From a virus (Duplodnaviria > Caudoviricetes): a stretch of 27,179 bases of DNA. Positions 1 through 27,179 of the stretch are shown in pieces. The stretch spans positions 1 through 27,179 of IMG/VR virus record IMGVR_UViG_3300020413_000062. The stretch is one strand, 5' to 3'. The notes beneath the pieces were generated by a model. The model was not told where the DNA came from, ran no database searches, and was given only the letters and a program-made list of their open reading frames with translations. Made by a program: the position numbers and the translations under genes. The stretch's first letter is position 1. The number at the start of each line of letters is the position of its first letter.

Positions 1-154
1 TCCATTCTATTAGACGTTGTTCAAACTCTTCATAGGTGCCATTCAACACATGCTCGTTTTGTTTTGCTCTGTAGATAAGAAAGTGATCAAGAAGCAGAAA
101 CAACTCATCACGCTTTATATCTCTCTCCAGACGTTTCTTAGTATGATGTTTCAT
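1..154 (-). CDS. Hypothetical phage protein, 5' part only (MKHHTKKRLERDIKRDELFLLLDHFLIYRAKQNEHVLNGTYEEFEQRLIEW...), runs off the window start
   Basis: Translated by hand (absent from the ORF track): ATG at 154, GGAG a few nt upstream, open to position 1, same strand as neighbours. Confidence 0.7.
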   Translation of the reverse strand, partial: MKHHTKKRLERDIKRDELFLLLDHFLIYRAKQNEHVLNGTYEEFEQRLIEW

Positions 155-247
155 GGGTCTCCAGATCCCCGAAAAAAATTCTGGGCAAAAAAAATAAAAA
201 TCGTTTTTAAAGAATACATGGCTGCGATACCAGATACCCTATCAAGA

Positions 248-533
248 CCTCGGCCCCAGAGAGCGGCGCATAGGCCCGGCTGCTCTGGGGCGAGGGGGTT
301 GCTCCTTTCGGTAAGCGGCCGGGTCTCACCCTTTGACATCCGCACCATAATCGCGAGCAATCTCTCCACCTTTTTACCGAGGCCAGTCCCTCCTGTCATT
401 TGCCTTATCGGAGCGTGGTCATGCCACCTTTGCGACTCGGCACCGTGGTTCATCTCCGACCCCATAGCACTCTACTCTTAACCTCAACCACGGTGAGATG
501 GTGCGGTTTAGCTGGGGTTTAAACTATTGTCAA
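248..533 (-). ncRNA. Putative large structured non-coding RNA of unknown family
   Basis: GC-rich island in an AT-rich genome. Complementary helices: 506-498/348-340 (9 bp), 495-486/450-441 (10 bp), 533-528/338-333, 440-436/381-377, 295-283/261-248, plus a GAAA-capped hairpin at 316-301. Lies downstream of the promoter at 603-575. Confidence 0.65.
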
Positions 534-574
534 CCTGTCATAATTATTGCCTCTCATCACTCTATTAGATCACT

Positions 575-603
575 ATGATCGCACATTCTTGAGCAGATGT
601 CAA
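575..603 (-). promoter_or_regulatory. Sigma70-type early promoter (TTGACA-17-GATCAT, TG extended -10)
   Basis: TTGACA TCTGCT...TGTGC GATCAT; same family as the promoters at 960-988, 1118-1146 and 5355-5383. Confidence 0.7.
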
Positions 604-606
604 GAA

Positions 607-930
607 CTATCTCAAATAAGCAGGGCCAGTCCACTGTATCCAACCAAGGTTAGTGAACACGTTGCCTCGTGCTGCGTTCCTAGCAGGGGCAGCGTAACCA
701 GCGGCCTTGAGGATGTCTCCATACTTGAACTTTTTGTCTGTCTCCGTGTTAACCACGAAGCCCCAAACACTGTTCCGTTGTAGGATCTTGATGTATTTCT
801 GACCCTCTTTGACAGCAAGGCCCTCTATGAACTCAGTCTGCATCCTTTCGTTCTCAGGCATAAACCGCATATAGTCTTTAATCATCACTTCCTTGACGGC
901 CTCTAGAGCGGTTTGCATTTCCTGTTTCAT
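607..930 (-). CDS. Conserved phage hypothetical protein (GDILKAA...APA...ARGNVF...WTGPAYL family)
   Basis: ORF 607..945 with AGGA RBS before the ATG at 930; the C-terminal motif is typical of a family widespread in T4-like phages. Confidence 0.85.
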   Translation of the reverse strand: MKQEMQTALEAVKEVMIKDYMRFMPENERMQTEFIEGLAVKEGQKYIKILQRNSVWGFVVNTETDKKFKYGDILKAAGYAAPARNAARGNVFTNLGWIQWTGPAYLR

Positions 931-959
931 CTGTATTCCTTTCATTAGTTTATGTATAG

Positions 960-988
960 ATCATGACACACTTTGAAGCAAATGTCAA
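960..988 (-). promoter_or_regulatory. Sigma70-type early promoter (TTGACA-17-CATGAT)
   Basis: TTGACA TTTGCTTCAAAGTGTGT CATGAT directly upstream of the RBS/ATG at 930. Confidence 0.8.
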
Positions 989-1016
989 CACTTTTCTTCA
1001 TTTATAATCCCTTATA

Positions 1017-1029
1017 TATCAATGACTTA
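1017..1029 (+). promoter_or_regulatory. IHF-consensus box (WATCAANNNNTTR)
   Basis: TATCAATGACTTA matches the consensus exactly; near-identical boxes at 5400-5412 and 5456-5468. Confidence 0.5.
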
Positions 1030-1063
1030 GAATTTATTTTCTTCCTTAAAGGACTACATACCT

Positions 1064-1093
1064 ATTATACCAATGCCACGGCCCACCTGTCAA
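1064..1093 (-). promoter_or_regulatory. Sigma70 consensus promoter (TTGACA-18-TATAAT, TGn extended -10)
   Basis: Perfect -35 and -10 hexamers, back-to-back with the plus-strand promoter at 1118. Confidence 0.7.
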
Positions 1094-1117
1094 GGGTGAA
1101 ATGAATAAAAAAAAGAC

Positions 1118-1146
1118 TTGACTTCTGCTCAGATACCTGTTATGAT
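1118..1146 (+). promoter_or_regulatory. Sigma70-type early promoter (TTGACT-17-TATGAT) with upstream A-tract
   Basis: TTGACT TCTGCTCAGATACCTGT TATGAT CACTAT, followed by an AAGGA RBS and ATG at 1179. Confidence 0.8.
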
Positions 1147-1178
1147 CACTATACAATAAACAATTAAGGAAACAAATT

Positions 1179-1325
1179 ATGTCAGTTAACTATCTTATGG
1201 AAGCGAAAGGAATGGATAAGGAAGAAGCGGAAATCGTAGACTACCTTATGTGTAGTAAGGGTATGTCCTATGAAGAGGCACTCGAAACCTCTCTCATGCT
1301 GCTTCAAATCCAAAACGGAAACTAA
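1179..1325 (+). CDS. Small 48-aa acidic early protein (MSVNYLMEAKGMDKEEAEIVDYLMCSKGMSYEEALETSLMLLQIQNGN)
   Basis: Translated by hand (below the ORF-track cutoff); has its own promoter and AAGGA RBS; internal repeat YLMxxKGMxxEEA twice. Confidence 0.8.
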   Translation: MSVNYLMEAKGMDKEEAEIVDYLMCSKGMSYEEALETSLMLLQIQNGN

Positions 1326-1401
1326 GCTCCTCTCCTTTTAAAACGTGGGGGCAGCGCTCTGCTGCTTGGGGCGTGCGGATTTAGATAACCACATTTCCCC
1401 A

Positions 1402-1623
1402 CTATTTACCACTTAGCACCTCAAGTATAGAACTCTTACCCTTCTGTCTCACCTTCCTGTTACTCAGGTTCTTATTCTTTTTCTTCTCCTTCCTACTCAG
1501 GCTCGGTACGTTGTTTACTCGTGTTCCGTGTTTGATTCCTGCCATAGTAATCTCTTCTATCGTTCTAAAGCACCCTATACAGATATCATCCTCTAGGACA
1601 CAAACTCCTATGCACCCCGACAC
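1402..1623 (-). CDS. DUF1289-like Cys-rich (putative Fe-S/Zn-binding) protein with basic tail
   Basis: Motif CIGVCxLxxDxCxGCFRTxEEI; GTG start overlapping the upstream TAG. Confidence 0.65.
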   Translation of the reverse strand: MSGCIGVCVLEDDICIGCFRTIEEITMAGIKHGTRVNNVPSLSRKEKKKNKNLSNRKVRQKGKSSILEVLSGK

Positions 1624-1805
1624 TATTTTGCTACAGGGAAAAAGTAGTAAGTGTCCCCAGTGAAATACCACAAGAGGGCAGAGAATGGCGCAGTGATAAC
1701 GATGATGCCTATCAACTCTACTAGGATACGTTTCCATAATGGCAAAGTTTCTTGCCACTCTCTGAATGGTTTTAGTTTTCTATACAAATAACCCATATAC
1801 CACAC
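1623..1805 (-). CDS. Small membrane protein, hypothetical
   Basis: One hydrophobic segment; tightly packed with neighbours. Confidence 0.65.
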   Translation of the reverse strand: MWYMGYLYRKLKPFREWQETLPLWKRILVELIGIIVITAPFSALLWYFTGDTYYFFPVAK

Positions 1806-1941
1806 ACCATGCCTCTAGGAATAATGCTTGTGCCAGTGGGGCCATCATTACTAACGCAGCACTGATACCTAATAACAGCAAATATTCTTCCCATGTTAAG
1901 TTTACTAATCTATCTTGAATTCTCTTCTCAGGTGAATTCAT
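1780..1941 (-). CDS. Small membrane protein, hypothetical
   Basis: 3' part of ORF 1780..2064; the ATG at 1941 overlaps the upstream TGA (ATGA); hydrophobic. Confidence 0.6.
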   Translation of the reverse strand: MNSPEKRIQDRLVNLTWEEYLLLLGISAALVMMAPLAQALFLEAWCVVYGLFV

Positions 1942-2075
1942 ATTACTTCTTCTCCGTCTTTGCCTATCTGTTGAATACAGGATTGGGCACTCGACCACCA
2001 ACCATCTGGTGGCAGTGGAGCACCCATTCCAAGCCATATACCGAATATCAACCACAAAATCCAATTACCTTTCAT
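1938..2075 (-). CDS. Small 45-aa membrane/secreted protein (MKGNWILWLIFGIWLGMGAPLPPDGWW...)
   Basis: Translated by hand; GAGG RBS upstream; stop overlaps the next ATG. Confidence 0.6.
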   Translation of the reverse strand: MKGNWILWLIFGIWLGMGAPLPPDGWWSSAQSCIQQIGKDGEEVI

Positions 2076-2124
2076 GTCATGTTACCTCATAACCAATCTG
2101 TCCACATCGGCAAGAAATGCATCA

Positions 2125-2394
2125 TCAGCGCCCTATCCTCATCCTCATTGAATTTATGGCGTGTTCAATCTCGGCGGTTGCTTGTGATTTTGGCATCATA
2201 CTACAATGCATCTGTGACCCGAATGACTCGCAAACCTCAATCATATCTGATTTCTGTGCAATCATAGACTTCAGCGTTGACGGTTTGTAATCATAATAAT
2301 TTTCATTCGAGTCTGTGCTGGTGGCGGACGTAGCGGCGCATCCTACGGATAGCACACACAAGAATAAAATCGGAAGTGTTTTCAACTTCTCCAT
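2125..2394 (-). CDS. Putative lipoprotein
   Basis: Basic N-terminus, hydrophobic stretch, lipobox-like LSVG-C; GGAG RBS upstream. Confidence 0.75.
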   Translation of the reverse strand: MEKLKTLPILFLCVLSVGCAATSATSTDSNENYYDYKPSTLKSMIAQKSDMIEVCESFGSQMHCSMMPKSQATAEIEHAINSMRMRIGR

Positions 2395-2419
2395 GACGTT
2401 TTTTTCTCCTCTTCGGAAG

Positions 2420-2659
2420 TTATAGTTTAATTGCTAGGACTATCAGTATAGCGACTAGCAGTATGTTGGTAGTTAAAATGAGAATACCCAGCATTGTGTG
2501 ATACCAAACCCATCTCGTTTTGTAGGCATTTTCAATGCTCACATCATCAGGGTCAGGGTCAACACTCAACTTGGCGCCCTCTACAAAAAACTTCCCGAAA
2601 CTACCTATCCAAGAAGCTTTCGTCTTTTCAGTTCTTGCTTTACTTTTGTTTTCCATTTT
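2420..2659 (-). CDS. Hypothetical membrane protein
   Basis: C-terminal transmembrane helix; DPDPxDVSIENAYKTRWVWYH motif; start uncertain (2659 or 2689). Confidence 0.7.
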   Translation of the reverse strand, partial: KMENKSKARTEKTKASWIGSFGKFFVEGAKLSVDPDPDDVSIENAYKTRWVWYHTMLGILILTTNILLVAILIVLAIKL

Positions 2660-3594
2660 CTCTGCACTGTGGTAGACGGATGCTCCCACATCTTCTTAGC
2701 GGGTGTGTTACATTCAAAATACGAAAACTCAGCCAACCCGCCTTTCTTCACTCTGTCGTTCTCGTAAAAAAACCATGTATCCCAATCAATCATATCAACC
2801 CAGTGTTTTGTGTCAGGATACTTTCTCTGAATTGCCTTGTTGTGATATTCGCTCGTCATATCGTCAGGAACATCATTTGTTTTGTTGGCAAATTCATCGT
2901 ACAATCTACGTCCCATCCACCCAGCAGTGGCATTAATTGACGTTTTGTTTTTGTCGTATCCGTCCCACTCGTGTAGGTCATGGAATATGTTCATCCAGCA
3001 CATATTGACCAGTGGCACGTTCAGTGTTTGACACAATGTCTGTAGTCCAACTATGGCACGGCAAGTGTCCACATAGCATTGTGGAATGTTATACATGCCT
3101 TCGTAATAATTTTTTAATCTGCCGTCCAGTGAGGGAATTCCATAGTTCCAAACACCATACCCGCCACCAACAATCAACCAGTTTGACATCGGGTGTTTGA
3201 GCTCACCACCAGTGCCATCGTGATACACGTTGTCTTTTAAAATGTAATTGGTAAATCCTTGTCCCACGCCGTTGTAGGCATTTCTGTAGTCGGGGTCTGT
3301 GTGGGTCATCAAAAACTCTTTGCGTAGTGGCGATGACCACATACACAAAACTGCTGGATTCATGTCCAGCGTTTCTTGTTTGGAAAGTTCGTATGCGAGT
3401 CGGTCAAAAATAATTTGGTTGCCAGAAGCCATCTCGGCGGTGTTCAATAGTTGAGGCCCTACTCGCAAGTCCTCTTTTAATTGCCATGCCCAAGATAGTT
3501 TCTTCTCATCTGGTTGTGCCGTGAAAGAACAACCACCTACCAATAATAACTTATCGTTTGCCCCCATCGTAGCGAACCGCATGTCCTTTTTCAA
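2605..3594 (-). CDS. SGNH/GDSL-like hydrolase-fold protein
   Basis: N-terminal GGCSFT block, A..ASGN, C-terminal HP. True start is probably 3582 or 3567. Confidence 0.7.
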   Translation of the reverse strand: MKKDMRFATMGANDKLLLVGGCSFTAQPDEKKLSWAWQLKEDLRVGPQLLNTAEMASGNQIIFDRLAYELSKQETLDMNPAVLCMWSSPLRKEFLMTHTDPDYRNAYNGVGQGFTNYILKDNVYHDGTGGELKHPMSNWLIVGGGYGVWNYGIPSLDGRLKNYYEGMYNIPQCYVDTCRAIVGLQTLCQTLNVPLVNMCWMNIFHDLHEWDGYDKNKTSINATAGWMGRRLYDEFANKTNDVPDDMTSEYHNKAIQRKYPDTKHWVDMIDWDTWFFYENDRVKKGGLAEFSYFECNTPAKKMWEHPSTTVQRKWKTKVKQELKRRKLLG

Positions 3595-3916
3595 TCAAGT
3601 ATTCGTTCAAAGATTTATCGGCGTACTCACCCGCTGACCATATCTCACCCAGTATCCTACCGAATTTGCCCTTAGCGTCATACTTCCGTGTTTTCAGTGT
3701 AGCGGATTTGCCCTCTGGACAAAACTGCTTTACGAAATCCTTCGCCGCGAGGCCTCGTTTCTTCTCTTCTAAATCTCGTGTTCTACTCTCGGGCGTATTG
3801 ATGCCCACTAGTCTGACTCTCTCATTACGCAAAACGACATCGAACCCAAGGTCAATGTCTACATCTACCGTATCGCCATCAACCCATCGATTGATAGTCA
3901 CTCTGTATTCATACAT
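3551..3916 (-). CDS. Thermonuclease (SNase-like) family nuclease
   Basis: VDGDTVD...RVRLVGINTPE...GKFGRILG...YDGG motifs. Confidence 0.9.
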   Translation of the reverse strand: MYEYRVTINRWVDGDTVDVDIDLGFDVVLRNERVRLVGINTPESRTRDLEEKKRGLAAKDFVKQFCPEGKSATLKTRKYDAKGKFGRILGEIWSAGEYADKSLNEYLIEKGHAVRYDGGKR

Positions 3917-3919
3917 GGT

Positions 3920-4165
3920 TTATTCCTCTTCGGTTGCTCCTGCTAATTCTTTTAGCATGAAACTATGTAGGCGATTTCCATCTTTGCCGAGTGTGATGAA
4001 TGTCCACTCTTCGCCCATCTTTTCTTTGAGGAATTCTTCAAATACTGTTAGCATAACGATGTTATGAACGGAAGCAGATTGTTTAAATCCAATCCAATAA
4101 CTCGTGTAGCCTACGCCACCGCAAATCAGTATTGTTAATAAAAATAGAAATGTTTCATAGGTCAT
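3920..4165 (-). CDS. Hypothetical membrane-anchored protein
   Basis: N-terminal transmembrane segment; ATGA overlap at 4162-4165. Confidence 0.7.
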   Translation of the reverse strand: MTYETFLFLLTILICGGVGYTSYWIGFKQSASVHNIVMLTVFEEFLKEKMGEEWTFITLGKDGNRLHSFMLKELAGATEEE

Positions 4166-4332
4166 AGGAACTCCATGTTTGCCCATTGATTTTCAAGGAA
4201 CTGCCGATTGTGCGCCACATACTCTCTGTAGCTTAACAATGGTTGATTATAGGATTCTCGTTCTTCACAATTTTTGTGAAACATTTCGTGAAAGAAAGCA
4301 TCTTTCGCTTCTTCAAGTGAGATAGTCATATA
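4162..4332 (-). CDS. Hypothetical protein
   Basis: Packed ORF; the ATG at 4332 has GGAG upstream. Confidence 0.65.
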   Translation of the reverse strand, partial: YMTISLEEAKDAFFHEMFHKNCEERESYNQPLLSYREYVAHNRQFLENQWANMEFL

Positions 4333-4906
4333 TCTGCTCCCAGTTTTGGACAACCAGTGCATTACCTTTGTAATTCATGTTATGCCCATGTTCTACTAAA
4401 ATACCCTCAAATCCAACTTTCATGCCTGCCTCGACATTGACATACTTGTCTTCTATCCAAGGCGCTCCGTAGTATTTATGCGACAACTGTTCTAGAATCT
4501 CATCTTTATCGGCACCACACGCTAAATAAATGTAATCGTGAAATGTATCTTCGCCGAACAACTTCTTTAGATTCCTCGTTCTCAACTCTTGGGCGTATTT
4601 GTCCTCGTGTAGACTCGTTACAGCAACAAACCTATATCCATGCTTCTCAGCAAGTAACTTCATATAGTGTTGGGCATCTCTCAATGGAGGCAAAAACCCG
4701 ATAGCAGCACTGCTGTTGAATTGATTGGTCAGTCTCTTACCCTCGGCAACTGTCACGCCGAATCTGTCAGAAACTTTATACTTCATTTTCCAATCTTCGC
4801 CCACTGGTTTAATCCCATTGTGAGCCATCCAAGTAAAGAATGCTGTTTCCCAATCAAGGCAAACACCATCGCAGTCTGTTAAAATTATTTTGTTCGTTAA
4901 TACCAT
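4313..4906 (-). CDS. HAD-superfamily phosphatase / 5'-nucleotidase-like protein
   Basis: HAD motif I DCDGVCLD, VTS motif II, K...WIEDK motifs III/IV; common in T4-like phages. Confidence 0.85.
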   Translation of the reverse strand: MVLTNKIILTDCDGVCLDWETAFFTWMAHNGIKPVGEDWKMKYKVSDRFGVTVAEGKRLTNQFNSSAAIGFLPPLRDAQHYMKLLAEKHGYRFVAVTSLHEDKYAQELRTRNLKKLFGEDTFHDYIYLACGADKDEILEQLSHKYYGAPWIEDKYVNVEAGMKVGFEGILVEHGHNMNYKGNALVVQNWEQIYDYLT

Positions 4907-5088
4907 TACAACCTCTTTGGAATACTAAGACTCTCCAGGCCTATCGTCTGCCTTTCCTGTTTCGCCACGCCCAAAAAGAATTCAAGGTCAGGGGCGATTT
5001 GCTTTTTGACCAAGAGTTCTGCCAATGCTTGGTGTTCTTCTTTATTCAACCTCGCAATATGTTCAGCAATGTATTCAACTGTCACCAT
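4906..5088 (-). CDS. Hypothetical protein
   Basis: GGAG RBS before the ATG at 5088; TAATG overlap with the next gene. Confidence 0.7.
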   Translation of the reverse strand: MVTVEYIAEHIARLNKEEHQALAELLVKKQIAPDLEFFLGVAKQERQTIGLESLSIPKRL

Positions 5089-5089
5089 C

Positions 5090-5320
5090 TTACACTCCAC
5101 TCAGTTTGATTGCGTATTGATACATTTCCATGGCACCTTCAGCGGTCTCAAAACCATACTCATCAGCAAAGTCCATTGAAGAAGAACCCATCACGCGATT
5201 GGCGAGTCCTTGTTTTGCGATAATTTCAGCACACTCTTCAAGAGTAGCACCAAAAATATGAGTATCACAAATAGTAATGAACTCTAAACCACCATTCTTT
5301 GCAGCAACAAAATCAATCAT
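5090..5320 (-). CDS. Hypothetical early phage protein
   Basis: First ORF behind the promoter at 5355-5383. Confidence 0.8.
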   Translation of the reverse strand: MIDFVAAKNGGLEFITICDTHIFGATLEECAEIIAKQGLANRVMGSSSMDFADEYGFETAEGAMEMYQYAIKLSGV

Positions 5321-5354
5321 ACTTTTCTCTCATTTCTCAATTAATTACATAGTG

Positions 5355-5383
5355 ATCATGACATACTTCCAAGCAAATGTCAA
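5355..5383 (-). promoter_or_regulatory. Sigma70-type early promoter (TTGACA-17-CATGAT)
   Basis: TTGACA TTTGCTTGGAAGTATGT CATGAT CACTAT; near copy of 960-988. Confidence 0.8.
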
Positions 5384-5399
5384 GAGAAAGCCGCCTTCG

Positions 5400-5468
5400 T
5401 AAGTCATTGATTTATAAGGAAAAGCGAAAATAATTGAAATTTCTTTTCCCTTATGAATCAAGGGCTTA
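5400..5468. repeat. Imperfect inverted repeat (~25-bp arms), each arm carrying an IHF-consensus box
   Basis: TAAGTCATTGATTTATAAGGAAAAG ... CTTTTCCCTTATGAATCAAGGGCTTA. Confidence 0.75.
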
Positions 5469-5996
5469 GTCAACAGGGCGGTATTTGTCATAGAATCTAC
5501 CCCATTGCCACTCTTCTGGGATGACGCCATCCGCCCTAACTAGGTGAGCTTTACCAGATGGTTCAACACACCATCGCATTTTAGGGCGCTCATACGCCTT
5601 CTGGCGAATCTTGGCGACTGTTTCTGGACTATGTTTCCGCCCATACATGGGATTGAACTCCCCACGGCGTGTACCTGTCATTGTGGCGGATATCTTGCGT
5701 CTGTGGTCTTCGGTCAGGCCATCGGCGTGAGGGTGTTTACTACCTAACTTTGCCTGTCGTATACGTTCACGGCCTTCGGGTGTGTGCCACCCTGTCCTAT
5801 CTCGACACCTATCAACGATAGGCAGATTGTTCTTATTCTGCCCTATGACATAATCTCTAACTTTCTCAACTTGAGAGAATTTGATAATCATCTCTCGTGG
5901 TTTTGGTACATCCTGTAGACTGTGTTCGTCAACAATCCAGTATTCGTTCTTCCATCCACCACATTTGAAGAGAAAGAATCTAGAAGCTCTTTCCAT
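5466..5996 (-). CDS. NUMOD3-repeat DNA-binding protein (homing-endonuclease-related), no recognisable nuclease domain
   Basis: HTPEGRERIRQAKLG, LTEDHRRKISATMTG and NPMYGRKHSPETVAKI repeats. Confidence 0.8.
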   Translation of the reverse strand: MERASRFFLFKCGGWKNEYWIVDEHSLQDVPKPREMIIKFSQVEKVRDYVIGQNKNNLPIVDRCRDRTGWHTPEGRERIRQAKLGSKHPHADGLTEDHRRKISATMTGTRRGEFNPMYGRKHSPETVAKIRQKAYERPKMRWCVEPSGKAHLVRADGVIPEEWQWGRFYDKYRPVD

Positions 5997-6219
5997 TTGA
6001 TAATTTACCCGACTTCACGATTTCAAGCATTGCTAATTTATCTGCATACTCGCTCATCATTCCTAGTTCTTTTTCTATTGTGTCCATGATATCAGGGTGT
6101 TCTGCCACCCCAACGCCCCTGTCAAGTAATACTTCGATGTTGATTCTGTGTCGGGCCATTTGACCTTCAAGCACATGTTCCATCGTCTTGACCATTTGGT
6201 TTCTGTTAATCGCCGTCAT
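5980..6219 (-). CDS. Conserved T4-like phage hypothetical protein
   Basis: HxxNIEVLL...VGVAEHPDIMDTIEKEL motif seen in marine T4-like phages. Confidence 0.85.
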   Translation of the reverse strand: MTAINRNQMVKTMEHVLEGQMARHRINIEVLLDRGVGVAEHPDIMDTIEKELGMMSEYADKLAMLEIVKSGKLSNGKSF

Positions 6220-6686
6220 TTTTTCCTCCGCCTCGGTTTGCCATTATACTCCGTGATGCCCAACGGTGACATCAGTTTCTTTAATTTGGGGATTTCTTTG
6301 AGCAGTTTGCCGTCTTTGATGGCGGTGAGTATAGATGCCTCAGTGTGATGCAATCCCTCCAGAATTTGTAACCAATTCATCTCTCGTTTCCAATCTGGGA
6401 GATTGTTCATATTGCTTTCTGGGTCATAGAATTGTTTGATTCGGCGCCACTCCAATTGAATAGTAGTCCCACCCATGCCCTCTGGCATATCTTTGTCAAT
6501 CTTCGCTGTCTCTGGAGTACCATCGGGTAATCTCCATTCTACCTTTTCAGCGCCAACTCCGATACGGACTAATGGGACTAGGGCCTGATTAGTCTTGGCC
6601 CATTCTTTTAAGCGGGTAACTTGTTGTTCTACTTTATCGACCTTGAATACCCATTCAAAGCCCTCATTCATTTGTCTAAATTTCAT
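6216..6686 (-). CDS. Conserved T4-like hypothetical protein next to RNase H (DUF6433-like)
   Basis: KRExxWLQILEGLHxxEA..L..IKDGKL motif; synteny with rnh. Confidence 0.8.
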   Translation of the reverse strand: MKFRQMNEGFEWVFKVDKVEQQVTRLKEWAKTNQALVPLVRIGVGAEKVEWRLPDGTPETAKIDKDMPEGMGGTTIQLEWRRIKQFYDPESNMNNLPDWKREMNWLQILEGLHHTEASILTAIKDGKLLKEIPKLKKLMSPLGITEYNGKPRRRKK

Positions 6687-6715
6687 GTGCTAACTCCATT
6701 GTATAATCACAACTC

Positions 6716-6723
6716 TATTTATA
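6716..6723 (-). promoter_or_regulatory. T4 late promoter TATAAATA (gp55 sigma)
   Basis: Exact consensus in the intergenic gap upstream of the ATG at 6686. Confidence 0.75.
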
Positions 6724-7605
6724 TCAAAACTCATTGATACTTTCCATGAGGCGATTAAGGTTAAACTTGTTGAAATATTCTACCACATCGCCTCTGCCCT
6801 TGTTCTTCTGTAATTCGTATTGAAGAACGATTTCATCCTTGATATCCTGTGGTGTTTGAGATAGGTCAACCATCTGCTTATTACGAATATAAGCTGCAGC
6901 CATATCACCTGTAACCCATTCCTCAGGCCTCTTTGATTTCCACTCGGCAAGCAGGGTTTTGCGAATAGGTCTCTGCCTCTTGCCAGTGGTGAAACAATCA
7001 TCTTCAGATAATATGTTGGGCACACCATCACCTTTATCGCCAGTGATGATGTGTTCCATCAATGTCTCAGCAGCAGATGAATTCAAAACCACAAACTTCT
7101 TTCTCAATGGTGACCACTGTTTGACATTGCCGTATTTTTGCAACTGTTGAAAATCATGGTCTCCCGATATAATCAGCATCGGTTTTGGTTCCTCAAACAG
7201 ATTTTCACTCAGGTCATTGTCTTGACTGTACTCTGCCAACGCACCGATAACATCATCCGCCTCCGCACCATTGACATCAATTACAGGGTACGGCATGTAC
7301 TCATCAAGTTCTTGCCGTATCGTACCTAGACAATCGAAAATAGTATTCCAATCAAAACCACTGTCCTCACGAACTTTCTTACGACTTGCCTTGTAGTATG
7401 GGAACACTTGTCTTCGCCAGTACCTACGATTATCACAAGCAATAACTAACTCACCATACTCCTCGTGCCATCTTTTACGATATCCACGAATGGTGTTAAG
7501 TATCATGTGTCTGACTAAATCAAAATCAATGTTGTCAGTAGGACGGTTGTTCAACTCAGCCATCAAGTTGGATATACTAATTTGGTTATAATCAATCAAT
7601 ATCAT
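6724..7605 (-). CDS. rnh: T4-like RNase H (5'-3' exonuclease)
   Basis: MILIDYNQ, YWRR..FPYYKASRK, EADDVIG, ISGDHDF, GDKGDGVPNI motifs; ATGA overlap at 7602-7605. Confidence 0.95.
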   Translation of the reverse strand: MILIDYNQISISNLMAELNNRPTDNIDFDLVRHMILNTIRGYRKRWHEEYGELVIACDNRRYWRRQVFPYYKASRKKVREDSGFDWNTIFDCLGTIRQELDEYMPYPVIDVNGAEADDVIGALAEYSQDNDLSENLFEEPKPMLIISGDHDFQQLQKYGNVKQWSPLRKKFVVLNSSAAETLMEHIITGDKGDGVPNILSEDDCFTTGKRQRPIRKTLLAEWKSKRPEEWVTGDMAAAYIRNKQMVDLSQTPQDIKDEIVLQYELQKNKGRGDVVEYFNKFNLNRLMESINEF

Positions 7606-8264
7606 AGGAAGAACCTCTGACGTTTTGGAAATCGATTTTGGAAACATAACCAGTATAAAGGCAATTCTGGTTCATCTCGCAGTTTACCTTTAATTACTCG
7701 CCATATGGCATCCACTGTGGGGTCAAGTTCTGCTGTCTTATTGAGTCTTACGTTCATATCACTCAAAGTGTCACCAGTAATGATGTCACAAGTAGTCATG
7801 CCTGATAACGTAGCACGTTTGGCAACCTTTTTATTCCCAACCATCCTGCCATCCACAACATGATCCAACAACGTGAAATGAATCATGTTGATGTCTTTTA
7901 CGAAAGTCGAAATAGTCATCGATGTGGCTTTCTGTAAGGGTGTACCAAAGTCCACCATAGTGTCTAACATACTAACCATCCAGCGAACGTCATACTCTTT
8001 CAATAAAACAGGCAGATATTTTTGTACGATGTTCTGAAACTCTGACCAGTGGGTGTGAACGTCAACATATCTACGCAGATATATGATGTGTTCCACAAGT
8101 TTATGGCAAATCTCAGGTTGGCCCACAAACTCTCGTCTGACCTCATCGATGTTATCTTGTAGGTCAGGTTTGCGTACACACCATCTACGAGGCTCTAAGC
8201 CTGTGATGGGTACTAAATTGGGGTCTGGTTCGGGTGGTTGAAGAATTCTCTTATGTTTTTTCAT
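7602..8264 (-). CDS. Hypothetical protein
   Basis: Long ORF coupled to rnh; EFxGQxE...RWxVSxxDT motif reminiscent of a proteobacterial uncharacterised family. Confidence 0.75.
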   Translation of the reverse strand: MKKHKRILQPPEPDPNLVPITGLEPRRWCVRKPDLQDNIDEVRREFVGQPEICHKLVEHIIYLRRYVDVHTHWSEFQNIVQKYLPVLLKEYDVRWMVSMLDTMVDFGTPLQKATSMTISTFVKDINMIHFTLLDHVVDGRMVGNKKVAKRATLSGMTTCDIITGDTLSDMNVRLNKTAELDPTVDAIWRVIKGKLRDEPELPLYWLCFQNRFPKRQRFFL

Positions 8265-8748
8265 CTGGTTCCCGCCCCCATACATATCCTAAGTCCTCGT
8301 AGTATACACCATGAGACCTTTTGATATTGCCGTCCTCATCATATGCGGGCACAAGGCAACGCATATTAATTTTATTCTGTTGGTCAGAACCATAGAACAT
8401 ACCGCTCCACGTTCCAGACCTCAAATAACTTTCCATGATGTTTATATAAGATTGCAGATTCGCCACCTTGGCGATTGCACCTTTCACATTGCGTCTTTCA
8501 TCAGATTTAGCAGAACTGAGATGTTCTCTGTTCTCCTTAATCCAACCCATGACCTTCACTCTAGAGAGAGGGTCATCATCAGGTAACGCCAATACATCTG
8601 GATGGACATTCTTGTATTTGGGTGGGTTTGATTTTGCTCGTTTTTCACGAGCTTTTGCTAGTCTTTCCGAAGCAGCTTTGCGTTGCTCCTCAGACATCGG
8701 CTTTCGCCTACGCCTGACTTTCTTAGTTGGTTCAATATTGCGTGCCAT
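8251..8748 (-). CDS. Conserved T4-like basic hypothetical protein
   Basis: RRRKPMSEEQRKAASERLAKARE motif; GGAG RBS; promoter upstream. Confidence 0.85.
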   Translation of the reverse strand: MARNIEPTKKVRRRRKPMSEEQRKAASERLAKAREKRAKSNPPKYKNVHPDVLALPDDDPLSRVKVMGWIKENREHLSSAKSDERRNVKGAIAKVANLQSYINIMESYLRSGTWSGMFYGSDQQNKINMRCLVPAYDEDGNIKRSHGVYYEDLGYVWGREPDEKT

Positions 8749-8773
8749 AACGGACTCCTTTGATTACTATTAT

Positions 8774-8803
8774 ATAGTAACACAAAGAAGCCGTGCATGT
8801 CAA
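8774..8803 (-). promoter_or_regulatory. Sigma70-type promoter (TTGACA-18-TACTAT, TG extended)
   Basis: Intergenic, upstream of the ATG at 8748. Confidence 0.65.
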
Positions 8804-8809
8804 GTGTGT

Positions 8810-9049
8810 TTAGGAAAGAATTTTCTGAATATTATCAAAAATTAGGGTTCTCCACTGTTTTTTATCAGTATCGAACACCGTCACAAGATGGTCTTGCTCT
8901 TTTCTGGGGTTGGTCACTTCGGGAAGATGGTCAGGAATCAATGTCGCTACGACTGTCCTCTCTGTGCCATCCTTTTTCTTGTATAGCATAGACATCACAT
9001 TGTTGGTCAATTGTGATACTAATTCCTGTTTTGTTACGTCAACTACCAT
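8810..9049 (-). CDS. WYL_2/DUF2693-like SH3 beta-barrel protein
   Basis: YKKKDGTERTVVATL...VFDxDKKQWRT motif. Confidence 0.8.
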   Translation of the reverse strand: MVVDVTKQELVSQLTNNVMSMLYKKKDGTERTVVATLIPDHLPEVTNPRKEQDHLVTVFDTDKKQWRTLIFDNIQKILS

Positions 9050-10011
9050 AACCTTTTCTCCTTCATATCATTATATATTGTGTCAGCAATAAACGAGTGA
9101 CACTTCTCGTCTGGGTGTCCGTGGGGCATGACCCCAACAAACTTTTCCTTGTTTTTCTTGTCTGTGAATTCACTGTAACGTATCGAACTAAACTCTGGTA
9201 CGGCCATCACCTTATTGTAAAGATTCCTAAAATTATTCAGCATATTTGTTTTTTTAAGATAGGTGAAGTATTTTTTTCTGATATTTGCGTTTGAGTGCAG
9301 AGTAATAAATTGGCATGAGTCTTTGGGGATGAACAAGTTCTCAGATTTTTCGATGGTTTCCAAGTCTCCAATAACTCTCCTCATTTGACCTTCTAGTGCA
9401 AACATATCCATGATGTAAAATCTACACTGTGCCTGTCTGAACATGTCTACCAATGATAAAACCTGTCTCATCAAATCCATCAGGGTGTGGGGATATGATT
9501 GATACTTGAAAAGAGATTGCCAACTAACCTCATCCCACTGTTCACCCATTGTAGACATAACTTGTCCATACTCTTCTATTGGATTTATATCGTCACCATC
9601 TGGTGAGTAAATACCACCAGCGATGACAGCACCCATACTCACTGGTGCTTCAGATTTATCCATGTGTTTCTGTATGTCATAACACAACTCATCACCGCCA
9701 TGTATTTCAAACCTAGATGCATCAGTCAATTGAACCAAGGTCATACTAGGTATAGGATTCTCATCATTAGCAAAATAATCTCGTAGCATCCTCACTGTCC
9801 TATAGTTGGATGAACCTCCCTTGGCAATGTTGTGAGAAGACAACCCCATTTTCTTTGCCAATAGTGTCGGAAATCTATGTTCATTCCTATAACTACCATC
9901 TACATTACGAAATTGCGTTGTTTTATCGTTTGGAACAAAGTAATCCTTAAATTCTCCAAGTTCCGCACCTAGAGTCATAGAACAACCGCAGCTAAGTAGG
10001 ACTCCGTTCAT
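9043..10011 (-). CDS. SGNH/GDSL-like hydrolase-fold protein
   Basis: GCSMTLG, NIAKGGSSN and GHP motifs; start 10011 preferred over 10083. Confidence 0.75.
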   Translation of the reverse strand: MNGVLLSCGCSMTLGAELGEFKDYFVPNDKTTQFRNVDGSYRNEHRFPTLLAKKMGLSSHNIAKGGSSNYRTVRMLRDYFANDENPIPSMTLVQLTDASRFEIHGGDELCYDIQKHMDKSEAPVSMGAVIAGGIYSPDGDDINPIEEYGQVMSTMGEQWDEVSWQSLFKYQSYPHTLMDLMRQVLSLVDMFRQAQCRFYIMDMFALEGQMRRVIGDLETIEKSENLFIPKDSCQFITLHSNANIRKKYFTYLKKTNMLNNFRNLYNKVMAVPEFSSIRYSEFTDKKNKEKFVGVMPHGHPDEKCHSFIADTIYNDMKEKRLW

Positions 10012-10987
10012 CTCTTTTCCTATCAATGAGCCATCTGAGTTTATCTCTAGTGCTTCTGTCCAATTTTCTGAGTTGAGTGTCATCTATCTCCAAAACATCT
10101 GTGTCATCTAGTACGGCGGCCTGTAGTTGTACCTCATCACCTAGTCCACCCACAACGCCGTCTTCTGGTTGTTGTTCTGGTATAATCTCCTCATGCACCG
10201 CATCATCGTCTAACTTGGCGAAAGTGATTCTTTCACCTTTTAGTTGCGCCCATGTCATATTCGCTGATACTACCAACAGTATCGCCAATGGGTCAAATAC
10301 CAATACTAATAATATTATCACAAAACGTACGGCGTTGTCAAGGGTCTCTTTATCAGATTCCCCATAAATTAACTCTGAGATGTATTTTATTGGCCCGACT
10401 TCAACCTCGAGCGCCATTCGTTCTTCCTGTAGCGGGAGTAGTTTTTGACTGAGTTCATCAATCCTCGTAATGCTGGATTGAATCGATGTAGTGATTTCGT
10501 TCCGTTGTGCCTGTTGTCCTTCTCTGACAGCAATAGCACCTTGTCTGCCTCTGATTCTGTCATATTCGATGAGTGTAGCGACTGTATCATCCAACTGTGA
10601 TAAAAGTGTCTCTCCATCGGTGATAAGTCTTTCTTCATTCTGTATTTGTCTTTCCAAGTTCTGAATCTGTAGGACATTGGTTCCCCCCTGTGATATAGTC
10701 TGTTCCAAGTGTGCCTTAGACAGGAATCCAAAGATACCCATCGATGTAATTATACTCAGGATAACCACAGCTGAGGTAAAATACGTTTTCAGCAAGACAC
10801 CAGCAGTATCCCAGTTTTTATATAACCATGATGCGGTGACTAACTTGGCAATCTCCAGCACCACTCCCATCGAAAGAATCGCAACAGCAGCGGCAGGGAA
10901 TATTGCCATCAAACCCACTATTGAGAACCAAGCTGCTACAGCGGATACCGCCAGAGCAGAGAATATCAGAAGTAATAGAAAAGACAT
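9992..10987 (-). CDS. Conserved phage membrane protein with coiled coil
   Basis: Three N-terminal transmembrane helices (LEIAKLVTASWL), long coiled coil, EVGPIKY...FDPLAILL. Confidence 0.85.
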   Translation of the reverse strand: MSFLLLLIFSALAVSAVAAWFSIVGLMAIFPAAAVAILSMGVVLEIAKLVTASWLYKNWDTAGVLLKTYFTSAVVILSIITSMGIFGFLSKAHLEQTISQGGTNVLQIQNLERQIQNEERLITDGETLLSQLDDTVATLIEYDRIRGRQGAIAVREGQQAQRNEITTSIQSSITRIDELSQKLLPLQEERMALEVEVGPIKYISELIYGESDKETLDNAVRFVIILLVLVFDPLAILLVVSANMTWAQLKGERITFAKLDDDAVHEEIIPEQQPEDGVVGGLGDEVQLQAAVLDDTDVLEIDDTQLRKLDRSTRDKLRWLIDRKRDERSPT

Positions 10988-11698
10988 CTAGAACAACGAT
11001 GACTCTCTGGTCAAGAGAGCGGACATGAAAGAGGTATCAGATAAGAAATCAGAAGCCTCGGTGGTATATGTGTGAGTGGGGGTTGCTATCAAGGGACTGG
11101 CAGTGTCAAGAGCAATCACTTGAGCGAAAGTTTTGAGCGTGACATTACTGTCATCCTTGTAGGTCTCATAATTATCAAAGGCAGCAGTCATCCTACTAAC
11201 AAAAAAGTTTTTCATCTCAGTGATATCTGCACCATCTAATGTTACCTCACCAGATGGGGTCTCACCAGTTTCCCATTGAAATTTACCAATCAATCTTGCG
11301 AGTGCATAAGAACGCCACTGGTCTGCAAGTGGTTTTTGCACATACACTTTATTGTGGTCAATGCCGGACACATCAAATCCATCAGTGCCCTTGCATACTA
11401 AAAACTTTCCAGCTGCCTCTATCTTACCCAAGTTTGCATCCCAGAAATTCGGCATCAACATAGCAACCTCAAATAGATTGCCGCCCTTCGTATAGTCAGC
11501 GAACTCCAGACTATCATAAAGGGAATCGCCAACAACTCTCTTGAAGATAGTTCCTTGGGCTCCATCAGATATCCCATCGTGAGAATGGTCTATATTTTCT
11601 GTGCCACTGTACAGGGTGGCGTCAGTTGATGTTAGATAATACTGCATGTGCCAAGAACCATTTCTTGGCCCACCGTATATGAATGTGTGTTTACTCAT
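10988..11698 (-). CDS. Hypothetical protein, possible P-loop/sulfotransferase-like fold
   Basis: N-terminal GGPRNGS resembles the PAPS-binding loop (PRSGS/T); weak evidence for function. Confidence 0.7.
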   Translation of the reverse strand: MSKHTFIYGGPRNGSWHMQYYLTSTDATLYSGTENIDHSHDGISDGAQGTIFKRVVGDSLYDSLEFADYTKGGNLFEVAMLMPNFWDANLGKIEAAGKFLVCKGTDGFDVSGIDHNKVYVQKPLADQWRSYALARLIGKFQWETGETPSGEVTLDGADITEMKNFFVSRMTAAFDNYETYKDDSNVTLKTFAQVIALDTASPLIATPTHTYTTEASDFLSDTSFMSALLTRESSLF

Positions 11699-12065
11699 GT
11701 GGTCTCCATTTAACAGGCGTGAAATCTTTTAAGTGACTTCTACGCAATCTTATATTTAACATGTCATTTATACAGTGTTCGTCTTCTCTGTTCTCCCACT
11801 GTAATAAAAACTCTTGCATCTTTGCATGTGACTTTTGCGTAAACTCCGCGATAGTCACCTTCTTTAGTTCTCCAACATACTCTTGAACAATCTTTGAACT
11901 GCCGTAATACTTTTCATAGAGTTTATCTGATTTACAAGAATACCCGATATAATATCTACCATCAGGAAAATATGTACAATAAACCCTATGAGTCTTCGGT
12001 ATTCTCTTTCGGGATGATTTTCGTTTTCTTTTCGTTCCATTCATAACCATCAGGTAATTCCTCAC
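11691..12065 (-). CDS. GIY-YIG family nuclease domain protein (catalytic domain only)
   Basis: RVY...YYIGYS...YYGSS...E...CIN pattern; start uncertain. Confidence 0.7.
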   Translation of the reverse strand: MRNYLMVMNGTKRKRKSSRKRIPKTHRVYCTYFPDGRYYIGYSCKSDKLYEKYYGSSKIVQEYVGELKKVTIAEFTQKSHAKMQEFLLQWENREDEHCINDMLNIRLRRSHLKDFTPVKWRPHE

Positions 12066-12180
12066 TTGTGGAATTACTATTTATGGTCTTATCACCACCC
12101 CATAATCTGTCCCATGCTTCTTCTTTGGGAACTGGTTTGAGTTTTGGTTTCTTTGCGTATTTACTCGTTGTCTTTTTCAC
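11986..12180 (-). CDS. Small hypothetical protein
   Basis: GTGA overlap with the upstream gene; WDRLWG motif. Confidence 0.65.
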   Translation of the reverse strand: MKKTTSKYAKKPKLKPVPKEEAWDRLWGGDKTINSNSTSEELPDGYEWNEKKTKIIPKENTEDS

Positions 12181-12671
12181 TGTAAAGGGTTCTCAATATT
12201 TGTGCAAAATCCACAGTCTTCCGTGAATCCTTGCATCGGTATGTAATTATACAATTTAATTCCTTTTCGTAATTTTTTATAAGAGTCCTCTGGAAATAAT
12301 ATACTAAGATTCCACACTACACCTACCTTAGCATATCCGACTCTTTCCTGTAAGTTCCAACCTTTTGTATGAGTGCATCTACCCAAATGAAACCCCATGA
12401 TATAATACATGTCATGTGTCTCGGGCAATTTTTTGTCATGCATGTGTTTTAGTACGGTATCTGGCGTCCAATCAATCTCATCCATGAGAGCCTTACCGCC
12501 TCCGCAATGATAAATGTGATACTGTGTTCTCAACCAATCAAGAACACTGTCCAGATATGTTCCAAAGGCAGCACATTCATATTCAAGTCTTGGATATCTT
12601 TCAGTGTCATGTACATAGGGGTGTTTCCACGCATCCACAACAATGACTGCCTCGTTCTTTTTGTCTGTCAC
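12177..12671 (-). CDS. Hypothetical protein, isochorismatase/cysteine-hydrolase-like
   Basis: VIVVDAW and GFHLGRC motifs; GTGA overlap at 12668-12671. Confidence 0.65.
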   Translation of the reverse strand: MTDKKNEAVIVVDAWKHPYVHDTERYPRLEYECAAFGTYLDSVLDWLRTQYHIYHCGGGKALMDEIDWTPDTVLKHMHDKKLPETHDMYYIMGFHLGRCTHTKGWNLQERVGYAKVGVVWNLSILFPEDSYKKLRKGIKLYNYIPMQGFTEDCGFCTNIENPLQ

Positions 12672-13336
12672 TTCACAGCCCTGTAAACGTAAAGATACCA
12701 AACATATCTGCTACCCTTCTTATCATAGTTGGTCTGGTCTAACTTGCCTTCCTCAACTAGAGGATATAACTCAGGACAGAATGGTATTGCTTTCTTGTAA
12801 AACAACTCACCTTCTGAAAAATGGTCTCTGATTTTACGGATAGTCTTAAACTGATTGCTTAGACTACTAGAACAAATATAAAGTTCTCCACCCTTGTTTA
12901 GATGTTCTGGTGATTGTTCGATGACCTTATGTACCAAGTTATTTCCAGTATCGTCTGCTACAGGTACACCACTTGGATACCAAGCTGTGGCATCAGCAAC
13001 AAACTTAGGAATACCAGAAACATCACAAAAAATGATGTCATATGTATCTAGCACCGATTCAAACAAATCAGACTGAATAACATCTATGTCCACCTCGTTA
13101 TTATGTGCGTTCATCTCAGTGTACGCAACGTGCTTTTCATTCACATCAGATGCAGTCACCACCGCGCCACATTTGGCAAAATGTATTGCTATTGGGCCGA
13201 CACCACAACCAAGGTCAAGTAAATATTTACCCTCGACATCTAAATCTAATTTAGATGCAATCTTACTGATTGTTGTCGGTTCAAATGTGTCATCACTTAC
13301 CGCTAGTTTAAAGTCATCAAAACTCACTAGTCTCAA
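12668..13336 (-). CDS. Class I SAM-dependent methyltransferase (HemK/MTS-like)
   Basis: LLDLGCGVG motif I, ASDVN, QSDLFE, LNKGG; CDVSG in place of NPPY. Confidence 0.85.
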   Translation of the reverse strand: MRLVSFDDFKLAVSDDTFEPTTISKIASKLDLDVEGKYLLDLGCGVGPIAIHFAKCGAVVTASDVNEKHVAYTEMNAHNNEVDIDVIQSDLFESVLDTYDIIFCDVSGIPKFVADATAWYPSGVPVADDTGNNLVHKVIEQSPEHLNKGGELYICSSSLSNQFKTIRKIRDHFSEGELFYKKAIPFCPELYPLVEEGKLDQTNYDKKGSRYVWYLYVYRAVK

Positions 13337-13868
13337 TTATCAACCCCTTTTCTTTCAAATTGTTTACTACCTCGTCCCACGGTTGCACTGTGGATATCTG
13401 TAGCATACATGATAAAATATTATAATGGTTAGACGCACTGTGCGGTTGTTTTGCATTTATCAAACAAGGCCATGCGTACTTGTGACTCTCCACGATACTA
13501 TCTCCATCATAGTATGTAATTTCCCGATAGTGTTCCTTGGTTCCATAATATATTGGAAAACTAAAATTCACCTGTCTCAGTTTATTATCTATATGTTTTC
13601 CCACAGAGGTATTTCCAGCAGAGTGAACCATAGCAACATAAGATGGTTTTATACCGTACCTCTTGGCAATAGCACTTGCTGGATAGTGATGCCTGTCCAA
13701 CACTGTGAGATTGTAATTCGTTGATGGTTTATAGAAACTTACATCCGTACCTTTTTTAACAACTCCATGTACTATATCGTGGTCATACCAATCGACAGTC
13801 TTTGACAACGTGCGATAGAAATCCATCTCTATTTGAGTTGTCAAATCTTTTATTCGATACAGATACAT
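13317..13868 (-). CDS. Hypothetical protein, 2OG-Fe(II) oxygenase/cupin-like
   Basis: HxD (KHID) ... distal H (QPHS), INA..PH pattern. Confidence 0.65.
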   Translation of the reverse strand: MYLYRIKDLTTQIEMDFYRTLSKTVDWYDHDIVHGVVKKGTDVSFYKPSTNYNLTVLDRHHYPASAIAKRYGIKPSYVAMVHSAGNTSVGKHIDNKLRQVNFSFPIYYGTKEHYREITYYDGDSIVESHKYAWPCLINAKQPHSASNHYNILSCMLQISTVQPWDEVVNNLKEKGLIIETSEF

Positions 13869-14314
13869 TCGATATCACACCTTCCTAAGAACTCTAATCC
13901 TTTCGTACATTTGTATGGATTTTTCCACACCACTCTACTTATACCAGACTGATAAATCAACTTCGCACAATCCAGACATGGGGCATGGGTAGTATATATG
14001 GTAGCACCTACGGCACTTTCATTACTTCTAGCAACCTTCGCTATAGCGTTGGTCTCTGCGTGTAGGACTTCGGGTTTAGTTTTGTATTCACCATAAATCT
14101 CTCTGTCATTTTCATGCACTGCAAATGTTGTGTCAAGGAAAAAGTCTTCACAATCATTATCCCAACCACTCGGCATACCATTATAACCGATACTGATTAT
14201 TTTATGTTCCTTTACTATGACACAACCGACTTGGAGTCTCCTAGCACTGGATAGGTTGGCATACACCTCAGCGGCCTGCATATGAGCATAATCAAATTTA
14301 GTTAAGTTTTCCAC
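13850..14314 (-). CDS. cd: dCMP deaminase
   Basis: VGCVIV..IISIGYNG, HAETNA and PCLDC zinc motifs. Confidence 0.92.
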   Translation of the reverse strand: MENLTKFDYAHMQAAEVYANLSSARRLQVGCVIVKEHKIISIGYNGMPSGWDNDCEDFFLDTTFAVHENDREIYGEYKTKPEVLHAETNAIAKVARSNESAVGATIYTTHAPCLDCAKLIYQSGISRVVWKNPYKCTKGLEFLGRCDIECICIE

Positions 14315-14618
14315 GATACTTCCTCACTACCCCACGATATACTAACATCCGATACCAAGGCAAGTTCCTAGGCATACGTTCCATAGTATATTCCCATAAT
14401 TCACCGTCACCATCTTGATAAACGCAATGATAACCTCTCCACCTCCGACTTGCTACAGGTATCACTTTACCTTGGAATCCCTCAAAGACTAACCTTTGCA
14501 GTGAGTAATACCAGCAGTTAGAGTAATTCGGTATGAACAACATTACTGGATACATTATAGCACCAACGATGATTGCCCATACCGTAATTAGTCTATATTT
14601 TCTAAACGTCTTCCTCAT
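14298..14618 (-). CDS. Hypothetical protein with N-terminal transmembrane segment
   Basis: GGAGG RBS before the ATG at 14618. Confidence 0.7.
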   Translation of the reverse strand: MRKTFRKYRLITVWAIIVGAIMYPVMLFIPNYSNCWYYSLQRLVFEGFQGKVIPVASRRWRGYHCVYQDGDGELWEYTMERMPRNLPWYRMLVYRGVVRKYRGKLN

Positions 14619-14769
14619 CCCAATTATCCTCCACATCATTGGGATTAAACTCTGTGGTGTCTATTTCCCCACCACAAAAGGGACAAAAACGTATTTGGTA
14701 GTAACTGCTATCCATATCATGTGTCATATCAAATACTGCCTCACACTTCTCGCACTCAATTTTCACCAT
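14602..14769 (-). CDS. Zinc-ribbon protein
   Basis: CEKC...CPFCG; TAATG overlap with the nrdB stop. Confidence 0.8.
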   Translation of the reverse strand: MVKIECEKCEAVFDMTHDMDSSYYQIRFCPFCGGEIDTTEFNPNDVEDNWDEEDV

Positions 14770-15746
14770 TAGGCGGCGTTCCCCCAGACATCGCCCCAAT
14801 CGCCCGAAAGCGCACCGCGAGCATAGTCCGTTGCTCTGTTCTCAAAGAAGTTTGTATGTGTGGGAGCGTTAATCATTTCTTCTACCCACAACACTGGATT
14901 TCTTTTCACTTTGAATATTCCTCGCATCCCCATACTTATAAGTCTACGGTCAGCGATGTACCTAATGTACTGCTTCACCTCTTCGCTTGTTAAGTTCTCC
15001 ATCGGGCCCATCTTAAATGCCAAGTCAATGAATTGGTCTTCAAGTTCTACCATCTTTTCAGCGATAGTATAAATCTGGCTCTTTGTTTTGTCATTCCATA
15101 TCTCACGGTTCTCTTCGACATATGTTCTGAACAACTTAATCATCGACTCAGCGTGCATTGTCTCATCAACAATAGACCAAGTAACAATTTGACCCATACC
15201 CTTCATTTTACCATGTCGGGGGAAGTTCAACAACATAATGAATGAAGAGAATAATTGCATACCCTCAGTGAACGCACTAAAAGCTGCAATGTTTGTGGCA
15301 ATACTTTCCTTTGTTCCGTTCTTCATTGACAAATCCATGAAGTAATCGTGTTTATCCGCCATCGCCTGATATTCCAAGAACTCATTGTACGTTGACTCTG
15401 GCATACCAAGTGTCTCAATTAGATGTGCATAGGCGGCAACGTGCAATGCTTCCCTAGCAGCAAATCCAGCAAGCATCATGCGAACCTCTGGTTGTGGGAA
15501 GTAAGGCAAATAGTTGTTGATGTATCCACCAGCAACATCAACATCACCTTGTACAAAAAATCTAAAGATGTTAGTGAGGAATGCTTTCTCCTCAACTGAT
15601 AGATGGTTCTTCCAATCCTTGACATCCTCAGCCATAGGCACTTCAGTATGTAACCAGTGAGACTGTTCATGTTTCAACCAAGCCTCGTATGCCCACGGAT
15701 AGTTAAAAGGTTTGAAGTAAGTTCTTTCGTCTGTTAATTTACCCAT
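14769..15746 (-). CDS. nrdB: Ribonucleotide reductase class Ia beta subunit
   Basis: FKPFNYPWA, iron ligands (QGD, EALH..AY, EGMQLF, DETMH), NFFE.R.TDY C-terminus. Confidence 0.97.
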   Translation of the reverse strand: MGKLTDERTYFKPFNYPWAYEAWLKHEQSHWLHTEVPMAEDVKDWKNHLSVEEKAFLTNIFRFFVQGDVDVAGGYINNYLPYFPQPEVRMMLAGFAAREALHVAAYAHLIETLGMPESTYNEFLEYQAMADKHDYFMDLSMKNGTKESIATNIAAFSAFTEGMQLFSSFIMLLNFPRHGKMKGMGQIVTWSIVDETMHAESMIKLFRTYVEENREIWNDKTKSQIYTIAEKMVELEDQFIDLAFKMGPMENLTSEEVKQYIRYIADRRLISMGMRGIFKVKRNPVLWVEEMINAPTHTNFFENRATDYARGALSGDWGDVWGNAA

Positions 15747-15954
15747 TGAATGTCTCATCCCATTGTGTCTGTGATTGTGATAAGGCGAGTAAGTCTTCAT
15801 ATCCGCCAATTGTTTTACCATCAACAAGAATTTGGGGCACCTGTCCTACGGGCTGATACTCCTCTTCAAACGTAATTTCCATGCCTCGCAAAAACCCCTT
15901 TGCGTCATGGCAATAACTACATGAATCCCTATACTGTACTACTACTTTACTCAT
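15739..15954 (-). CDS. nrdC: Glutaredoxin
   Basis: CSYC active site, VPQI, IGGY motifs; inside the RNR cluster. Confidence 0.92.
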   Translation of the reverse strand: MSKVVVQYRDSCSYCHDAKGFLRGMEITFEEEYQPVGQVPQILVDGKTIGGYEDLLALSQSQTQWDETFNG

Positions 15955-16570
15955 TTCCTATATCCTTTTTTCCAATTTGTTTAAAACCCCATTCTCGTTC
16001 CTTGCACCACCAACATGTGTTACACCGTCCTCTATCCAATTCAGTACAAGAGTGTGTAATAGGCATAATCTCATCGGCAATCCCCAAATCAAATCCCAAC
16101 TGGATAGTTTGGTCTTTTGTTAGGTTTGCAAATGGATGCCCTACATACTCCTTATGTTCTGGTTTAGGTTCCCATCTATCGTTGGGAAGAGGATACCCCT
16201 CAGGCAACATCTCTCGTTGCATGGGGGGATACTTATTCATTCCATTCAGTAGATACTCTGCATACCCCTTCTCAAAAATCTCATATGCTCCGCTCGTTAC
16301 ATAGTCAGAGGGATTATCAGAGGTAATTTGTCCTACTATTGTCGTACTGATTACAGGTATATCGAGTCTTCGGCAAGACCACTCTAACACCTTGTTTGCG
16401 TAGTGGACGGCCCCATCAATTTTTGGGACTGTGAATGGGTTACACTCTTGTTCTCTAGCGAGGCATATGGATTTAGTCATATACCAGAGAACGGCAGAGT
16501 CCCAGCCACCACTCACAACCACCGCAATCTTTTTATTTATTGGTATTAGTTTTTCTAATTCATCCTTCAC
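15947..16570 (-). CDS. QueC-like PP-loop ATPase (7-cyano-7-deazaguanine synthase superfamily)
   Basis: SGGWDS PP-loop, PF..LTK, THSC...RCNTCWWCKER zinc site; start uncertain (16570 or 16591). Confidence 0.75.
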   Translation of the reverse strand: MKDELEKLIPINKKIAVVVSGGWDSAVLWYMTKSICLAREQECNPFTVPKIDGAVHYANKVLEWSCRRLDIPVISTTIVGQITSDNPSDYVTSGAYEIFEKGYAEYLLNGMNKYPPMQREMLPEGYPLPNDRWEPKPEHKEYVGHPFANLTKDQTIQLGFDLGIADEIMPITHSCTELDRGRCNTCWWCKEREWGFKQIGKKDIGNE

Positions 16571-18359
16571 ATGCAACACAATTATCACCATCTATCATAC
16601 TTTGAAAATCAATCTCTTTGATTGCCTGTCGTTCAATTCTCTTCGACACTTTATCAGCCTTCCCCAATTTCTCTGAGCGGCAGTAGTATAATGTCTTGAG
16701 ACCTTGTTTCCAAGCAAGGTAATGGGCTGCATGTAGATATTTGATATTTGCGTCTGGTCTGAAAAATAAATTAAGAGACTGCGATTGGTCAATAAATGCT
16801 TGACGGTCAGCACCAAGTTCAATCAACCATCGCTGGTCAATCTCCATGGCAGTTTTGTACACGGATTTCTCTTGCTCATTCAAAATATCTAGATGCTGAA
16901 CTGACCCATCATTGGATATTATCGATGACCATATTTCGTCATAATTGACTTCATCACTGCTCGATACTTTATTTTTAATGATACCATCCAGATGCTTATT
17001 CTTATTGAGATACGCTCCAGAAAGAGTGTCTTGCCTGTAAGCATTCGCACGATACGGTTCAATACTTGGCGAGGTGTTTCCCATAATAATACTAGAACTA
17101 GCGTTGGGAGCAATAGCCATAACGTGACTAAACCGCCTTCCTGTGCCTCTAGCATCAGGAGCTTCGCCTCTTTCTTTACCGATTGATAAGTTTGCTTCAT
17201 CCAATTTACTCCTTATAAGTCGAAATACTCTCATGTTAGCACCCTTGGCAATAGCAGATTCCCAAGGAATGTTTTTCTTCTGTAAGTAAGCATGGAAACC
17301 AAGAGCACCGATACCGATACTTCTTTCTTGGGTAGCAGAGTAAACCGCTCGTGAAACTTGTTTTGGTGCGTTGTCGATGAAGAACTGTAATACATTGTCC
17401 AACATCTCTGCCACATCTTTCAAAAACATATTGTCTCTCGACCATGCGTCATAATATTCTAAGTTCACTGAGGATAAACAACATACTGCTGTTCTCTTCT
17501 CATTTGTAGGTAAAATAATTTCCGAACATAAATTTGACTGATTTATTCTCAGTCCCAATTCTTTTTGAAACTCTGGTAGGTGCCTATTACTGGTGTCGAT
17601 ATAGTGAATATATGGTTCACCTGTCTCCATACGCATTTCTAGTATCTTTTGCCAAAGGTCTTTCGCTGATACAGTATCTTTGACTTCACCTGTGTGTGGG
17701 TCAGTCAAGTTCCATCTATCATCAGCATCGGGGTCTTTCATACACCGTTCAATTAATTCCATGAATCGGTCAGTGATATTGATACCATGATGTAGATTCA
17801 AACATCTCCAGTTTTGGTCACCTGTTGGTTTACGCATCTCCAAGAAAACTGTGACATCTGGATGAGAGATGTCTAGGTAAGCGGCGTAACTACCCCTTCT
17901 GGTGCGTCCCTGTCGATATGCCAAGGAACTGGAATCGTAGGTTTTGAGGTGAGGCATGACACCAGTTGACTTATCATCAGCGGCCCTAATGCCAAACCCA
18001 ATACCCACACCACCGCCAAGCATAGAGAGCCAATTTGTTTCTGATAAGTTTTCAACTAATCCCTCCGCAGTGTCATCGATGTAATTTAAAAAACAAGAAA
18101 TAGGCAGACCACGTTTTGACCTACCATATGAGAGTATGGGTGTTGAATACGATAACCAGTGTTTACTTGAATATTCATACAATCTTTGAGCATGTTCTAA
18201 ATTGCTAGAAAATGTCTTGGATACAAAGGCAAATCTTTCTTGCGGAGACTCTTCCTCTTCTTTCATGTAACTTTCTTTTAATCTTTGTAGACCCAATTTA
18301 TCAAACAACTGGTCTCTAGCGGTATCAATAAAGATACCTTGGTATTCTCTTTTTGGCAT
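16560..18359 (-). CDS. nrdA: Ribonucleotide reductase class Ia alpha subunit (no ATP cone)
   Basis: PISCF, SNLCSE, VCCLSS, APNASSS, LKTLYY and C-terminal CVAC; TAATG overlap at 18359. Confidence 0.97.
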   Translation of the reverse strand: MPKREYQGIFIDTARDQLFDKLGLQRLKESYMKEEEESPQERFAFVSKTFSSNLEHAQRLYEYSSKHWLSYSTPILSYGRSKRGLPISCFLNYIDDTAEGLVENLSETNWLSMLGGGVGIGFGIRAADDKSTGVMPHLKTYDSSSLAYRQGRTRRGSYAAYLDISHPDVTVFLEMRKPTGDQNWRCLNLHHGINITDRFMELIERCMKDPDADDRWNLTDPHTGEVKDTVSAKDLWQKILEMRMETGEPYIHYIDTSNRHLPEFQKELGLRINQSNLCSEIILPTNEKRTAVCCLSSVNLEYYDAWSRDNMFLKDVAEMLDNVLQFFIDNAPKQVSRAVYSATQERSIGIGALGFHAYLQKKNIPWESAIAKGANMRVFRLIRSKLDEANLSIGKERGEAPDARGTGRRFSHVMAIAPNASSSIIMGNTSPSIEPYRANAYRQDTLSGAYLNKNKHLDGIIKNKVSSSDEVNYDEIWSSIISNDGSVQHLDILNEQEKSVYKTAMEIDQRWLIELGADRQAFIDQSQSLNLFFRPDANIKYLHAAHYLAWKQGLKTLYYCRSEKLGKADKVSKRIERQAIKEIDFQSMIDGDNCVACEG

Positions 18360-19177
18360 TATAGTTCCTCTAACCACCTATCAGCGATGGCACGTTGGAA
18401 ATGAAAGCCTGGATGCATGAGGTCTCTACATAGAGCAAACTCTTGTCCCTCACTAGTTTCCCAAGCTTTCATACCAATATCATGTCTTTCAGAAGCGGAT
18501 ATAGTTAGTAGTTCTACACCCTCTTCAGCACACAATTCGTTTATCGCCATCAAATTTTTCTGTCGAGAGATATATCTCTCCGCTTTGTCTTCTGCCAACG
18601 CACGTTTCCATGTCTCATGTTCTGGTGAGAAGAACCCAATCGGTTCTGGCGTTTCGTCTATCCACACTTCTCTAGCGAGTTGACTGTTCTCTAATAATAA
18701 AACTTGTTTGGGTTTTAGTACAGGTAACCAACTATACAAAATCCTAAACGTGACATCAAGTGGGGCAAGGGGCAATCCCAAGTTCCACACCTTTGTTCCT
18801 GTTTCCCACTCCACCATAGTGGGCCATATTTGACCTTCATTCAAACCTGTACCAAATGTAAAACACTCGCCCGTAGCGATTATGTTCTCGTGGTGGTATT
18901 CCAAATTAAAATCACTCTCACGAAATCCCCACTTATTCAAATTGTAATCAATACGATAGTCTTTCCACCCATATTGTTCCAACATCTCTGGGCGTTTTGT
19001 AAGATTGTTTTGATAAGTTTGTTCATCGTCTGTAGAGTACCAACTCAAAGAGATAGGTTCTTGTCTCTCATAGCACTCTTTGTTGTGATATTTTAATTTT
19101 TCTTCGATTCTTGATACGTCTTCAGCACTGTCTTCTGATGAGTGAAATATCCTTTCAAATGCTTTATATCTACTCAC
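18359..19177 (-). CDS. SGNH/GDSL-like hydrolase-fold protein
   Basis: NKWGFR, GECFTFG (no canonical Ser in block I), NLG and RDLMHPG. Confidence 0.75.
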   Translation of the reverse strand: MSRYKAFERIFHSSEDSAEDVSRIEEKLKYHNKECYERQEPISLSWYSTDDEQTYQNNLTKRPEMLEQYGWKDYRIDYNLNKWGFRESDFNLEYHHENIIATGECFTFGTGLNEGQIWPTMVEWETGTKVWNLGLPLAPLDVTFRILYSWLPVLKPKQVLLLENSQLAREVWIDETPEPIGFFSPEHETWKRALAEDKAERYISRQKNLMAINELCAEEGVELLTISASERHDIGMKAWETSEGQEFALCRDLMHPGFHFQRAIADRWLEEL

Positions 19178-19844
19178 TAGCGGACTCCACAGCTTTTACT
19201 ACGTCTTTGAAGTGTGTTCCTAATACATTCCAGCATTTATCGGCAACCAACATATGTTCCTTCTGAGTTCCATGCGCTCTTCGTAGTTCGCAATAGTGAA
19301 TCCATGAACGCAAAGTGCCGGCCATGTATAAAGTGGACATAGTGTTCCCCTCTGGTAGTATCGCCCTCGCTTGTTCTTTGGCAATACCTTTGTCAAGGGC
19401 CCACTCATAATTTTCCTTTACTAGATTTATAAGTTTCTTTTGTTTCATATTCCACTCTTCGGCGGTCTGTCTTGCCTCAATCTCTTCGCCGATTTCTATA
19501 CTATTCTGGCGATTTTTTAAATCCTGTAGTCTGGTCTCTCTTGTCACAAATTCTTCTGATACAGCGTATCGTTGACTGAATTCTTGAAAAGAGAAACTAC
19601 GATGTCTCAGTATTTGCCTTGCTATATCACGAGTAGTTTTGATTTCCATAGTCACTGACACCATCTCAAATGGAGACCAGTGACCATGTTTAATCAGATA
19701 CCGCAACAAGCCTGGAGCAGTCTTGGTATTATTTTGGTTCTCAGGATTACTCACCCTAGCAGCGTATGCAACTAATTCTGCCGCTGTACGACAGTCAGTA
19801 GAGGCGCTGGGAGTTGTCATCCCAACAAGACTAACTTCACTCAT
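19170..19844 (-). CDS. thyX: Flavin-dependent thymidylate synthase
   Basis: HWSPFE, RHRSFSFQEFSQRY ThyX motif, EQARAILP. Confidence 0.97.
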   Translation of the reverse strand: MSEVSLVGMTTPSASTDCRTAAELVAYAARVSNPENQNNTKTAPGLLRYLIKHGHWSPFEMVSVTMEIKTTRDIARQILRHRSFSFQEFSQRYAVSEEFVTRETRLQDLKNRQNSIEIGEEIEARQTAEEWNMKQKKLINLVKENYEWALDKGIAKEQARAILPEGNTMSTLYMAGTLRSWIHYCELRRAHGTQKEHMLVADKCWNVLGTHFKDVVKAVESASE

Positions 19845-19853
19845 TAACTTTCC

Positions 19854-20159
19854 TTATTTGTTAATTTCTGTCCATACTTGGTCTACTAATTTCTGTTTGA
19901 CTTGTCTACGGTCAAGTTTTAAATCAAGAACATCAGCAGCAAGCTCATCGATTTGCTTCTTTGTCATTTTTTGTAGGTCAGACCTAGTTCCTTCCCACTT
20001 TTTAGTGTTGACTGCACTTTTTTTGACTTCTGGTTTAACAATGCTTTCCGCTGGATGCGGATCGTCATCTCTCTTCAGTGCAAAATAACAGATAAAACCT
20101 GCAAATGCCACTAGAAGAATTATACCAGCCATGAAGTCGTTAGTCAATGTTGTTTCCAT
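19854..20159 (-). CDS. Membrane-anchored hypothetical protein with C-terminal helix-extension-helix-like motif
   Basis: GGAG RBS before the ATG at 20159; N-terminal transmembrane segment; LQKMTKKQIDELA...LDRR..KQKLV. Confidence 0.75.
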   Translation of the reverse strand: METTLTNDFMAGIILLVAFAGFICYFALKRDDDPHPAESIVKPEVKKSAVNTKKWEGTRSDLQKMTKKQIDELAADVLDLKLDRRQVKQKLVDQVWTEINK

Positions 20160-20169
20160 ATTTAACTCC

Positions 20170-21192
20170 CTAACATTTTTTCCATTTAGTAAATTTAAGT
20201 TTTGCCTCCAAACCACTAGAGGTGTATGTATCAACAATAAGTTGAACATCCAAATTTGCCATCCTCATATCATTTATATCTTTTTCAACGATTGATTCTG
20301 GCCACACACAAACTTGGTATCCCAAGTCTATATATTTTTCTACAAGGCGACAAACATCTTTGTTCTTTGGTTGATTGTCAAAAACAATCTTGACCAAATC
20401 CTTGTCAAATCCTAAAGTATCAATTTTATTGAATGAAGTACCAGCACAAGCGATACTGTTATGCAAGAATAAGCTATCAAGTGGGCCTTCCACAACGGTA
20501 ATCGGTTCCCGCTCATCCACATTATCCATTCCAAAAATCGTTGGAACATCTTCCACCACCTTTACTTGTATGTACCTCAATTTCTCTCCACGCATGGCTC
20601 TCAAAGAAACTGCGGTAAGTTTACCAAACTTATCAAAGAACGGTATTGCCAGTCGAGGTTCACTTGTAACTATGGAGTTACGATATTTTTCATTCAACTG
20701 GATTACATCTTTGATGTTGTCAATGTAATATAATCTGTCCCATTTATTTCTTGGGATTAACCTAGACTCAACATACTTTACGGCCTCATGGTCATATGGT
20801 AAAGCAGAAACTTTATCCATTATATTATCTATAAGTCTTGTAGGCTTTACTTCTGTATCAAAAAGTTTGTGTCCGTTGGGAGTCCAATTGTCACCCTTGG
20901 GTTGCCATGTTTTCTTCTCATCCTCAGTGTACTTTTCAATACAATACTGTTTGTAATTCATCGGGTCAAGTTGTTTCAACACATTGCCAAACGATGCACC
21001 ATACCCACAGTTGTGGCACTTATACACCATACTATTGTCAATCTTGTAGAAATATCCTCGCATCTTGTTTTTCTTCTTCTGCGAGTCTCCACAAAAAGGA
21101 CATCTCACATTGAACAGATAGTCGTTTTTGCGTTTGAACAATTCAAACTGATGAGATATCAGTGTGAGATATTTTACATCTACATATAACAT
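20170..21192 (-). CDS. 61: T4-like DNA primase (gp61)
   Basis: RCPFCGDS...KCHNCG zinc finger; TOPRIM motifs VEGPLDS, FDNQP and KDINDM. Confidence 0.96.
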   Translation of the reverse strand: MLYVDVKYLTLISHQFELFKRKNDYLFNVRCPFCGDSQKKKNKMRGYFYKIDNSMVYKCHNCGYGASFGNVLKQLDPMNYKQYCIEKYTEDEKKTWQPKGDNWTPNGHKLFDTEVKPTRLIDNIMDKVSALPYDHEAVKYVESRLIPRNKWDRLYYIDNIKDVIQLNEKYRNSIVTSEPRLAIPFFDKFGKLTAVSLRAMRGEKLRYIQVKVVEDVPTIFGMDNVDEREPITVVEGPLDSLFLHNSIACAGTSFNKIDTLGFDKDLVKIVFDNQPKNKDVCRLVEKYIDLGYQVCVWPESIVEKDINDMRMANLDVQLIVDTYTSSGLEAKLKFTKWKKC

Positions 21193-21198
21193 AGTCCT

Positions 21199-21227
21199 AT
21201 ACTAACAGAACTACAGGTCAATGTCAA
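21199..21227 (-). promoter_or_regulatory. Sigma70-type promoter for primase (TTGACA-17-TAGTAT, TG extended)
   Basis: -35 lies inside the 3' end of the upstream gene; -10 is only 6 nt from the primase ATG. Confidence 0.7.
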
Positions 21228-22152
21228 GGGTGTTTGCTATTTTATTAGCCCTGTCAATGAGTCTTTGATAACTAACAGATGGTTCTATAGGATGGGGCCA
21301 TTTGTAGTTTCTACACAAGTCTATGTACTGTCTATAGTTGTGTTCTCTAGACGGCCTAGTAATATCTGCCAACTCCTGTGGCGAATATGTCCTCATTATA
21401 CGTCTTAGTTCCTCTATCAACTTCTTCGCCCTCATATAACTATGTGGTTCCACCACGAAATCATAATTAATCACATCGCTACAAAACATAAATCCCCACT
21501 CTCTTAATTGATCATACATGTTTTTCGCCCCAAAAATCAAGGGTATTTTTTTAAATAAAAGGGGTTTGAATGTCTTTTCCGTGTAAAATTGGATAGTCTC
21601 GTGAGTCTCCACAACGACATCAAAAAGCACATGTTTGTACCAAGGCGGTGGCATATGTGTTTTCCGTTGATTGTTGGGATTCCAATTCACCCTTCCCAAC
21701 TCATCATTGTGGTCTTGGTCTATGTCAATTTTTACACCTATGCCTTGAAACGTGCTGTGGGCATTCCTCATATCGTACAAACAAAACAAATCCCACATCA
21801 TATGTCGATGAGGTCTTCTATTGCCCAACATCAAAGTGTAGTGGTCATGGTAGTCTTCTTCTAAACCACCATCCGCAAGTATGTATTGATTTATAATAAG
21901 TGTGTCTAGCATCCAATATTCTGGCATTGAATAATGTTTGTAGTTGGGGGGTGACTGATTCTCGTTAGTACCTAGGCCGTGTCTGGCACTTATTTCAGTA
22001 AAAGATTTGCATTGGAGTGGAGTTTTGTAGTCGTAGTTGTGGTGTATTTCACATTCGTTGGCGTTCCACATAACAACTTCATCATCAATGTGTTTGCCTT
22101 TTTCGTACTCTGCAAACCAAACAGCATCACGATTGGGGAGGGTTATAACCAT
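21211..22152 (-). CDS. Glycosyltransferase-like protein (GT-B C-terminal domain, GT10-like)
   Basis: RRPHR; DVVVET...FYTEKTFKPL...PLIFG...LREWGF; HNY motifs. Confidence 0.7.
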   Translation of the reverse strand: MVITLPNRDAVWFAEYEKGKHIDDEVVMWNANECEIHHNYDYKTPLQCKSFTEISARHGLGTNENQSPPNYKHYSMPEYWMLDTLIINQYILADGGLEEDYHDHYTLMLGNRRPHRHMMWDLFCLYDMRNAHSTFQGIGVKIDIDQDHNDELGRVNWNPNNQRKTHMPPPWYKHVLFDVVVETHETIQFYTEKTFKPLLFKKIPLIFGAKNMYDQLREWGFMFCSDVINYDFVVEPHSYMRAKKLIEELRRIMRTYSPQELADITRPSREHNYRQYIDLCRNYKWPHPIEPSVSYQRLIDRANKIANTLDIDL

Positions 22153-22168
22153 AACAAAAAATTGTCCT

Positions 22169-22606
22169 CTAGGACATAAACTTAGTTATAAGTCCAGCAT
22201 TTCCTAGTATAAATCCAAGGGCAGCAGCTGCGCCCATAATAATCCATTGTCTACGTTCTACCGCACGAATTCTTTCTTCTTCTCTCTGCGACTGTTCCAC
22301 CATGTGAGTTCTAAGGTCAGACAATGCTTCCGTGATGGTTGCAGTGTCCCTCTCTATTTCAGCAGATAACTCTCGTTGAACAGTAGAAATTCTGGAGTGA
22401 AGTTGTTCGTATTTTATATCCATTCTTTCTATTTCTTCCTCGTTTGAGGAAATCCTCTGTTCGTGTACAGAAAGTATCTCTCTGATGGACACATTGAGTT
22501 CTGTGATTTTTTCAATCGATAAATCTAGTCTCCCGAAAAACCCATCCATTTTCTTTAGGTCATTTTCTACGAGAGCTAATTTGGTCTCTAAAGTTTGTTC
22601 CGACAT
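22169..22606 (-). CDS. Coiled-coil protein with C-terminal transmembrane helix (conserved T4-like)
   Basis: LSVHEQRI...ERIRAVERRQWIIMGAA motif. Confidence 0.85.
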   Translation of the reverse strand: MSEQTLETKLALVENDLKKMDGFFGRLDLSIEKITELNVSIREILSVHEQRISSNEEEIERMDIKYEQLHSRISTVQRELSAEIERDTATITEALSDLRTHMVEQSQREEERIRAVERRQWIIMGAAAALGFILGNAGLITKFMS

Positions 22607-23143
22607 TTACCCACCCTTTTTCTTTTTCTTTCTTCTTTGCATGGGCATGAGTGAAGGATTCCTGCCTGGTTCTCCTTGTGGGCCCGTACCTATTCCAGCG
22701 ATATTCCCACCGCCCATCGGGCCGGCAGCGTTCGCAATCTCTTCATCTAAGGTGAACCAACTAAAAGGAACCCTATCGGTTTCCAGAAGTTTTGCTTCGT
22801 TGATTACCCTTTCATCTTGTGAATATAAGTCAATCAATACTTCAAAGTCTTCTTCTGGCATACTCTCTATGTTTTTCTCTTCCCTGAGTATGGCAATAGC
22901 GGCAGCAAATGTCAGAAGTCTTTTCGCAGTTCTGTCTGGAGACTTCATAAGAGCTCGTCTTATTTTAAACGCGAGTCTGTCTAGCAAGGTGTAAGCATCT
23001 AACTCCTGAGAGGTAGATGGTTCTTTTATTTTTTCATAATCTTTATTGATAATGCCTAACTGATAAGCTGGATGCTGAGTGACAGGAGTTGAGAACATCC
23101 TCAATATTCGATATGCAATTAATGAATCAACTACTCTAGACAT
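22607..23143 (-). CDS. Conserved T4-like virion-associated protein
   Basis: YRILR...AYxLGII...AYT...L, and C-terminal EExxN...GGxIAG. Confidence 0.85.
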   Translation of the reverse strand: MSRVVDSLIAYRILRMFSTPVTQHPAYQLGIINKDYEKIKEPSTSQELDAYTLLDRLAFKIRRALMKSPDRTAKRLLTFAAAIAILREEKNIESMPEEDFEVLIDLYSQDERVINEAKLLETDRVPFSWFTLDEEIANAAGPMGGGNIAGIGTGPQGEPGRNPSLMPMQRRKKKKKGG

Positions 23144-23521
23144 TTAAATTTTCCTAAGAATGTTTATTATTTTATAATCTAGTGGTATGTCATCACCCCT
23201 TGTCCCACCACTCACTATTTGTTCAATCGGCATCCTATTTAAGAAAACTAAAAATGTCTTCAGTATTGGCCAATGTTGTTTGTCCGTCTTGTAAAACAAC
23301 AATGGTGTGGCTGCTTGATTAAATACATTATAAAGAACTATAAGATGGTTTAAAATTAACCTGTCATTTAATTCTTCAGTTCTTTCATATCTACGAAACA
23401 ACCTTTTCAGATATTTAAATCTTTTTATATCCTCTTCAAAATCATCCATTCCAGAACACTCTGGACTATTATAATTTTTTAAAGCATAAACAAGGTAATT
23501 CTCTTCATTCAACTCAACCAT
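23144..23521 (-). CDS. Conserved T4-like hypothetical protein
   Basis: ELNEENY..YA.KNY..P.C....FEEDIKRFKYLKRL...RLILNHLIVLYNVF, a core marine T4-like family. Confidence 0.9.
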   Translation of the reverse strand: MVELNEENYLVYALKNYNSPECSGMDDFEEDIKRFKYLKRLFRRYERTEELNDRLILNHLIVLYNVFNQAATPLLFYKTDKQHWPILKTFLVFLNRMPIEQIVSGGTRGDDIPLDYKIINILRKI

Positions 23522-23538
23522 TTACATCATCTTAATTA

Positions 23539-23985
23539 TCAATTTGCTACAGTAGCACTTCCTCCAATAGACCACCATTTACTGGCGGCATAGATGAGAG
23601 TTGTAGTATCTCCAGCATTATTAAAAGTTATCGTGTCATGTCCCAAATCACTATCATCAAGAGTCATTGTCACTGCGCTAGTGTTTGAGGACATAACGAT
23701 AATTTTTAATTGGCCTGTAGCACCAGTGGGTAATGTTAATGTCCCACCAGAGCCTGGATTTGTAATTACATGCACGTTCTTGTCGGCAGCGAGAACACCA
23801 GCACCTGTTACTGTTTCGTGATCACCAATAGACACCGTATCCCCAAAGGAAACAGGTGTCGCAATACTAGCGAAAAAGTTAGCATTAGTAATAGATTTAC
23901 TAGTAGAACTCTGAACTAAGTAGAGTGAATCAGCGGCTGCTGCCGAAGTAGCAGCCGTGAGTTCAGTTAATTTAGAATCTGCCAT
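23539..23985 (-). CDS. Putative virion structural protein
   Basis: MADSKLTELT N-terminus, A/T/S/G-rich beta-type composition, located in the late module. Confidence 0.8.
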   Translation of the reverse strand: MADSKLTELTAATSAAAADSLYLVQSSTSKSITNANFFASIATPVSFGDTVSIGDHETVTGAGVLAADKNVHVITNPGSGGTLTLPTGATGQLKIIVMSSNTSAVTMTLDDSDLGHDTITFNNAGDTTTLIYAASKWWSIGGSATVAN

Positions 23986-23994
23986 TTGTCAGTC

Positions 23995-25812
23995 CTATTC
24001 TGAGAACTGTGTATCGTCATCAGCATCACTGGTAATACCGTTCTTAGACAAAGCAACCAATACCTCGTATTGCACTCGACCAGCATTATTACCTGTGAGT
24101 TCCTTACGGCGAATCCAACCAGAGTGAGCAGCACTTGAACCTTGGTCACCAGCAGCACCAATACCAATGGATGCAGTAGCAGTTCCCTGTGTGACACCAG
24201 TGTTGGTAGCAAGAATCTCAAATGTCTGTGCGTTGTTACCAGTTCCAGTTAAGTCGATAATAGTACCAGCCTTGTAAGTAACACCAGTAGGTGTACCAGC
24301 AACCGTTGTCAAAGCTCCACCTGATTCATCAGTCAATGTGAATCCAGTTACGTTAGGTGAAGTACCTGTTACAGCAGAAACCTTGTATATGGTTCCAGTT
24401 GAGTATGAGTTGATAGAACCAGAACCACCAAATGTTCCAGTGATTACAACTCTGTCAGCAACAGCGAGTGTCGCGGCTGCACAAGTAAATCCACCAGATG
24501 TATTAGCGATAACAACCGTACCCAATTCCGTACCAGCAGCAAGAGTCGAACTAGTAGCAAGTCTGAAAGTATTAGCAGCAAGACCAACGTGTGATATGAA
24601 ATAGGATGTATTGTCAACTAAACCAGCAAGAGCAGTACCGCCACCGTCTTGGTATTTGACTTCAAATGCTTCTGTCAATCCATGAGCAGTATATGCAATT
24701 GAGTCAGTCCCTACTGTGACTCCAGAAGTAGGAATAGTCCTATCTGGTATAGGAACCGTTACAGCAGGAGGCGCAAGATAATCAGAACCAACCTCTGTTA
24801 TAGTATATCCTGTTATGACACCACCAGCGACTGCGGCTGTAGCAGTAGCAGTTACACCTGTAAGTGTCTGTGAGTTGTTACCAGTTCCACTGAGAGTGAT
24901 TACAGTACCAGCATTCGCATTGGTCAAGTTTGTTGCCAACTTGATAGTGTCATTGTCAACCTTGATTGCAAAATAGGTAGTTCCATCAGACAACCCTGTG
25001 ATTGCAGTTCCAGAAGCATCAGCGTAAGTCAACTTAGCACCAGTGGTAAGATTATGGTCACTAATAGTGATACTATCAGAAGCAGTGGTCACAGCAGTGG
25101 TGGCAATAGTTCTTGCAGTCGGCCCAGCAACAGTGATTGTAGGTGCTTCAAGGTATTGAGTACCTTCCTCTCCTACAGCAATACTTACAATGTTGTCAGA
25201 ACCACGCACAATCTCAGTGTTGTCAACACCAAACACCAGAGTGTTATCGGTATTGGCATCTGCACCAAGAGAAGTGGGTTTCTCGTTCAACGTGTAGTTT
25301 GCACCAGAAGCAGAAGCAGGCGCAGTTTGTCGGTCAAATGCGATAACTGTGCAAGCAGTGTCACTAGCGATTTCAGTAATCAGAAGTTCTTGTGCTCCTG
25401 TTACCATTACGTCACCGACAGCAGATTCTGTAGTAAATGCAGTTGAACCACCAGCAACAGATGCACGATGCGCCTTGTCGAACTCAAGAGTCAACGTATG
25501 TGAAGCACCAGCGCCATCTGTAAAGGTTAATGGTTCAGGCAAATTCATCATCGCTTTGTGATATGAATCCGCCAACTGTAACGTGTTTGTAGTTACGTTA
25601 GTCACATAGTAACTAGACGTATCCGTAAGACCAACAATCTGTGTCCCACCACCATCAGTGTACTTTACATAGTCTCCATTACGGAAACCATGTGAAGATG
25701 AAGTGATGACATTAGAATCAACAGCAGAAGCACCGTTGAAAGTAATGGTAGGCGCAGTGATGGTAATAGTTCCTGTGGATGTTTTATCATCCGCTTTTCC
25801 CCAACCTGACAT
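23995..25812 (-). CDS. Virion structural/decoration protein with three internal beta-repeats
   Basis: MSGWG N-terminus, GW...GRVQYEVLVA C-terminus, three H.....G..V.Y..GG.T...GL....YF...NT..LA repeats; late promoter and GGAG RBS upstream. Confidence 0.85.
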   Translation of the reverse strand: MSGWGKADDKTSTGTITITAPTITFNGASAVDSNVITSSSHGFRNGDYVKYTDGGGTQIVGLTDTSSYYVTNVTTNTLQLADSYHKAMMNLPEPLTFTDGAGASHTLTLEFDKAHRASVAGGSTAFTTESAVGDVMVTGAQELLITEIASDTACTVIAFDRQTAPASASGANYTLNEKPTSLGADANTDNTLVFGVDNTEIVRGSDNIVSIAVGEEGTQYLEAPTITVAGPTARTIATTAVTTASDSITISDHNLTTGAKLTYADASGTAITGLSDGTTYFAIKVDNDTIKLATNLTNANAGTVITLSGTGNNSQTLTGVTATATAAVAGGVITGYTITEVGSDYLAPPAVTVPIPDRTIPTSGVTVGTDSIAYTAHGLTEAFEVKYQDGGGTALAGLVDNTSYFISHVGLAANTFRLATSSTLAAGTELGTVVIANTSGGFTCAAATLAVADRVVITGTFGGSGSINSYSTGTIYKVSAVTGTSPNVTGFTLTDESGGALTTVAGTPTGVTYKAGTIIDLTGTGNNAQTFEILATNTGVTQGTATASIGIGAAGDQGSSAAHSGWIRRKELTGNNAGRVQYEVLVALSKNGITSDADDDTQFSE

Positions 25813-25847
25813 TTTTCTCTCCTTTTAGGTTTTTTAACTAATTCTTT

Positions 25848-25855
25848 TATTTATA
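25848..25855 (-). promoter_or_regulatory. T4 late promoter TATAAATA
   Basis: Exact consensus immediately after the upstream stop codon. Confidence 0.8.
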
Positions 25856-27178
25856 TCAAGAAACATGTGACATAAAATTCTTGTGACTGGCTTGAGCATG
25901 TTTCTGCATATCTGTTTTCTGAGCGGGTTTACTGTCCATATACTTCTTCAGAAACTTAGCAGCGTGCATTTTTGATATATCATGCGTTTTACCATCATGG
26001 AATTGAACACCCTTGCCAACTGTCATAGTTTTTCTCAGTTGTGGAATGATATGTTCAATCTCCTTAGCATTTGATGCACCACTCACCTTGGGCTTACTGT
26101 CCTTTTTTAAAGGGGCAAGTCCTCTTTTGTCATCCTGTGCGTAATCTCTCTTGGCATCAGCAGCGGCAGATGCTTCCTCTAATTCCCACGATTCATTTTT
26201 TGCAGTGTGAGCATCATCGACATGATTGAAGAACTTTTTCTTCTCATCAGCAGACATTTGAGCAAGAGATTTACCTGTTTTCTTGAGCATTGCATTGAAC
26301 TTAGCTTTGTAATCCATTTCAAACAATGCATCTAATTCTTCGTCAGTCCAATCCTCGGCATATACAAATCCTCTTTTGACTGCAAACTTAGCGCGGTCTT
26401 TGGATACCTTTTTCACCTGTTGTGTCTTAGGATTTGCAATCAAGGTATTTTTCTTCGCCATCTTTTTCATAGATGAACCCTGAGTTTTCCCTGCCTTCTT
26501 GGCATCTTTGTGTGCCTGATAAATGTCAAGTGTGTTCTTAGCAACACCCTCGTCAACGGAATCTAATTTGTCAAGAAGTTCTTGATCCACATCATCCGTC
26601 ATGTAACCTTTCATAGGCCCTTTCTTGATTGTACCCTTTTTAATGGTATCGGACAATTTTTCTCGTTTGGCCATACTCTTAGCCTTCGCTCGTTTCCCAG
26701 CGGCGGCAGCAGCCTTATTTGAAATTCTCATTCCACCAGTATTTGCAGATGGATTATCGTTTGCCATCGTACCATACTCGTCTAACTGGTGTTCTTCTTT
26801 CATGCCTGGGTCTGTTTCTTTCTCCATGTCAGCAGACTTTTTGCTCATACGTTTTGCTTTCTTCTGAGCTTTGAGGCGTTCTTCTTCCTCTTGGTCTGTG
26901 GCCATGCGTTTAAAGGCACCCTCTTCGACTTTTGCTCTTTCAGCGGCCGCCTTTGCTTTAGCAAAAGGATTGCCTGGTTGGAATTGGAATCCTGACATTA
27001 GTTTATCTCCTTTGACGGTTAAGTCTTCTCCGTAACGGCCCCTGTCACGGTTACCGTCACCATTTAATTCTGTTTGGTCTTGTTGGACATCTTTAAAACT
27101 GCTTTCTTTCAGATGATGTTCATTGTCTTTTATAAACTTGTGTAACTGGTCTGTGTGGTGAACTCCGTGATATTTGAT
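25856..27178 (-). CDS. Putative internal head/prohead-core protein; frame open to the window end, with a strong start at 26998
   Basis: K/E/A-rich with repeated hydrophobic-x-E sites. Hand translation shows no stop from 27178 to 26998 in the same frame; AAGGAG RBS at 27012-27007. Confidence 0.8.
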   Translation of the reverse strand: MKYHGVHHTDQLHKFIKDNEHHLKESSFKDVQQDQTELNGDGNRDRGRYGEDLTVKGDKLMSGFQFQPGNPFAKAKAAAERAKVEEGAFKRMATDQEEEERLKAQKKAKRMSKKSADMEKETDPGMKEEHQLDEYGTMANDNPSANTGGMRISNKAAAAAGKRAKAKSMAKREKLSDTIKKGTIKKGPMKGYMTDDVDQELLDKLDSVDEGVAKNTLDIYQAHKDAKKAGKTQGSSMKKMAKKNTLIANPKTQQVKKVSKDRAKFAVKRGFVYAEDWTDEELDALFEMDYKAKFNAMLKKTGKSLAQMSADEKKKFFNHVDDAHTAKNESWELEEASAAADAKRDYAQDDKRGLAPLKKDSKPKVSGASNAKEIEHIIPQLRKTMTVGKGVQFHDGKTHDISKMHAAKFLKKYMDSKPAQKTDMQKHAQASHKNFMSHVS

Positions 27179-27179
27179 A

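Follow-up and report, generated by a model that had tools for sequence, protein, structure and literature searches.

A structured, pseudoknotted RNA without an Rfam family, and its start-stop leader, in a clade of T4-like marine phages

Large pseudoknotted RNAs are rare in bacteria and phages and have often proved to be catalysts or RNA-only machines. Among those described are ROOL (Weinberg 2017, PMC5737381) and GOLLD (PMC12286853), which the consulted sections of these papers present as large RNAs of phages whose function is not known and in which kissing loops and variable linkers occur; the same sections report ROOL to be non-essential (PMC12286853). Analysis of a linear virus record of 27,179 bases (17% complete), the whole of which is called the window below, revealed a structured RNA on the minus strand, at about 535-215, of a T4-like marine phage. 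Like ROOL and GOLLD, as far as the consulted sections describe them, it is a large phage RNA with multi-stem junctions, pseudoknots or kissing loops and a poorly conserved internal linker; and the replacement of its core by an ORF in a relative (G006) parallels the non-essential nature of ROOL. It is unlike them in matching no Rfam model and in having a core of about 190-230 nt, compared with about 580 and 800 nt in those sources, and unlike many GOLLD and ROOL loci in that the RNA does not lie beside tRNAs, carries a start-stop leader and is found in one phage clade. Our best guess is that it may work most like GOLLD and ROOL while being unrelated to them. This large RNA is modular and uncatalogued; its covariation is solid but thin, its leader is striking and its range is one uncultured clade. 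What is new is an RNA family without an Rfam entry and a start-stop leader that opens its first helix.

The T4-like genes on the minus strand of the window include those for primase, NrdA/B, thymidylate synthase and baseplate, and the window DNA was found to be present in marine metagenomes. The best cultured matches of the window primase, from cyanomyophages, share only 41% identity with it, and the clade is therefore regarded as uncultured. An alphaproteobacterial tmRNA is encoded in two of five related records, G003 (RNA present) and G006 (core absent), so that the host of the clade is likely an alphaproteobacterium. A first-pass annotation of the window had proposed an RNA at 533-248. Conservation was found to reach about 30 nt beyond 248, to about 226, and its upstream limit is the leader at 555-530. 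The features of the locus are as follows.

607-945, minus strand: early gene upstream of the RNA, 112 aa, assigned to PHROG 5014 (unknown function), with a separate promoter at 988-960
575-603, minus strand: sigma-70-type early promoter, TTGACA, 17 nt, GATCAT (10/12 matches)
530-555, minus strand: start-stop leader, SD GAGAGG at 555-550 and ATG ACA GGT TGA at 541-530, the TGA beginning helix P1
334-532, minus strand: conserved 5′ core of ~190 nt, closed by P1 and P3
532-528/338-334, minus strand: P1, TGACA/TGTCA, invariant in all eight rows having both strands
526-522/513-509 (within 509-526), minus strand: hairpin P2, two-sided change in 2 of 5 stem pairs
518-514/463-459, minus strand: pseudoknot 1, P2 loop ACCCC with GGGGT, 5/5 pairs invariant in 9/9 rows
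506-503/343-340, minus strand: P3, CCGC/GCGG, invariant
482-498, minus strand: hairpin TCTCA/TGAGG with a 7-nt loop at 493-487, framing stems invariant
493-487/449-443, minus strand: kissing helix of 7 bp, 7/7 pairs intact in 9/9 rows, 4/7 compensated
411-472, minus strand: junction domain, with GAGT/GCTC (472-469/414-411), CGG/CCG (458-456/440-438), GTGG/CCAC (427-424/418-415) and a GNRA-like GCAAA loop
379-392, minus strand: hairpin GAGG/CCTC (392-389/382-379), three covarying alleles, two-sided change in 2 of 4 pairs, one pair broken in 2 of 9 rows
344-372, minus strand: purine tract AAGGYGGAGAG (372-362) and variable domain (23 nt here)
317-331, minus strand: T-loop-like hairpin GGG-TGAGA-CCC, kept in 9 of 10 rows, no two-sided change
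317-331 region, minus strand: GGCC at 320-317, a possible pairing partner of GGCC at 276-273, no two-sided change
226-300, minus strand: 3′ module, GGCCTATGC (276-268) enclosed by the long stem 295-248 (this lineage only); GYATCTGGYATC (237-226)
167-201, minus strand: two T-tracts with a short GC run after each, probable 3′ boundary
2-154, minus strand: downstream gene, 65 aa in L030, without a family

The element forms the GC-rich island first noticed by eye, with a GC content of 0.56-0.67 over 201-500 versus 0.26-0.53 in the remaining 100-nt bins of positions 1-3000. The early promoter proposed above it was also recovered, at 603-575, and an upstream TTGACA was found in all ten leader-bearing copies, 66-71 nt before the TGA of the RNA; sigma-70-type sites by themselves occur at chance level (8 found, 10.9 in shuffles). 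The TTGACA at 533-528 was rejected as a promoter -35 element, the promoter scan making no call there and the sequence varying among copies. T-tracts comparable to those at 167-201 were found in 11/11 loci inspected, and the terminator scan made no call of a classic terminator at that position.

Searches of the window with the Rfam 15 models, among them GOLLD, ROOL, RNase P, tmRNA, group I and II introns and riboswitches, gave no match at gathering score, and none at E ≤ 10 over 150-700. At E ≤ 1 in nine related loci the RNA was likewise unmatched; the sole matches were tmRNAs elsewhere in two of the loci, and their recovery demonstrates that the search works. ARAGORN found no tRNA or tmRNA in the window, and RF01849 is absent from the window record, yet present elsewhere in G003 and G006. 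The first-pass statements that the RNA belongs to no known family and lacks the hallmarks of tRNA, tmRNA, RNase P and group I/II introns were thus borne out in the window and its homologs. A group II intron was rejected for having no Rfam match and no conserved downstream frame to join, and a group I intron for having no Rfam match in an element that comes after a promoter and a stop codon. HDV-like, RNase P, lysine riboswitch and c-di-AMP riboswitch likenesses were considered and dropped, there being no Rfam signal. No description of this RNA was found in the literature outside subscription papers, four exact sequence words included in the search. A viral screen (PMC10690425) reports, in the sections consulted, RNA candidates of 29-151 nt from IMG/VR 3, and these could include pieces of this RNA.

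In viral and metagenome contigs, pattern scans recovered 11 distinct copies of 335-569 nt, so that the homologs sought for the element exist; core identity among these family sequences is 77-97%. True copies made up 1/28, 4/90, 5/6, 13/13, 5/6 and 5/18 of the matches per scan, the rest being chance, and L200 and L224 were dropped as chance matches; in a scan of prokaryote genomes none of three matches was true. Model R1 recovered its control G001 and found nothing in two sets of other virus records (0/49 and 0/44, mostly fragments, L243 left out) and nothing below E 0.03 in 61 other loci. By blastn against 50,697 phage records, the window RNA had no match at E ≤ 1 and L206 none at E ≤ 5, and seven matches in plasmids were at chance level (E=4). 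Copies with known flanks share one genomic site, behind the same gene block (G001-G005), in one phage clade. Within the reach of these search tools the family therefore appears narrow.

Folding of the single window RNA was no better than that of shuffled sequences (z -0.78; 17 of 100 shuffles equally good), with a z range of -1.1 to 0 for single-sequence folding, and the case for structure consequently rests on the homologs. Ten copies were aligned over the whole element (A2, without L215, which nearly duplicates L030) and nine over the 5′ part (A3, from which L201, a near duplicate of L202, was omitted too). A core model of 42 pairs was found to be paired in 98.4% of 377 cells, compared with 32-46% in slid controls. 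The covariation on which the first-pass proposal depended is present, with two-sided change in 8 of the 42 pairs and a score reached by none of 500 shuffles; it comes from a handful of independent events and was scored by shuffles, which relatedness by itself can beat, and not by a phylogeny-aware test. Most helices never vary, including P1, P3, pseudoknot 1 and the junction stems; P1 and P3 give no covariation because both are invariant, and invariance neither proves nor harms any of these helices. Of the GOLLD/ROOL hallmarks, multi-stem junctions and covariation-backed pseudoknots, the RNA shows multi-way junctions, a covarying kissing helix and an invariant pseudoknot, with few independent events.

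All six pairings quoted in the first-pass annotation are perfectly complementary in the window, and about half of the helices proposed there need another drawing. The closing stem TTGACA/TGTCAA is retained as TGACA/TGTCA, the outermost pair lying outside the kept part, and of a 9-bp stem at 506-498/348-340 the homologs keep CCGC/GCGG and not the remainder. L203 retains the core, although both strands of P1 and the 3′ strand of P3 are absent or changed in it. A 10-bp stem at 495-486/450-441 was reduced to a 7-bp covarying helix. This is drawn as a kissing helix because each strand lies in the loop of an invariant stem, 449-443 being in that of CGG/CCG (458-456/440-438), and it fits better than the 10-bp stem since the outer A-U is broken in 2 of 9 rows and TCTCA/TGAGG frames one strand; RNAalifold, which is unable to draw pseudoknots, nests the helix. 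The loop-loop pairing ACCCCA/TGGGGT stands with the five pairs of ACCCC/GGGGT, not with six.

The hairpin GTGG-CATGA-CCAC was confirmed within the junction domain, whose stems are invariant in 9/9 rows while loop lengths vary; the register of this domain is our own model, RNAalifold choosing another. GGGT-GAG-ACCC persists in 9 of 10 rows in the form GGG-TGAGA-CCC, a T-loop-like hairpin. CCGAG/CTCGG (440-436/381-377) was given up, since it occurs in only 5 of 9 rows and competes with the covarying hairpin at 392-389/382-379. The CC-GAAA-GG of the hairpin GCT.CC-GAAA-GG.AGC, the tertiary pairing CCCGGC/GCCGGG and the long 3′ stem at 295-248 are each confined to the lineage of the window (3 of 10 rows).

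The reading frames of the element break in its homologs, in agreement with the first-pass view that it holds no credible ORF: the 104-aa frame is 15-98 aa long in the seven other rows tested, the longest opposite-strand stop-free frame is 64-96 codons in rows other than those of the window and L030, and neither ORF has a PHROG match. The core shares 87.5% identity between the window and G001, versus 67-77% for five neighbouring genes with 4-fold sites at 27-45% (near saturation), and between G001 and G004 the RNA is 80.6% identical versus 86-96% for the genes. There are two core alleles, about 20% apart, with every helix kept in both, and two mosaic alleles (L203 and L211). The plain reading of this mismatch of RNA and gene distances would be cassette exchange or two old alleles; it is the distances alone that disagree, the gene trees leaving G001, G002 and G004 open and no topological conflict between RNA and gene trees being shown. 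We conclude that the element is a real non-coding, structured, pseudoknotted and promoter-driven phage RNA without an Rfam family, as first proposed; none of the findings named beforehand as contrary to it, namely a strong Rfam match, absence of covariation, an ORF conserved at protein level or absence of transcription, was encountered.

As to transcription, 6 of 24 listed runs, from five studies, are RNA libraries, and contigs in four RNA runs (4/4 studies examined) span 333-534, 164-534, 306-508 and 361-524 and carry variants of L030/L213. The runs had been picked with this stretch, and their contigs, which may include DNA, reveal neither strand nor ends nor expression level; they cover the element and weakly support its transcription. 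Contigs of the same kind gave no real cover of the neighbouring genes in runs X17, X18 and X20, and some in X15; given how the runs were chosen, we base no conclusion on this difference.

The start-stop leader was absent from the first-pass annotation and is newly recognised here. An SD, an ATG, GTG or TTG, one or two further codons and the TGA of P1's TGACA were found in 10/10 copies with upstream sequence, in five leader types; the same layout occurs at 22 of 2373 TGAC sites in 17 phage loci, the RNA's own sites included. Between the window and L030 the leader differs by a 3-nt indel that preserves the frame. A gene cassette that the RNA replaced could have left the SD and start codon behind, and G006 has a real gene at this spacing. 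As both may have come with such a cassette, the in-frame stop is the informative part, and it may perhaps have arisen by luck, with a chance of a few per cent, the five leader types being related. Judging from ribosome size, a ribosome on the leader would cover P1 and P2, and if the frame fused to the first helix is functional, it represents an unusual coupling of RNA folding to the ribosome.

Comparison with G006 (161 kb, 91% complete) showed the element to consist of separable modules, the 5′ core and the 3′ part. This genome shares the promoter, the 3′ module and the downstream gene (96% aa identity to that of G001), and in place of the core (L226:2300-2790) it has a 147-codon ORF and another hairpin, with an 11-bp perfect stem. 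The replacement protein (142-147 aa) has no Pfam match, a PHROG match of E 0.008 and no usable Atlas match. The core is thus optional, a protein gene standing in for it in this close relative. Covariation in the 3′ module is weak, with 10 of 500 shuffles scoring as high and both two-sided changes coming from one row. The variable domain measures 66-69 or 217-219 nt in other copies, where it is closed by a covarying 4-bp stem with three alleles; copies differ in length within loops, and inserted sequence forms additional hairpins. Neither this domain nor the separability of core and 3′ part had been noted in the first pass. The 217-219-nt form (L206:~390-610, L208 and L211) is a multi-hairpin unit of its own that differs among the three copies, with no ORF and no phage match. 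The window copy, at 335 nt the shortest natural one, has a small core that suits SHAPE and cryo-EM, and nature provides controls in the two core alleles with swapped kissing loops, the P1-less copy, inserts of 20-220 nt and the sister phage with a protein gene.

With somewhat less than even confidence, we read the RNA as an early, ribosome-loaded, trans-acting scaffold or decoy, stand-alone and optional, in one clade of T4-like marine phages. The phages carrying it probably infect Alphaproteobacteria, and host RNA polymerase would transcribe the RNA immediately upon infection. A ribosome would load at the leader and reach the TGA after two to three codons; while sitting there it would cover P1 and P2, shielding the 5′ end and timing the folding. 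Once the ribosome is released, the RNA would close to its compact core, with the two loop-loop helices as a lock. It would then act in trans, either as a scaffold or decoy whose most likely partner is the host translation machinery or, like GOLLD and ROOL, by assembling itself into a particle. Ribosome loading, 5′-end protection and the partner are what we infer in this scheme; the promoter, the leader, the fold of a non-coding core with selection on its base pairs, the size-variable domain and the dispensability of the core are observed. Further unpaired SD-like purine tracts occur in the RNA with no conserved ORF behind them, which points to the host translation machinery as the likely target. 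The genes downstream differ between lineages, which fits action in trans: L030, of the window's lineage, has the 65-aa gene and then a Mom-family gene (L030:3708-4487, two genes downstream of the RNA), and the other RNA copies have a PNKP-type HAD phosphatase gene at the downstream position. The upstream PHROG 5014 gene adjoins the RNA in the window's lineage only. Points against this reading include the small, closely related family, the many helices that never vary and the unremarkable single-sequence folding; in addition, L203 keeps the core without P1, and no tRNA lies next to the RNA, tRNA genes being absent from the window and from 13 of 14 loci, with a single tRNA-Arg about 4 kb away in G006, a genome without the core. 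T4 rnaC/rnaD and marine-phage motifs such as manA are comparable in that they, too, are structured RNAs standing alone behind a phage promoter in T4-like phages; the present RNA is unlike them in being two to four times larger and in having no Rfam match.

A more far-reaching possibility, which we regard as unlikely, is a new class of large phage RNA whose fold or catalysis is gated by a host ribosome that stops on the two-to-three-codon frame, the stop codon being the first strand of the closing helix. Such an RNA would be a translation-triggered ribozyme or a ribosome trap, serving in the early takeover of the host and exchanged between phages as a cassette able to replace a protein gene. 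Also doubtful is a new ribozyme class (self-cleaving, splicing or circularising), maybe gated by the leader ribosome, which would process the early transcript or spread the cassette. Large ribozymes have invariant junctions, pseudoknots, GNRA-like or T-loop-like loops and a size-variable peripheral domain, and this RNA has many invariant junction bases, two pseudoknots, loops of both kinds and such a domain; the disagreement of RNA and gene distances would also fit cassette exchange. However, no Rfam ribozyme or intron model was matched, no conserved second exon follows downstream, no skipping joint was seen in the contigs of the four RNA runs, and copies with known flanks all lie at one genomic site. 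In architecture the RNA is like domain I of group II introns, with a closing stem, a 7-bp loop-loop helix comparable to alpha-alpha′, GNRA-like loops and a size-variable domain; unlike such an intron, the RNA has no Rfam match, no domain V-like hairpin or RT gene was seen, and it does not lie within a gene.

Action in cis appears improbable. Here start-stop translation or a ligand would switch the folding and thereby control read-through of the T-tracts into downstream early genes. The stop codon that overlaps P1 in 10/10 copies and the T-tracts behind the RNA in 11/11 loci suit such a leader, as does the 7-bp helix, which can be drawn nested or as a kiss and so leaves two folds open. However, the genes to be controlled are not the same ones (the 65-aa unknown and Mom, or the phosphatase), G006 has the same downstream gene without the core, no classic terminator was found, and a switch of 335-569 nt would be a large one.

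A replication primer, the purine-rich transcript forming an R-loop at a phage origin like ColE1 RNA II or T4 origin transcripts, is more improbable still. The RNA lies near a strand switch, at a gene-poor site that has T-tracts and is dense in promoters, one of them divergent. As in ColE1 RNA II (NC_001371; PMC8683028) and the RNA II of Vibrionaceae MRB (PMC3035462), so far as the consulted sections describe these, it is promoter-driven, purine-rich, structured and of 250-550 nt, ending near an A/T tract, and it has a few 8-16-nt words in common with the ColE1 origin. Its sequence homology to ColE1-type origins, however, did not rise above controls, and no antisense RNA I was found. ColE1 homology was rejected, 15-93 of 100 shuffles matching the alignment score and nhmmer finding nothing in either direction. 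A profile-profile comparison with nine ColE1-type origins fared no better, block shuffles matching in 21/21 settings and the reversed control scoring at least as high in 15/21. GC skew in G006 tracks gene strand and gave no further origin signal, and the core is dispensable there. Just as improbable is a selfish or near-neutral cassette, or what is left of a larger RNA in decay, which recombination between conserved flanks would shuffle: it would suit the presence of the RNA in some relatives and not G006, the mosaic alleles L203 and L211 and the narrow range (0/93 other virus records, 0/3 genome-scan matches), but the two alleles keep every helix, the core is conserved above the neighbouring genes between the window and G001, and no mobility gene is tied to the RNA, the nearby NUMOD3 gene being found in G006 too.

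Several further features of these genomes were observed. That NUMOD3-bearing gene (window 5466-5996) has 79-81% aa identity across the clade, a conservation beyond that usual for homing endonucleases. Window 960-1500 is gene-poor and promoter-dense, with minus promoters at 1093 and 988, a divergent plus promoter at 1118-1146, A/T tracts and GC-rich boxes, a layout repeated in G001-G006; an origin or a further small RNA could lie there. An early-promoter cassette motif (window 5383 and about 1020-1000) precedes several TTGACA promoters in the window and its relatives and is likely a handle for cassette recombination. Between nrdA and nrdB (window 15947-16591) lies a gene with a partial QueC-like PHROG match.

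A two-hairpin motif with the loop CCAYGGTTAG and a freely changing 7-bp stem was found inside L204, L202, L206 and L226. It occurs in the 3′ part of most RNA copies, is absent from the window's lineage, and stands alone just 3′ of the stop codon of an exported-looking protein in L251:1500-1565 (G021) and L253:1608-1501, minus strand (G012). It has no Rfam match and is likely a separate new motif. Two-piece alphaproteobacterial tmRNAs encoded by phages were found in L251:754-1127, L253:1964-2327, L269 (G006) and L270 (G003); in the first two, the piece between the halves is about 100 nt beyond the model length and looks structured.
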